DNA of 64,000 bases from positions 6,469-70,468 of the forward strand of contig JAZNYH010000078.1 of NCBI GenBank assembly GCA_045594305.1, in the 5' to 3' direction. Source of the stretch: Eubacteriales bacterium (GTDB lineage: Bacteria > Bacillota > Clostridia > Oscillospirales > CAG-272). The notes below the pieces were generated by a model, which saw only the letters and a list, made by a program, of their open reading frames with translations, searched no databases and was not told the DNA's origin. A program made the translations under genes and the position numbers. Positions within the stretch are counted from its first letter, which is position 1, and each line of letters starts with the position of its first letter. This document shows positions 1 through 64,000 of this stretch, piece after piece.

Positions 1-33
1 TAGTAGAGCTAATAATCAAGCTAATAAGCTAAC

Positions 34-59
34 AAAAGCCGAGCCAAGCTCGGCTTTTT
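34..59 (+). terminator. Rho-independent terminator of an off-window upstream gene
   Basis: Stem GCCGAGC (38-44) / GCTCGGC (48-54), 3-nt loop, then TTTTT (55-59). Confidence 0.7.
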
Positions 60-66
60 ACATTAC

Positions 67-95
67 TTGACATTAAATTATAAATATGGTAAAAT
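67..95 (+). promoter_or_regulatory. sigma-A type promoter
   Basis: TTGACA (67-72), 17-nt spacer, TGgTAAAAT extended -10 (TAAAAT 90-95). Confidence 0.6.
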
Positions 96-127
96 AATAA
101 GGATATGAAAACGAAAGGGGCGTGCTT

Positions 128-2737
128 ATGTATAAATATACCTTGTCCGTAATAATGCCTATATATAACTCTGCCTCTTATCTTGAAGAGGCAATAGAGA
201 GCGTTATCAATCAAAGCCTCGGCTTTGAGAAAATTCAGCTGATCTTGGTAGATGATGGCTCGTGCGACCAAAGTGCCGAGATAATAAAAAAATATAGCGA
301 CAAATACGAAAATATAGTTGCCGTAGCAAAGGAAAACGGCGGAGTTGCAAGTGCAAGAAATAAGGGGCTTGAATATGTAGAGGGCAAATATGTCACCTTC
401 CCAGATCCCGATGATACAATTTCAAGGAGCACCTATAAGGACGCAGTTGCACTTTTTGAGGAGAATTACGACAAAATCAGCGTCGTGTCCTTCCCGATTT
501 ACTTCTTTGGCGACGCTCGTGGAGAGCACCAGCTCAATTCAAAATTCAAGGGTGAAAATAGAATAATCGACCTTGAAGCAGAGGGTGAATTTCAGCTTCA
601 TATAACATCAAGCGTAATAAAATCAGCCCTTGCGAGCAAAATCCACTTCAATAGCACTCTTGCCACCTCGGAGGACGCAGAGGTGCTTTTGAAGCTTCTT
701 ATAGACAGCCCATACCTTGGCGTGGTTTCGAGTGGACGCTATAATTATCGCAAGAGAGCAGGCTCGCTTATAAGCACAGCACAAGCAAAAAAAGAGTGGT
801 ATTTGAGCCACATACACGAGTATTTTGATTCTGTAATAGACTATGCAAGAGAGAAAAACAGAAAAATTCCTCGCTTTGTTCAAAATGCACTTTTGTACGA
901 CCTTTCGTGGAAGCTCGGTATGCAGGACGCACCACCTTGCCTTAGCACAAGCGAGTCAAAGGAATACAAAAAAGCACTTCTTAGCACGCTCTCGTGCCTT
1001 GATACAGGAGCTATTCTTGATACTCCGTACCTAACAACACAAGTAAAGCAGTATATCCTCACTGCCCTCGGTAGTGAAATGTCCCCCGAGGATTACCCGT
1101 TTACTCTTGAATTTTTGGAGAGCTGTGGCGATAATTTGAAAATAATTGCTCGTATTGATTACCCAGCTGACGCCAAAAGGCCTGATGGTGCTATCGCATA
1201 TATAAATGGTGGCGAGCTTGAAGCCTCTTGCACATTAGAGCCAAAAAGAGCACTTTTGGGCAAGCCTATGGTTAATACGCTTATTGCCGAATATACCATT
1301 CCTAAGGCAGAGCTTTGCGAGGGTGCAACCTGCTATTTTGCAGTATGCGTTGATAAGCAAAGCTATATAGCGAGCGAGCTTTTGCTCGGCAAGCATTTCC
1401 CACTTGAAAAACGCTATAAAAACGCATACACCATCGAGGATAATGTTCTTGTCACATGCGACGAAAACGCTATTATTACAGAGCAAGCAACCTCTAAAAA
1501 GGCAAAAATAGCAGAAAGAAGGCTCTTAAAGGAGCTTTGGAAGTCTAATCAATTTGCAGAGCGAAAGGCAGTTGTTGCACGAATACTTGCACGCCTTTAT
1601 AAGAGATTTCATAAAAAGCCTCTGTGGCTCATAAGTGACCGCCTTAATATGGCAGGGGACAATGGCGAGGCACTCTTTGAATACCTAAACAATCGACACA
1701 TTGACGGCATTTCTTACGCCTTTGCCATAAACAAGGGCGAGGACTACGCACGCTTGAAGAGGGTAGGCAGAGTAGTAAATCGAGCATCGCTTAAATACAA
1801 GGTAATGCACCTTTGCGCCGACATTATAATCTCCTCGCACGCCGAGGATTTTGTGACAAATCCCTTTGATTACTATTCACAGCCATATAAGGATATCCTT
1901 GCAAAAAAGAAATTTGTATTTTTACAGCACGGAGTAACCAAGGATGACCTTTCCTCTTGGCTCGATAAATTCAATAAAAACATAAAGGGCATTACCTGCT
2001 CAGCTATGGCAGAGTATACCTCAATTATAAGCACATACCCCTACCATTACACCGAAAAAGAGGTGTGGCTGACAGGACTTGCACGCTTTGATAGGCTTGT
2101 AAGCAAACCCGAGCGTCTTGTGGCAGTTCTTCCTACATGGCGTCGTAGCCTTGTTAACAATATTGATATCGCAACAGGCGAGTGGAGTGGTAGCTCTCTT
2201 GCAGAGCATAGCGACTATGCAGAGCTTTGGCAGGCTCTTATCACCGATAAGCGACTTGCTCAGGCACTCGAAAGGTACGATTATAGACTTCTTTTTGTCC
2301 CACATCCAAACATGTCAAGCTCTCTTGAATTTAAGAGCGATAGCGAGCGTGTGATGGTTCAAAAAAGGTGCAATTATGCCGAGATGTATCAAAAAAGCGC
2401 ACTTTTAGTCACCGACTATTCCTCGGTTGCCTTTGATATGGCATACCTAAAAAAGCCGGTTCTTTACGCCCAGCTCGATGTAGACACCTTCTTCCTTGGC
2501 GACCATACCTATAAAAAGGGATATTTCGACTACGAAAAAAATGGCTTTGGAAAAGTTGCGTACACTCTTGACGGAATAGTAGATAATATGATACAATGTA
2601 TCGAAAATAACTGTGCGCTCGACGCAAAATACCGTGAAAGAATAGAAAAATTCTTTGCATACGACGATGGTAAATGCTGTGAGCGAATAGTAGAAAAAAT
2701 ACTCAGCATAGGAGCACAAAATGATAACAGTAAATAA
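128..2737 (+). CDS. Bifunctional glycosyltransferase family 2 / CDP-glycerol glycerophosphotransferase (TagF/TarF-like), wall teichoic acid or polysaccharide synthesis
   Basis: The N-terminus has GT2 hallmarks (SVIMPIYN, ILVDDGSCD, PDPDD). The C-terminal half resembles Glyphos_transf (WLISDRLNMAGDNGEALFEYL, LQHGVTKDD, FVPHPN). ATG at 128 lies 7 nt after AAAGGGG; the ORF track starts at GTG 122. Confidence 0.8.
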   Translation: MYKYTLSVIMPIYNSASYLEEAIESVINQSLGFEKIQLILVDDGSCDQSAEIIKKYSDKYENIVAVAKENGGVASARNKGLEYVEGKYVTFPDPDDTISRSTYKDAVALFEENYDKISVVSFPIYFFGDARGEHQLNSKFKGENRIIDLEAEGEFQLHITSSVIKSALASKIHFNSTLATSEDAEVLLKLLIDSPYLGVVSSGRYNYRKRAGSLISTAQAKKEWYLSHIHEYFDSVIDYAREKNRKIPRFVQNALLYDLSWKLGMQDAPPCLSTSESKEYKKALLSTLSCLDTGAILDTPYLTTQVKQYILTALGSEMSPEDYPFTLEFLESCGDNLKIIARIDYPADAKRPDGAIAYINGGELEASCTLEPKRALLGKPMVNTLIAEYTIPKAELCEGATCYFAVCVDKQSYIASELLLGKHFPLEKRYKNAYTIEDNVLVTCDENAIITEQATSKKAKIAERRLLKELWKSNQFAERKAVVARILARLYKRFHKKPLWLISDRLNMAGDNGEALFEYLNNRHIDGISYAFAINKGEDYARLKRVGRVVNRASLKYKVMHLCADIIISSHAEDFVTNPFDYYSQPYKDILAKKKFVFLQHGVTKDDLSSWLDKFNKNIKGITCSAMAEYTSIISTYPYHYTEKEVWLTGLARFDRLVSKPERLVAVLPTWRRSLVNNIDIATGEWSGSSLAEHSDYAELWQALITDKRLAQALERYDYRLLFVPHPNMSSSLEFKSDSERVMVQKRCNYAEMYQKSALLVTDYSSVAFDMAYLKKPVLYAQLDVDTFFLGDHTYKKGYFDYEKNGFGKVAYTLDGIVDNMIQCIENNCALDAKYRERIEKFFAYDDGKCCERIVEKILSIGAQNDNSK

Positions 2738-4319
2738 TTTGACCTTCAACTTTGGTGGACAGGTGCTTTTCAAGGATGTAAACCTTAAATTCACCCCTGG
2801 CAACTGCTATGGCGTAATAGGAGCAAACGGAGCAGGAAAGAGTACATTTCTTCGTATTCTTTGTGGCGAGCTTGAGCCAAGCAAGGGAGAGGTAAGCATA
2901 CCCGACACGGTTAGAATGTCTGTGTTGAAGCAGAACCACTTTGCATACGATGCCTATACAGTTCTTGATACAATAATTCAAGGCAACGAAAGACTTTACG
3001 AGGTTATGAAGCAAAAGGACGCCCTTTACGCAAAGGAGGACTTTACCGATGAGGACGGAATTTTGGCATCAGAGCTCGAGGCAGAGTTTGCAGAGATGAA
3101 TGGTTGGGAGGCAGAGAGTGACGCCTCAAAGCTTATCCAAGGACTTGGACTTAGCGAGGATCTGCTTTACGAGGTAATGTCAAGCCTTAAGGAGAGTGAG
3201 AAGGTAAAGGTCTTGCTTGCTCAGGCACTCTTTGGCAACCCTGATATTATTCTTCTTGATGAGCCTACAAACGGTCTTGATATAGACGCTATTACATGGC
3301 TTGAGGACTTCCTTGGCGATTACTTTGGAACAGTTCTTGTCGTATCCCATGACCGTCACTTCCTTAACGATGTGTGCACAAACATAGTAGATATTGACTA
3401 CACGGGAATCAAAATGTATGTTGGTAACTACGAATTTTGGTACGAGTCAAGCCAGCTCATTCAAAGAATGATAAAGCAACAAAATAAGAAGAACGAGGAA
3501 AAGATAAAGGAGCTTCAAAGCTTTATCGCTCGTTTTAGTGCAAACAAATCAAAATCAAGACAAGCAACATCAAGAAGAAAGCTTCTTGACAAGCTATCAA
3601 TTGAGGAGCTACCTGCATCAAGCAGACGCTATCCATTTATCGGCTTTGATATGGATAGAGAGGCGGGCAAGGATATTTTGACCGTCAAGGAGCTTACAAA
3701 GGAGCAGGACGGCGTAACACTCTTCAAAAATGTTTCCTTTACCGCATTAAAGGGCGATAAGATAGCCCTTGTTGGTAACGAAATGGCAATAACAGCCTTC
3801 TTAAAGGTGCTTATGGAGGAGAAAGAGCCAACCTCTGGTAGCTTCAAATGGGGAGTTAGTATATCAAAATCGTACTTCCCACACGATAACACCCCATATT
3901 TTAATGGCTGTCACGATAGTATTCTCGATTGGATGCGTCAATACTCAAAGGACCAAACAGAAACCTACCTTCGTGGCTTTCTTGGCAGAATGCTTTTCTC
4001 GGGAGATAGCATTTTCAAGGAGGTAAATGTCCTTTCAGGAGGAGAAAAGGCAAGATGTATGTTTTCAAGAATGATGCTCTTTGGCTCAAACTTCCTGCTT
4101 CTTGACCAGCCAACCGACCACCTTGACCTTGAATCAATCACTGCCGTAAACAATGGTCTTGCCGACTTCAAGGGCAACATAATCTTTACCTCTCATGACT
4201 ACGAAACAGTAAATACTGTTGCGAATAGAATAATTGAACTAAGGGACAACGGAATAATTGATTTTAGTGGTACCTATGAGCAGTTTATTGAATACAAAAG
4301 GGAAAAGGGAATTTTATAA
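2721..4319 (+). CDS. ABC-F family ATPase (YbiT-like) with degenerate second nucleotide-binding site
   Basis: Two ABC domains joined by a K/R/Q-rich linker (SFIARFSANKSKSRQATSRRK). NBD1 has GANGAGKST and ILLDEPT. NBD2 has signature LSGGEK, but Walker A reads GNEMAITAF and Walker B reads LLLDQPT. AGGAG RBS; start overlaps the upstream stop by 17 nt. Confidence 0.85.
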   Translation: MITVNNLTFNFGGQVLFKDVNLKFTPGNCYGVIGANGAGKSTFLRILCGELEPSKGEVSIPDTVRMSVLKQNHFAYDAYTVLDTIIQGNERLYEVMKQKDALYAKEDFTDEDGILASELEAEFAEMNGWEAESDASKLIQGLGLSEDLLYEVMSSLKESEKVKVLLAQALFGNPDIILLDEPTNGLDIDAITWLEDFLGDYFGTVLVVSHDRHFLNDVCTNIVDIDYTGIKMYVGNYEFWYESSQLIQRMIKQQNKKNEEKIKELQSFIARFSANKSKSRQATSRRKLLDKLSIEELPASSRRYPFIGFDMDREAGKDILTVKELTKEQDGVTLFKNVSFTALKGDKIALVGNEMAITAFLKVLMEEKEPTSGSFKWGVSISKSYFPHDNTPYFNGCHDSILDWMRQYSKDQTETYLRGFLGRMLFSGDSIFKEVNVLSGGEKARCMFSRMMLFGSNFLLLDQPTDHLDLESITAVNNGLADFKGNIIFTSHDYETVNTVANRIIELRDNGIIDFSGTYEQFIEYKREKGIL

Positions 4320-4325
4320 AGATAA

Positions 4326-4354
4326 GCAGGCTGTCTTATGACAGCTTGTTTTTT
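4326..4354 (+). terminator. Rho-independent terminator
   Basis: GCTGTC (4330-4335) / GACAGC (4340-4345) stem extended by flanking pairs, then T-run 4349-4354. Confidence 0.65.
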
Positions 4355-4362
4355 CTTTGCTC

Positions 4363-4391
4363 TTGACATACTATTATTACTATGATATAAT
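4363..4391 (+). promoter_or_regulatory. sigma-A consensus promoter
   Basis: TTGACA (4363-4368), 17 nt, TATAAT (4386-4391). Confidence 0.7.
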
Positions 4392-4421
4392 ATAATAGAT
4401 ATCGTGCGAAAGGAGAGGCAT

Positions 4422-5660
4422 ATGGAGCAAAGAACCGTCGGTATAATAGGCGCAGGCCCTGCGGGAATGATGTCAGCGATATACGCCTCGCAAAACGGAG
4501 CTAAGGTAACAATATTTGAAAAGAATGCACTTGTTGGTAAAAAGCTTGCAATAACAGGCAAGGGCAGATGCAATGTTACAAACGATTGTGATAATGCAGA
4601 ATTTTTAAAAAATGTTATTGCCAATCCTAAATTCCTTTATGCCTCGATAAGTGGCTTTGATACACAAGACACAAAGGCGTTCTTCGAAAACGCAGGCGTA
4701 CCCCTTAAAACTGAGCGTGGTAGGCGTGTGTTTCCCGTGTCGGACAAGGCTCACGATATAGTAAATGCTATGAAAAATGAGCTTGTCAAAAATGGCGTCG
4801 AGCTTAGAAATGAAAGGGTTATTGCCATTCGCACAAGAGAGAATGAGATAATCGGTCTTGAAACAGGCCGAGGGAAATACGACTTTGATGCGGTAATTTG
4901 TGCAACAGGCGGTCTTTCATACCCAACAACAGGCTCGGATGGTGACGGCTTTCGCTTCGCAAGGGAGCTTTCAATCAAGGTAACACCACTTGCACCCTCG
5001 CTCGTTCCCCTTGAAACAATAGAGGATACCTCATCGATTATGGGACTTTCTCTTAAAAATGTTACCTTGAGGGTGACGGATACTGAAAATGGAAAAATTG
5101 TCTTTTCAGAGCTTGGAGAAATGCTCTTTACTCACTTTGGACTAAGTGGACCACTCGTGCTTTCAGCCTCATCGCATATGACAAAAATCCATAGTGGAAG
5201 ATATGTTGCGAGTATAGATATGAAGCCAGCACTTGACGAGAGGGAGCTTGACAAGCGAATACTTAACGATTTTTCAACAAGGACCAATAAGGACTTTCAA
5301 AATTCCCTAAACGCACTCTTGCCCTCGAAGCTCATTCCGTATGTGATAGAGCGAACAGGCATTTCGCCAGCTACAAAGGTGAATGAGATTACAAGAGAAC
5401 AGCGTCATACCCTTGCCTCAACCTTAAAGGATTTACGCTTCACAATAAAGGGGCCTCGCCCAATAAAGGAAGCGATAATCACCGCAGGCGGAATTGATGT
5501 GTCGGAGATAAATCCCTCGACAATGCAATCAAAAAGGGTTAAGGGACTTTACTTCGCAGGAGAAATCATTGATACCCACGCATATACAGGTGGATATAAT
5601 TTGCAAATTGCATTTTCCACAGGCGCACTTGCAGGCACGCATAGCGCTTGGGGAGATTAG
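4422..5660 (+). CDS. NAD(P)/FAD-dependent oxidoreductase, HI0933/BaiN-like flavoprotein
   Basis: GIIGAGPAGMMSA dinucleotide fold and the family-typical ITGKGRCNVTN motif. ATG 4422 is preceded by AAAGGAGAGG; the ORF track starts at GTG 4404. Confidence 0.8.
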   Translation: MEQRTVGIIGAGPAGMMSAIYASQNGAKVTIFEKNALVGKKLAITGKGRCNVTNDCDNAEFLKNVIANPKFLYASISGFDTQDTKAFFENAGVPLKTERGRRVFPVSDKAHDIVNAMKNELVKNGVELRNERVIAIRTRENEIIGLETGRGKYDFDAVICATGGLSYPTTGSDGDGFRFARELSIKVTPLAPSLVPLETIEDTSSIMGLSLKNVTLRVTDTENGKIVFSELGEMLFTHFGLSGPLVLSASSHMTKIHSGRYVASIDMKPALDERELDKRILNDFSTRTNKDFQNSLNALLPSKLIPYVIERTGISPATKVNEITREQRHTLASTLKDLRFTIKGPRPIKEAIITAGGIDVSEINPSTMQSKRVKGLYFAGEIIDTHAYTGGYNLQIAFSTGALAGTHSAWGD

Positions 5661-5669
5661 GAGATAATT

Positions 5670-6968
5670 ATGAGAATAGCACTCGATGGACCAAGTGGAG
5701 CAGGAAAAAGCACAGTTGCAAAGGCTGTGGCAAAAAGACTTGGTATAGTTTATGTTGACACAGGCGCACTCTATCGCTCAATAGGACTTTATGTTCAAAG
5801 AAAGGGCGTGGGCAAGGATGAAAGTGAAAAGGTTATTGCAATGCTCGATGAGATAAAGCTTGACCTTAAATTCAACGACGGAGTACAAAGCGTTTTGCTT
5901 AATGGCGAGGATGTCGGTGGATTTATCCGTACAGGCGAAATATCAATGTACGCCTCTGCCGTATCAGCAATTCCTGAGGTTAGAGCGTTTTTGCTTGAAA
6001 CTCAGAGAAAAATCGCAAGAGAAAACAGCGTTATTATGGACGGACGAGATATCGGCACCGTTATAATTCCCGACGCTGAGGTTAAGATTTTCCTTGTTGC
6101 CTCACCCGAGGCAAGAGCGCAAAGACGCTATAAGGAGCTTATCGAAAAGGGCGAGGATTGCACATACGAGAGCGTGCTTGCAGATATTAAGGAGCGTGAC
6201 AATAACGACTCTACAAGAGCAGTTGCTCCCGCTGTTCCTGCAAAGGACGCAATATTCCTTGATAACTCCGACCTTGATCAGGAGCAAACAATTGACAAGG
6301 TTATTGAAATAATCGAAAAAACAGTAAAAAAAAAGCCTAAAAAGCCAAACATCTTTTACCGAGTAACAAAATTCCTCTTTGGAAAAATAGTTGGATTTTT
6401 TCTCGGCGTAAGAGTGAAAAATAAAGATAAAGAGGTCTTTGATAAGCCATTTATCCTTTGTGCAAACCATACAAGCCTTCTTGATGCGGTTGTAATAGTT
6501 ATTGCTATGAAAAACCAAATCCGTTATATGGGCAAGAAGGAGGTATTCAAAATCCCTATTTTGAGTTGGTTTATAAGATCAATGGGTGCTTTCCCGGTTG
6601 ACCGTAAAAATGGCGATGTTGGAGCAATAAAGAAGACACTTGAAATCTTAAAGGGTGGAGAGTGTGTTGGAATATTCCCACAGGGCACACGCCGTCCATA
6701 CCAAAACCCAAGAGAAACAGAGGTTAAGGACGGAATTGGAATGATGGCTCATCGTGCAGGGGTTGGAATTGTACCTGTCTATATCAAGAACAAAAAGGGC
6801 AAGGTTAAGTGGTTCCACAAGAACACAGTAATAATTGGCGATTATATCTCGCCCGAGGAAATTTCCTTCCCCGAGCTTAATGGTCGTGAGAAATACAAGG
6901 CTATTGCCGAGTATGCCTTTGATAAGGTGTGCGAAATTGGCGAGAGCTGGGAGGGCAAAAAATGTTAA
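5670..6968 (+). CDS. cmk: Cytidylate kinase fused to 1-acyl-sn-glycerol-3-phosphate acyltransferase (Cmk-PlsC fusion)
   Basis: N-terminus: P-loop DGPSGAGKST, YRS, DGRDIGTVI (Cmk). C-terminus: NHTSLLD (HX4D) and FPQGTRR (LPLAT/PlsC) after a hydrophobic helix. The halves are joined by KKKPKKP, encoded across an A9 run. Confidence 0.85.
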   Translation: MRIALDGPSGAGKSTVAKAVAKRLGIVYVDTGALYRSIGLYVQRKGVGKDESEKVIAMLDEIKLDLKFNDGVQSVLLNGEDVGGFIRTGEISMYASAVSAIPEVRAFLLETQRKIARENSVIMDGRDIGTVIIPDAEVKIFLVASPEARAQRRYKELIEKGEDCTYESVLADIKERDNNDSTRAVAPAVPAKDAIFLDNSDLDQEQTIDKVIEIIEKTVKKKPKKPNIFYRVTKFLFGKIVGFFLGVRVKNKDKEVFDKPFILCANHTSLLDAVVIVIAMKNQIRYMGKKEVFKIPILSWFIRSMGAFPVDRKNGDVGAIKKTLEILKGGECVGIFPQGTRRPYQNPRETEVKDGIGMMAHRAGVGIVPVYIKNKKGKVKWFHKNTVIIGDYISPEEISFPELNGREKYKAIAEYAFDKVCEIGESWEGKKC

Positions 6969-8998
6969 TAGCCGTAAGCGAAAACGCAGGCTTTTGCTTT
7001 GGCGTAAGGCGTGCAACTGACGCTGTCGAGGCTCTTGTAAGAGAGCGTGGCGAGGGCGAGGTAATATGCACGCTTGGAAAGCTAATTCACAACGAGCAAT
7101 ACAACACATATCTTGAAAAAAACGGAGTTCGCACAGTCACAAAGGACGAGCTACCAGAGCTTTATGAGCTTGCATGTAGTGGCACAGCGGTAACTCTTGT
7201 TACGAGGACACATGGCATTGAGAAGGAAACGAAAAAAACGCTCGAGGCGTATGCCAATGAGTGTAGCCACTTTAAGATTGTCGATAGCACTTGCCCGTAT
7301 GTTGCGAAGATACATAAAATCGCAAAGGAAAACTCAGGAGGCGGACAAGGCTTCTTCCTAATAGGACAGAAGGACCACCCCGAGGTAAAATCAATAAAGA
7401 GCTATATTGAGGGTGGCGGTGTAATTTGTGCCGATTCAAGCGAGCTTGAAGAGGAGCTAAGGTCAAGGGATTACTCAAAAACCGAGGCTGTAATGGTCGC
7501 ACAAACCACTCAAAAGCTGACAGAATGGAAAAAATGTCAAGAAATTATCAAAAAATACTGTACAAATGCAAAAATATTTGATACAATATGTAGTGTTACT
7601 GAAAAAAGACAGACCGAGGCAGAGGCGCTAAGCCGTGAAATGGACGCAATGATAGTCATCGGTGGTAAGGATAGCTCAAACACAGCCAAGCTTTACCAAA
7701 TCTGCAAGAGCCATGCAAGGCGTGCCTTTTGGATACAAACGGCAGAGGATCTTGATATGGGCGAGCTTTCAGGAGTAACAAAAATTGGTATAACTGCGGG
7801 TGCATCAACACCCGATAATATAATTCAGGAGGTTAAAAAATCTATGAGCATCATCGAGGAAAACTTCGCCGAGCTTTTTGAAGCAAGCGAAAAGGAAACT
7901 CAAAAAATATACAAAGGAGCAATTGTCAAGGGTATTGTTATGTCTATCTCGGAAAACGAGATATCTTTGGATTTAGGTGTAAAGCACACAGGCGTTATCA
8001 AGCGTGACCAAATCACATCTGACAGCGATGTAAAGCTTAGCGACCTATTCAAGATCGGCGACGAGATTGAGGCAAAGGTTATCGCAAAGAGCGACATCGA
8101 CGGTATTACTCTTTCCAAGAAGGTTGTCGACGACATCAAGAATTGGGAAAAGATCGTTGAGTACGCAAACAGCGGTGAGATTGTTGAAGCAGTAGTAACC
8201 AAGGCTACCAAGGGTGGCGTAATAGTAAGCGTTGACGGCTTCGATGTATTCGTTCCAGCATCAATGACAGGACTTGGCAAGGATAAGGATCTTGGCGAGC
8301 TTGTAAAGACAACCCAAAAGCTCAAGGTTGTAGAAATCAAGGAGGATAGACGCCGTGCAATCGGTTCTATCAAGGCAGTTCTCAAGGAAGAGAGAAAGGC
8401 ACAGGAGGAGTCCTTCTGGTCATCTCTTGAAATCGGCAAGGTTATCGAAGGACCAGTTAAGAGCCTTACCTCATACGGAGCATTTGTTGACCTTGGTGGA
8501 GTTGACGGCCTTGTACATATTACCGAGCTTTCTTGGAAGAGAATTAAGCATCCAAGCGAGGTTGTTAGCGTAAACGATGTAATTAAGGTATTCGTAAAGT
8601 CATTTGATAAGGATGCAAGAAAGGTTTCTCTCGGCTACAAGACCGAGGAGGAGAATCCTTGGAACATCTTCAAGTCAAAGTATGCAGAGAACGATGTAGC
8701 AGAGGTTAAGATTGTTGGAATCACAAGCTTCGGCGCATTCGCTCAAATCGTACCAGGCATTGACGGACTTATCCACATCAGCCAAATCGCAGACCAAAAG
8801 ATTGAGAATGTTGAGAATGTTCTCAAGGTTGGCGATGTTGTTGAGGCTAAGATTGTTGGAATTGACGACGAGAAGCAGAAGGTTAGCCTTTCAATTAGAG
8901 CACTTCTTCCAGAGCCAGAGGTAACTGAGGCTACTGTTGAGGAAGCACCAGCTGATGAGACACCAGCTGATGAAGCACCAGCAGACGACGCTGAATAA
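6962..8998 (+). CDS. ispH: 4-hydroxy-3-methylbut-2-enyl diphosphate reductase fused to ribosomal protein S1-like repeats (IspH-S1)
   Basis: N-terminus AGFCFGVRRA and CPYV are IspH motifs. The C-terminal half carries four S1/OB repeats and an acidic PADE tail. ATG 6962 overlaps the upstream stop (ATGTTAA); the ORF track starts at 6929. Confidence 0.9.
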   Translation: MLIAVSENAGFCFGVRRATDAVEALVRERGEGEVICTLGKLIHNEQYNTYLEKNGVRTVTKDELPELYELACSGTAVTLVTRTHGIEKETKKTLEAYANECSHFKIVDSTCPYVAKIHKIAKENSGGGQGFFLIGQKDHPEVKSIKSYIEGGGVICADSSELEEELRSRDYSKTEAVMVAQTTQKLTEWKKCQEIIKKYCTNAKIFDTICSVTEKRQTEAEALSREMDAMIVIGGKDSSNTAKLYQICKSHARRAFWIQTAEDLDMGELSGVTKIGITAGASTPDNIIQEVKKSMSIIEENFAELFEASEKETQKIYKGAIVKGIVMSISENEISLDLGVKHTGVIKRDQITSDSDVKLSDLFKIGDEIEAKVIAKSDIDGITLSKKVVDDIKNWEKIVEYANSGEIVEAVVTKATKGGVIVSVDGFDVFVPASMTGLGKDKDLGELVKTTQKLKVVEIKEDRRRAIGSIKAVLKEERKAQEESFWSSLEIGKVIEGPVKSLTSYGAFVDLGGVDGLVHITELSWKRIKHPSEVVSVNDVIKVFVKSFDKDARKVSLGYKTEEENPWNIFKSKYAENDVAEVKIVGITSFGAFAQIVPGIDGLIHISQIADQKIENVENVLKVGDVVEAKIVGIDDEKQKVSLSIRALLPEPEVTEATVEEAPADETPADEAPADDAE

Positions 8999-9007
8999 TT
9001 AAACAAA

Positions 9008-9042
9008 GAAACACCCACAAGTTAAGCCTTGTGGGTGTTTTA
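9008..9042. terminator. Bidirectional terminator between ispH-S1 and the convergent small-peptide gene
   Basis: ACACCCACAAG (9011-9021) / CTTGTGGGTGT (9028-9038), flanked by A-rich and T-rich runs. Confidence 0.75.
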
Positions 9043-9059
9043 AAAGTAATCAGCGGAAA

Positions 9060-9176
9060 TTATCTGCCACAGCCACAGCCTATACCGCCACCACAGCAAC
9101 AGTGGAGAACAACAACTGCGATAATAGCTATCCAGAGAATTTCGTTATCAAGAAGATTGCACAAACAGTTATTCAT
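9060..9176 (-). CDS. 38-aa Cys/Gly-rich small membrane peptide (below the ORF-track length cutoff)
   Basis: Minus-strand ATG at 9176-9174 preceded by GAGG 8 nt upstream; stop at 9062-9060. Translation: MNNCLCNLLDNEILWIAIIAVVVLHCCCGGGIGCGCGR, a hydrophobic core with a Cys/Gly tail. It ends just before the 9008-9042 terminator. Confidence 0.6.
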   Translation of the reverse strand: MNNCLCNLLDNEILWIAIIAVVVLHCCCGGGIGCGCGR

Positions 9177-9253
9177 AGTAATACCTCGTATTAGGATTTG
9201 AGGAATTTATCCTCTGTTACATACTATGTCACAGCTTGTCGAATGTTACCGAA

Positions 9254-9889
9254 TTATTTTAAAATAAGCTTATCCGCTTCCAAAAATTCGTGTGCCTTAA
9301 TGGTGCTTGTTGTTGGAATGTCAGCCTTAGCGCCACATTTTACGCATCTTACAGTAACATGGTCATCATAAATGTCACAGCAAATATCAGCCTTGCCCCT
9401 GCAATTGCAATATATTGCCTCGTCCTCGTTCAACTCGTTTATAACAAAGCGAACGATATCGAGTATTTGTGGATCGCAAAGCTCGTGACGGTCCTTTTCC
9501 TCATTTTTAAGTGCGTTTATATCCTCTTCACCGAGCATAGCAAGAAGCTCCTCGTTAGAGTGAGCAATTGCCTTTTCAACCTCATCTTGCTTTCCTATAA
9601 AGCAAATATCAATTCCCGAGAGGGAGCAGGGGATAACAAAAATATCACTTTTAAAGAAAACGGAGCTTGATACTGTATAGCTATGAGTCGTATTGCACGC
9701 AAGACAAGGAACGGTAAGCGACATTTTTCCGTCAGCGGTTTTTTCAACCGTCATACTGCTCTCGTGACAGCCACATTTAAGACGGAAAAGATTTCCACTA
9801 AGAGAAAATGCACCAACCATGCTTGTAGTAACGCCACCACAGGCAGGACATCTGTAAGCAAGTGTTGTTTGCTTTTGGTCTAAAATCAT
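9254..9889 (-). CDS. Hypothetical multi-zinc-ribbon protein
   Basis: Paired Cys motifs (CPACGG..CGC, CLAC, CNC..CC, CVKCG). The start at MILDQ (9889) is supported by GAGGTG 6 nt upstream and by the promoter at 9909-9937, which lies inside the longer ORF-track call. Confidence 0.6.
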   Translation of the reverse strand: MILDQKQTTLAYRCPACGGVTTSMVGAFSLSGNLFRLKCGCHESSMTVEKTADGKMSLTVPCLACNTTHSYTVSSSVFFKSDIFVIPCSLSGIDICFIGKQDEVEKAIAHSNEELLAMLGEEDINALKNEEKDRHELCDPQILDIVRFVINELNEDEAIYCNCRGKADICCDIYDDHVTVRCVKCGAKADIPTTSTIKAHEFLEADKLILK

Positions 9890-9908
9890 TAAAATCACCT
9901 CGAATAAG

Positions 9909-9937
9909 ATTGTACTATAAAAAATATTACTTGTCAA
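9909..9937 (-). promoter_or_regulatory. sigma-A promoter for the Zn-ribbon gene
   Basis: Minus strand TTGACA (9937-9932), 17 nt, TACAAT (9914-9909). Confidence 0.65.
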
Positions 9938-9953
9938 GGAGAAAGGAGAAAAT

Positions 9954-12335
9954 ATGAGCGCAGTTTATGATGAAAAATCAGGCGCAGTTTTTATAAGCGC
10001 CTATGAGCTTTGCTCTTATGTGCTAAGGGGCGGAGATATTGATAGCCGTGCCTTCAAAAGAGGCAATAAAAACGGTAGCACAATAGCCTCTCACCAAATG
10101 CGTCCCCCTAAGCCAAGCATAGCTGATGCATACTCCGTATCTCTTTTACAGCAGGGAATAACTCTTACTGTATATACCTATCCCGAGGGTATAAAGAGGG
10201 AGGAGGACGGCTCATATACTGTTGAAAAAATATACACAGTGCCATATTCTCTTGACGACATAACAAATGGCGAGCTTGAAATAGCAATCGCCTCAATGAT
10301 GTGCACCGCCCACATAGTTTTAAAATGCTTAGGTGGCGACCACATAAACGCTCGCATAGTCTATATGAAGGACGGAAGCGATGAGATGCGCTCCTTTGCT
10401 CAAAGGCTTGATAGAGCAGAGGCAGAGGCTCATTTCGATTCAGTTACCGAGATGCTCGCTCCATTCACTAAGATTATTTATGAGCGTGCTCACAATTGCA
10501 CAAAACAGCTCTCAGAGCTTAAATTCCCCTTCAAGGGTGGAGTGCGTCAGGCTCAAAAGGAATTTATCCTCGAGGAGTTTCGCTCCATAAGAGGACATAA
10601 GCGTCTTATGGTTCAAGCCCCAACGGGAACAGGAAAAACAATGGCGTCGCTCTATCCAGCACTCAAATCAATAGGAGAGGGCTACGCAGATAAAATATTC
10701 TATTTTACAGGAAAGAATACAACAGCGCTTTCGGCACTTAATGCTGTCGATATAATGCGTGATATGATACCCGATTTTCGCTCAATACTTATAAGCTCAA
10801 AGGATAAATGCTGTAAGAGCTTTAAGCCCTCAGAGCATAGAAAATGCGATCCAAAGCATTGCTCAAGGGCAGGAGCGTACTACGATAAGATTAATGTTGC
10901 ACTATGCGACCTTTTGGAGAATTATCGTACCTACACCAAGGAGGTAATTGATGAGGTTGCAGATAAGTATATGCTTTGTGCCTATGAGCTATCGCTTGAA
11001 TTGTCCGAGTGGTGCGAGCTTATAGTTTGCGACTATAACTATCTATTTGATCCACAGGTCTATTTTAGAAGATACTTTAACGCTCCCGACGCAGGCTATG
11101 TGTTCTTGATAGATGAGGCACATAACCTACCCGATAGAGCAAGAGAAATGTACTCCTCAACTCTTGAACGCTCTATGTTCAAGAGCCTGCAAGCAAAATT
11201 CCCAAATAATAAACACATATCCCAACAAATTGAGGATATTCTCTCGAAATTTGACACACTCCATTCCCTTGCAATGGTGGAAGAGAGAGAATACGAGGGA
11301 CAAAAATACGGCTTTTATATAACAACTCAGCTTCCCGATGATATCAGCGAGGAATTTGATGCGTTTAGAAAGGGCTGTGAAAAGCTATTTTCAAGAGATA
11401 TAAACGATGACGAGCTAATGGACGCCTACTATGAGGTAAAGCACTTTTTAAAGACCTGTGAGCTATTTGATAAACGCTTCACAATGTATATTGAGGCTGT
11501 TGGCGATGATGTCAAGCTACGCCTTATGTGCCTTGATGTGTCCAGACTTCTCGATACTTCTATGAAAAAGGGCATCTCATCGACGCTTTTCTCGGCAACC
11601 CTTACCCCACAGGATTACTTTGCCGACATTCTCGGCTGTGAAAGGTCAGGCACGCTTTCTCTTAGCTCACCCTTTGAAAAGGAAAAGCTATGCCTGCTTG
11701 GCATAAGTAATCTTAGCACACGCTATGAGGATAGACAAAGGAGTGCACCAAATGTAGCAAATGTTATTCGTGCTACGATAGCAGGCAAGCAGGGAAATTA
11801 TATCGTATACTTCCCATCATACGCCTACCTTGCCGAGGTCAAGGAGGTGTTTGAAAAACGCTATCCAAACATAAATATAACTGCCCAAAGCAGAAGCATG
11901 TCGGAGAATGCCAAAAAGGAATTTCTCGACTCCTTTGACGCTAAAAAGGAGGGCACCCTTGTCGGATTTTGTGTGTTAGGTGGTAGCTTCTCTGAGGGTA
12001 TTGACCTTCGTGGAGAGCGACTTATCGGCGCTATAATTGTAGGAGTAGGACTGCCAACAATAAGCACAGAGCTCAACATAATCAAGGAATACTTTGATCG
12101 CACCCGTGAAAACGGATACGCCTACGCCTATACCTACCCAGGAATGATAAAGGTGCTTCAAGCCGCAGGTAGAGTTATACGAAGCGAGGAGGAGCGAGGA
12201 GTGGTTGTTTTGATAGATGATAGATTTGCAACCCCCGAATATCACGACCTAATGCCCGAGCATTGGAGACATCTAAAATTCCTCACCAACGCAAACGATT
12301 TGTTGAAGGAAATTAACGATTTCTGGAAAAAATAG
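9954..12335 (+). CDS. ATP-dependent DNA helicase, XPD/DinG (Rad3) family, with ~190-aa N-terminal extension
   Basis: Motif I QAPTGTGKT, motif II DEAHNL, and a Cys cluster (CCKSFKPSEHRKCDPKHCSRAGAYY) between them typical of the XPD/DinG Fe-S domain. C-terminal QAAGRVIRSEEERGVVVLIDDRF. AAAGGAG RBS. Confidence 0.8.
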   Translation: MSAVYDEKSGAVFISAYELCSYVLRGGDIDSRAFKRGNKNGSTIASHQMRPPKPSIADAYSVSLLQQGITLTVYTYPEGIKREEDGSYTVEKIYTVPYSLDDITNGELEIAIASMMCTAHIVLKCLGGDHINARIVYMKDGSDEMRSFAQRLDRAEAEAHFDSVTEMLAPFTKIIYERAHNCTKQLSELKFPFKGGVRQAQKEFILEEFRSIRGHKRLMVQAPTGTGKTMASLYPALKSIGEGYADKIFYFTGKNTTALSALNAVDIMRDMIPDFRSILISSKDKCCKSFKPSEHRKCDPKHCSRAGAYYDKINVALCDLLENYRTYTKEVIDEVADKYMLCAYELSLELSEWCELIVCDYNYLFDPQVYFRRYFNAPDAGYVFLIDEAHNLPDRAREMYSSTLERSMFKSLQAKFPNNKHISQQIEDILSKFDTLHSLAMVEEREYEGQKYGFYITTQLPDDISEEFDAFRKGCEKLFSRDINDDELMDAYYEVKHFLKTCELFDKRFTMYIEAVGDDVKLRLMCLDVSRLLDTSMKKGISSTLFSATLTPQDYFADILGCERSGTLSLSSPFEKEKLCLLGISNLSTRYEDRQRSAPNVANVIRATIAGKQGNYIVYFPSYAYLAEVKEVFEKRYPNINITAQSRSMSENAKKEFLDSFDAKKEGTLVGFCVLGGSFSEGIDLRGERLIGAIIVGVGLPTISTELNIIKEYFDRTRENGYAYAYTYPGMIKVLQAAGRVIRSEEERGVVVLIDDRFATPEYHDLMPEHWRHLKFLTNANDLLKEINDFWKK

Positions 12336-12414
12336 CACAAACCTATTGCAAAAATATAATATTAGTGCTAAAATAATGTGTAAATTAAATTTATAGCTTA
12401 AAGAGGACAAAAAA

Positions 12415-13809
12415 ATGCAAAGAATAACGATCAAGGAAATATTCGCATCACCAAAGACTTTTGCAGATAAGGAAATAACCGTTTGTGGCTGGGCAAGAAC
12501 AATTCGTTCGAGCAACGCCTTCGGCTTTATCGAGCTTAATGATGGTAGCTATCACACCAACCTTCAGGTTGTGTTTGAGGAGGCTTTTCTTGATAATTAT
12601 AAGGATATAGCAAAGCAGAATGTAGGCTGTGCACTTATCGTAAGGGGCGTGCTTGTGCTCACACCAGAGGCAAAGCAGCCATTCGAGATAAAGGCTACCG
12701 CTATTGAGGTTGAGGGAGCGTCAACTCCTGACTACCCACTTCAAAAGAAAAGACACTCCTTGGAGTTTTTGCGTACAATTGCGCACCTTCGCCCAAGAAC
12801 AAATCTTTTCAGCGCAGTATTTAGAGTTCGCTCAGTTGCTGCCTTTGCTATCCACAAGTTCTTTAACGAAAGAAACTTTATCTATGTTCACACACCAATA
12901 ATCACAGGCTCTGACTGTGAGGGTGCAGGCGAAATGTTCCGTCTTACCACACTTGACCTTGAAAATTTACCTAAGACAGAGGACGGCAAGGTTGATTTTT
13001 CAAAGGACTTCTTTGGTAAGAGCGTAAACCTCACCGTATCAGGTCAGCTCAGTGCAGAAACCTATGCAATGGCATTTGCAAATGTATATACCTTTGGACC
13101 TACATTTAGAGCAGAGAGATCAAACACAGCTCGCCACGCCGCAGAGTTTTGGATGATGGAGCCAGAGATTGCCTTCGCAGACCTTAACGATGATATGCGT
13201 CTTGCAGAGGATATGATTAAGTATGTTGTAAAATATGTAATGGACGAGTGCCCAGCAGAGATAGAGTTCTTTAATAAGTTCGTAGACACAACTCTTGTTG
13301 ACCGTCTTACAAATCTTATATCTAACGAATTTGGCCATGTAACCTACACCGAGGCTATCGACATTCTCAAAAAGAGTGGCGAGAAGTTCGAATATCCTGT
13401 TGAATGGGGAATTGATATGCAAACCGAGCACGAGAGATACCTCACAGAAAAGGTATTTGGCAAGCCCGTATTTGTAACCGACTACCCAGCTGATATTAAA
13501 GCATTCTATATGCGTCTTAACGATGACGGCAAGACTGTTGCCGCAATGGATATGCTCGTTCCAGGAGTTGGAGAGCTTATCGGTGGCTCACAGCGTGAGG
13601 AGAGAATGGACTACCTTCTTCGTGCAATGGAGAGGTTCAACCTCAAGGAGGAGGACTATTGGTGGTATCTTGAGCTTCGCAAGTATGGTGGAACTAAGCA
13701 CGCAGGCTTTGGTCTTGGCTTTGAAAGACTTATTATGTACATCACAGGTGTTGCAAACATTAGAGATGTAGAATCATACCCAAGAACAACAGGTAGCGCA
13801 GAATTCTAA
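12415..13809 (+). CDS. asnS: Asparagine--tRNA ligase
   Basis: N-terminal OB anticodon-binding domain ([23 protein letters not shown]) and class II motifs [21 protein letters not shown] and GFGLGFERL. Confidence 0.92.
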
Positions 13810-13818
13810 GGAGAATTT

Positions 13819-15102
13819 ATGAAGAAATATTGTGAAATGTCAAGAGCTGAGCTTGAAGCACTTCAAGAGGAGCTCAAGGCGAAATATAAGGAATATCAGG
13901 CTAAGGATTTAAAGCTTAATATGGCAAGAGGAAAGCCTTGCGTTGAGCAGCTGAACCTCTCAATGGGAATGATGGATGTTCTTTCATCAAGCTCCGACCT
14001 TACCTGCGATGATGGAACAGATTGCCGTAACTACGGAGTGCTTGATGGCATTCACGAGGCAAAGGTGCTTCTTGCAGATATGATGGAGGTTGGAATTGAC
14101 AACATCATAATCTACGGAAACTCAAGCCTCAATGTAATGTACGATACAATAGCACGCTCAATGACACACGGCGTTATGGGCTCAACCCCTTGGGCTAAGC
14201 TCGACAAGGTTAAATTCCTTTGCCCTGTTCCAGGCTATGATAGACACTTTAAAATAACCGAGTATTTTGGAATTGAGATGATAAATGTTCCAATGACACC
14301 CGACGGACCTGATATGGATATGGTCGAGAAGCTTGTTGCCGAGGACGAGAGCATAAAGGGAATTTGGTGCGTTCCAAAGTATTCAAACCCACAGGGCTAC
14401 TCATATTCAGATGAAACAGTTCGTCGCTTTGCAAGGCTTGAGCCAAAGGCAAACGATTTTAGAATTTATTGGGATAATGCATACACCATTCACCATCTTT
14501 ACGATGATAAGCAGGATCAGCTTGTAGAAATTCTTGCAGAATGTAAGAAGGCAGGCAACCCCGATATGGTATATAAGTTCGCCTCAACCTCAAAGATTAG
14601 CTTCCCAGGCTCAGGCGTTAGCGTTCTTGCCTCATCACTCAATAACCTTGAGGACATCAAGAAACAGCTCGCTAACCAAACAATAGGCCACGACAAGGTA
14701 AATCAGCTAAGACATGTAAGATACTTTGGCAATATCGACGGAATGAAGGCTCATATGAGAAAGCACGCTGACATTCTTCGCCCCAAGTTCGAGGCAGTAA
14801 TCGAAATTCTCGAAAGAGAGCTTGGTGGACTTGGAATAGGCACTTGGACAAAGCCAAACGGTGGCTACTTTATCTCCTTTGACTCTCTTGATGGCTGTGC
14901 TAAGGACATAGTTGCAAGATGTAAGAAGGCAGGCGTTGAGATGACAGGAGCAGGAGCAACCTACCCATATGGTAAGGACCCACACGATAGCAATATTCGT
15001 ATCGCTCCCTCATACCCACCAATTGATGACCTTGTAATCGCCGCAGAGCTATTTGCTCTTTGCGTAAAGCTATCAAGCATTGAAAAGCTACTTTCAAAAT
15101 AA
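13819..15102 (+). CDS. PLP-dependent aminotransferase (class I/II fold)
   Basis: Fold-type I features: NMARGKP, NPQG, and a putative PLP-lysine region STSKISFPGSG. Substrate unknown. Confidence 0.7.
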   Translation: MKKYCEMSRAELEALQEELKAKYKEYQAKDLKLNMARGKPCVEQLNLSMGMMDVLSSSSDLTCDDGTDCRNYGVLDGIHEAKVLLADMMEVGIDNIIIYGNSSLNVMYDTIARSMTHGVMGSTPWAKLDKVKFLCPVPGYDRHFKITEYFGIEMINVPMTPDGPDMDMVEKLVAEDESIKGIWCVPKYSNPQGYSYSDETVRRFARLEPKANDFRIYWDNAYTIHHLYDDKQDQLVEILAECKKAGNPDMVYKFASTSKISFPGSGVSVLASSLNNLEDIKKQLANQTIGHDKVNQLRHVRYFGNIDGMKAHMRKHADILRPKFEAVIEILERELGGLGIGTWTKPNGGYFISFDSLDGCAKDIVARCKKAGVEMTGAGATYPYGKDPHDSNIRIAPSYPPIDDLVIAAELFALCVKLSSIEKLLSK

Positions 15103-15104
15103 AA

Positions 15105-15139
15105 ACAAAAATCGGCTTGAAATCAAGCCGATTTTTTTA
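15105..15139. terminator. Bidirectional terminator
   Basis: ATCGGCTTG (15111-15119) / CAAGCCGAT (15124-15132) with an A-run before and T-run after; sits between convergent genes. Confidence 0.8.
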
Positions 15140-16384
15140 TTCGTGATTAAGGAATTTTGTGTATTTTTTGAACGAAAGACCTGCAAAGGCAAGCCCAAAC
15201 AGACAAATGCCAATCCATAAAACAATTGTAGGACGCCAGCCAAAATGCTCTGAAACGAGAGCGATTCCGTACATAGAGCCAGCAGCGCCTATGTATGTGC
15301 AGGCATTACAAAAGCCACCAATTGTAGAGGTTCTTCCACTCTTTGCAAATCTACCGGGAACGCACGATATAAGAAGGAAATTGCACGAGTGCATGCACGC
15401 ACAAATAAGACTTGCAAGTAGCAAGCAGATTATTCTGCATACAACCATATCAAAGCCAATTAAAATAGCAAGAGGAATACAAAGCACGGTTGAGATGGCA
15501 AACAAAATACCACCCCCACGAGCCTCGTTATTAAACACACGCCCCTTGTGAATTATTCTTACAACAAAAAGACTTATAATAGAGAATATAGGGAGCATCA
15601 CCGAAACCAAAATGGACTCCGAGCTGTCACGACCAAACGCCTCGCTATAAAGAGTAGGAAGCCACGATTCAATACCATCACGAAGAAAGCCCATGGCAAT
15701 TATGCAAACGAAAATCAAAAGCACTCCTGAGCCTGAAAAGACCTTCATAAGTGGCTCGCTTGTAGAGGCAGACTCTGCTTGCTCAGCCCTTGGCGAGTGC
15801 TCTATATCGCTTTCCTTAAATATAAAGCACATAGTCAAAAGGAAAATTACGCCAACCACAGCGCAGAATATGCTTGATGTGAAGAAAACGCTCTCCCAAG
15901 ACATAAAGCTTATACAAATAGGAGCATAAACATATAAAACAATTGTAGAAATATGAGCGCCACAGGTTACAACCAAATTCGCAGTAACATATTTTTCGTG
16001 ACTGAGATTGCAAGCAAGAATACGAACGATAGGTGGCCACAAAAGAGCCTGAGCAAAGCCGTTTATCGCCCAAACAGGTATCATAAGATACTGATTTGTC
16101 AAAAGAGGCAGAGCAAGATTGCAAAGAGCAGATATCATAAGTCCTGAGAACATAAGAAACTTAGGTGGGAGTCTATCTCCCAAATATCCGCTAATTAGCT
16201 GACCTGCACCATAGAAGATAAACAGAGCAGTGCCAACCATTCCTGCGACATTCTTGTCAAGCACATTGTTTTTCAGCATATCGACCATTACAACAGCAAA
16301 GGTCTTTCTTGAAAAATAGCTCGCAAAGTATGCAATTGTACACATTAAAACTATTCCCTTTTTGGAATAGTGAGCCTTTATCAT
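15137..16384 (-). CDS. MFS transporter
   Basis: About 12 hydrophobic segments and an MFS motif-A-like GYLGDRLPPK after TM2. Confidence 0.75.
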   Translation of the reverse strand: MIKAHYSKKGIVLMCTIAYFASYFSRKTFAVVMVDMLKNNVLDKNVAGMVGTALFIFYGAGQLISGYLGDRLPPKFLMFSGLMISALCNLALPLLTNQYLMIPVWAINGFAQALLWPPIVRILACNLSHEKYVTANLVVTCGAHISTIVLYVYAPICISFMSWESVFFTSSIFCAVVGVIFLLTMCFIFKESDIEHSPRAEQAESASTSEPLMKVFSGSGVLLIFVCIIAMGFLRDGIESWLPTLYSEAFGRDSSESILVSVMLPIFSIISLFVVRIIHKGRVFNNEARGGGILFAISTVLCIPLAILIGFDMVVCRIICLLLASLICACMHSCNFLLISCVPGRFAKSGRTSTIGGFCNACTYIGAAGSMYGIALVSEHFGWRPTIVLWIGICLFGLAFAGLSFKKYTKFLNHE

Positions 16385-16460
16385 AACTTCATCTCCAAAG
16401 GTAATTTACTACTAAACATATGAATATTAACACAAAAGAATTACAAAATCAATAGATAAG

Positions 16461-16493
16461 CAAAAAATAGCGAGCACTTTTCGTGCTCGCTAT
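16461..16493 (-). terminator. Rho-independent terminator of valS
   Basis: ATAGCGAGCAC (16467-16477) / GTGCTCGCTAT (16483-16493); T6 follows on the minus strand. Confidence 0.8.
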
Positions 16494-16496
16494 CAA

Positions 16497-19121
16497 TTAA
16501 AGTGCTTTAAGAGCGTCGAGAATACCCTGCTTAGTGCTTTCGTACTTAGCAAGCTTTTCTCTTTCAAGAGCAACAACTCTTTCAGGAGCCTTCTTTACAA
16601 ACTCCTCGTTTGAAAGCTTCTTAACAAGACGGTCAATCTCGCCTTGAACCTTTGCAAGCTCACCATTAAGACGAGCAAGCTCCTTTTCAGTATCAACCAT
16701 ATCAGCCATAGGAATATAAACTGTTGCTGAGTGGGTGATAATTTGAACAGCGTTATCTCCATTGTAGCTATCAACAACCTCAACCTCGGATGCAGATGCA
16801 AGAGCCTTGAAGAAGTCGTAGGTGCTTGGAGCAAAGGATGCCTTGTATGGAGTTGTGATATATAGCTTAGCCTTTCTTGATGGTGGAACATTCATTTCAC
16901 TTCTTCTTGCTCTAACAGCATCAATAACAGCGATAATTCTTTCCATATCCTCGCACTCTGCATCGAAATCAAACGCAGAATTTACCTCGGGATAGGTAGA
17001 AATCATAATGCTGTCGCAAGCCTCGAAGTGAGGTAGAGATTGATAAATCTCCTCTGTGATAAATGGAATGAATGGGTGAAGAAGCTTAAGAATTGCTTCA
17101 AGAACATAAATAATAACATTCTGCGAAACCTTATTTTGCTCCGTTCCCTTAGCCATAAATGCAGGCTTTGAAAGCTCAATATACCAGCTACAAAATACAT
17201 CCCAAACAAACTTGTAAAGCTCATCAAGAGCAATTCCAAGCTCATAAGCGTCAATTTGAGTACGAGCGGTTTTGATAAGAGCATTGAGCTTGCTCAAAAT
17301 CCACTTGTCAGCAAGACCGAGCTTAGATGCCTCGGGAAGCTCTACCTTGTCAATGTCAATGTTCATCATAACAAAGCGAGATGCGTTCCAAAGCTTGTTT
17401 ACAAAGTTACGAGCACTCTCAATTTTCTCATCAGAGAAGCGCATATCATTTCCAGGAGAGTTGCCAGTTGCAAGAGCAAAGCGGAGAGCATCAGCGCCGT
17501 ACTTTTCGATAATAAGAAGTGGATCTATACCATTTCCAAGAGATTTGGACATTTTTCTGCCAAGTGCATCACGAACAAGACCGTGAATAAGAACAGTATC
17601 AAAGGGCTTTTCATTCATATATTCAAGACCTGAGAAAATCATTCTTGATACCCAGAAGGTGATAATATCATAGCCCGTTACGAGAGTGTTAGTTGGATAG
17701 AAGTATTTAAGGTCCTCGGTTTGATTTGGCCAACCAAGTGTTGAAAATGGCCAAAGAGCACTTGAAAACCATGTGTCAAGCGTGTCAGGGTCCTGACGCA
17801 TAGCCTTGCCACACTTAGGGCAGGTAGCCTCTCCATTTTTAGTAACTACAATCTCGCCACAATCATCACAGTAGAAGGCAGGAATTCTATGTCCCCACCA
17901 AAGCTGACGGGAAATACACCAGTCACGGATATTTTCCATCCAGTGGAAGTAGTTCTTGTCAAAACGCTCAGGAACAAATCTAATCTCACCAGAGCGAACA
18001 GCCTCAATAGCAGGCTTTGCAAGTGGCTCCATCTTAACAAACCATTGCATAGAAACCCTTGGCTCAACAGTTGTACCACAGCGATAGCAGGTTCCAACAT
18101 TGTGAGCATAATCCTCAACCTTAATGAGGAAGCCGAGCCTTTCAAGGTCAGCAACAATAGCCTTGCGAGCCTCGAAGCGGTCCATTCCTGCGTAAGCAGG
18201 GTAGTCCTCGGTAATCTTAGCGTCATCAGTCATTACATTGATAATAGGAAGATTATGTCTGCGACCAACCTCAAAGTCATTAGGGTCGTGTGCAGGGGTG
18301 ATTTTAACAACACCCGTACCAAAATCCATCTCAACATATTCATCGGCAATAACGGGGATTTCACGATTTACAAGAGGAATAAGAAGTGTCTTTCCAATAA
18401 GGTCCTTGTATCTTTCATCCTTTGGGTTTACTGCAACGGCAGTATCACCAAGCATTGTTTCAGGACGGGTTGTAGCAAATTCAAGATAACCACTACCATC
18501 AGTAAATGGATATTTAATGTGCCAAAAATGACCGGCTTGCTCCTCGTATTCAACCTCTGCGTCGGAAATAGAGGTAAGACAATGAGGACACCAGTTTATA
18601 ATTCTTTCGCCACGATAAATAAGTCCCTTGTTATAGAGGCGAACAAATACCTCCTTAACAGCCTCGGAGCATCCCTCATCCATAGTAAAGCGCTCTCTTG
18701 TCCAGTCGCAAGATGAGCCGAGCTTTTTAAGCTGAGAAATAATTCTTCCACCGTATTGCTCCTTCCAAGCCCACGCTCTTTCGAGGAAGCCATCACGACC
18801 AATATCGTCCTTTGTAACGCCCTCCTTACGCATAGCCTCAACAATCTTTGCCTCGGTAGCAATAGATGCGTGGTCAGTTCCAGGTAGCCAAAGCGTACAA
18901 TAGCCGTTCATTCTCTTATATCTAATAAGAATATCTTGAAGGGTATTGTCAAGGGCGTGTCCCATATGGAGCTGTCCTGTAATATTTGGTGGTGGAATAA
19001 CAATAGAGAAGTGTGGCTTAGAGTGGTCGATAACAGGAGTGAAATAACCCTTATCGCACCAATCCTTGTAAATTCTTTCCTCAAACTCATTTGGGGAATA
19101 TGTCTTTGCAAGCTCTTTCAT
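16497..19121 (-). CDS. valS: Valine--tRNA ligase
   Basis: HIGH ([15 protein letters not shown]), KMSKS (KMSKSLGN), CP1 editing region, C-terminal coiled coil. Start taken at MKELAKTY (19121); the ORF-track start 19163 runs into the T-box terminator. Confidence 0.93.
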
Positions 19122-19164
19122 ATAAAAACTCCTTTTAAGAAAATTTAACAAAATAAAAAGCACC

Positions 19165-19385
19165 CTGAAAAATCAGGGTGCAAAATAACACGGTACCACC
19201 TGAATTTGCATATCAAAAATATGCACACTCAAAGTCCTTAACGCAGACCTACGCACAGGCTACTAAGCTCACCCGTGATGCTCCAAAGCTACCTTCATAT
19301 CCCATACCTACCGTCTCACACCAGCCACGGCTCTCTTTAAGGAAGAGGGGATACTACTCCTCTTTTTCAACGCATTAAATTAGTA
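19165..19385 (-). promoter_or_regulatory. T-box riboswitch leader of valS
   Basis: Minus strand shows AGAGAG and TGGTGTGAGA stem I elements, the T-box sequence AATTCAGGTGGTACCGTG (about 19207-19190), and a terminator CACCCTGA..TCAGGGTG + T-run (about 19180-19157). GUA (Val) lies in the candidate specifier region GAAGGUAGC. Confidence 0.85.
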
Positions 19386-19393
19386 TTTATGAT

Positions 19394-19423
19394 ATTTTAC
19401 CACACACTACAACAATTTGTCAA
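19394..19423 (-). promoter_or_regulatory. sigma-A promoter of the valS leader
   Basis: Minus strand TTGACA (19423-19418), 18 nt, TGgTAAAAT extended -10 (TAAAAT 19399-19394). Confidence 0.65.
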
Positions 19424-19467
19424 CAAAATATTAAAAATATTTGACAAGGCGTGAAATAAAATTATAT

Positions 19468-27612: not shown

Positions 27613-29610
27613 ATGAAGAAGAGAAGAGAGAGCTTTTGGGGCTTGCACCTTGATTTTCACGCAACCCCAGATGACGGAATACAGGGCAAGGATTTAAAAG
27701 AGGAGGACATAAGGAGAATATGTCACCTTTTAAAGCCCGATTTTATTCAAATAGATTGTAAGGGACACCCAGGCTACACCTCGTATCCATCAAAGCTCGG
27801 CAACGCAATGCCCGAATTTGCAAAGGATACACTAAGGCTTTGGCGTAAGGTAACAAGGGAAGAGAATGTTGCTCTTTATATGCACTACTCAGGCGTGTAT
27901 GATGTAAAATATTGTAGTGAGCATCCAGAGCAAAAGGTCTTAATGGCAAACGGCTATTATCATTTCGGCTCAACAAGACTAAATGGCTCGTATTCTGAAG
28001 ATTTGCTTATTCCACAGCTAATGGAGTTAGCAGGAGAATACGAGGTTGATGGAGCTTGGATTGATGGCGAGTGCTGGATGGCGCTTGCAGACTTTTCAAG
28101 CGAAACTCTAACCGCATTTGAAAGGGAAACGGGAATTAACCTAAATGGCAAAATTCCAAGGGAGAGAGAAGACGAATATTTTCACGAATATACAGAGTAT
28201 AATCGTGAGCTTTTCAAAAGATACCTCAGCCATTACATAGATGCAGTCCACGAAAAATACCCTAACTTTGAAATTTGCTCAAATTGGGCATTTAGCGACC
28301 ATATGCCAGAGAGAGTATCTGTAAATGTCGACTTCTTGTCAGGCGATTTAAATCCGCTTAACTCCTTTAACTCTGCACGCTACGCAGCAAGAGCACTCGC
28401 ACAGCAAAGGGGCTATGCTTGGGATTTGATGTCTTGGAATTTTAGAAATAACATAGCAGGTCATGCAGGCTATGTGCCTAAGCATGTAAACCAATTAAAG
28501 CAAGAGGCATCAGCAGTTATTGCAGTAGGTGGAGCATATCAGGATTATGTTCCTCAAAACAGAGATGGCTCACCAAGAATGTGGGAGATAGAGCCATTAA
28601 AGGAGCTATCTGATTTTGTCCTCGCACGCAAGCCATTTTGCCATAGAGTAACCCCAATTCATCAGGTGGCACTATTGCTTTCTACCTATGACCGCTATCA
28701 AGAATCTACCCACCTGTATTCAAGAACAGGCTACGAAAGAGTAATGGGAATGACAACCCTTCTTTGCGATATAGGACAGTCACTTGAAATAGTATGCGAG
28801 CATACACTATTAGACAATATAAATGAATACAAAATGCTCGTTGTGCCTGAGCTTTATAGTGGACTTGAAGAGAAAACAATAAAGGCTCTACTAAGCTACG
28901 CAAAAAATGGCGGAAACCTTGTGCTTGCAGGAAAAAACACCTGCTCAATTTTCGCAGACGCAAAAGCTCCGTTTGAGTGTAAGGAGCACGCCGAATTTTT
29001 GCAAATAGCGTCAAACGGCTCACAGGACGGACATAACAACAAGACCTCAAACAAATACATATCGTACTGCTTCACAACAGACAACAAGTCCTACGGTGCC
29101 TTGTTCTCACCATGCGAGCTTGTAGCAGATGGCACGAAAAACGCATTTTTCAGCGAAAAGCCAAACACTCCCCTCGCTAATTTGTCAATTACAGCTTCAT
29201 ACGGAAGGGGAACGATTACCGCAATAGGCTTTGATATAGGCTCGCAATATCTAAGCGAAGCACAGTATATGCACAGAGAGCTAATGAAGAAGGTAACCAG
29301 CCTCTATGAGCCTATTGTTAAGATTGAAAAAGCACTTGGTCGACTTGAAATAGTAGTCACCCAAAAGGATGACAAAACAATGATACAGCTTGTAAATGGT
29401 GGTGGCACACACGCTGATATAGCAAGCGTTACCGATGATTATATCCCACCTGTGCTTGATATAAAATTGTCAATCTTAGCACCAAACGCAAAAGGGCTTG
29501 TTCTTCAACCCGAGGGAGTAGAGCTTCCAATCGAGCATACACCAGACGGCAGAATTTTGGTCGAAATTCCTCGCATTGATATTCATAGCATCATAGAAAT
29601 TTGCAAGTAA
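27613..29610 (+). CDS. Putative glycoside hydrolase, GHL6-like TIM barrel with C-terminal beta-rich domains
   Basis: N-terminus FWGLHLDFH..IDCKGHPGYTSYPS..ALYMHYSG resembles the hypothetical glycosyl hydrolase 6 (GHL6) pattern. No signal peptide. Confidence 0.5.
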   Translation: MKKRRESFWGLHLDFHATPDDGIQGKDLKEEDIRRICHLLKPDFIQIDCKGHPGYTSYPSKLGNAMPEFAKDTLRLWRKVTREENVALYMHYSGVYDVKYCSEHPEQKVLMANGYYHFGSTRLNGSYSEDLLIPQLMELAGEYEVDGAWIDGECWMALADFSSETLTAFERETGINLNGKIPREREDEYFHEYTEYNRELFKRYLSHYIDAVHEKYPNFEICSNWAFSDHMPERVSVNVDFLSGDLNPLNSFNSARYAARALAQQRGYAWDLMSWNFRNNIAGHAGYVPKHVNQLKQEASAVIAVGGAYQDYVPQNRDGSPRMWEIEPLKELSDFVLARKPFCHRVTPIHQVALLLSTYDRYQESTHLYSRTGYERVMGMTTLLCDIGQSLEIVCEHTLLDNINEYKMLVVPELYSGLEEKTIKALLSYAKNGGNLVLAGKNTCSIFADAKAPFECKEHAEFLQIASNGSQDGHNNKTSNKYISYCFTTDNKSYGALFSPCELVADGTKNAFFSEKPNTPLANLSITASYGRGTITAIGFDIGSQYLSEAQYMHRELMKKVTSLYEPIVKIEKALGRLEIVVTQKDDKTMIQLVNGGGTHADIASVTDDYIPPVLDIKLSILAPNAKGLVLQPEGVELPIEHTPDGRILVEIPRIDIHSIIEICK

Positions 29611-29684
29611 AATATGTTCACCACAAGGTATCAATCAATATAACTGATAACTAAATCAATTATAGATATTCAAAAGAGGTATTT

Positions 29685-30779
29685 ATGGAAAAGAAGGTTG
29701 TAAAGCTGGGCGTTGTAGGGCTTAAAAGAGGAGCTTATGTCGCTTGGACACTAATCGGTGATGATAATGTAGTTATTCGTGCAATTGCCGACGCTGATCC
29801 CACTACACTCAAGGCTTGTAAGGAGGATTACGAGAAAAACGGAGTTGAGGATTTACTCTGCTTTGATAGTATAGAGGAACTCTTAAAAAGCGATATAGAT
29901 GCAGTTTATATCGCAACAGATAAGCCACTTCATACAAGGCATGCCGTAATGGCTCTTGAAGCGGGAAAGCATGTTTTAAGTGAAATTCCTGTAATAGAAA
30001 CCATAGAAGAGGTAAAAATCCTTTATAACGCAGTAAAAGCACACCCCGAGCTTAAATATATGGCAGGCGAAAACTGCTTTTATTGGGCATTTATCGAGGA
30101 GTGGAAGCGAATGCACGAGGACGGAAGACTCGGCGATATTTTATATGCAGAGTCCGAGTATTTGCACGCACCCCACCCTGACGAAATCAAGCCCTACGAG
30201 CCTGAAAACCATTGGAGAAGATACAACCCTGCAATAACCTATTTAACGCACAATTTAGGACCACTCCTTTACATAATGAATGATTACTGCGTCAGCGTTT
30301 GCTGTATGGCACCAAGCTCGGCTAAATATAATCCATATAGCAAGGACGACGAAAACGGAATAGCAATATTTAAAACCGCTAAGGGTGCTGTAATTCGCAT
30401 TTTTATTGGCTTTGGAATGTATGTTGGATACGACCATAATTTTGCACTTTATGGAACAAAGGGCTCAATTCTTACCGACAAAACCAAGCCACTTGAGGAG
30501 GCGACATCCTTTGCAAAGCTTTACGATGTGCCCTCCACCTTCGAAAGGTCCTTTGAAATCCCTGTTAAGCTATCAAAAACAGATGATGTTTATGGTCATG
30601 GTGGAGTAGATGCAAAAATGATACGAGATTTTATAAAATGCATAATAGACGACACAGCACCGCCAATAGATGTAGAAATGGGCATAAGAATATCTCTGCC
30701 TGGCATAATTGCTAACGAGTCAGCAAAGCGTGGTGGAGAGCTACTCAACATTCCCTCAATTACCGATTTGCTTAAATAA
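29685..30779 (+). CDS. Gfo/Idh/MocA family NAD(P)-dependent oxidoreductase
   Basis: N-terminal Rossmann KLGVVGLKRGAY..IRAIADAD, the EIPV motif region (VLSEIPV), and a C-terminal alpha/beta dimerisation domain. Confidence 0.8.
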   Translation: MEKKVVKLGVVGLKRGAYVAWTLIGDDNVVIRAIADADPTTLKACKEDYEKNGVEDLLCFDSIEELLKSDIDAVYIATDKPLHTRHAVMALEAGKHVLSEIPVIETIEEVKILYNAVKAHPELKYMAGENCFYWAFIEEWKRMHEDGRLGDILYAESEYLHAPHPDEIKPYEPENHWRRYNPAITYLTHNLGPLLYIMNDYCVSVCCMAPSSAKYNPYSKDDENGIAIFKTAKGAVIRIFIGFGMYVGYDHNFALYGTKGSILTDKTKPLEEATSFAKLYDVPSTFERSFEIPVKLSKTDDVYGHGGVDAKMIRDFIKCIIDDTAPPIDVEMGIRISLPGIIANESAKRGGELLNIPSITDLLK

Positions 30780-30782
30780 TAA

Positions 30783-30810
30783 AAAAGGACACTCAATGAG
30801 TGCCCTTTTA
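30783..30810 (+). terminator. Rho-independent terminator
   Basis: GGACACTC (30787-30794) / GAGTGCCC (30798-30805) then TTTT. Nearly identical to the terminator at 39275-39298. Confidence 0.7.
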
Positions 30811-30926
30811 ACTTGATAGGCGTATAGATAAAACGCATTTTTAAAGTTATTGACTCTGGCGTTAGTTTATTGTATAATGAAGGTATATAGAGGCAAAGGA
30901 ACAACCTGATTAGCAAGGGGCATTAT

Positions 30927-31985
30927 ATGAGTAGACTTGAAGAAATAGATGAAAATCTTAAAATCGAAACAAATTTAAATAAAAGTGATATAAAGCTTTA
31001 TTCAGCACTTGAAAAGCCGTTTTGCATATATGGAGTTAAATATGAGGATGGCAAATTTCGTCGTATGCCCGAAAATGTGGCTAAAAATGTTAATGATGGA
31101 GTAGGCTATTTGCACACTAATACATCGGGTGGTCGTGTACGCTTTAAAACAGATAGCTCTTATATAGCGATTTCTGCAAAAATGTGTAACATCGGCAAAA
31201 TGGACCATTTTGCTATAACAGGCTCTGCGGGCTTTGACATGTATGTAAGAGAAAATGGTCAAGATAAGTTTAATAGTACATTTCGCCCGCCATTTGACAT
31301 AAGAAATGGATATGAGTCAATATTTGAATTTAAGACGAGCGAAATGCGTGAGATAACAATTAATTTTCCACTTTATAGCGATGTTTGTAGCCTGTATATA
31401 GGACTCGAAGAAAAGGCAAAGGTCGAAGCACCAACACCATACAGCAATAAAAAGCCGATAGTTTATTATGGCCATTCCATAACACAGGGTGGCTGTGCAT
31501 CTCGCCCAGGCAATTCTTATCCAAGTATAATTTCACGAGGACTAAATGTAGATTTTATAAATTTAGGCTTTTCAGGAAGTGCACGAGGAGAAAAGGAAAT
31601 GGCTGAATATATAGCCTCGCTTGATATGGAGATGCTTGTTTATGACTATGACCATAATGCACCAACCTGGGAGCATTTGCAAGAAACGCACGAGGCTATG
31701 TTTAAAATAATACGCAAGGTTCATCCAACCGTGCCAATAATTATGATGACCTCTACATCTATGGCAAGATGCCACGATAATCAAGAAAAGCGACGCCAAA
31801 TTATATATCAAACATATAAAAACGCCCTTGACAATGGCGATGAAAATGTATATTTTTGGGATGCTGGCAAGGAATTTGCACCATATGCGGAATATGGCAC
31901 AGTAGAGGGCTGTCATCCTAACGACTATGGCTTTGTAGGGATTGCTACATCCTTAGAGCCACTAATTAAGAAAATTTTAAAATAA
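30927..31985 (+). CDS. SGNH/GDSL-type hydrolase (carbohydrate esterase-like) with N-terminal beta-sandwich domain
   Basis: Block I variant YYGHSITQGG, block III GFSGSARGE, block V region GCHPNDYG. Confidence 0.7.
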   Translation: MSRLEEIDENLKIETNLNKSDIKLYSALEKPFCIYGVKYEDGKFRRMPENVAKNVNDGVGYLHTNTSGGRVRFKTDSSYIAISAKMCNIGKMDHFAITGSAGFDMYVRENGQDKFNSTFRPPFDIRNGYESIFEFKTSEMREITINFPLYSDVCSLYIGLEEKAKVEAPTPYSNKKPIVYYGHSITQGGCASRPGNSYPSIISRGLNVDFINLGFSGSARGEKEMAEYIASLDMEMLVYDYDHNAPTWEHLQETHEAMFKIIRKVHPTVPIIMMTSTSMARCHDNQEKRRQIIYQTYKNALDNGDENVYFWDAGKEFAPYAEYGTVEGCHPNDYGFVGIATSLEPLIKKILK

Positions 31986-31992
31986 TAGCTTC

Positions 31993-32031
31993 AAAAAAGC
32001 AGGAGATGGAAATTCCTTCTCCTGCTTTTTT
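31993..32031. terminator. Bidirectional terminator
   Basis: AGCAGGAGA.GGA / TCC.TCTCCTGCT stem with A6 before and T6 after; sits between convergent genes. Confidence 0.8.
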
Positions 32032-32035
32032 GTTA

Positions 32036-32869
32036 TTAGCTTGTTTTTTTGATTAAATTCCTATAAGACTTAGGAGTCATATGTGTAAAGCTATTAAATG
32101 TTTTTATAAAATAGCTTGTAACAGAAAAACCACATTCAAAGCCGATTTCCGTTATACTTTTGTCAGTCAAGGCAAGAAGCCTTTTGGCGTTTTCTATTCG
32201 TATTTGATTAACATATTTTATAAAGGTTGTATGGCTGTATTTTTGAATTATCTTAGCTAAACCACTGTAGCTGATATGAAATTGCTTTGCGATCTCATAC
32301 GGAGAAAGCTCTTCCATATAGTGTGCTTCGATGTGCTTATATATCATTGATGCGATTTTGCTTTTTGAGGTTGTATCAAGGTCTATTCCTTGACTTGACC
32401 AATGCTGTATCAAAAAAGCATATATTTGTAGCAGAATAGCCTTTGCAATTAAATCCTCAGAGTAAATGGGGTTAGAGCTTGCATGCTTGTTAAAATCCTT
32501 GATAAGCATCGGCAAGGGCGTGCTTTCGAGATTGTGGAATACGCAGAAATTGAGCACATCGGTTGGAAGAGAAAGACCAATACCACCTGCACCAAGACAG
32601 ATTTCCTTAAAGCCAAGCACTATTTTTTCGGCAGTAGCATCATCACAGCTACAGCAGTGTATCTGCTTTGGGGGAATAAAAACCATAGAATCCTTTTCTA
32701 ATGTATGCCAAGAATCATTGAACATTATGCTAACCTTGCCCTTAATGACAAATATAATTTCCGCACCACTATGCCAATGAGGATGCGTTTTGTTAGCTCC
32801 GTATTGATAGTCACTGCAATAGTTAGTGCTTACATCAATATCAAATGCTTTGGGTAAAAATTTATCCAT
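32036..32869 (-). CDS. AraC family transcriptional regulator (cupin + HTH)
   Basis: N-terminal cupin-like HWHSGAEIIFVIKG and a C-terminal double HTH (ITEIGFECGFSVTSYFIKTFNSFTHMTPKSYR). Confidence 0.85.
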   Translation of the reverse strand: MDKFLPKAFDIDVSTNYCSDYQYGANKTHPHWHSGAEIIFVIKGKVSIMFNDSWHTLEKDSMVFIPPKQIHCCSCDDATAEKIVLGFKEICLGAGGIGLSLPTDVLNFCVFHNLESTPLPMLIKDFNKHASSNPIYSEDLIAKAILLQIYAFLIQHWSSQGIDLDTTSKSKIASMIYKHIEAHYMEELSPYEIAKQFHISYSGLAKIIQKYSHTTFIKYVNQIRIENAKRLLALTDKSITEIGFECGFSVTSYFIKTFNSFTHMTPKSYRNLIKKTS

Positions 32870-32991
32870 AAAAGCTCCAAATTATAGATTTGTTGTATTT
32901 TTTGCTATATTTATTATATCATCAATAATGCGAAAATGCTATAATAATTTTAGATAAATGTAAAAATTTTAGTTAAAGGGTTTATTTTTTA

Positions 32992-33885
32992 GTGGATAAA
33001 TATTGTATTTTAGCCTTGTCAACCCTGTTAGCCACTGGAAAGGCTCTATTTTGTAAGGCGTTAGGAACAGGGCAGTATTCAAAAAAAGAAACAGCTATAT
33101 TAAATTTCAAGGCACTTTTTGTTGCATTTGCTTGCTCATTAATTTTCATCTTTGATGAAATACATAAGCTATTTAAAATATCTACATTTTCTATTGTTCT
33201 TTCCGTTTTCTTTGGAATATCAGTAGCAATAACTCAAATTATGCAATCAAAGGCAATGGGCAATGGACCTGCATCCTTGGTATCTCTTATATATTCCTGC
33301 GGATTTTTAGTGCCTATTTTTTATGGCTTGGCTTTTTGGAATGAAGGCGTGTCTATCTATCAATGGCTCGGCATTCTTTTACTTGTGGTAGCCTTGTGCC
33401 TTATAGTGTATAAAGGAGAAAAGGGTGGAAGCTTAGCTGCTTGGCTTCCATTTGCAGCCTTGGCTATGCTTGGCTCGGGTGCTAATGCAATATTTCAAAA
33501 AACACACCAATATTCCGTATTCGCTGATGAGCTACAATTCTTTTTAGCTTATTCATTGTTCTTTTCGGCATTGTTTACAGGCATAGCCTCTTTAATAATT
33601 CGCAGAAAAGGAGAAGACGAGCCTGATTTGTCAAAAAAACAGCAAATAATAAAAAAATTAATAGTCCCATTATGCCTCGGTGTATGTGTTGGACTACTAA
33701 ATTTTTTGAATTTAAATTTATCAGGAAAGCTACCTTCTATAATACTGTTTCCTGTATACAATGTGGGAAGTATGCTTTTATCAAGCCTTATATCATCACT
33801 TATATATAAAGATAAGCCAACAAAAAGACAGGGCGTTGGCTTTGTTATAGGGATAGTAGCAATTTTAATAGTTGGGATTTTTTAA
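32992..33885 (+). CDS. DMT-superfamily (EamA/GRP/RhaT-like) membrane transporter
   Basis: 297 aa with about 10 hydrophobic helices in two halves. GTG start. It is the only transporter inside the GH locus. Confidence 0.55.
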   Translation: MDKYCILALSTLLATGKALFCKALGTGQYSKKETAILNFKALFVAFACSLIFIFDEIHKLFKISTFSIVLSVFFGISVAITQIMQSKAMGNGPASLVSLIYSCGFLVPIFYGLAFWNEGVSIYQWLGILLLVVALCLIVYKGEKGGSLAAWLPFAALAMLGSGANAIFQKTHQYSVFADELQFFLAYSLFFSALFTGIASLIIRRKGEDEPDLSKKQQIIKKLIVPLCLGVCVGLLNFLNLNLSGKLPSIILFPVYNVGSMLLSSLISSLIYKDKPTKRQGVGFVIGIVAILIVGIF

Positions 33886-33897
33886 TGGGAGAGCTTT

Positions 33898-34920
33898 ATG
33901 AATTTGTCTTGGAAAATTAAGGGCATAGTGCTGACAGCGCCACTTAGCGATGAAATAGATGATGTTATAAAATTCATTGATGAATATTTAGCACCCCGTG
34001 GCTTTAATATGATAGTTATGCAGGTAAGATATCGTTATCAGTTTAAGCGTCATCCCGAGGTGTGGGGCTATGATCCACTTTCTTGCGAGGATGTCAAAAG
34101 ACTGCTTGCCGTATGCAGAAAAAATAACATAAAATTAGTGCCAAAAATGAACCTAATAGGTCATCAATCAGGCTTTCCAAACGAGCAAACTGACGGAATA
34201 CTACACGGACATAACGAGGTCTTGGCTGATATAAAGGACGGACTTTTGAGAGCCTACCCTGATTTTGATGAGCAGAGTGGTACAAGGGAAATTCTTTACT
34301 CACGAAGTATATGCTTAAGTAGTAGAGGAGCGAGAACCATCGTATGCGAGCTCATCGACGAGCTAATGGACGCATTTGAGGCAGATATAATACATATCGG
34401 CTGTGATGAGGTGTTTAATGCAGGACTATGCTCTGAATGCTCAAAAAGGTCGAGAGCCGAGCTGATCTCAGGCTGGATTAATTCGCTAAACGAGCATATA
34501 AAAAAGCGAGGTGGAAAAACACTTATTTGGGGCGATAGACTCCTTTCCACCAAGGACACAGGCTACAACAGATGGGAGGCATCTGATAATGGTAGCGATA
34601 TTGCTATTGATATGCTCTCTAAGGATATTATCATATGCGATTGGCACTATGATAAGTACGAAAAATACCCCTCGGTAGACATTTTTGCAAATAAGGGCTT
34701 TGAAATGATGGTAAGCCCTTGGAGAGATAAGGGTAATCTTGAAGCCTTTATAGATTATTCAATCAAGCACGATAAAGGACATATAAACGGAGTCTTGATG
34801 ACCACCTGGTGTGGCTCTGGTGATTTAGCAAAGCGATTGCTATATGGCGAGAGAGGAAGATGGCTTCACACCGAGCAAATAGCAAATACAATCGATGAAA
34901 AATTCCCAGCGCTAAAATAG
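33898..34920 (+). CDS. GH20-like (beta-hexosaminidase-fold) TIM-barrel protein
   Basis: FNMIVMQV.., KLVPKMNLIGH, and a catalytic-type HIGCDEV (compare the GH20 H-x-G-G-D-E). No signal peptide. Confidence 0.5.
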   Translation: MNLSWKIKGIVLTAPLSDEIDDVIKFIDEYLAPRGFNMIVMQVRYRYQFKRHPEVWGYDPLSCEDVKRLLAVCRKNNIKLVPKMNLIGHQSGFPNEQTDGILHGHNEVLADIKDGLLRAYPDFDEQSGTREILYSRSICLSSRGARTIVCELIDELMDAFEADIIHIGCDEVFNAGLCSECSKRSRAELISGWINSLNEHIKKRGGKTLIWGDRLLSTKDTGYNRWEASDNGSDIAIDMLSKDIIICDWHYDKYEKYPSVDIFANKGFEMMVSPWRDKGNLEAFIDYSIKHDKGHINGVLMTTWCGSGDLAKRLLYGERGRWLHTEQIANTIDEKFPALK

Positions 34921-34954
34921 CCTTGCATAAGAAATTGAATAAAAGCAATAGCTT

Positions 34955-35824
34955 TTATCTCTGCTTTGAGGTGCCGTGCATATCCCTATATTTTTTAGGA
35001 GAAATACCATATTTGGCTTTGAAGGCAGTTGAGAAATAATTAGAATCCAAAAATCCACACGCAAGAGCGATGCTTGTTATATTGGTGTGAGAATGCAATA
35101 AAAGGTAGCTTGCTTGCTTTAATCTCACATTATTTATATAAGCCTTTATAGTAGTGTTGCCCTCTTTTTTGAATATGTATTGCATATAGGATGTTGAATA
35201 ATTAAGCCTTGAGGATATAGAATCACAGGAAATTTGTTGCATATAATTTTCGTTAATATAGTGTAGTGCTTCTATAAATATTTGCTTTGTAGGAGAGCTT
35301 TCCTTGTGATTATCTTCAACATCTTGGCAATGCTTATATAGCTCTATAACCATATATTTTAGAGGAGTAATAAAGCTCATAAGTGTATCAAGCGTTGGCG
35401 GAGAGGGAGATAATTCCATATATAATTTAGGAAAATAGCTATCGCATTTTAAGGAAATACGCTCCATAAATTTTTTTGATTTTGTAAGCGTGCCTCTAAA
35501 TCCCGAAATATTAATTCTTAAAATAGATTCTCCCTCATACATAACAGGAACAACAAATTCCTCAACACCCGCATAACAGCAGGAATAATATGGCTCGGTT
35601 ATTTTTGTACTGTTTAGCTTTCTTTTGTTGAGAACGCATTTATGCATAGTGCTATTATTTTGTTTAAGATAAAAGCACACACTATGAAGATGAATTTCAT
35701 AATTTAATAGCCTATCAATACAAGGATTAAGCTTAGGATGAAAGCCACTTAATGAAACAAAATATCCTAAGCCCTTTAAAAAGTCAATATAGTCCAAGCA
35801 TTCCTGTAAAATATAAGAATTCAT
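34955..35824 (-). CDS. AraC family transcriptional regulator
   Basis: C-terminal HTH (ITSIALACGFLDSNYFSTAFKAKYGISPKKYR). Start taken at the second ATG (35824), preceded by GGAAGGA; the ORF track starts at 35839. Confidence 0.8.
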   Translation of the reverse strand: MNSYILQECLDYIDFLKGLGYFVSLSGFHPKLNPCIDRLLNYEIHLHSVCFYLKQNNSTMHKCVLNKRKLNSTKITEPYYSCCYAGVEEFVVPVMYEGESILRINISGFRGTLTKSKKFMERISLKCDSYFPKLYMELSPSPPTLDTLMSFITPLKYMVIELYKHCQDVEDNHKESSPTKQIFIEALHYINENYMQQISCDSISSRLNYSTSYMQYIFKKEGNTTIKAYINNVRLKQASYLLLHSHTNITSIALACGFLDSNYFSTAFKAKYGISPKKYRDMHGTSKQR

Positions 35825-35938
35825 ATAATATCCTTCCATATATAGTTGTTTTTTAAAGAAATTCAGTTGAAAAACAAAGGTTTTATTCTATTTTCTATTA
35901 TATAATAAAATTATATTAATGTCAAGGAGTAGTTAGAT

Positions 35939-37231
35939 ATGGACTATATAAATGAAAATAACCAAATTCCAATGATAGCAGATGTAGATGTTTTGGTATG
36001 CGGTGCAGGCCCCGCTGGAATTGGAGCATCAATTATGGCAGCTCGCCTTGGAGTAAGTGTAATGCTTGTAGAGGCACAGGGCTGTCTTGGAGGAATAGCA
36101 ACCGCAGGAATGATGTCAAATTGGGGTGGGCGTTCATCAAGTAAAATTATGCCTGAAATTTTTGATTTGACATACGAAAAGGCAAAGGATATCGGCTGGG
36201 CAGAAGAGAATAAATGTGGCAAGGACACAATTTACCACGACATACAAAAAATTGTTTTAGAGGAAATGGTTGCAAGAGAAAAAATAAAGGTGCTTTATTA
36301 TACTCTTGTATGCAAGGCCGTTGTTGAGGACGGAGCAATTGTTGGTGTTATAGTGGAAAATAAAGGTGGCCGTGGCTTCATAAAAGCTAAGCGAGTAATA
36401 GATTCCACAGGAGACGGAGATGTTGCCGCATCAGCTGGCGTGCCATATATTAAGGGCAGAGAAGCAGATAATAGAATGCAACCCTGTACAATTATGTTTA
36501 ATGTAGGTGGAGTTGACTTTGAAAGGGCAGTTTTCCCACCATCCTTTGAAACAACCGTCGAAACAGAAAAGGGAGAGCTTCAAGCACTTGCAAAAAAGCT
36601 TTTGCCATTTCCAGCAGGTCATGTGCTTCTATATAAGCAACCAATGCCTGGTACAGTATGCTGTAATATGACAAATGCAATTGAAATTGATGGCACAGAT
36701 TGCGAAAGCCTAACAAAGGGAGTGCTTATATGTCGCTCTCAAATAGTGCCAATTATCAAATTCTTGCGTGAATATGTGCCTGGCTATGAAAATTGCTGGT
36801 TAATGAGCTCAGCATCCTTAATAGGTATTCGTGAAACTCGACATTTCGAGGGAATAGAATCACTTGGCAAGGATGATATTTTGGAAGCAAAATATTACGA
36901 CAATTGGATTGTTCGCCGTGGTTGGTTTAATTTTGATGTACATAACTTAACAGGTGCAAGCCTCGATAAAACAGGAATTCAGCACGGGTGGAAGCAAAAC
37001 AATGAATATACAATCCCATATGGCTGCTTGCTACCTAAAAATGTTGAGGGGCTTCTTTTGTCGGGAAGAAACATTAGTGGCTCACACCTCGCTCATTCAA
37101 ATTTTAGAATTATGTCTGTATGTATTGCGATTGGAGAGGGTGCAGGTGTTGCCGCAGCACTATCCGTAAAGCAAAATGTAAAATTATCAAATGTTGATAT
37201 AAAAGAAATACAAAAGCATTTGGGAGAATAA
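35939..37231 (+). CDS. FAD-dependent oxidoreductase (FAD_oxidored/GIDA-like family common in glycan loci)
   Basis: DVLVCGAGPAGIGAS dinucleotide motif, GGIATAGMM, and C-terminal RNISGSHLAHSNFRIMSVCIAIGEGAG. Confidence 0.75.
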   Translation: MDYINENNQIPMIADVDVLVCGAGPAGIGASIMAARLGVSVMLVEAQGCLGGIATAGMMSNWGGRSSSKIMPEIFDLTYEKAKDIGWAEENKCGKDTIYHDIQKIVLEEMVAREKIKVLYYTLVCKAVVEDGAIVGVIVENKGGRGFIKAKRVIDSTGDGDVAASAGVPYIKGREADNRMQPCTIMFNVGGVDFERAVFPPSFETTVETEKGELQALAKKLLPFPAGHVLLYKQPMPGTVCCNMTNAIEIDGTDCESLTKGVLICRSQIVPIIKFLREYVPGYENCWLMSSASLIGIRETRHFEGIESLGKDDILEAKYYDNWIVRRGWFNFDVHNLTGASLDKTGIQHGWKQNNEYTIPYGCLLPKNVEGLLLSGRNISGSHLAHSNFRIMSVCIAIGEGAGVAAALSVKQNVKLSNVDIKEIQKHLGE

Positions 37232-37244
37232 ATAGGAGGGATAA

Positions 37245-39263
37245 ATGAAAAGGATTTTTTTGACTCTTGCAATTTCGTTAATGCTACTCTTAACACTTGC
37301 GATTTCCGTATGTGCCGCTGAGTACACGGTTAGTAGTGATGAGGAGTATACCGTTGCCTATGGGCAAGCAACAAGTGGAGACACCATTGTAATTACAAAA
37401 AAGCTAACCTGCGATATTTACGCAAATAAGAGCGTAACCTACATTTTAAAGGCAGATTGGGAAAGCTCTAAGCTTGTTATTGATCAGTCAAATGTAGAGG
37501 TGTCCTTTATCGCAGATGGTGGTAACTACAAAATTATGCCAACAGGCTATTCTACAACCGCAGGCTGGCTAAATATTGCCGATGCGTATACAGGTGTGGT
37601 TATTAATTTGGGTGGCAAAAATGGTGGCACATTGACCATTGATGGCTCAAATGCAACTCACGACAGAGTTAGCTATGTAACAGCATCTGCCAATATTTGC
37701 TTGAATTTGCTAAGTGGCTCTGCTATTGCTAATTTCAATCCTGTAACCAAGGATGATAGCGAGAATGTATGTATAATTTACGCACAAACGGTTAATATGT
37801 ATGACGGATGTCAAATTTATGCCAATAAGATAATAAGTGCTCCACTTATTAAAACAAGCAATTTTAATTTGTTTGGTGGCGAGATTTTCGGTAATCTACT
37901 TACAAGCACAAGAACAAAGGTAAATGGCGTAGGTGCAATCTATGCATCAAATCAATTTGCAATGTATGGCGGTAAGCTATATGGTAATATCTTTAATGCA
38001 ACAGGTGGACTTGGTGGAGTTATTAATGCAGTAGGCTTTATTTCAACAAGATATGGCTATTATGGTGCAAAGATGGTTGTATTAGATGGTGAGATAGGCG
38101 ATAACTATGTAAGCGGAAATAGCACAAGCGAGATAGGCTCTATGTTTGGTCTTAATACAACCGAAAATGCCACAAGCTATTTCTATTATAATACAGCAGT
38201 AAAGGGAACAAGATATAAATTTACAGATACGCCCGCTCTTTCACTTGATGAGAAAACAGGAAAAACCATATGGCAGGTAAAGGAATACACTCTTTTGTCA
38301 TCGGATTGGTTTGGCTGGTGCTGGAAGCAAACAAAGGTATCAGGCGATAAGGTAGCTATATTCCTTAACGCACAAAAGAAGGCTATTGCAGGAAACAATT
38401 TTGATACATATACAGTGATCAACGCATACATTGATGGCGTTTATTCTTATTCTGGCTCAACTACAATTGCAATGCCAAGTGGCTATACACTTTGGTCAAC
38501 AGATAGCACTAAGTATTGCCATACAGGAAGGGCATACACTCTTGATGAGGTTAAGGCATCACAAGTTATCACGCTTTACTCAGCATATAATGCCGAAAGA
38601 GTAACAATCGACGGAATAACAAGATGCTCGGGCTGTCAAATGCGATATACCTGTAACGATCCTGAGCACGATTTGCAAGCGGTTTCTGTTTCTTATGATG
38701 ACTACACAAAGGATGGCGTAAAGGTGTTAAAATGTAATACCTGTGGCTTGGAAAAGGCAACTGAGGTTTCCGTTCCACCTATCTTCACCTGCCTTGGCTA
38801 TTCAGTAGGACCTGACGGCTATTCACTTAAAGCAGGCTTTAAGATTGATATTGATGCCATAAAGGAATACAAGGAATTTAATCCAGCATTTAGCTTTGGC
38901 GTAGTAGTAGCAAACGCAAATACCGTAGAATCAAAGGAGGCATTCTTTGTAAACGGCTTGATTAATTCAAGCGCAAAGGGCGTTATGATAGGCGTCGAGG
39001 ACCTGAAATACGGAATTTTAAATGTAGATATTGGTGGCTTTAATGCGAGCATTTCCGACTCACTTGAGCTTGTAGTAGGTGTTTATGCAAGCAATGGAGA
39101 TGATGAAATAAGTATGATTCAGTATGAGGATTCAAGCAAGTATGCAACCATAAAGACATATAGCGACAGAAGCCTCAACGCAGTCACCTTTAATCAGGTT
39201 AGGGTAGGACATGGTATGAACGCCCTCGTTCCACAATCAGCCCCCGTCAGCAACGAGGAATAA
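37245..39263 (+). CDS. Secreted protein with beta-helix-like repeats and a C-terminal Cys-knuckle + beta-rich module
   Basis: Signal peptide (LLLTLAISVCAAE). Repeated x(Y/F)GGxI(F/Y)GN turns (LFGGEIFGN, MYGGKLYGN, LDGEIGDN). CSGC..KCNTCG followed by a domain also present in 44854-45963. Confidence 0.5.
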   Translation: MKRIFLTLAISLMLLLTLAISVCAAEYTVSSDEEYTVAYGQATSGDTIVITKKLTCDIYANKSVTYILKADWESSKLVIDQSNVEVSFIADGGNYKIMPTGYSTTAGWLNIADAYTGVVINLGGKNGGTLTIDGSNATHDRVSYVTASANICLNLLSGSAIANFNPVTKDDSENVCIIYAQTVNMYDGCQIYANKIISAPLIKTSNFNLFGGEIFGNLLTSTRTKVNGVGAIYASNQFAMYGGKLYGNIFNATGGLGGVINAVGFISTRYGYYGAKMVVLDGEIGDNYVSGNSTSEIGSMFGLNTTENATSYFYYNTAVKGTRYKFTDTPALSLDEKTGKTIWQVKEYTLLSSDWFGWCWKQTKVSGDKVAIFLNAQKKAIAGNNFDTYTVINAYIDGVYSYSGSTTIAMPSGYTLWSTDSTKYCHTGRAYTLDEVKASQVITLYSAYNAERVTIDGITRCSGCQMRYTCNDPEHDLQAVSVSYDDYTKDGVKVLKCNTCGLEKATEVSVPPIFTCLGYSVGPDGYSLKAGFKIDIDAIKEYKEFNPAFSFGVVVANANTVESKEAFFVNGLINSSAKGVMIGVEDLKYGILNVDIGGFNASISDSLELVVGVYASNGDDEISMIQYEDSSKYATIKTYSDRSLNAVTFNQVRVGHGMNALVPQSAPVSNEE

Positions 39264-39270
39264 TTAATAC

Positions 39271-39299
39271 AAAAGGACACTCAACTGAGTGCCCTTTTC
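39271..39299 (+). terminator. Rho-independent terminator
   Basis: GGACACTC / GAGTGCCC stem + TTTT (39275-39298). Confidence 0.7.
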
Positions 39300-39413
39300 G
39301 TTTTGCTGGTGAGCCAAGGGCAATGTAAATCGAAAAATTTATATGTTGTATATTGAAATGCGTTATTTAAAGTGGTATAATGTAATTGCAAAATCTAATT
39401 TAGGGGAAAAGTG

Positions 39414-40142
39414 ATGAAAAAAGGATTTTTATTGATTTCTTTAATTGTATCTGCTATTCTCGTATTTTCATCTTGTAATACAGCAAAGCAAATAAAAGAA
39501 TATTTAGAACCAATTGAACACAACGAAAATATGGTTTTTGCTGATGACCATTATGTATATTTTCACAATAATAAAATTGAACATGATGTGAAAATGAATG
39601 TAGAACACATTACAAGACAAGATATATATTACTCGACAGTCGAAAAAGAAAATGTTTTAATTACAAAATATGATATCAATGTGAAAGAAACCACGAATGT
39701 TATTTCCTTTGAGGGCGATAAAAACAGCATCGAATTTTACAATGACTGGATTAAATATGATACATCTAACGGAAGTAAATTATTCTCTTTGAAAGAACTT
39801 AGGGAGTATGATTACAATAATGAGCTTATTCAAAAAGAAAACTCTATTTATACATACATTGATGGAAATATAGTAAATAATTCAACTAATGAAAAAAAGA
39901 AAATTGAATTTAATGATTCATCAAAAATTTATAATACAGCGGAAGCTGAACATTTGAAGCAACTCGGCGCATCATTTAACTTGGAATTTGTTAAGATTTA
40001 TAGAGAAAAAATATATGTAGTTGTTGGGAACGATTATTTTATAGATACAGTTTACTTGTATGACTTTGAAACAGAGGAGTTCACATATTTAGATTGGAAC
40101 GAAAACACAAACGGAAGTGTAAACTTGTTTGTGTTAGAATAG
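39414..40142 (+). CDS. Hypothetical lipoprotein, strongly AT-rich gene
   Basis: Signal/lipobox-like LVFSSC. N/K/E/Y-rich sequence with no recognisable domain. Own promoter (TTGAAA-17-TGgTATAAT at about 39352-39381) and own terminator. Confidence 0.55.
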   Translation: MKKGFLLISLIVSAILVFSSCNTAKQIKEYLEPIEHNENMVFADDHYVYFHNNKIEHDVKMNVEHITRQDIYYSTVEKENVLITKYDINVKETTNVISFEGDKNSIEFYNDWIKYDTSNGSKLFSLKELREYDYNNELIQKENSIYTYIDGNIVNNSTNEKKKIEFNDSSKIYNTAEAEHLKQLGASFNLEFVKIYREKIYVVVGNDYFIDTVYLYDFETEEFTYLDWNENTNGSVNLFVLE

Positions 40143-40202
40143 GAGCTTTTTGTTTTTCAATGAAATTATAAGTTTTTAATGGCACTATGATTGTAAATAA
40201 CG

Positions 40203-40245
40203 AAAAAGCAAGGTTGAAAAGTCAACCTTGCTTTGATTTATTTTC
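40203..40245. terminator. Terminator hairpin (usable on both strands)
   Basis: GCAAGGTTGA (40208-40217) / TCAACCTTGC (40222-40231), with A5 upstream and a T-rich run downstream. Confidence 0.75.
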
Positions 40246-40277
40246 GATTGTAATGCAGAAGCTTGTAAGAAATTAGT

Positions 40278-40391
40278 GCCCCGTACTTTTGCAGGGCAAA
40301 AGCAAGCGGGAAGGCTCGCTATGCGAGCATTTGTTGCGAACCCGACTCGCACAGGTGCGAGAATGGGTTCGATGAGCGTACGGAGTCGCCA
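40278..40391 (+). ncRNA. tRNA-Glu-derived tRNA-like structured element (pseudo-tRNA or novel ncRNA)
   Basis: 40363-40391 AATGGGTTCGATGAGCGTACGGAGTCGCCA matches the T-arm/acceptor/CCA end of the adjacent tRNA-Glu (ATGGGTTCGAT and CGTACGG are identical). 5' GCCCCGT compares with GGCCCGT, and CAAGCGG is a D-loop-like match. The sequence folds as a closing stem plus four hairpins. It lies on the strand opposite the real tRNA and is bracketed by terminators. Confidence 0.45.
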
Positions 40392-40401
40392 AAAGAAAAA
40401 C

Positions 40402-40436
40402 AAAAAAAGACACCGAATTGGTGTCTTTCTTGTTTT
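40402..40436. terminator. Bidirectional terminator (ends the tRNA operon on minus; could end the tRNA-like element on plus)
   Basis: AAAGACACC (40406-40414) / GGTGTCTTT (40420-40428), with A7 before and a T-rich run after. Confidence 0.75.
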
Positions 40437-40511
40437 TGGTGACCCGTACGGGAATCGAACCCATGTTTCAACCTTGAGAGGGTCGCGTCTTAGCCGCTTG
40501 ACCAACGGGCC
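40437..40511 (-). tRNA. tRNA-Glu (anticodon CUC), CCA encoded
   Basis: Minus strand GGCCCGTTGGTCAAGCGGCTAAGACGCGACCCTCTCAAGGTTGAAACATGGGTTCGATTCCCGTACGGGTCACCA. Cloverleaf with anticodon loop CUCUCAA. Confidence 0.92.
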
Positions 40512-40514
40512 GAA

Positions 40515-40590
40515 TGGTGGCGAAAATGGGATTTGAACCTATGACCTGCCGGGTATGAACCGGATGCTCTAGCCACTGAGCTATTTCGCC
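40515..40590 (-). tRNA. tRNA-Met, elongator-type (anticodon CAU), CCA encoded
   Basis: Minus strand GGCGAAATAGCTCAGTGGCTAGAGCATCCGGTTCATACCCGGCAGGTCATAGGTTCAAATCCCATTTTCGCCACCA. The anticodon loop UUCAUAC resembles elongator Met rather than initiator or Ile2. One A-C mismatch in the T stem. Confidence 0.85.
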
Positions 40591-40607
40591 ATTCGTAATG
40601 CTTTGCT

Positions 40608-40636
40608 ATTATATCATAACTTTTTATGCTTGTCAA
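40608..40636 (-). promoter_or_regulatory. Consensus sigma-A promoter of the tRNA operon
   Basis: Minus strand TTGACA (40636-40631), 17 nt, TATAAT (40613-40608), about 17 nt before tRNA-Met. A/T-tract UP-like region upstream. Confidence 0.8.
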
Positions 40637-40754
40637 CACATTTTTTGAAAAATTTTTCTTTTTTTGAAAAAAGCTAAAATACTCCCTCAAAAAGCCGTCA
40701 CTATTGACTTTTTCTATTTATATATGATAAAATAAAAGGGCAAGAGGTGATGAA

Positions 40755-41210
40755 ATGAAGGATACAACGCTATGCTATGTCGAGCAAAACGGAAAATATC
40801 TTATGCTATATCGCAACAAAAAGAAAAATGATGTAAATGGTGGAAAATATGTTGGCATAGGCGGACATGTAGAGAAGGGCGAAACCCCTACACAATGCAT
40901 AATCCGTGAGGCGTATGAGGAGGCAGGCTTAACCCTACACACCCCAAGGTATAGAGGTATTGTCACCTTTATATCCAACATTTACGAGGATGAGCATATG
41001 CACCTATTTACCTGTGATGATTTTTCGGGCGAGCTTATTGAGTGTAACGAGGGCGAGCTATCTTGGATAGAAAAATCCAGCCTTGACAAAATCCCTATGT
41101 GGGAGGGCGACTATATTTTCTTGGATATGCTAACAAAGCGAGAGGATTTTTTCAAGCTTCGCCTTGAATATGAGGGCGACACCCTTGTAAAATCAACAAT
41201 AGAGGACTAA
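40755..41210 (+). CDS. NUDIX hydrolase (MutT-like)
   Basis: Nudix box GGHVEKGETPTQCIIREAYEEAGL. Confidence 0.85.
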   Translation: MKDTTLCYVEQNGKYLMLYRNKKKNDVNGGKYVGIGGHVEKGETPTQCIIREAYEEAGLTLHTPRYRGIVTFISNIYEDEHMHLFTCDDFSGELIECNEGELSWIEKSSLDKIPMWEGDYIFLDMLTKREDFFKLRLEYEGDTLVKSTIED

Positions 41211-41307
41211 AACGCAGGCATTTGCTTGCGTTTTTTTCGTTAATGAAATATTACCCACTTGAAAAAGAAGATAATATATGATAGAATATTAAAATAGAGG
41301 TGATGGT

Positions 41308-41754
41308 ATGAAAAAAATACTTGTAAGTGCGTGCCTGCTTGGTGAGCCGTGTCGCTATGACGGGCTATCAAAGCCGGACAATAGAGTGCTTTCTCTTGCT
41401 ACAAGGTATGAGCTAATACCAATTTGCCCCGAACGGGACGGCGGACTGCCAATCCCACGAACCCCTGCCGAGAGAATAGGTGATAGAGTAATTAACAAGG
41501 ACGGTATTGATGTCACCGAATGCTATCAAAGGGGAGCTTCTTACGCACTATCTCTCGCCAAGAAAAACGGCTGTAAAATGGCAATTTTAAAGGCGAAAAG
41601 CCCCTCTTGTGGCAAGGGACTTATCTATGACGGCACCTTCACAAGGACCATAAAGACGGGTAACGGAGTGTGTGCAGAGCTACTAATTAACAATAATATT
41701 TTCGTTCTCACCGAGGACGAGCTTGGAGAAATAGATGAAGATAATAGCAAGTGA
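41308..41754 (+). CDS. DUF523 protein (TudS-type [4Fe-4S] thiouracil/thio-UMP desulfidase family)
   Basis: ILVSACLLGEPCRYDG, ICPE and SPSCG Cys ligand pattern typical of DUF523. Confidence 0.75.
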   Translation: MKKILVSACLLGEPCRYDGLSKPDNRVLSLATRYELIPICPERDGGLPIPRTPAERIGDRVINKDGIDVTECYQRGASYALSLAKKNGCKMAILKAKSPSCGKGLIYDGTFTRTIKTGNGVCAELLINNNIFVLTEDELGEIDEDNSK

Positions 41755-42475
41755 TTTTGATGGAACAATAAGCTATAATGGAATAAGCGAGGCTGATAGT
41801 AAGGCTATTTCAAAATTCCGTAAGGCAGGAAACAAATTTGGAATTGTAACAGGTAGAGACCTTGAAATGACTCTTTGGGTGCTTCATGACCTAAAAAAGT
41901 TCAACACCGAGGTTGACTTTGTAATATGCTGTACAGGAGCAATTATACTCACAGGCGAGGGTGAAATTCTAAAAATAAAGAAGGGCAAGGTCACCGAACG
42001 CTTTCACGACATAATCGCAAAGGCACGCTCCCTTGGCGTAGGCAACTTCAATTTCAATAACGGACTTAAAAAGGTTTATATAGATCCAAGGGCAAAAATT
42101 CCATATGACCTTGATGACCTAAGAGAATTTACTCAGGTAAATGTTTGGTTTGCAAATGAGGAAAGCTCAGAAAAATTCAGCGAGTATATTGTAAAAGAGA
42201 ATAGCGATGTGATTTGTGCGTACAGGAATGGTGGAAGCGTAGATATGCCACCAATTAACACCTCAAAGGTGACCGGCATATACGATTACGCCTCAATTCT
42301 TGGCGAAAGAGATATAGAAATATACACAGTTGGCGACAATTTGAATGATATACCAATGATAAAGGAATTTTGTGGCTTCGCAGTATCAAACGCTCACCCC
42401 AAGGTTAAGGCAGAAGCAAAGCACCAATGCAATCGTATCGCAGATATGATAGAGTTTATAATGGAGGAAAAATAA
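41735..42475 (+). CDS. HAD-superfamily hydrolase, Cof/IIB-like phosphatase
   Basis: Motif I DFDGTI and motif IV GDNLNDIPM. Overlaps the upstream gene by 20 nt. Confidence 0.8.
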   Translation: MKIIASDFDGTISYNGISEADSKAISKFRKAGNKFGIVTGRDLEMTLWVLHDLKKFNTEVDFVICCTGAIILTGEGEILKIKKGKVTERFHDIIAKARSLGVGNFNFNNGLKKVYIDPRAKIPYDLDDLREFTQVNVWFANEESSEKFSEYIVKENSDVICAYRNGGSVDMPPINTSKVTGIYDYASILGERDIEIYTVGDNLNDIPMIKEFCGFAVSNAHPKVKAEAKHQCNRIADMIEFIMEEK

Positions 42476-42476
42476 A

Positions 42477-43070
42477 ATGAACGCAAGAGATAGATTTATA
42501 GAAATCTTTAAAACCAAAATCAAGAGAGATGGAGCAGATAAGCTACTTGAATATATAATCTCCTCTGACTTCTTTACAGCTCCTGCAAGTGCAAAGTATC
42601 ATAGCTCCTACGAGGGAGGACTTCTTGACCACTCCCTTAATGTATATGATTGCCTATGTGCATACCTTGATAGAGATGTAGCAAGGACAAAATACAATCT
42701 CAACTACACTGAGGAAACAATTGCAATAGTTTCGCTCCTTCACGACCTTTGCAAGACTAATGTATACAAGGTAAGCAAGCGTAATGTTAAAAACAAGGAA
42801 ACAGGCAAGTGGGAGGAGGTTGACTACTTCGAATTCGATGATAAGCTCCCCTACGGACACGGAGAGAAGAGCGTTTATATGATAACCCCATTTATGCGTC
42901 TTACCCGTGAGGAGGCATTTGCAATAAGATACCATATGGGCTTTTCGAGTGCGACAACCAATGTTGAAACAAACAATGTAAGCAAGGCGTTTGAGATGTT
43001 CCCACTCGCATTTGCACTCTCAACAGCCGATATGGAGGCTACATATTATCTCGAAGCAGAAAAGAAATAA
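42477..43070 (+). CDS. HD-domain phosphohydrolase (YhaM-type HD module without OB fold)
   Basis: ASAKYHSSYEGGLLDHSLNV, LLHDLCK and YGHGEKS metal-ligand motifs. Starts 2 nt after the HAD stop. Confidence 0.75.
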   Translation: MNARDRFIEIFKTKIKRDGADKLLEYIISSDFFTAPASAKYHSSYEGGLLDHSLNVYDCLCAYLDRDVARTKYNLNYTEETIAIVSLLHDLCKTNVYKVSKRNVKNKETGKWEEVDYFEFDDKLPYGHGEKSVYMITPFMRLTREEAFAIRYHMGFSSATTNVETNNVSKAFEMFPLAFALSTADMEATYYLEAEKK

Positions 43071-43084
43071 TTTTCAAAAAACTA

Positions 43085-43113
43085 TTGACAACAAACAATC
43101 TTGGTAGTATAAT
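43085..43113 (+). promoter_or_regulatory. Consensus sigma-A promoter of the trpB leader
   Basis: TTGACA (43085-43090), 17 nt, TATAAT (43108-43113). Confidence 0.8.
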
Positions 43114-43119
43114 TTACCC

Positions 43120-43376
43120 ATAAGACAAACCGATGAGAAAGAATAGTAGCATAGCAGGCGATGTCAAAGAGAGATGCAGACGGTGAGATTGCATTACAAA
43201 GTGGCTTTGTGAATGGGCTTTCGAGGGCAGGGCTGAACCAAGTAGGTCTTGACGGATATGCACCGTTACAGGCATAGCATATTATAATGTATGTGAAAGA
43301 GATAAGAGAAATCTTAAATTTGGGTGGCACCACGGTTTATTCGTCCCAAGCATCGCAAGATGCTTGGGCTTTTTTA
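43120..43376 (+). promoter_or_regulatory. T-box riboswitch, Trp specifier
   Basis: AGAGAG + GGTGAGA stem I elements, GAAUGGG with UGG at 43214-43216, T-box AAATTTGGGTGGCACCACGG (about 43316-43335), terminator CCCAAGCATC/GATGCTTGGG (43345-43368) + T6. Confidence 0.88.
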
Positions 43377-43489
43377 TCCCTTATTTATCCCTTATCTTTT
43401 GGAAAGGAAAATTATGCTATACAAGCGATGGCGAGAGGGTAATTAGTAATCAACCCTTACACATCTAAACAAAAAAGGAGAAAATAAAA

Positions 43490-44710
43490 ATGAAATTTAA
43501 CGGAATTGATTTTGATACTTATTTTAACAACTATCCTGACAAAAACGGATATTTTGGAAAATACGGTGGAGTTTACATTGATGATAAGCTCAAAAACGCA
43601 ATGGCAGAGATTACCGAGGCTTATTACTCAATCTGCCAATCAAGAAAGTTCATTGCAGAGCTTAGAAGAATAAGAAAGGAATTTCAAGGCAGACCAACCC
43701 CAATAACTCACCTTGAAAGGCTCTCGGACTCTCTCGGTGGCAAGGTTCAGCTTTACGCAAAGCGTGAGGACCTTAACCACTCAGGCGCACACAAGCTCAA
43801 CCACTGTATGGGCGAGGCACTTTTGGCAAAGTATATGGGCAAGAAAAAGGTTATCGCTGAAACAGGAGCTGGTCAGCACGGCGTTGCTCTTGCTACTGCC
43901 GCAGCATACTTTGGACTAAAATGCGATATTTATATGGGCTCTGTTGACATAAAGAAGCAGGCTCCTAATGTAGCAAGAATGAAGATACTCGGTGCTAATG
44001 TTATTGAGGTAACACACGGACTTCAAACCCTTAAAGAGGCAGTTGATGCAGCCTTTGACGCATACAGTAAGGAATATAACGACGCAATTTATTGCATAGG
44101 CTCAGTTCTTGGCCCACACCCATTCCCAATGATGGTTCGTGACTTCCAAAGCGTTGTAGGAATTGAGGCAAGGGAGCAGTTTATCGAAATGACAGGTAAC
44201 CTACCAACCTCTATCGTAGCATGCGTAGGTGGTGGCTCAAACGCAGCAGGACTTTTCGCAGGCTTTCTAAACGATCCTGTTGACATTTACGGCATTGAGC
44301 CTCTTGGTAGAGGACCAAAGCTTGGCGACCACGCTGCAAGCCTTAAATACGGCACAGAGGGCATTATGCACGGCTTTAACAGTATTATGTTGAAGGACGA
44401 AAATGGCGATCCTGCACCTGTATATTCAGTTGCAAGTGGACTTGATTACCCATCATCAGGACCAGAGCACGCATTCCTTCAAGAGATAGGCAGAGTTAAG
44501 TACGATGTAATCGACGATGAGGAAACAATCGATGCCTTCTATAAGCTATCACGCCTTGAAGGTATAATTCCCGCTATCGAAAGCTCACACGCAGTTGCAT
44601 ATGGTATGAAGCTTGCAAAGACAATGGATCACGGCTCCGTTCTTATCAACCTCTCAGGCAGAGGCGATAAGGATATGGACTACATAATCGAAAACTACGG
44701 AATACGCTAA
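43490..44710 (+). CDS. trpB: Tryptophan synthase beta chain (stand-alone)
   Basis: PLP-lysine motif [23 protein letters not shown]. No trpA or other trp genes nearby. Confidence 0.9.
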
Positions 44711-44711
44711 A

Positions 44712-44747
44712 AAGCAAAGCAACCAAGACTCACTTGGTTGCTTTTTG
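44712..44747 (+). terminator. Rho-independent terminator
   Basis: GCAACCAAG (44719-44727) / CTTGGTTGC (44733-44741) + T5. Confidence 0.8.
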
Positions 44748-44853
44748 CTTGATTTCTTTTCTTTATTTACATACTTGACAATATAATATAAATATGTTAA
44801 AATGTTAGTAAGGATTTTATGCAATATAGCATTTGCACTAAAAGGAGAAACTT

Positions 44854-45963
44854 ATGAAAAGAAAGCTAATATCACTTTTTCTTGCGATATTTATGCTTAC
44901 ATTCGCAATTATGCCATACTCAGTAGGAGCAGGCGAAACAAATAACATTGCGGTTGAGAGCGTAGAAAAAGCAGCATCTCAATTGGTAGATGTAAAAATA
45001 ACTGCAACGCAGGAAATTGATGTTAATACAGCGAAGATTGTGATTGATTACGATGACGCTCTTGAGCTTGTGTCAGTTACCAACGGAACACTTTTGCCAC
45101 AAAATTATAGCCTTGGCGTTAATGAGCAGGATAGAGGAAGCTACACGCTTTTAGTAGGCGTTTCAAATCCTGAGAGCGATGTTTACCTTGCCGCAGGCGA
45201 TGTAATCTGCACACTCAAATTCAAAACTCCATCTACTGAGGGAGCATATAATGTAACAGTAAATAGCACAAAAACTCAGCTTGTAAGTGCAAACGCAACT
45301 GTAACCCCTTGCATAGCAAAGGTAGGAACAATTACCGTAACAAAGGCACCTGATTGCTCAGCACACACCTTTGGTGCAGATGTAGTGGTTTCCCAAGCTG
45401 CAACATATTTTACAGGAGCATACTCATATAAGAGCTGTACAGCCTGTGGATATGTAGAAAGCACTATTACACCCCCAACCGCAACAAACATTCTCACTCC
45501 ACTTGGAACTGCTATAAGATACGCAGGCAACCCCTCGGGAATTGGCGCACACTTTGGCGTTGATGTGGATGCTATTACAGCTATCGAGGCTCTTGGCTAC
45601 AAGGTAGAGATTGGAATAGAGATTGAATACGGAAGCAGAACACAGGTAGATGTATTCTATGGTAGCGATGTTCCACCTGCAAACGCAACAAACTTTGCTG
45701 ATGGTGTAATTTCATCAAGCATTGAGGGCATTCACACTCAGCAAGAGGGAACAATTTGTGGATATGTAAAGATAATGGATCCTGCAAAGGGTGGCTCGGG
45801 TAGATACGAGAGAGTATACACCCACCTAAACGGCGATAAGTATCTTTCAATAAAGGATATCGCATCTGTTCTTAACTTCAATAAGTACAGCCAAGCAAGT
45901 GCTGATTACCTCACCGCAGTTATGGCAGGCGAAACCTTCGAGGATAGAAACCTCAATCAATAA
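44854..45963 (+). CDS. Secreted protein: cohesin-like N-terminal domain + Cys-knuckle + beta-rich C-terminal module
   Basis: Signal peptide. VDVKITATQEIDVNTAKIVIDYDDALELVSV resembles type I cohesin strands. CSAH..SCTACG and a following domain parallel residues 461-672 of the 37245-39263 product. Confidence 0.5.
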   Translation: MKRKLISLFLAIFMLTFAIMPYSVGAGETNNIAVESVEKAASQLVDVKITATQEIDVNTAKIVIDYDDALELVSVTNGTLLPQNYSLGVNEQDRGSYTLLVGVSNPESDVYLAAGDVICTLKFKTPSTEGAYNVTVNSTKTQLVSANATVTPCIAKVGTITVTKAPDCSAHTFGADVVVSQAATYFTGAYSYKSCTACGYVESTITPPTATNILTPLGTAIRYAGNPSGIGAHFGVDVDAITAIEALGYKVEIGIEIEYGSRTQVDVFYGSDVPPANATNFADGVISSSIEGIHTQQEGTICGYVKIMDPAKGGSGRYERVYTHLNGDKYLSIKDIASVLNFNKYSQASADYLTAVMAGETFEDRNLNQ

Positions 45964-45971
45964 TAGCTAAC

Positions 45972-46005
45972 AAAAAAGAGATTTGCACTCGCAAATCTCT
46001 TTTTA
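45972..46005. terminator. Bidirectional terminator
   Basis: AGAGATTTGC (45977-45986) / GCAAATCTCT (45991-46000), with A6 before and T4 after. Confidence 0.8.
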
Positions 46006-46010
46006 TTTTA

Positions 46011-47498
46011 TTAACTAAATAGTGAGCCACCCTTGCTCACAGAGGTATATGTGCAGGGCACGGTTACGAGCGAGTAGCTAAGAATAATATGATTTCCAAC
46101 AACATTGTAAAGTGCCTCTTGATAAAGGTCTGCCTGTGTTGCACTCTCGCTTACATATTTTTCAGCATATTCAAGAGCCTCCTGCTCGGTAGCAGAGCTA
46201 ACAGTCATATATTCATTCTTATAAAGCTCAATAAGCTCGATTCTTGCAAGCTCAACATCTCGGCTTGAAACAGTAAGCCCGTGCACCTGAGCGTAGGCGT
46301 AATACGCCATCTCCGACTTCATAATCGAGCGAATATACTCATCAATAGTGTTGTAGCCATTGTATTTTGCGTACTGCTCAAGCGTTAATCCATACTGCGA
46401 ATAAATCGCACCCGAGGATTGTTCAAGCAAAAACTGTGTTGACTTGTATTCTGCACTTGGATACGAAAGAACAACCGAGCCCTCTACAAGATAAGCAGTA
46501 AGCTCACCCTTAGCATAAGAGTCAATTACGCTCTTCTCAAACTCCTCAACAGAGGTAAAGTGCGCACCATAATTCGCTTGAATAAAGCTTAAATCATACT
46601 TAGGAGCGTCATACACGCTATTTATCTTAACCTCATATGCAAGCGTTTTTGTCCTAAGCTCCTCAATGTCATAATCGGCAGGAAAGGTTATTTTAAAGGT
46701 AACCATCTCGCCTACACGAGCATTGACAAGGTTTTTCTCAAAATCAGCTAAAAACGCTCTTGAACCAACATAAATTCTTGTAGAGGTGTCACTCGACTCC
46801 TCATCATCATATCGAACATAATTTCCGTCAGCATCAACCATAATCTCGCCATTTTCATCAGTTCGATAGCTTGCATAGGTAACATCTACAACATCACCCT
46901 CACGCACAGGTCTTGAAGCTATATCACAGCTAAAAACCGCCCTTTTTCCCGAATGAGGCGAAAGTGCATCATAAATCTCGGGATAGCTTTGTCTTAAATG
47001 CTCAAGCTCTTCAAGGCTTGGAATAATATAGTTAGAATTGGTGTATATCTCTCCACCAACTCTGCACGAAAGTAGCATTTGCTCAATACCTAAATTAAGC
47101 TCGCCAGAGCCAAGGCTCTCAATTCTAATAACCTCTTTTTCGTTAATGGTTACATAGTCATCACAGGTGTACCAAAGCTCACCAAGTGTACCAGAGCCAC
47201 CGTCATCGACATACTCGTAAACAGTAATAATAGCGTCTACCGAGTCACCCACCTTAACAGAGCCAAGGTCCTTTGCCTTGCTTGCAATGTCGTTATCAAT
47301 CTTTTTTTGAAGGGCATCAAGCTCAAAGGTTATTTGCTTTGCCCTTGTATCTGGAATGGTTATATAGCTTGAAAGGTTATCATAATCATATTTTTTACTT
47401 AAAACAACTGCACTACCATCATCGTCCCCCTTGTCCTTGCAGGCGAAAAGAGAAAGCAAAAGGCAGATACAGATAAGAAAAATTAAAGCTCTTTTCAT
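46011..47498 (-). CDS. Lipoprotein with trigger-factor-like FKBP PPIase and C-terminal chaperone-like domains
   Basis: Lipobox LSLFAC. The segment VREGDVVDVTYASY..IYVGSRAFLADFEKNLVNARVGEMVTFKITFPADY matches the trigger-factor PPIase pattern. The helical C-terminus resembles the trigger-factor C-domain. Confidence 0.55.
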   Translation of the reverse strand: MKRALIFLICICLLLSLFACKDKGDDDGSAVVLSKKYDYDNLSSYITIPDTRAKQITFELDALQKKIDNDIASKAKDLGSVKVGDSVDAIITVYEYVDDGGSGTLGELWYTCDDYVTINEKEVIRIESLGSGELNLGIEQMLLSCRVGGEIYTNSNYIIPSLEELEHLRQSYPEIYDALSPHSGKRAVFSCDIASRPVREGDVVDVTYASYRTDENGEIMVDADGNYVRYDDEESSDTSTRIYVGSRAFLADFEKNLVNARVGEMVTFKITFPADYDIEELRTKTLAYEVKINSVYDAPKYDLSFIQANYGAHFTSVEEFEKSVIDSYAKGELTAYLVEGSVVLSYPSAEYKSTQFLLEQSSGAIYSQYGLTLEQYAKYNGYNTIDEYIRSIMKSEMAYYAYAQVHGLTVSSRDVELARIELIELYKNEYMTVSSATEQEALEYAEKYVSESATQADLYQEALYNVVGNHIILSYSLVTVPCTYTSVSKGGSLFS

Positions 47499-47670
47499 AA
47501 GCTCTCCTTTAAAGAGTACATATTATATATATTGTATCACATTAAAGTCAGTTTGTAAATAACAACATAAAAAGTCGACTATCAAGGTCGGCTTTTTTTA
47601 GCTTCAATAGGTAATAAGCTTGTTTTCCCTTGAATAAATATGTATTAATGCTAAGGAAAGGAATTAAATA

Positions 47671-50259
47671 ATGACAGATTATAAAAGGGGACTAACAAGC
47701 GAGGAGGTAGCAAGGTCACGAGAAAGGCACGGCTCAAACGAGATAGTAACGCAAAGCAGAGTAGGCTTTTTTCGCTCCTTTCTTTCAAACCTCTCCGATC
47801 CAATAATAAGAATACTAATAGTAGCAATTTTCATAAATATAATCTTTATGTTTCCAAAAATAAATTGGTTCGAGGTGGGCGGAATAGCAACATCTGTGCT
47901 GATTTCAACCCTTGTCTCCACCCTTTCGGAGTTTTCGAGTGGAAACGCCCTTGAACGCTTAAAAAACGAAACAAGTAGCACCCTGTGTAGAGTACGCCGA
48001 GAGGGAGAGCTAATAGAAATCCCAAGCACCGAGGTTGTTGTAGGGGATATAGTCGTGCTTAACGCAGGAGAGCGAGTTTACGCCGATATGAGGCTGATAG
48101 GCGGAGAGGTGTCACTTGATGAGTCCTCACTAACGGGCGAGAGTGCCGAGGTGAAAAAGCAGATAGGAGAAACAGCCCTTAGAGGTAGCCTTGTCCTTTC
48201 AGGCTATGCAGAGTGTCAAATCGAGGCAGTGGGTGAGCATACATATTACGGAGCAGTAGCCTCAGAGCTTAGCCAAAGCACACGCCCAAGTCCCTTAAAG
48301 CATAGACTTTCACGCCTCGCAAGGAGTATAAGCATAATCGGCTACATAGCCTCGGCACTAATAGCCCTTGCATATCTATTTAATGTCTTTTTTATAGATA
48401 GTAAAATGGTTATGAGCGAGGTGCTTATAAAGCTTAGCGACATAAGGCTCGTGCTATCAAGCCTTCTCAACGCTCTAACTCTTGCCGTATCAATAATTGT
48501 CGTAGCAGTTCCCGAGGGGCTTCCTATGATGATAACAGTCGTTCTTTGCTCAAAAATGAAGAGTATGATGAGCGATGGAGTGGTTGTAAGAAAGCTTGTT
48601 GGAATAGAAACCTCGGGTAGCTTAAATATTCTTTTCACCGATAAAACAGGAACAATAACCGAGGGCAGACTAAGACCAAAGGGCATATACCTTGCTGATG
48701 GTAGCAGATTTTTCTCACTAAGGGATATGAAGGGGTGCGAGGCGTATAAAAAGCACCTCACCCTGTGTGCAGGGTATTGTAATAGTGCCGAGTATAATGG
48801 CAGAGAGGCAATAGGCTCAGATGCTACCGATAGAGCGATTAGAGAGCTTGTAAAAAACGACCTTCCAAGGGCAACTCTAATATCAAAAGAGCCGTTTGAT
48901 AGCACAAAAAAGTATATGCGTGTGAGGGTTAGAATAGATGGTGAGGAAAGACTTCTTATCAAGGGTGCACCCGAGGCTCTTGTCGATAAATGCACCACTT
49001 ATCTAAGCAAAAATGGCGAGATGTGTCCGTTAAAGGCTAAGGAAAGCGTCTTAAAGCAGTTAAAGGAGCTGACCAGCTCATCATATCGAGTAGTGGCACT
49101 TGCAACGGGCAAGAGTGATAGTGAGCTAAGCCTCATAGGGCTTGTTGCAATTCGTGACAAAATTAGAAAGGACGCCCCCTCAGCAGTAAGAGAGGTCACC
49201 CAAGCGGGTGTTGGCGTGGTTATGATAACGGGAGATAACAAGGATACAGCCGAGGCAATAGCGAAGGAATGTGGAATTATCTCACCCTTGACAAAAAGAA
49301 CACTCGTTTTAACCTCTGACACTCTTTCCAATATGACCGATAGCGAGATTGCACAGCTTTTGCCAAGCCTTGCAGTAGTCGCAAGAGCACTCCCAACCGA
49401 TAAAAGCCGTCTTGTTAGAATAGCACAAGGCGAGGGACTTGTGGTTGGAATGACGGGTGATGGAATAAACGACGCATCGTCGTTAAAATCAGCAGATGTA
49501 GGCTTTGCAATGGGCTCAGGCACCGATGTTGCAAAGGAGGCAAGCGACATTGTAATCACCGATAATAGCCTTTCCTCAATAGTAAAGGCAATTCTTTATG
49601 GAAGAGCAATCTTTTCATCAATAAGAAAATTCATTCTCTTTCAGCTCACTATGAATTTAGGAGCAGTAGGCATTTCCCTCATAGGACCATTTATTGGTAT
49701 TGATAGCCCCGTAACGGTTAGCCAAATGCTATGGGTAAATATCATTATGGATACCCTTGGAGCACTCGCATTTGCATCAGAGCCAGCCGAGGCAGAGCTT
49801 ATGAAGGAAAAGCCGAAATCAAGAGATGAGCCACTCATATCAAGACCTATGCTAAGTCGAATTATAGCAACAGGTGTCTATATTCTTGCACTTAGCGTGT
49901 GGTTTTTAAAGAGCGATATGTCATCAATGCTCCTTTTGAAGGCAAGTGAGGAGTATATTCTTAGTGCCTTCTTCTGTATGTTCATATTTACAGGAATATT
50001 TGTAATGTTCACCTCACGAACGACAAGGATAAACCTGCTTTGCCACCTTGGAAAAAATAAATCCTTTATTTTCATAATGCTACTTATATCAATTGTGCAA
50101 ATGGGGCTTGTATACATAGGCGGAGAGGTGTTTAGAGCAGTGCCACTTGCCCTACACGACCTAATTGTGGTTATTCTTGTGTCGTTTAGCGTTGTGGTGT
50201 TTGATTTTGTAAGGAAGCTTCTTGTCTCGCTTCGCATAAAGCGAAGGCAAGGTGAATAA
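47671..50259 (+). CDS. P-type ATPase, P2 (Ca2+-transporting) type
   Basis: N-terminal GLTSEEVARSRERHGSNE, TM4 PEGLP, phosphorylation site DKTGTITEG, TGDN, GDGINDA. Confidence 0.85.
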   Translation: MTDYKRGLTSEEVARSRERHGSNEIVTQSRVGFFRSFLSNLSDPIIRILIVAIFINIIFMFPKINWFEVGGIATSVLISTLVSTLSEFSSGNALERLKNETSSTLCRVRREGELIEIPSTEVVVGDIVVLNAGERVYADMRLIGGEVSLDESSLTGESAEVKKQIGETALRGSLVLSGYAECQIEAVGEHTYYGAVASELSQSTRPSPLKHRLSRLARSISIIGYIASALIALAYLFNVFFIDSKMVMSEVLIKLSDIRLVLSSLLNALTLAVSIIVVAVPEGLPMMITVVLCSKMKSMMSDGVVVRKLVGIETSGSLNILFTDKTGTITEGRLRPKGIYLADGSRFFSLRDMKGCEAYKKHLTLCAGYCNSAEYNGREAIGSDATDRAIRELVKNDLPRATLISKEPFDSTKKYMRVRVRIDGEERLLIKGAPEALVDKCTTYLSKNGEMCPLKAKESVLKQLKELTSSSYRVVALATGKSDSELSLIGLVAIRDKIRKDAPSAVREVTQAGVGVVMITGDNKDTAEAIAKECGIISPLTKRTLVLTSDTLSNMTDSEIAQLLPSLAVVARALPTDKSRLVRIAQGEGLVVGMTGDGINDASSLKSADVGFAMGSGTDVAKEASDIVITDNSLSSIVKAILYGRAIFSSIRKFILFQLTMNLGAVGISLIGPFIGIDSPVTVSQMLWVNIIMDTLGALAFASEPAEAELMKEKPKSRDEPLISRPMLSRIIATGVYILALSVWFLKSDMSSMLLLKASEEYILSAFFCMFIFTGIFVMFTSRTTRINLLCHLGKNKSFIFIMLLISIVQMGLVYIGGEVFRAVPLALHDLIVVILVSFSVVVFDFVRKLLVSLRIKRRQGE

Positions 50260-50315
50260 AATAAAATGCACGAGGGAGAGGTAGTGCCCTCGTATTAAAA
50301 TTGGAGGAAATAAAA

Positions 50316-51251
50316 ATGCCTAATAATAAATACCTTCCCGAGGGCTCACTAATTGGAACAGCCGAAAATAACGAATACACATCAAGCCTTTATGGACTTG
50401 AAAAGGCAAGACAAGAGGGCAAAATCTTAGAGGGAATTGTATCAATGTGCGATAGCGATACATACACGCTCCATGTAGACCTTTGTGGTATAGACGGAAT
50501 AATCGAAAGGAGTGAGGCTCTTTATGGCGAGGAGATAAAGGATATCGCAATAATAACCAGAGTAGGAAAGCCGGTTGCCTTTAAGGTGCTTCAGGTGGTT
50601 GCCTCATCAAGGGAGCGTCCCTATGTGATTCTCTCACGCAAGGAGGCTCAAAGAGAGTGTATGAGGGAATACCTTCTTGACCTAATCGCAGGCGATATAA
50701 TCCCTGCAAGAGTGACACACCTTGAGCCCTTTGGAGCATTTGTCGATGTAGGCTGTGGAATCGCATCGCTTATGTCAGTTGATGCAATCTCAGTTTCAAG
50801 GATACCAAGTCCGGCAGAACGCTTTGCTTTAAGAGAGCAGATAAAGGTTGTTGTAAGAAGTATAGATTACGATACGGGAAGAATATATACCTCAACAAGA
50901 GAGCTGTTTGGCACTTGGGAGGAAAACGCCTCGAAATTTGCCGTAGGTCAAACCGTGTCAGGCATAATACGAAGCGTAGAGAGCTATGGAGTTTTTGTCG
51001 AGCTTGCACCAAACCTCGCAGGACTCGCAGAGCTAAGAGAGGGCGTGCAGGCAGGGCAGAGCTGTGCCGTATATATAAAGAGCATCGTTCCCGAGAAAAT
51101 GAAAATCAAGCTCGTTATAATCGACTCCTACGACTCTGTCACCCCACGCAAGAGACCAGAGTATTTTGTCGACACAAATAAGGTCGAGCACATAAGCTAT
51201 TGGAAATACTCCCCCGACTCGTGCGACAGAATAATAGAAAGCGTTTTCTAA
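50316..51251 (+). CDS. S1 RNA-binding domain protein (three S1-like repeats)
   Basis: Repeats such as GDIIPARVTHLEPFGAFVDVGCG and GQTVSGIIRSVESYGVFVELAPN. ATG 50316 follows GGAGG; the ORF track starts at TTG 50301. Confidence 0.7.
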   Translation: MPNNKYLPEGSLIGTAENNEYTSSLYGLEKARQEGKILEGIVSMCDSDTYTLHVDLCGIDGIIERSEALYGEEIKDIAIITRVGKPVAFKVLQVVASSRERPYVILSRKEAQRECMREYLLDLIAGDIIPARVTHLEPFGAFVDVGCGIASLMSVDAISVSRIPSPAERFALREQIKVVVRSIDYDTGRIYTSTRELFGTWEENASKFAVGQTVSGIIRSVESYGVFVELAPNLAGLAELREGVQAGQSCAVYIKSIVPEKMKIKLVIIDSYDSVTPRKRPEYFVDTNKVEHISYWKYSPDSCDRIIESVF

Positions 51252-51253
51252 AC

Positions 51254-51284
51254 AAAAAAAGACGGATTTAATCCGTCTTTTTTA
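51254..51284. terminator. Bidirectional terminator
   Basis: GACGGAT (51261-51267) / ATCCGTC (51271-51277), with A7 before and T6 after. Confidence 0.8.
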
Positions 51285-52913
51285 TTATTCCTCATCAGGT
51301 GTGCCGCTTGAAGCACCATCATCGGTTATAGGCTCCTTAGTGGAGTCCTCGGCATTTTCTGCCTCATCATATAGAGAGGTCGAGCCGGTATCAAGCATAA
51401 AGCTTTCAACCTTAGGCACTCTTCTTTCAATATCAACCACCTTTAATTCAAACCAGAAGGTGCTACCCTCACCAACCTCACTTGAAACACCAAAGCGAGA
51501 GTTATGAAGAAGTAGAATATTTTTAACAATTGAAAGACCAAGACCTGTGCCTATTTTAGCCCTTGTGTGAACCTTGTCAACCTTAAAATATCTGTCCCAA
51601 ATAAGAGGTAAATCCTCATCGCTTATACCAACACCCGTGTCAGTTACTGAAATTCTAACAACATCATCAGTAAGCGATTGTGTAACACGCACACGCTTGT
51701 CAGGACCTGTGTAGTTAATTGCATTGTTTATAAGATTATATACAACCTGAAGAATACGCACCTCATCAGCCATAACAAAGACATCCTCTCTTTGGTCAAA
51801 GGTAACAATATAACCATTATGAGAGATAAGATGCTCATATCTTTCGATTGATTTTCTAACAATATCAGTAAGGTTTATTTTTTGAAGCTCAAGCTTTTGT
51901 GTTCCCGATTGTAGCTTGGAAACATTGAGTAGATCGTTAACAAGAGAGGAGAGGCGTGCAGTTTCATCTATGATAACCTGCATATTCTCGGGAGTGTTCT
52001 CACCAGGCAAGTCACGCATAACCTCACTATAACCCGAAATCATCGTAAGAGGAGTTCTAAGGTCGTGAGAAATGTTAGCGATAAGATCCTTTTGAAGCTT
52101 GTCAAGCTTAGAAAGCTCGGACACGGCATAGTTAAGCGTCTTAGCAAGCTCAATCGACTCAATCGTTCCCTTTTCCTCAAAGCGAACCTCGTAATTTCCA
52201 CGAGCAAGCTCCTTTGCCTTGTTATTTATATCAATGATAGGAGCGGACATATGCTTAGATACAAAGTACGCCACAATAAACGCCGCAAAAATCATAAAAA
52301 TTGATATAACAACAAGCTGAGCACGAATTGTTCTTACAGTTGAATCAATCGGCTGAATAGAGGAGTTGAAAATGATAAGCATTGTTTCACCCTGCGCATT
52401 AGTAGTGGTAGCAACGCTTATGATATGGTCATTTTCAAGCTTGGGCACATTGCCCTTAAAATTATCGGGATTAAAATTAGGATTGTCCACCTTATCCTTT
52501 TCGATAATTTCTACATAATAGCCATCGTTCTGCTCGGCACGAGAGAACCAATTCTTGTATAAGTCACCATTGTAGCTTATCGAATGTAGAAAGCAGTCAA
52601 ACTCGTCATTGTGAACATCACACCCATCAATTACAATAAAGCCCTTAGAGGCGTTTACAACCTTTATACAGGCATTATGATAATCGGATAGGTTAGACAC
52701 AAGAGAGCCAATATCCCCATTGTCAATGTTTTCGCTAATATCATTACTCGCTTGATAAGAGGCGAACTTCTTTACATACTCGTAAAACTTAGATAAGAAT
52801 ACAGTTTGCGTAAGCCATAGAATTATGAGCATAAGCAAAATTAGCGAAAGCATTGCTATAAATATCTTAGCACCAATTGTGCCAAAGGCAGATTTTCTTC
52901 TTATTTTACTCAT
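51285..52913 (-). CDS. Sensor histidine kinase (two TM segments, extracytoplasmic domain, HAMP, HisKA, HATPase_c)
   Basis: H-box SHDLRTPLT, N-box NLINNAINYT, G-box GTGLGLSIV. Confidence 0.85.
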   Translation of the reverse strand: MSKIRRKSAFGTIGAKIFIAMLSLILLMLIILWLTQTVFLSKFYEYVKKFASYQASNDISENIDNGDIGSLVSNLSDYHNACIKVVNASKGFIVIDGCDVHNDEFDCFLHSISYNGDLYKNWFSRAEQNDGYYVEIIEKDKVDNPNFNPDNFKGNVPKLENDHIISVATTTNAQGETMLIIFNSSIQPIDSTVRTIRAQLVVISIFMIFAAFIVAYFVSKHMSAPIIDINNKAKELARGNYEVRFEEKGTIESIELAKTLNYAVSELSKLDKLQKDLIANISHDLRTPLTMISGYSEVMRDLPGENTPENMQVIIDETARLSSLVNDLLNVSKLQSGTQKLELQKINLTDIVRKSIERYEHLISHNGYIVTFDQREDVFVMADEVRILQVVYNLINNAINYTGPDKRVRVTQSLTDDVVRISVTDTGVGISDEDLPLIWDRYFKVDKVHTRAKIGTGLGLSIVKNILLLHNSRFGVSSEVGEGSTFWFELKVVDIERRVPKVESFMLDTGSTSLYDEAENAEDSTKEPITDDGASSGTPDEE

Positions 52914-53602
52914 TCTTTATACTCAAAGCGATAACCGACGCCACGGATAGTAACAATAAAATCAGCGTATTGACCAAGGCTCTTGCGAAGAATTTTGATA
53001 TGTGTATCAAGGGTTCTATCATCGCCAAAGAAATCGTAGCCCCAAACATCGGACAAAAGCTTGTCACGAGTAAGAGCGATATTCTTATTTCTAAGCATAT
53101 AGAAGAAAAGGTCGTATTCCTTGGGTGACATATCTACTCTTTGACCATCGACATAAACAATTCTTGCAGTGAAATCTACAACAAGACCGCCCTCAGCCAT
53201 GCTCAAAACCTCGTTTGTAGGCTCAGCGGGCTTTTCGTTAGCCCTTGAACGCTTCAAAATAGCGTCAACTCTAAGCATAAGCTCCTTTGGAGAGAAGGGC
53301 TTTATAACATAATCATCAATGCCAATCTCAAAGCCATTTATCTTGTCGTATTCCTCGCCCCTTGCAGAGAGCATAATGATAGGAACATTAGAAAACTTTC
53401 TAATCTCACGACAAGCAGAAAAGCCGTCAAGCTCTGGCATCATAATATCCATAATAACTATGTCATAATGGTTGCTTTTAAGCTCCATAAGAGCCTCCAT
53501 ACCATTAGATGCCTCTGTGACAGAGTGACCTTCAAATTCTGCATATTTACGAATGAGCTTTCTAATCATTTCCTCATCGTCTGTAATAAGTATATTATAC
53601 AT
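52910..53602 (-). CDS. OmpR-family response regulator
   Basis: Receiver DIVIMDIMMPELDG and winged helix RGVGYRF. 4-nt overlap (ATGA) with the kinase gene. Confidence 0.88.
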   Translation of the reverse strand: MYNILITDDEEMIRKLIRKYAEFEGHSVTEASNGMEALMELKSNHYDIVIMDIMMPELDGFSACREIRKFSNVPIIMLSARGEEYDKINGFEIGIDDYVIKPFSPKELMLRVDAILKRSRANEKPAEPTNEVLSMAEGGLVVDFTARIVYVDGQRVDMSPKEYDLFFYMLRNKNIALTRDKLLSDVWGYDFFGDDRTLDTHIKILRKSLGQYADFIVTIRGVGYRFEYKE

Positions 53603-53661
53603 AAATATATCACCTCATAAAAATAATATCATACAATATGTAAAATGTCAAGCGTGATAGG

Positions 53662-53694
53662 GAGAAAATGCGGCACTTGAAGGGGTGCCGCATT
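53662..53694 (-). terminator. Rho-independent terminator of the htrA-like gene
   Basis: ATGCGGCAC (53668-53676) / GTGCCGCAT (53685-53693); T4 follows on the minus strand. Confidence 0.65.
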
Positions 53695-53743
53695 GGTGGT
53701 GACTGCTGAGCAGTCTATATAAAAAGGAGAGAGATAATGCAAA

Positions 53744-54964
53744 TTAAGGCTTTTGATATACGGTAAGGGTTACATCTAAGAACTCATTACCACGCCTAAT
53801 TGAGGCTGTAATGGTGTCACCAGGGCGAAGAGCTCTCAAAACCTCTCTAACGCCTTGAACCGATGAAATATCAACGCCATTAAGGGAAAGAATAACATCC
53901 ATCTTTTGAAGAACGGAATCGTTATAGCCCTTTTCAAGGTCATGAACATAAACATAAGGAGCGGAGAAGGAATCCTGAGCCTCAGCAACAGTAATTCCAA
54001 GGAATGAGCCTGCAATTAGATACTCAACAATTTCCTTAGCGTCATTTGAAGGGATAGCAAAGCCAATTCCCTCAACGCCCTCGCCAATCGACTTAGCGTT
54101 TATTATACCTACAAGCTGTCCCTTCATATTGAAAAGACCACCACCCGAGTTGCCTTGATTTATAGCCGCATTTGTTTGAAGAAGATTGAAGGTTGTTCCA
54201 TCAATCACAACCTCACGGTCAAGTGCGCTAATTATACCATTTGTGCAGGTTCCACCAAGCTCGCCGAGAGGATTACCAATAGCGATTACCTCTTGACCGA
54301 GAATAAGATTGTCGGAGTTGCCGAAATTTACTCCCGTGAGCTTGTCGGTTGTGTTAACCATAAGAACTGCAATGTCACCAAAGGCGTCAGTGCCACGAAC
54401 AGTAGTTACAGGATACTCCTTGCCATCAGTTGTTGTAATTGTTATTTTGTCGGATACTACACCAGTAGAGCTTTCTACAACATGTGCATTTGTAACCACA
54501 TAGTAGCCACCATCAACACCGTCTATCTTGTATGAGCCAATGATAACTCCGCTACCAGCACTCTCGCTAACCACCGTTCCGTGGTCGGAGATTTGAGTTC
54601 TTATCTCAACAACGCTATCCTTTACCGCATATATTACCTCTGAATATGTCTTATATTCGGTAACACCATCAGGCGAGGGTGTTGTCGCAGAGGGATTGAC
54701 GGGTGTAGAGTTGCTTGTTGGAGTAGAGAATATCATACTATCAATATTCTGCTTGTTTATGTTACTTGTTGAAACCTTTCCAACAAGAATAAATCCAAAA
54801 ATAGATGTCAAAAGGATTAAAATTCCAAAAAAGACACAAACCAAGATAATAGCGATATTGCTTGATTTTTGCTTTTGTGGCTGTGGATAATATGGATTAT
54901 AGCCATATCCTAAGCCGTTATTATTGTCATCTTGTGGAAAATTGTTATATATAAAGTCTGCCAC
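53744..54964 (-). CDS. htrA: HtrA/DegP-family serine protease with N-terminal membrane anchor and PDZ domain
   Basis: Catalytic TNAHVV, D, GNSGGGL. C-terminal PDZ-like region. GTG start after AAAGGAG. The arrangement with the downstream two-component system resembles CssRS/HtrA secretion-stress modules. Confidence 0.85.
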   Translation of the reverse strand: MADFIYNNFPQDDNNNGLGYGYNPYYPQPQKQKSSNIAIILVCVFFGILILLTSIFGFILVGKVSTSNINKQNIDSMIFSTPTSNSTPVNPSATTPSPDGVTEYKTYSEVIYAVKDSVVEIRTQISDHGTVVSESAGSGVIIGSYKIDGVDGGYYVVTNAHVVESSTGVVSDKITITTTDGKEYPVTTVRGTDAFGDIAVLMVNTTDKLTGVNFGNSDNLILGQEVIAIGNPLGELGGTCTNGIISALDREVVIDGTTFNLLQTNAAINQGNSGGGLFNMKGQLVGIINAKSIGEGVEGIGFAIPSNDAKEIVEYLIAGSFLGITVAEAQDSFSAPYVYVHDLEKGYNDSVLQKMDVILSLNGVDISSVQGVREVLRALRPGDTITASIRRGNEFLDVTLTVYQKP

Positions 54965-55063
54965 GAGCTATACTCCTTTCACCTTACTGATATTATTTTA
55001 CAATACGAATGTGACAGTTTTTTGAAGATTGAGAAAAAATTAAATGAAAATCACAAAAAAATC

Positions 55064-55092
55064 TTGCATTTTTTATAATATTATGATAGAAT
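55064..55092 (+). promoter_or_regulatory. sigma-A promoter of the pheST leader
   Basis: TTGCAT (55064-55069), 17 nt, TAGAAT (55087-55092). Confidence 0.65.
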
Positions 55093-55098
55093 AGCGAA

Positions 55099-55346
55099 TG
55101 TAAATGCGATGAAAAAGCTTGCTTTGACAAAAAATCAATATGCAGAGAGGTGCTCCGAGGCTGTAAGAGTGCTTGTTGATATGTCAAATGCGTTTCTCTT
55201 TGGAGCAGGTCTGCTGAACCATATGTAGGCAGGCACGGGTGTCCCGTTATAGACGAAGGAAGTGCTTGCTTCTAAGGGCCTTATGGCTGAAAATGGGTGG
55301 TACCACGACTTTGCTCGTCCCTGTCTTTATGGCAGGGCGATTTTTG
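55099..55346 (+). promoter_or_regulatory. T-box riboswitch leader of pheST
   Basis: GATGA K-turn region, AGAGAG + GGCTGTAAGAG stem I elements, UUUC in the predicted specifier region (about 55192-55195), T-box AAAATGGGTGGTACCACGAC (55290-55309), terminator CGTCCCTG../..CAGGGCG (55316-55339) + T5. Confidence 0.85.
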
Positions 55347-55396
55347 TTTTCACCCACACAATGTTGAAAAAATGTAAATATAGAGAGGAAATCAAA

Positions 55397-56434
55397 ATGA
55401 AAGAAAAACTTGAAGCGTTGCTCCGTGATGGAGTAGCAAAAATCCAAGCAACGCAGAGCGAGCTTGCTTTGCAGGAGGTAAAGGCAGAGCTTCTTGGAAA
55501 GCAGGGTAGCGTTACCGAGCTTCTTAAAGAAATTCCAAAGCTCGATGTTTCCCTTCGCCCCGAGGCAGGAAAGGCGATAAACAGAGTAAAGGAGCTTCTT
55601 ACCGAGCAAATTGAGACACGCAGAGAGGAGCTTAAATTAAAGGCATCAGAGATAGCTCCCGACTTTGACTGCACACTCCCAGGCATTGAGCCAAAAATCG
55701 GTGGACTTCACCCAATAACCCAAATGTGCTATGACCTAAACGATGCATTCCGTTCAATGGGCTTTGAGGTGTTTAGTGGTCCTGAAATCACAAGCGAATA
55801 TTATGCCTTCGATAACCTAAATTTCCCACCAAACCACCCTGCAAGAGAGAGCATGGATACCTATTGGCTTGAGGGACACGATAGCGGAGAGGCAAACGAA
55901 AAGCTTTGTCTTCGTCCTCACCTAACAGGCGATAGCGTTCGCTATATGCAGACACATAAGCCACCATATCGCTTTGTATACCCAGGTAGAGTTTATAGAA
56001 ATGAAACAACTGATGCCCGTCACGAGCGTGCATTCTTCCAATACGAGGCTCTTATCGTGGATAAGGACTTTACCTACACAGCAGGAAAGGTAATGATTAA
56101 GAGCATTCTTTCAAAGGTGTTTGGTAGAGATGTGCCAGTAAGAATGAGAGCAGGCTTCTTCCCATTTGTTGAGCCAGGCTTTGAAATTGATATGGGCTGT
56201 CTTGTATGTAATGGTAAGGGCTGTAGCGTTTGCAAGCATGTAGGCTGGATTGAAATTATGCCAGGTGGCACACCACATCCAAATGTACTTCGTGCAGCAG
56301 GGCTTGATCCCGATGAATATACAGGCTTCTATGTAAACATAGGACTTGATAGACTTGTAATGATGCGTTATGGTGTTGATGATGTTCGTCTTTTCCATAG
56401 CACCGACCTTCGCTTCTTGAAGCAGTTCCGTTAA
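55397..56434 (+). CDS. pheS: Phenylalanine--tRNA ligase alpha subunit
   Basis: Class II motifs (HPITQ, YPGRVYRNE, GFFPFVEPG, AFGLGLDRL-like GLDRLVMM). ATG 55397 follows AGAGAGGAA; the ORF-track start 55262 lies inside the T-box. Confidence 0.92.
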   Translation: MKEKLEALLRDGVAKIQATQSELALQEVKAELLGKQGSVTELLKEIPKLDVSLRPEAGKAINRVKELLTEQIETRREELKLKASEIAPDFDCTLPGIEPKIGGLHPITQMCYDLNDAFRSMGFEVFSGPEITSEYYAFDNLNFPPNHPARESMDTYWLEGHDSGEANEKLCLRPHLTGDSVRYMQTHKPPYRFVYPGRVYRNETTDARHERAFFQYEALIVDKDFTYTAGKVMIKSILSKVFGRDVPVRMRAGFFPFVEPGFEIDMGCLVCNGKGCSVCKHVGWIEIMPGGTPHPNVLRAAGLDPDEYTGFYVNIGLDRLVMMRYGVDDVRLFHSTDLRFLKQFR

Positions 56435-56448
56435 GAGGGGGTAAGAAA

Positions 56449-58881
56449 ATGAAACTTTCATTAAATTGGATAAAGGATTATGTAAAGCTTCCTGAGGATA
56501 TGGACCTTTCAAGGCTCGCTTACGACCTTACAATGTCAACAGTTGAGGTTGAGGGAGCAGAAAGCCTTGCAGAACGCTTTGATAAAATAGTAGTAGGAGA
56601 AATACAGGATGTTATCCCACACCCCAACGCTGATAAGCTCCGTGTTTGTAAGGTAGATATTGGCGATGGCGAAATAAAGGATATCGTTTGTGGTGGTAGT
56701 AACCTTGCACAGGGTATGAAGGTAGTAGTTGCTTGCCCTGGTGCTATGGTTCGCTGGCACGGAGAGGGTGAGCCTGTCGAGATTAAGAACGCAAAGCTTC
56801 GTGGAGTTGCAAGCTTCGGTATGATTTGTGCATCTGTCGAGGTAGGACTTGCAGACCTTTTCCCCGTAAACGATGACCACGAGATTATGGATATAACCTC
56901 GTTCGATTGCAAGGCAGGAGATTCACTTGCACAAGCACTTGGACTTGATGATATCATTCTCGAAATAGATAACAAATCAATGACAAACCGCCCCGACCTT
57001 TGGGGACACTACGGTATAGCAAGAGAAATTGCCGCACTTTACGACCTTGAGCTTGTAGACCTCGGCAAATATACTCCCGACTCCTGCGAGGAGTACGATG
57101 TAAGAATAATGGATGAGCAAAGATGCCCACGCTACATTGGAGCACGCATCGAGGGACTTGATGTAAAGGCATCACCATTTGAAATGCAAAGCCGTATTTG
57201 GAGAGTAGGAATGCGTCCTATAAACGCCCTTGTAGACATTACAAACTATGTAATGCTCGCCACAGGTCAGCCTACACACGCATTTGACTCCAATCACATA
57301 AAGAACCACATTGAAATCCGTCGTGCAGGCGAGGGAGAAAAGCTTCTTCTACTTAACGACAAGACCTTAGAGCTTTCAAGCGACGACCTTGTAATCGCTG
57401 ATAGCGAGGGAGCAGTAGCACTCGCAGGCGTTATGGGTGGAGCAAAGGATTCAATCCTTCCCGAAACAACAAGCGTTATCTTGGAGGTTGCTAACTTCGA
57501 GTCCCGTGGAGTTCGTAGAACCGCACTTCGCTACGACAATCGTACAGAGGCGTCCTCTCGCTACGAGAAGGCAATTGATCCTGAGCGTTGCGACCAAGCA
57601 CTCTCACTCGCTATGAAGCTTTTTGCAGAGCTTTACCCTGAAATGAAGGTGACAGCATTTAGCGACAAATATCCAACTAAGCTTGAAAGAAAACAAATCG
57701 ATGTTGATTTCGATTGGCTTGATCGCCGTCTTGGTAAGCGTATCCCACAGGAGGTTGTTGCTAAAAAGCTCGGTACAATGGGCTATGAGGTAACCTTTAC
57801 CGAAAAGGGAATGCACATAGTAGTTCCATCATGGCGCTCAACAGGAGATGTGTCGATAAAAGCCGATATTATGGAAGAGGTAGCTCGTATGTACGGCTAC
57901 GAAAACTTCGAGGCTACAACAATCACCACATCCTTTGACGGTGCTATAAATCAACTCGAGGTTGACCTCGTACGCAGAATAAAGGAATACCTTGCATTCC
58001 GTTGCAATATGCAGGAGATTTTCACATATCCTTGGATGAGCGATGAGTTTGTAAACGCACTTTTCCCAACCACAGAGGGAATTTTGGCACTTGCAACCCC
58101 ACCATCACCAACTGAGAGATATGTTCGCTCCTCACTTCTTCCAAACATTTGTAAGGCTATTGTAAAGAACGAGCGTAACTTTGATGAGTTCGACATATTC
58201 GAGGAGGCTCAAATATTCCTCGATAGCGACTACACCTCTAACTACAAGGGCGAGAGCCTTCCTGCTCAAAGAAAGCACCTTGGCTGTGCCTTCGTAGGCT
58301 CAGGTGATAAAATTTCCGAGCTTTATCGCCACGCAAAGGGCGTTATCGAAATGATGCCTCGCTATACACATATGGACGGCTTCACCTTCGAAAAGAACGA
58401 AAAGCCATATTGGGCAGATGAGGTTGTATGGCAAAACATTTACCTTAACGGCAAGAAAATAGGCGATATCGCACTTCTTTCAAAGAAATCAGCACTTGCT
58501 TGTGGAATAAAGGTGCTCTCAGCAATTCTTGTAGAGCTTGATATGGATTCACTTGTACCATTCAAGTCAAGAACAAATCGCTACGAAAGACTTCCCGAGT
58601 TCCCAACAAACGAGTATGATGTATCCTTCCTCATTGATTCAATGGTTAAGTGGAGCGAAATCTACAACGCCATTATGGCAAAGAAGAACGAGCTTTTGCA
58701 GGATGCACGCTTCGTAGATGAATACAAGGGTAAGCAAATCCCCGAGGGCAAAAAGTCAATCACAGTTCGACTTGTTATAGGCTCAAAGGAGAAGACACTT
58801 ACGGGTGATGAAATCGAGGCAGTTGCAAAGAGCGTTGTAAAGAAGCTCTCTAAGACCATCGGCGCAGATTCAAGATACTAA
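56449..58881 (+). CDS. pheT: Phenylalanine--tRNA ligase beta subunit
   Basis: N-terminal tRNA-binding OB (VVGEIQDVIPHPNADKLRVCKVDIG), B3/4, B5 and C-terminal FDX-ACB domains. Confidence 0.92.
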   Translation: MKLSLNWIKDYVKLPEDMDLSRLAYDLTMSTVEVEGAESLAERFDKIVVGEIQDVIPHPNADKLRVCKVDIGDGEIKDIVCGGSNLAQGMKVVVACPGAMVRWHGEGEPVEIKNAKLRGVASFGMICASVEVGLADLFPVNDDHEIMDITSFDCKAGDSLAQALGLDDIILEIDNKSMTNRPDLWGHYGIAREIAALYDLELVDLGKYTPDSCEEYDVRIMDEQRCPRYIGARIEGLDVKASPFEMQSRIWRVGMRPINALVDITNYVMLATGQPTHAFDSNHIKNHIEIRRAGEGEKLLLLNDKTLELSSDDLVIADSEGAVALAGVMGGAKDSILPETTSVILEVANFESRGVRRTALRYDNRTEASSRYEKAIDPERCDQALSLAMKLFAELYPEMKVTAFSDKYPTKLERKQIDVDFDWLDRRLGKRIPQEVVAKKLGTMGYEVTFTEKGMHIVVPSWRSTGDVSIKADIMEEVARMYGYENFEATTITTSFDGAINQLEVDLVRRIKEYLAFRCNMQEIFTYPWMSDEFVNALFPTTEGILALATPPSPTERYVRSSLLPNICKAIVKNERNFDEFDIFEEAQIFLDSDYTSNYKGESLPAQRKHLGCAFVGSGDKISELYRHAKGVIEMMPRYTHMDGFTFEKNEKPYWADEVVWQNIYLNGKKIGDIALLSKKSALACGIKVLSAILVELDMDSLVPFKSRTNRYERLPEFPTNEYDVSFLIDSMVKWSEIYNAIMAKKNELLQDARFVDEYKGKQIPEGKKSITVRLVIGSKEKTLTGDEIEAVAKSVVKKLSKTIGADSRY

Positions 58882-58976
58882 AAATTAAAAGGGCTATCTT
58901 ATAGATAGTCCTTTTTCGATTGACATATTGACGCTATTATGGTACAATAAAGTAGATAAAACCAAAGGAGTTATAT

Positions 58977-61187
58977 ATGAGCAGAGTAAAATATATAGAT
59001 CCAATGATAGGAACAGTTGGCGATGAGCAGCAAAGTAGCTTTCATGGTGGAGGAAAGACACACCCAGGGGCAACTCTGCCAGGTGGAATGGTTCAGCTTT
59101 CACCCGACACCACAACAAGTGGAGATAACGGAACGGGCTATAACTATTGCCAAGGCACAATAGAGGGATTCAGCTTTAACCATATGAGCGGTATTGGCTG
59201 GTATGGCGACCTTGGAAATTTGCAAATAATGCCTGTTGTTGGCAAAACTGACCTAAGAAGTGGCTCTAATGCCGAAATTCCATTTTTGAAGGGGACAAGT
59301 GGCTGGAAATCGCCATTTTCTCACGAAAGAGAGCACGCAGAGGCGGGCTATTATTCCGTCGTTCTTGATAGATATAATATCCTTGTCGAGGCGAGTGCTA
59401 CAATGCACGCAGGCATTTTGTCAATAGCCTATCCCAAGGGAAGCGACGCAGGTGTTCTTTTCAATTTTTCAAGAAGAATAGCAGGCAAGGCAGATTTTCA
59501 AAGCATACAAATAGTCAACAATACCCGTATAGAGGGCGTTATAAATTGTACCCCTAAGGGTGGTGGCTTTGGCAGAGGAGCGGGAAATATAGGCTATGAT
59601 TTGTACTTCGTGTGCGAGCTTTCTGCCCCTGCTACAAGCCTACGCTTTTTCTCAAACGAGGAATATGTAGAGGGCGATATACGCTCATTTTCGGGCGAGG
59701 ATGTTGGGCTTGACGCTCGCTTTAATGTCGAAAATGGTGAGCCTATAACCATTAAATGTGCCATTTCCTATACCGATATGGACGGAGCAAAAGCCAATTT
59801 TGAGGCAGAATGTGTCGGTGCTTCGCTCAAAAGCGTAAGAGAAAACGCCACTAAGGCTTGGGAAAGGGCGCTTGAATGTATAGAGGTTGAGGGCGAGGAC
59901 GAGATTGACCTGACGCTCTTTCATACCTGCCTATATCACGCCCTGCTTGATCCAAGAACCTCAATGGATGTAAACGGCAAGAGCTGTGTCCAAAATAATG
60001 AGGCTTGCAAAGCAGACTATACCCATCGCACAATGTTTAGTGGTTGGGATGTTTATAGGAGCGAGATGCCACTTTTGACAATAATTCGCCCCGATATCAT
60101 AAATGATGAAATTAATTCGCTTTTGAGTATTGCCAAGGCAAATAATTCCTCACTTCCAAGATGGGAGCTTATGGGAATTGACTCGGGCTGTATGGTTGGC
60201 GATCCTGGACTTTTAGTGCTCGCAGATGCATATGTGAAGGGGATAAGAGACTATGATGTCGAAAACGCATATAAAATATGCTTAGCCTCGGCAAGGGGTG
60301 CTACCGAGCTTGACGGCAAGCCATTTCACTCACTCCACCCATCATATAAGCAATATGTAGAGGACGCCTATGTCCCATACTCCCTTAGCTCAACGCTGGA
60401 GCTTTTGCTCGCAAGCTACGCTATGTATAGGCTTGCAGACGCTATGAATAAGCCAAGCGACGCAGAGCACTTTTTGAATAGAGCTAAGCGTTATGCCGAT
60501 AGCTTTAACCCCGAAACAGGCTTTATGGCTCCACGAGATGAAAACGGAGACTTCCAAGCCATAAGGGATAGATACGACACACTCGGCTGTGTAGAAAGCA
60601 ATATTTTTCAGCAATCGTGGTTCGTTCCATACGATATAGAGGGCGTGCTTTCGCTCTTTGGCAGAGAAAGAGCAATTTCGCTACTCGAAGAGCTTTTCGA
60701 GGGAGCAAACCTTAGTGCCCTTTGGAATGAGAATTATAACCACTCAAACGAGCCCTGTCATAACCTAACCCACTATTTTAGCGTCCTTGGGCTTGAAAAG
60801 AGAACACAATATTGGACACGCCGTGTTCAAAAGGAAGCATATAGACTTGGAGCATTTGGCTTTTGTGGCAACGAGGATGTCGGTCAGCTTTCAGCGTGGT
60901 ATGTCCTATCTGCAATAGGCATAGCTCAGCTCTGCCCAGCAAAAAAGGAGCTGTATATAAACACTCCTCTCTTTAAAAAAGCAAAAATCACTCTTTCACC
61001 AAAATATCACTCCTGCACGCTTGACACCAAATTCTTAGTGACCTGCGACAAGGACCCATTGACCTATCCCTATATAGAGAAGGCGTATTTAAATGGTAAA
61101 GAGCTCAATAGACCATACATTACCTATGATGAGCTAACAAGTGGAGGAGAGCTACATTTTGTCCTAACAGAGGAATGTGAACAGTAG
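58977..61187 (+). CDS. Glycoside hydrolase family 92 (alpha-mannosidase)
   Basis: N-terminus YIDPMIGTVG..GGGKTHPGATLPGGMVQLSPDT, then the FSHMSGIG-like FNHMSGIGW; length and order are typical of GH92. No signal peptide. Confidence 0.85.
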   Translation: MSRVKYIDPMIGTVGDEQQSSFHGGGKTHPGATLPGGMVQLSPDTTTSGDNGTGYNYCQGTIEGFSFNHMSGIGWYGDLGNLQIMPVVGKTDLRSGSNAEIPFLKGTSGWKSPFSHEREHAEAGYYSVVLDRYNILVEASATMHAGILSIAYPKGSDAGVLFNFSRRIAGKADFQSIQIVNNTRIEGVINCTPKGGGFGRGAGNIGYDLYFVCELSAPATSLRFFSNEEYVEGDIRSFSGEDVGLDARFNVENGEPITIKCAISYTDMDGAKANFEAECVGASLKSVRENATKAWERALECIEVEGEDEIDLTLFHTCLYHALLDPRTSMDVNGKSCVQNNEACKADYTHRTMFSGWDVYRSEMPLLTIIRPDIINDEINSLLSIAKANNSSLPRWELMGIDSGCMVGDPGLLVLADAYVKGIRDYDVENAYKICLASARGATELDGKPFHSLHPSYKQYVEDAYVPYSLSSTLELLLASYAMYRLADAMNKPSDAEHFLNRAKRYADSFNPETGFMAPRDENGDFQAIRDRYDTLGCVESNIFQQSWFVPYDIEGVLSLFGRERAISLLEELFEGANLSALWNENYNHSNEPCHNLTHYFSVLGLEKRTQYWTRRVQKEAYRLGAFGFCGNEDVGQLSAWYVLSAIGIAQLCPAKKELYINTPLFKKAKITLSPKYHSCTLDTKFLVTCDKDPLTYPYIEKAYLNGKELNRPYITYDELTSGGELHFVLTEECEQ

Positions 61188-61299
61188 GTGAGGAAAAGCG
61201 GAAAATTTATATATACTTGACAAAGGTATTGATTTTAACCTTAAAATATGGTAAAGTATAAAATAGGAAAATATGTTTACATCTCATTAAGGAGAAAAA

Positions 61300-62718
61300 A
61301 TGTTAGGAAACAATTCTATGTATGTGAGCTTTAAATGCACAAAGTGCTCGGCTACCTTTACGGATGAAATTAATGGTATAGTTCTTTGTCCCGAGTGTGG
61401 AAGCGTGCTCCCACTCCCCCCAACACTAACCGATGACCAAAAGGAAAAGATATACAACGAGGCACTTATTGTATCAAATAGAGCAAGGCGTAGCGAAAAT
61501 CTTCAAGACATAGTGTCCATCTTTGAGCAGCTTGGCGATTATGAGGACTCTGCACATCAGGCAGAGCGTTGCAGAAAGATGCTAAACGACGCTAAGAAGG
61601 ACGAAAAATTCGCTCTTGCAATTCATAAAATGGAGCTTGAAACCATTCGTGGATATAGAGAGGCAATTGCACTTTTCGAGGAGCTCGAGGAGTGGAAGGG
61701 CGCTTCATTCAAGCTTGAGGAATGTAAGGCAAAGCTTCAAACCCTACTTGAAAAGCGTGAAAAGCACAAGGATATTGCCGTAAAGATAACAATGATAGGC
61801 TGTGCAGTGCTTATAGCACTCACTCTCATCATTTGGGCAGTAATTCAATTCTTAGTTCCAGCTATAAGATACGCTTGGGCACTTGATAAAATTGAGGATG
61901 GCGAGTTCGATAAGGGCTACGCAACCCTTGAGGACCTCGGTGATTACAAGGAAGCAAAAACAGAGCTTAAAAAGAGCAAATACAACAGAGCACTCCTCTA
62001 CGAAACAGAGGGCAATCTAATACTCGCTTGCGACTTTTATGACCAAGCGGTAGGATACAGTGACGCTCATACAAGGCTTTATAATGTCTGCACCAAGCTC
62101 ACCTTGAAGGAACAGCTATCCGTGCTTGATATTGGAAGCACGGTTGTATTTGGAAGATATGATCAGGACCCTGCCACTGAGGGTAACGAGCCTCTTGAAT
62201 GGATAATTGTTGACAAAAAGGGCGACGAGGCACTCATAGTTAGTAAAAATGCTATCGAGGGCACACCATTTTCAACCACCCCAACGGTTTGGAGTGGAAG
62301 CGAGCTTTGCAATTGGCTCAATAGCTATTTCTATAAAAATTATTTCACATCAAGTGAAAGAGTAAGCATAGTACAAAAGCTTATCTCAACAAGATATATC
62401 GACCAAGCAACAGGCGAGAATAAGGTTGACCTTGCAAATAACTATCTCTTCCTTCTTAGCGATGTCGAGGCAGAGAGCTACTTTAAAACCAAGGACGACA
62501 GATGCGCACCTGCAACAAAGAGCATAATTCAAAAGAATGTTACCTTTGAAAACCGTCTCCCAATCAACGATGGCAACGGCTGTGCTCACTATTGGCTTAG
62601 AACAATAGCACTTGACGGAAGCGTTATGTATGTAAACGGCTCAGGTGGAGTTAACCGTGATGGTAAGGCAGGCGAGAACATAATGGGTGTTCGCCCTGCT
62701 ATGTGGGTAAAAGGCTAA
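61300..62718 (+). CDS. Membrane protein: N-terminal zinc ribbon, helical repeat region, one TM, extracytoplasmic DUF6273-like domain
   Basis: CTKC..CPECG ribbon, TM IGCAVLIALTLIIWAVIQFLV, C-terminal WIIVDKKGDEALIVSK..YWLRT pattern (domain assignment from memory). Confidence 0.45.
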   Translation: MLGNNSMYVSFKCTKCSATFTDEINGIVLCPECGSVLPLPPTLTDDQKEKIYNEALIVSNRARRSENLQDIVSIFEQLGDYEDSAHQAERCRKMLNDAKKDEKFALAIHKMELETIRGYREAIALFEELEEWKGASFKLEECKAKLQTLLEKREKHKDIAVKITMIGCAVLIALTLIIWAVIQFLVPAIRYAWALDKIEDGEFDKGYATLEDLGDYKEAKTELKKSKYNRALLYETEGNLILACDFYDQAVGYSDAHTRLYNVCTKLTLKEQLSVLDIGSTVVFGRYDQDPATEGNEPLEWIIVDKKGDEALIVSKNAIEGTPFSTTPTVWSGSELCNWLNSYFYKNYFTSSERVSIVQKLISTRYIDQATGENKVDLANNYLFLLSDVEAESYFKTKDDRCAPATKSIIQKNVTFENRLPINDGNGCAHYWLRTIALDGSVMYVNGSGGVNRDGKAGENIMGVRPAMWVKG

Positions 62719-62721
62719 TAA

Positions 62722-62757
62722 AAAACAAAACGCACTCAAACGAGTGCGTTTTTTTAT
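62722..62757. terminator. Bidirectional terminator
   Basis: AACGCACTC (62729-62737) / GAGTGCGTT (62742-62750), with an A-run before and T7 after. Confidence 0.8.
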
Positions 62758-63599
62758 TTTGAGCTATTGTAAATTTCCTTCAAAAGAGCGATTTCTCTTG
62801 CATATCCGTCAAGCTCGTTAGGAGTTTCAAGACAAATAGGAAGAGAAGCGATAATAGGATTGGTTATAATCCTTGTAATGCCGTCAAGAGATAGGCTTCC
62901 ATCACCGATTTTCTCGTGACGGTCCTTTTTTGCTCCAAGAGGGTTTTTACTATCGTTTAGGTGAATTGCCTTTAACCTATCAAGACCAATCACCCTGTCA
63001 AATTCATCAAGCACCGCCTGAGGATTGCTTGCTATATCATAGCCTGCATCGCTTACATGGCAGGTATCAAGACAAACTCCAAGATGCGAGGAATCCTCAA
63101 CAAGGTCAATAATTTGGCGTATTTCCTCAAAGCTACGACCAATCTCCGAGCCCTTTCCTGCCATTGTTTCAATAAGCACAGTGGTCTTGCTTGCGTGCTT
63201 TAAAATGGCATTTAAGGTATCCGCAGTTTTCCTTATACCAACCTCAGCCCCCTGCGATACATGTGAGCCGGGGTGGAAATTGTAAAGAGCACCAGGGAGC
63301 TTTTCAAGCAGAGTAACCTCTTTAACCATAGTTTCCTTGGTGTATTCACGAATGCTCTCATCAGCAGCACACGGATTAAAGGTGTAAGGAGCGTGTGCAA
63401 TGATAGGAGCAAAATCATTTTCAATAAGAAGCCTTGATAGAGCCTCAAGCTCACTATCACTTGGAGTCTTAGACGCTCCACCACGAGGGTTTCTTGTAAA
63501 GAATTGGAAGGTTTTTGCCCCTATTGAAAGAGCAACCTTGCCCATATTCAGCCAGCCCCCCGAAACAGAGAGGTGGCAACCTATTTTAAGCTCATTCAT
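62754..63599 (-). CDS. nfo: Deoxyribonuclease IV (endonuclease IV, AP endonuclease family 2)
   Basis: KIGCHLS, FQFFTRNPRGG, HAPY, HPGSH, CLDTCH, HLNDSK metal-ligand motifs. Confidence 0.9.
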   Translation of the reverse strand: MNELKIGCHLSVSGGWLNMGKVALSIGAKTFQFFTRNPRGGASKTPSDSELEALSRLLIENDFAPIIAHAPYTFNPCAADESIREYTKETMVKEVTLLEKLPGALYNFHPGSHVSQGAEVGIRKTADTLNAILKHASKTTVLIETMAGKGSEIGRSFEEIRQIIDLVEDSSHLGVCLDTCHVSDAGYDIASNPQAVLDEFDRVIGLDRLKAIHLNDSKNPLGAKKDRHEKIGDGSLSLDGITRIITNPIIASLPICLETPNELDGYAREIALLKEIYNSSK

Positions 63600-63609
63600 A
63601 GAAAAATCC

Positions 63610-64000
63610 TTAAATTACAAAATCAAATTCAAAATCGTACATTGAAACAGTGTCGCCGTCCTGACAGCCAGCCTCACGGAGCTTGTCAATTACGCCACTC
63701 TTAATAAGCACTCTTTGGAAGAAGCCAAGAGAATCTCTATCATAGAAGTTAACCTGACCAACAAGATTGTAAAGCCACTCGCCCTCAACAACATAAGTGC
63801 CCTTGGAGTCCTTGGTAATAGTAATCTCGTGGTCACCCTCAATAGACATAAGCTTGTCCTCGGGAGTGTAATCAGCCTCGAAAATTGTAAGAGGTGGAAG
63901 CTGATCAAGCTTCCTTGAAACAAGAGAAATAAGCTCATCAGTATTTTCACCGGTATAAGCAGAAATATAGATAAGCTCCCAACCGTTTTGCCTTACATAA
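63610..64000 (-). CDS. obg: GTPase Obg, C-terminal part (gene continues beyond the window end)
   Basis: Terminal OCT/TGS-like domain (EGDHEITITKDSKGTYVVEGEWL..FYDRDSLGFFQRVLIKSGVIDKLREAGCQDGDTVSMYDFEFDF). The frame stays open upstream of the first ATG (63849) to position 64000. Confidence 0.85.
   Translation of the reverse strand, partial: YVRQNGWELIYISAYTGENTDELISLVSRKLDQLPPLTIFEADYTPEDKLMSIEGDHEITITKDSKGTYVVEGEWLYNLVGQVNFYDRDSLGFFQRVLIKSGVIDKLREAGCQDGDTVSMYDFEFDFVI

Follow-up and report, generated by a model that had tools for sequence, protein, structure and literature searches.

A modular, structured repeat family at tRNA 3' ends of uncultured gut Clostridia, and a shortened copy beside tRNA-Glu as a possible cassette end

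Which kind of sequence is it that faces the 3' end of a tRNA-Glu gene on the opposite strand, resembles that gene at both of its ends and folds on itself in between? In the window, by which we mean the whole stretch of 64,000 nucleotides that was analysed, an earlier note had singled out positions 40278-40391 as a tRNA-Glu-derived, tRNA-like unit, proposed that it forms a closed multi-helix junction and might be made as an independent transcript, and kept a dead tRNA-Glu copy as the fallback. The coordinates and sequences given for the element are correct; in our delineation it spans 40273-40391. Here we describe its composition, the family to which it belongs and the DNA that surrounds it in related genomes, and discuss what such a module could be for.

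The setting is a small tRNA operon on the minus strand. A consensus promoter, TTGACA-17-TATAAT (40636-40608), lies upstream of tRNA-Met(CAT) (40515-40590; ARAGORN) and then tRNA-Glu(CTC) (40437-40511; ARAGORN, Rfam), and the 3' end of the latter, TCACCA, which reads TGGTGA on the plus strand, is both the junction and the breakpoint referred to throughout. Adjoining it is T1 (40392-40436), composed of an A-rich run, a hairpin (40403-40431) and a T-rich run; T1 is the bidirectional terminator of the tRNA operon and at the same time the centre of a long palindrome. On the far side of the element stands the hairpin T2 (40205-40234), with a terminator-like score either way, and the element accordingly sits between two bidirectional terminators, as had been anticipated from the two flanking hairpins.

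Read along the plus strand, the element is a succession of short modules. It opens with the L arm, TTAGTGCCCCGTAC (40273-40286). Its direct-repeat partner, identical at 12 of 14 positions, is TTGGTGACCCGTAC (40436-40449), which is the tRNA-Glu 3' end in complement; GCCCCGT, formerly interpreted as a 5' acceptor strand, is better read as part of this repeat. An optional insertion follows (40287-40313), comprising the P2 hairpin (40287-40301) and GCAAGC, then GGGAAG (40308-40313). The match of CAAGCGG to a D-loop segment is real, but in the family CAAGC belongs to an optional P2 insertion and GGGAA, which in the window element too matches the tRNA T-stem complement, is a block of its own. Next come the P3 hairpin GCTCGC-tat-GCGAGC (40314-40328, from the RNA fold), the scar ATTTGTT (40329-40335), where alignment places a 44-nt paired arm that the family possesses and the window copy lacks, and the conserved core GCGAACCCGA (40336-40345), which forms the 5' strand of P4 and resembles the tRNA complement AATCGAACCCA. 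The P5 tip hairpin CTCGCA-cagg-TGCGAG (40346-40361, again from the RNA fold) leads into the R arm (40362-40391), an inverted, imperfect copy of the 3' third of tRNA-Glu, that is, of its T-loop and acceptor 3' strand.

The ends of the element are thus tRNA-Glu-derived, as first supposed: a 38-nt inverted repeat (40363-40400 against 40427-40464) is 71% complementary and contains the identical blocks ATGGGTTCGAT and CGTACGG. Both a direct and an inverted repeat are present, and the contention that this is an inverted copy and not the direct repeat of an integrase-mediated insertion has to be given up. The same arrangement bears on the notion of a single dead, rearranged tRNA-Glu copy. Such a copy would explain the local similarity to tRNA-Glu at both ends; it sits badly with the fact that nothing but the 3' third of the tRNA is represented, in one direct and one inverted copy, so that the pieces are not collinear in one orientation.

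Folding of the window element is stronger than that of shuffled sequences, with z-scores of -3.4 (plus strand) and -4.7 (minus strand) as RNA and of -4.9 and -5.2 for the two strands as DNA. The minimum-energy folds, as RNA and as DNA alike, contain P2 (40287-40301), P3 (40314-40328) and P4/P5 (40337-40371). P1, which was to close the proposed multi-helix junction, is missing from the plus-strand minimum-energy fold and appears only in the minus-strand RNA fold. A different structure is the strongest in the region, namely a hairpin of 111 nt (40358-40468; DNA z -9.5) in which the tRNA-like 3' part, the R arm, is paired across T1 with the 3' third of the real tRNA-Glu. This palindrome is interrupted by a 3-nt bubble and single bulges, and the mismatch bubble at the T-stem 3' strand (TCC versus GAG) recurs in other copies beside tRNA-Glu. 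The L and R arms can be paired with each other, and the R arm also with the tRNA end across the terminator.

Comparison with other genomes shows that the element belongs to a family of repeats that are modular, associated with tRNA ends and conserved in their intrastrand pairing. Longer versions occur in four related loci (L007, L012, L013 and L015; loci are numbered with the prefix L), and the core motif GGYTTTNGYCRRAAATGCGMACCC, taken from their shared core, has 46 matches on 41 contigs of a species-representative genome collection. All except one of these lie in 30 metagenome-assembled genomes of uncultured Clostridia, Eubacteriales or Oscillospiraceae from the animal gut, often several to a genome; the exception, L026 in a Thermomicrobiaceae genome, falls within coding sequence and was set aside as a chance match. 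With an HMM of the core, about 55 distinct copies were recognised in the core-motif contigs. Most of them stand opposite the 3' end of tRNA-Glu(CTC or TTC), tRNA-Arg(CCT) or tRNA-Met as called by ARAGORN, which reports an opposite-strand tRNA for some two thirds of the copies. The distance from the core to the next junction is 77-102 nt in 38 of the 48 copies listed, and in six copies the junction is farther away, with another module intervening.

This membership decides against a lone tRNA-Glu pseudogene, which we consider very improbable: what had appeared to be a singular tRNA-Glu-derived unit is one arm-less copy among about 55, and its middle part is homologous to all of these, including copies beside tRNA-Arg and tRNA-Met. 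The family is apparently undescribed, and full-text searches of the literature brought up no account of it. Its core motif is absent from the viral contigs of IMG/VR, a full copy has no blastn match among INPHARED phages or PLSDB plasmids, and one JGI metagenome scan for arm-less copies like that of the window returned a single match, a chance one in GC-rich coding DNA. In being short, non-coding, multi-copy and hairpin-forming, with paired inverted arms and no transposase of its own, the family is reminiscent of REPINs and MITE-like repeats (PMC3116915). Unlike those, which are dispersed, its multiple copies with their inverted arms are confined to tRNA 3' ends and tRNA-derived junctions, and the arms are matched to the tRNA.

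Across the family the modules follow one another on the plus strand in the order L arm, optional P2, P3, paired arm, core GCGAACCC, P5, R arm, terminator hairpin and TGGTGA. At the head of each copy, the L arm repeats the complement of the 3' end of the adjoining tRNA, oriented like the gene, and is separated from GGGAAG either by four or five bases or by the P2 hairpin with CAAGC. The paired arm measures about 50 nt, in some copies with an extra hairpin inserted, and the core, (A)TGCGAACCCAA, resembles the same tRNA complement as that of the window. The R arm is succeeded by an A-rich run, the terminator hairpin, a T-rich run and then the tRNA 3' end, the junction being TGGTGA at tRNA-Glu, TGGCAC at tRNA-Arg and TGGTGG at tRNA-Met. 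The window copy is collinear with this plan except for a clean deletion of the 44-nt arm (joining ATTTGT to TGCGAACCC). It is also a mosaic, with a P5 identical to that of L028 and an R arm and T1 equal to those of L042 and L012. Upstream of the L arm it has a left module (40162-40272) of a degenerate block, T2 and about 40 nt of conserved spacer, which is common to the P2-carrying copies; homology to family copies begins at 40162 (blastn), and from 40204 onward the window is 87% identical to positions 1733-1864 of L007.

The arms vary with the tRNA next to them. For the R arm, the best alignment is with the cognate tRNA in 13 of 14 copies beside tRNA-Glu and in 6 of 7 beside tRNA-Arg; beside tRNA-Met this is so in only 1 of 5, and the R arm there is barely tRNA-like. 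L arms bear the cognate 3' end, in Met copies for example TGGTGGACCAACAGG. The direct repeats can be longer than in the window, as at L052, beside tRNA-Arg, where TTTTGGCACCCCCAACGGGAA is present twice as a 21-nt repeat, and at L015, with about 40 nt of the tRNA 3' end.

Pairing within the module has been retained through extensive sequence change. In the paired arm, 97.6% of the cells in an alignment of 26 distinct sequences are paired, compared with 35-47% when the partners are slid, and 8 of the 19 pairs have changed on both sides, changes that fall into a few inherited haplotypes and hence represent fewer independent events than the cell counts suggest. The covariation score of the arm is 0.309 against 0.129 in shuffles, none of 500 of which reached it. 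P3 exists in 33 stem and loop variants, such as GCTCC/GGAGC, GTTCAC/GTGAAC and TGCC/GGCA, and P5 has 33 variants too, whose stems include at least 12 unrelated sequences, the hairpin always being at the same position; in both, nearly all pairs are Watson-Crick. The compensatory changes in arm, P3 and P5 indicate that pairing within the module is under selection. The earlier note had expected hairpins that are conserved instead of randomly decaying and had suggested a search for compensatory changes in relatives, and both points are borne out for P3, P5 and, family-wide, the arm. P4 (CGAACCC/GGGTTCG) fails as a covarying helix: inspected by eye, the copies contain no compensatory change in it, and it is full-length only in a subset and otherwise shortened or bulged. 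It looks to have been inherited from the palindrome of the T-arm.

The covariation of the arm fits RNA as well as single-stranded DNA. Sporadic G.U and A.C pairs number 8 and 6 in the arm and 16 and 16 in P5, with no strand bias, and these balanced counts do not single out a functional strand. A few invariant G.U positions make the arm fold better on the plus strand, with 97.6% of cells paired and at most about 88% on the minus strand. G.U pairs conserved on the plus strand only are U1.G53, U22.G31 (alternating with G-C) and the closing G.U of P3. In minimum free energy the two strands hardly differ.

These data invite the reading of the family as a multi-copy set of structured non-coding RNA genes, in which a plus-strand RNA of about 120-330 nt would have paired ends that imitate the acceptor/T region of the neighbouring tRNA; such an RNA might act on enzymes that handle that tRNA, as a decoy or a regulator, or might assist cassette recombination as an RNA cofactor. 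Strong covariation in arm, P3 and P5, the G.U pairs conserved on the plus strand alone, terminator-like hairpins on both sides, folding z-scores of -3.4 to -4.8 and arms that track the cognate tRNA are all what one would expect of it. The tRNA-like domain of tmRNA and the YrlA Y RNAs are bacterial tRNA-like RNAs, and like them the family has 5' and 3' ends that can be paired into an acceptor-like stem beside a T-loop-like GGGTTCGAT. Unlike them, it matches no model, whether in the tmRNA search of ARAGORN or in Rfam, and its T-stem is broken. On the region ARAGORN reports tRNA-Glu and tRNA-Met only, with neither a tRNA nor a tmRNA in the element, and at E<=10 Rfam 15 has nothing at 40278-40391 and nothing credible for the 330-nt copy of L007 either, so that the tRNA and Rfam searches once recommended as a check yielded no match. 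The terminal CCA is not conserved, other copies ending in ..CACAAC or ..CAGCAA, which removes the proposed CCA-bearing mimicry. No sigma-70-type promoter lies between the flanking hairpins, from T2 to the L arm, in any of the three copies scanned (the window, L007 and L044), and the independent transcript once envisaged is not supported. Further points against an RNA gene are the about equal folding of both strands, the balance of sporadic G.U and A.C, and the fact that whole modules are swapped or deleted between copies, the window copy even being devoid of the best-conserved arm. On the whole we regard an RNA gene as rather unlikely; were it one, the family would be a multi-copy RNA class not described so far, with ends imitating the tRNA beside them. 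An RNA of the bridge or seek type, as in IS110/IS1111, was considered as well and rejected, since a Pfam scan of 46 neighbouring ORFs revealed no recombinase-type domain and the tRNA-matching segments pair with each other and are not displayed in open loops.

A second line of evidence comes from the comparison of related genomes, in which recombination breakpoints coincide with the tRNA 3' end. Beyond the tRNA genes, the far side is syntenic in relatives (NUDIX, 2-thiouracil desulfurase, HAD, and trpB behind a T-box), whereas the DNA at the tRNA-Glu 3' end differs in every one of them, with CBASS in L004, MatE in L005 and L007, HTH in L013 and others elsewhere. Over 3.3 kb L004, L005 and L007 are 99% identical, and right at TTGGTGA all similarity ceases. 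L058, which belongs to the species of the window (the NUDIX proteins are 99% identical), has the same breakpoint, beyond which it has a different terminator and neither the element nor the neighbouring lipoprotein-like gene; that this gene resides in strain-variable DNA, as had been suspected, is thereby confirmed.

The junctions themselves recur and bracket cargo. A census returned 66 candidate sites at which a hairpin and a T-rich run precede TGGTGA, TGGCAC or TGGTGG, a few of them chance or mirror-strand matches, and downstream of these sites there is either a real tRNA or one of a handful of recurring left ends, e.g. GCCAAGGGCAATGTAAATCGAA next to hairpin-TGGTGA junctions. L013 illustrates the alternation: it carries, at a distal junction 1.2 kb away, a unit 94% identical to the tRNA-proximal unit of L004, and after CTTGGTGA it runs on as GCCAAAGGTAATGTAAATCGAAAAA, a left end that we call class b, where L004 runs into the tRNA. 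Class-b left ends follow hairpin-TGGTGA junctions at nine loci, namely the window (39307-39337), L013, L037, L041, L020, L035, L012, L049 and L025.

In the window, the preceding unit ends after a 672-aa ORF with a terminator-type hairpin (39271-39300) that is part of the census and that blastn matches to the T-hairpin and junction of about ten family copies. A solo junction TGGTGA and the class-b left end GCCAAGGGCAATGTAAATCGAAAAA, a pseudo tRNA 3' segment, come next (39307-39337, plus strand), followed by a promoter-like site, TTGAAA-17-TATAAT (39353-39381, plus strand), within which ATTGAAATGC is common to the class-b units of L041 and L049, again after the class-b end. Downstream of this site lies the cargo ORF (39411-40142, plus strand), which encodes a lipoprotein-like product of 243 aa, is flanked by two hairpin-TGGTGA junctions, and has neither a Pfam match nor an identical protein on record. 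The bracketed unit (39307-40442) consists, then, of left end, promoter, lipoprotein-like ORF, T2, structured module, T1 and TGGTGA. At other loci the genes on the cargo side include PGA_cap (three loci), HsdR, a KAP NTPase, BspA-type LRR proteins, glycoside hydrolases, XRE/AraC regulators and, in L004, a CBASS pair; they occur in either orientation, and some cassettes have a promoter of their own. There is no integrase, transposase or reverse transcriptase among 368 clustered ORFs and 40 Pfam-scanned neighbour ORFs of the 8-kb loci.

Taken together, we give an even chance to the reading that the window element is a shortened copy of a non-coding family that forms the tRNA-proximal (right) end of small integrase-less cassettes, which accumulate at tRNA 3' ends within one clade of uncultured gut Clostridia. 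In this reading, which is inferred, the module serves as a right end or attachment structure, and the units accrete in the way of CIMEs and tycheposon remnants. A cassette would recombine with the tRNA gene at or near TGGTGA and would supply a replacement tRNA 3' end together with a terminator, and each newcomer would push the older units outward. By folding, the palindrome would offer a duplex resembling the target, in the manner of the integron attC and the folded attP of CTX phage, and the recombinase acting on it would be encoded elsewhere in the genome; this enzyme is hypothetical, because no recombinase gene lies within the 8-kb loci. The L arm may be the footprint of a separate mini-element insertion or else an internal part of the cassette end. 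Several observations run counter to the cassette reading: tandem copies such as L030 could come from unequal crossing-over between flanking repeats, palindrome arms can stay symmetric by hairpin-templated repair without any function, the G.U positions that favour the plus strand would suit an RNA, and the Met-type copies are almost devoid of a tRNA-like R arm. Among the genomes compared, no species offers both the occupied and the empty state of a single cassette with its two junctions in view, and no excised circle was seen.

Known tRNA-associated elements provide partial precedents. Integration targeted to tRNA genes is expected to leave direct repeats of their ends as scars (Islander, PMC4383910; CIMEs and accretion, PMC5704250), and CIMEs are integrase-less derivatives that build tandem arrays by site-specific accretion (PMC5704250). 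The same signs are found here: an intact tRNA gene with a direct repeat of its 3' end at a distal position, strain-variable content whose breakpoint falls at the tRNA 3' end, units free of integrase genes, and successive units stacked with the older ones outward. Unlike CIMEs, the family units are tiny (0.15 kb to a few kb, with zero to two genes), each has a conserved, covarying palindromic end module and an extra inverted copy of the tRNA end, and no parent integrative conjugative or mobilizable element or integrase was seen for the family. In the tycheposons of Prochlorococcus, cargo is located at tRNA genes with partial tRNAs flanking it, and older elements are pushed inward into the island and leave remnants (bioRxiv 10.1101/2020.12.28.424599). 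The family shares cargo at tRNA genes flanked by partial tRNAs, displaced older units and degenerate remnants; tycheposons differ in carrying tyrosine recombinases and replication modules, have no described structured palindromic end module and belong to a different host phylum.

The repeats of tRNA ends can also be explained as inert footprints: 3' fragments of tRNA genes displaced by past island integrations, palindromes made by fold-back or template-switch replication at the terminator, and copies spread by hitch-hiking and unequal crossing-over, with no function of their own. Direct repeats are the expected scars of tRNA-targeted integration (PMC4383910, PMC5704250), direct copy, P5, inverted copy, T1 and tRNA succeed one another in a zigzag, the copies are decayed and mosaic, the arm-less window copy included, and L030 is a tandem duplicate in which 14 nt of T1 are missing. 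Less easily accommodated are the conservation, with compensatory changes, of a core that does not derive from tRNA (P3, arm and GCGAACCC) over 30 genomes and three tRNA identities, the constant spacing from core to junction, and the retention of the P5 hairpin despite complete turnover of its sequence. We hold this explanation to be unlikely.

The cassette reading has a structural counterpart in integrons. Like integron cassettes and their attC sites (PMC3053210), the units are small, often of one gene, and end in an imperfect palindrome in which pairing is kept while the sequence varies, and the stem has a mismatch bubble and unpaired bases and would imitate a double-stranded target. Unlike attC, the family lacks the boxes RYYYAAC and GTTRRRY, both absent from either strand of the window between 40160 and 40470, and unlike integrons its loci have no intI or attI, the platform from which the arrays start being a tRNA gene, some cassettes having their own promoter and the cargo lying in either orientation. 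CTX phage, for its part, integrates by way of a folded attP. We know of no report of integrons from Firmicutes. One may go a step further and suppose that Clostridia possess a tRNA-based form of cassette capture analogous to integrons, in which cassettes of one or two genes end in a hairpin that imitates the 3' third of the target tRNA and an unlinked recombinase serially inserts this hairpin at the CCA end, as single-stranded DNA or conceivably with the module RNA as cofactor, to yield strain-variable arrays of genes for defence, surface and carbohydrate use. This extension is speculative and in our estimation improbable as a whole.

If the module is an active recombination site, it would mark a hot spot for the exchange of accessory-gene cassettes in abundant uncultured gut Clostridia, and it would furnish, besides integron attC and the CTX-type sites, a second natural example of a recombination substrate defined by its fold and by the imitation of its target. 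The genes seen at the hot spot are CBASS, restriction, capsule, surface LRR and glycoside hydrolase genes, and no unit carries an integrase. For mapping these variable regions in metagenomes, GGYTTTNGYCRRAAATGCGMACCC with a hairpin and TGGTGA after it can readily serve as a marker.

The tRNA sites and junctions at which the palindromic repeat family resides lie next to genes of several kinds. In one related locus (L004, 1-1985) a CBASS pair abuts the tRNA-Glu site, with a gene for a SAVED-domain effector followed by one for a SMODS/DncV-like cyclase; this strain is 99% identical to those of loci L005 and L007. The position of the CBASS pair directly against the tRNA-Glu site therefore indicates that defence genes are also hosted there. 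Ten of the element-bearing loci encode members of one XRE-type HTH regulator family; its longest member (L020, 4317-5933) is fused to an ADP-ribosylglycohydrolase domain, and homologues are found in L013, L029, L037, L040, L041, L048, L049, L053 and L056. In the window, an ORF of 672 aa (37245-39263) is located directly to the left of the solo hairpin-TGGTGA junction. Its N-terminus resembles a signal peptide, it has no Pfam match, and it may represent the cargo of an older unit.

Two loci carry copies in unusual arrangements. The relative L012 has lost tRNA-Met and tRNA-Glu beside the NUDIX gene and retains two copies of the element, of which one is full and the other partial (1014-1300 and 2290-2412, both on the minus strand); the two flank a methyltransferase gene in an orientation opposite to the usual one, and this arrangement suggests a rearrangement between element copies. 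L030 (6036-6300) has a tandem pair of Met-type copies that are almost identical and 166 nt apart, and 14 nt of the terminator tail are missing from the inner junction of the pair, which fits unequal crossing-over between flanking repeats.

Further recurrent modules accompany the family. The hairpin module GGAGACAGGGGACGGTTCyTTGTCTCC (L013 at ~1905-1935, also L046 and L048) replaces T2, the bidirectional hairpin, immediately to the left of some element copies. A paralogous second module shares the layout of the main type, comprising GTACGGGAAG, a single long hairpin, AATGCGTTCCCAA, a hairpin and an inverted tRNA-like end; it occurs in L007 (2010-2135), L022, L024, L033, L056 and L057 (3526-3620), and is frequently stacked in tandem with the main-type module. 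Certain junctions (L028 at 489, L056 at 1355, L040 at 3969 and L034 at ~4790) continue with TGGTGACCCGTAGGCATGTCGAATCCTGCACACTTCC, which resembles a tRNA end for ~12 nt and diverges beyond; ARAGORN called no gene at these four junctions. Two candidate family members, L026 1831-1854 in a Thermomicrobiaceae coding region and L060 47-86 in a GC-rich metagenome contig, were rejected as chance matches to the search patterns.

Elsewhere in the window, Rfam identifies two full-length T-box leaders with scores over the gathering threshold, at 19171-19379 on the minus strand and at 43124-43351 on the plus strand, the latter preceding a trpB-like gene (43490-44710).
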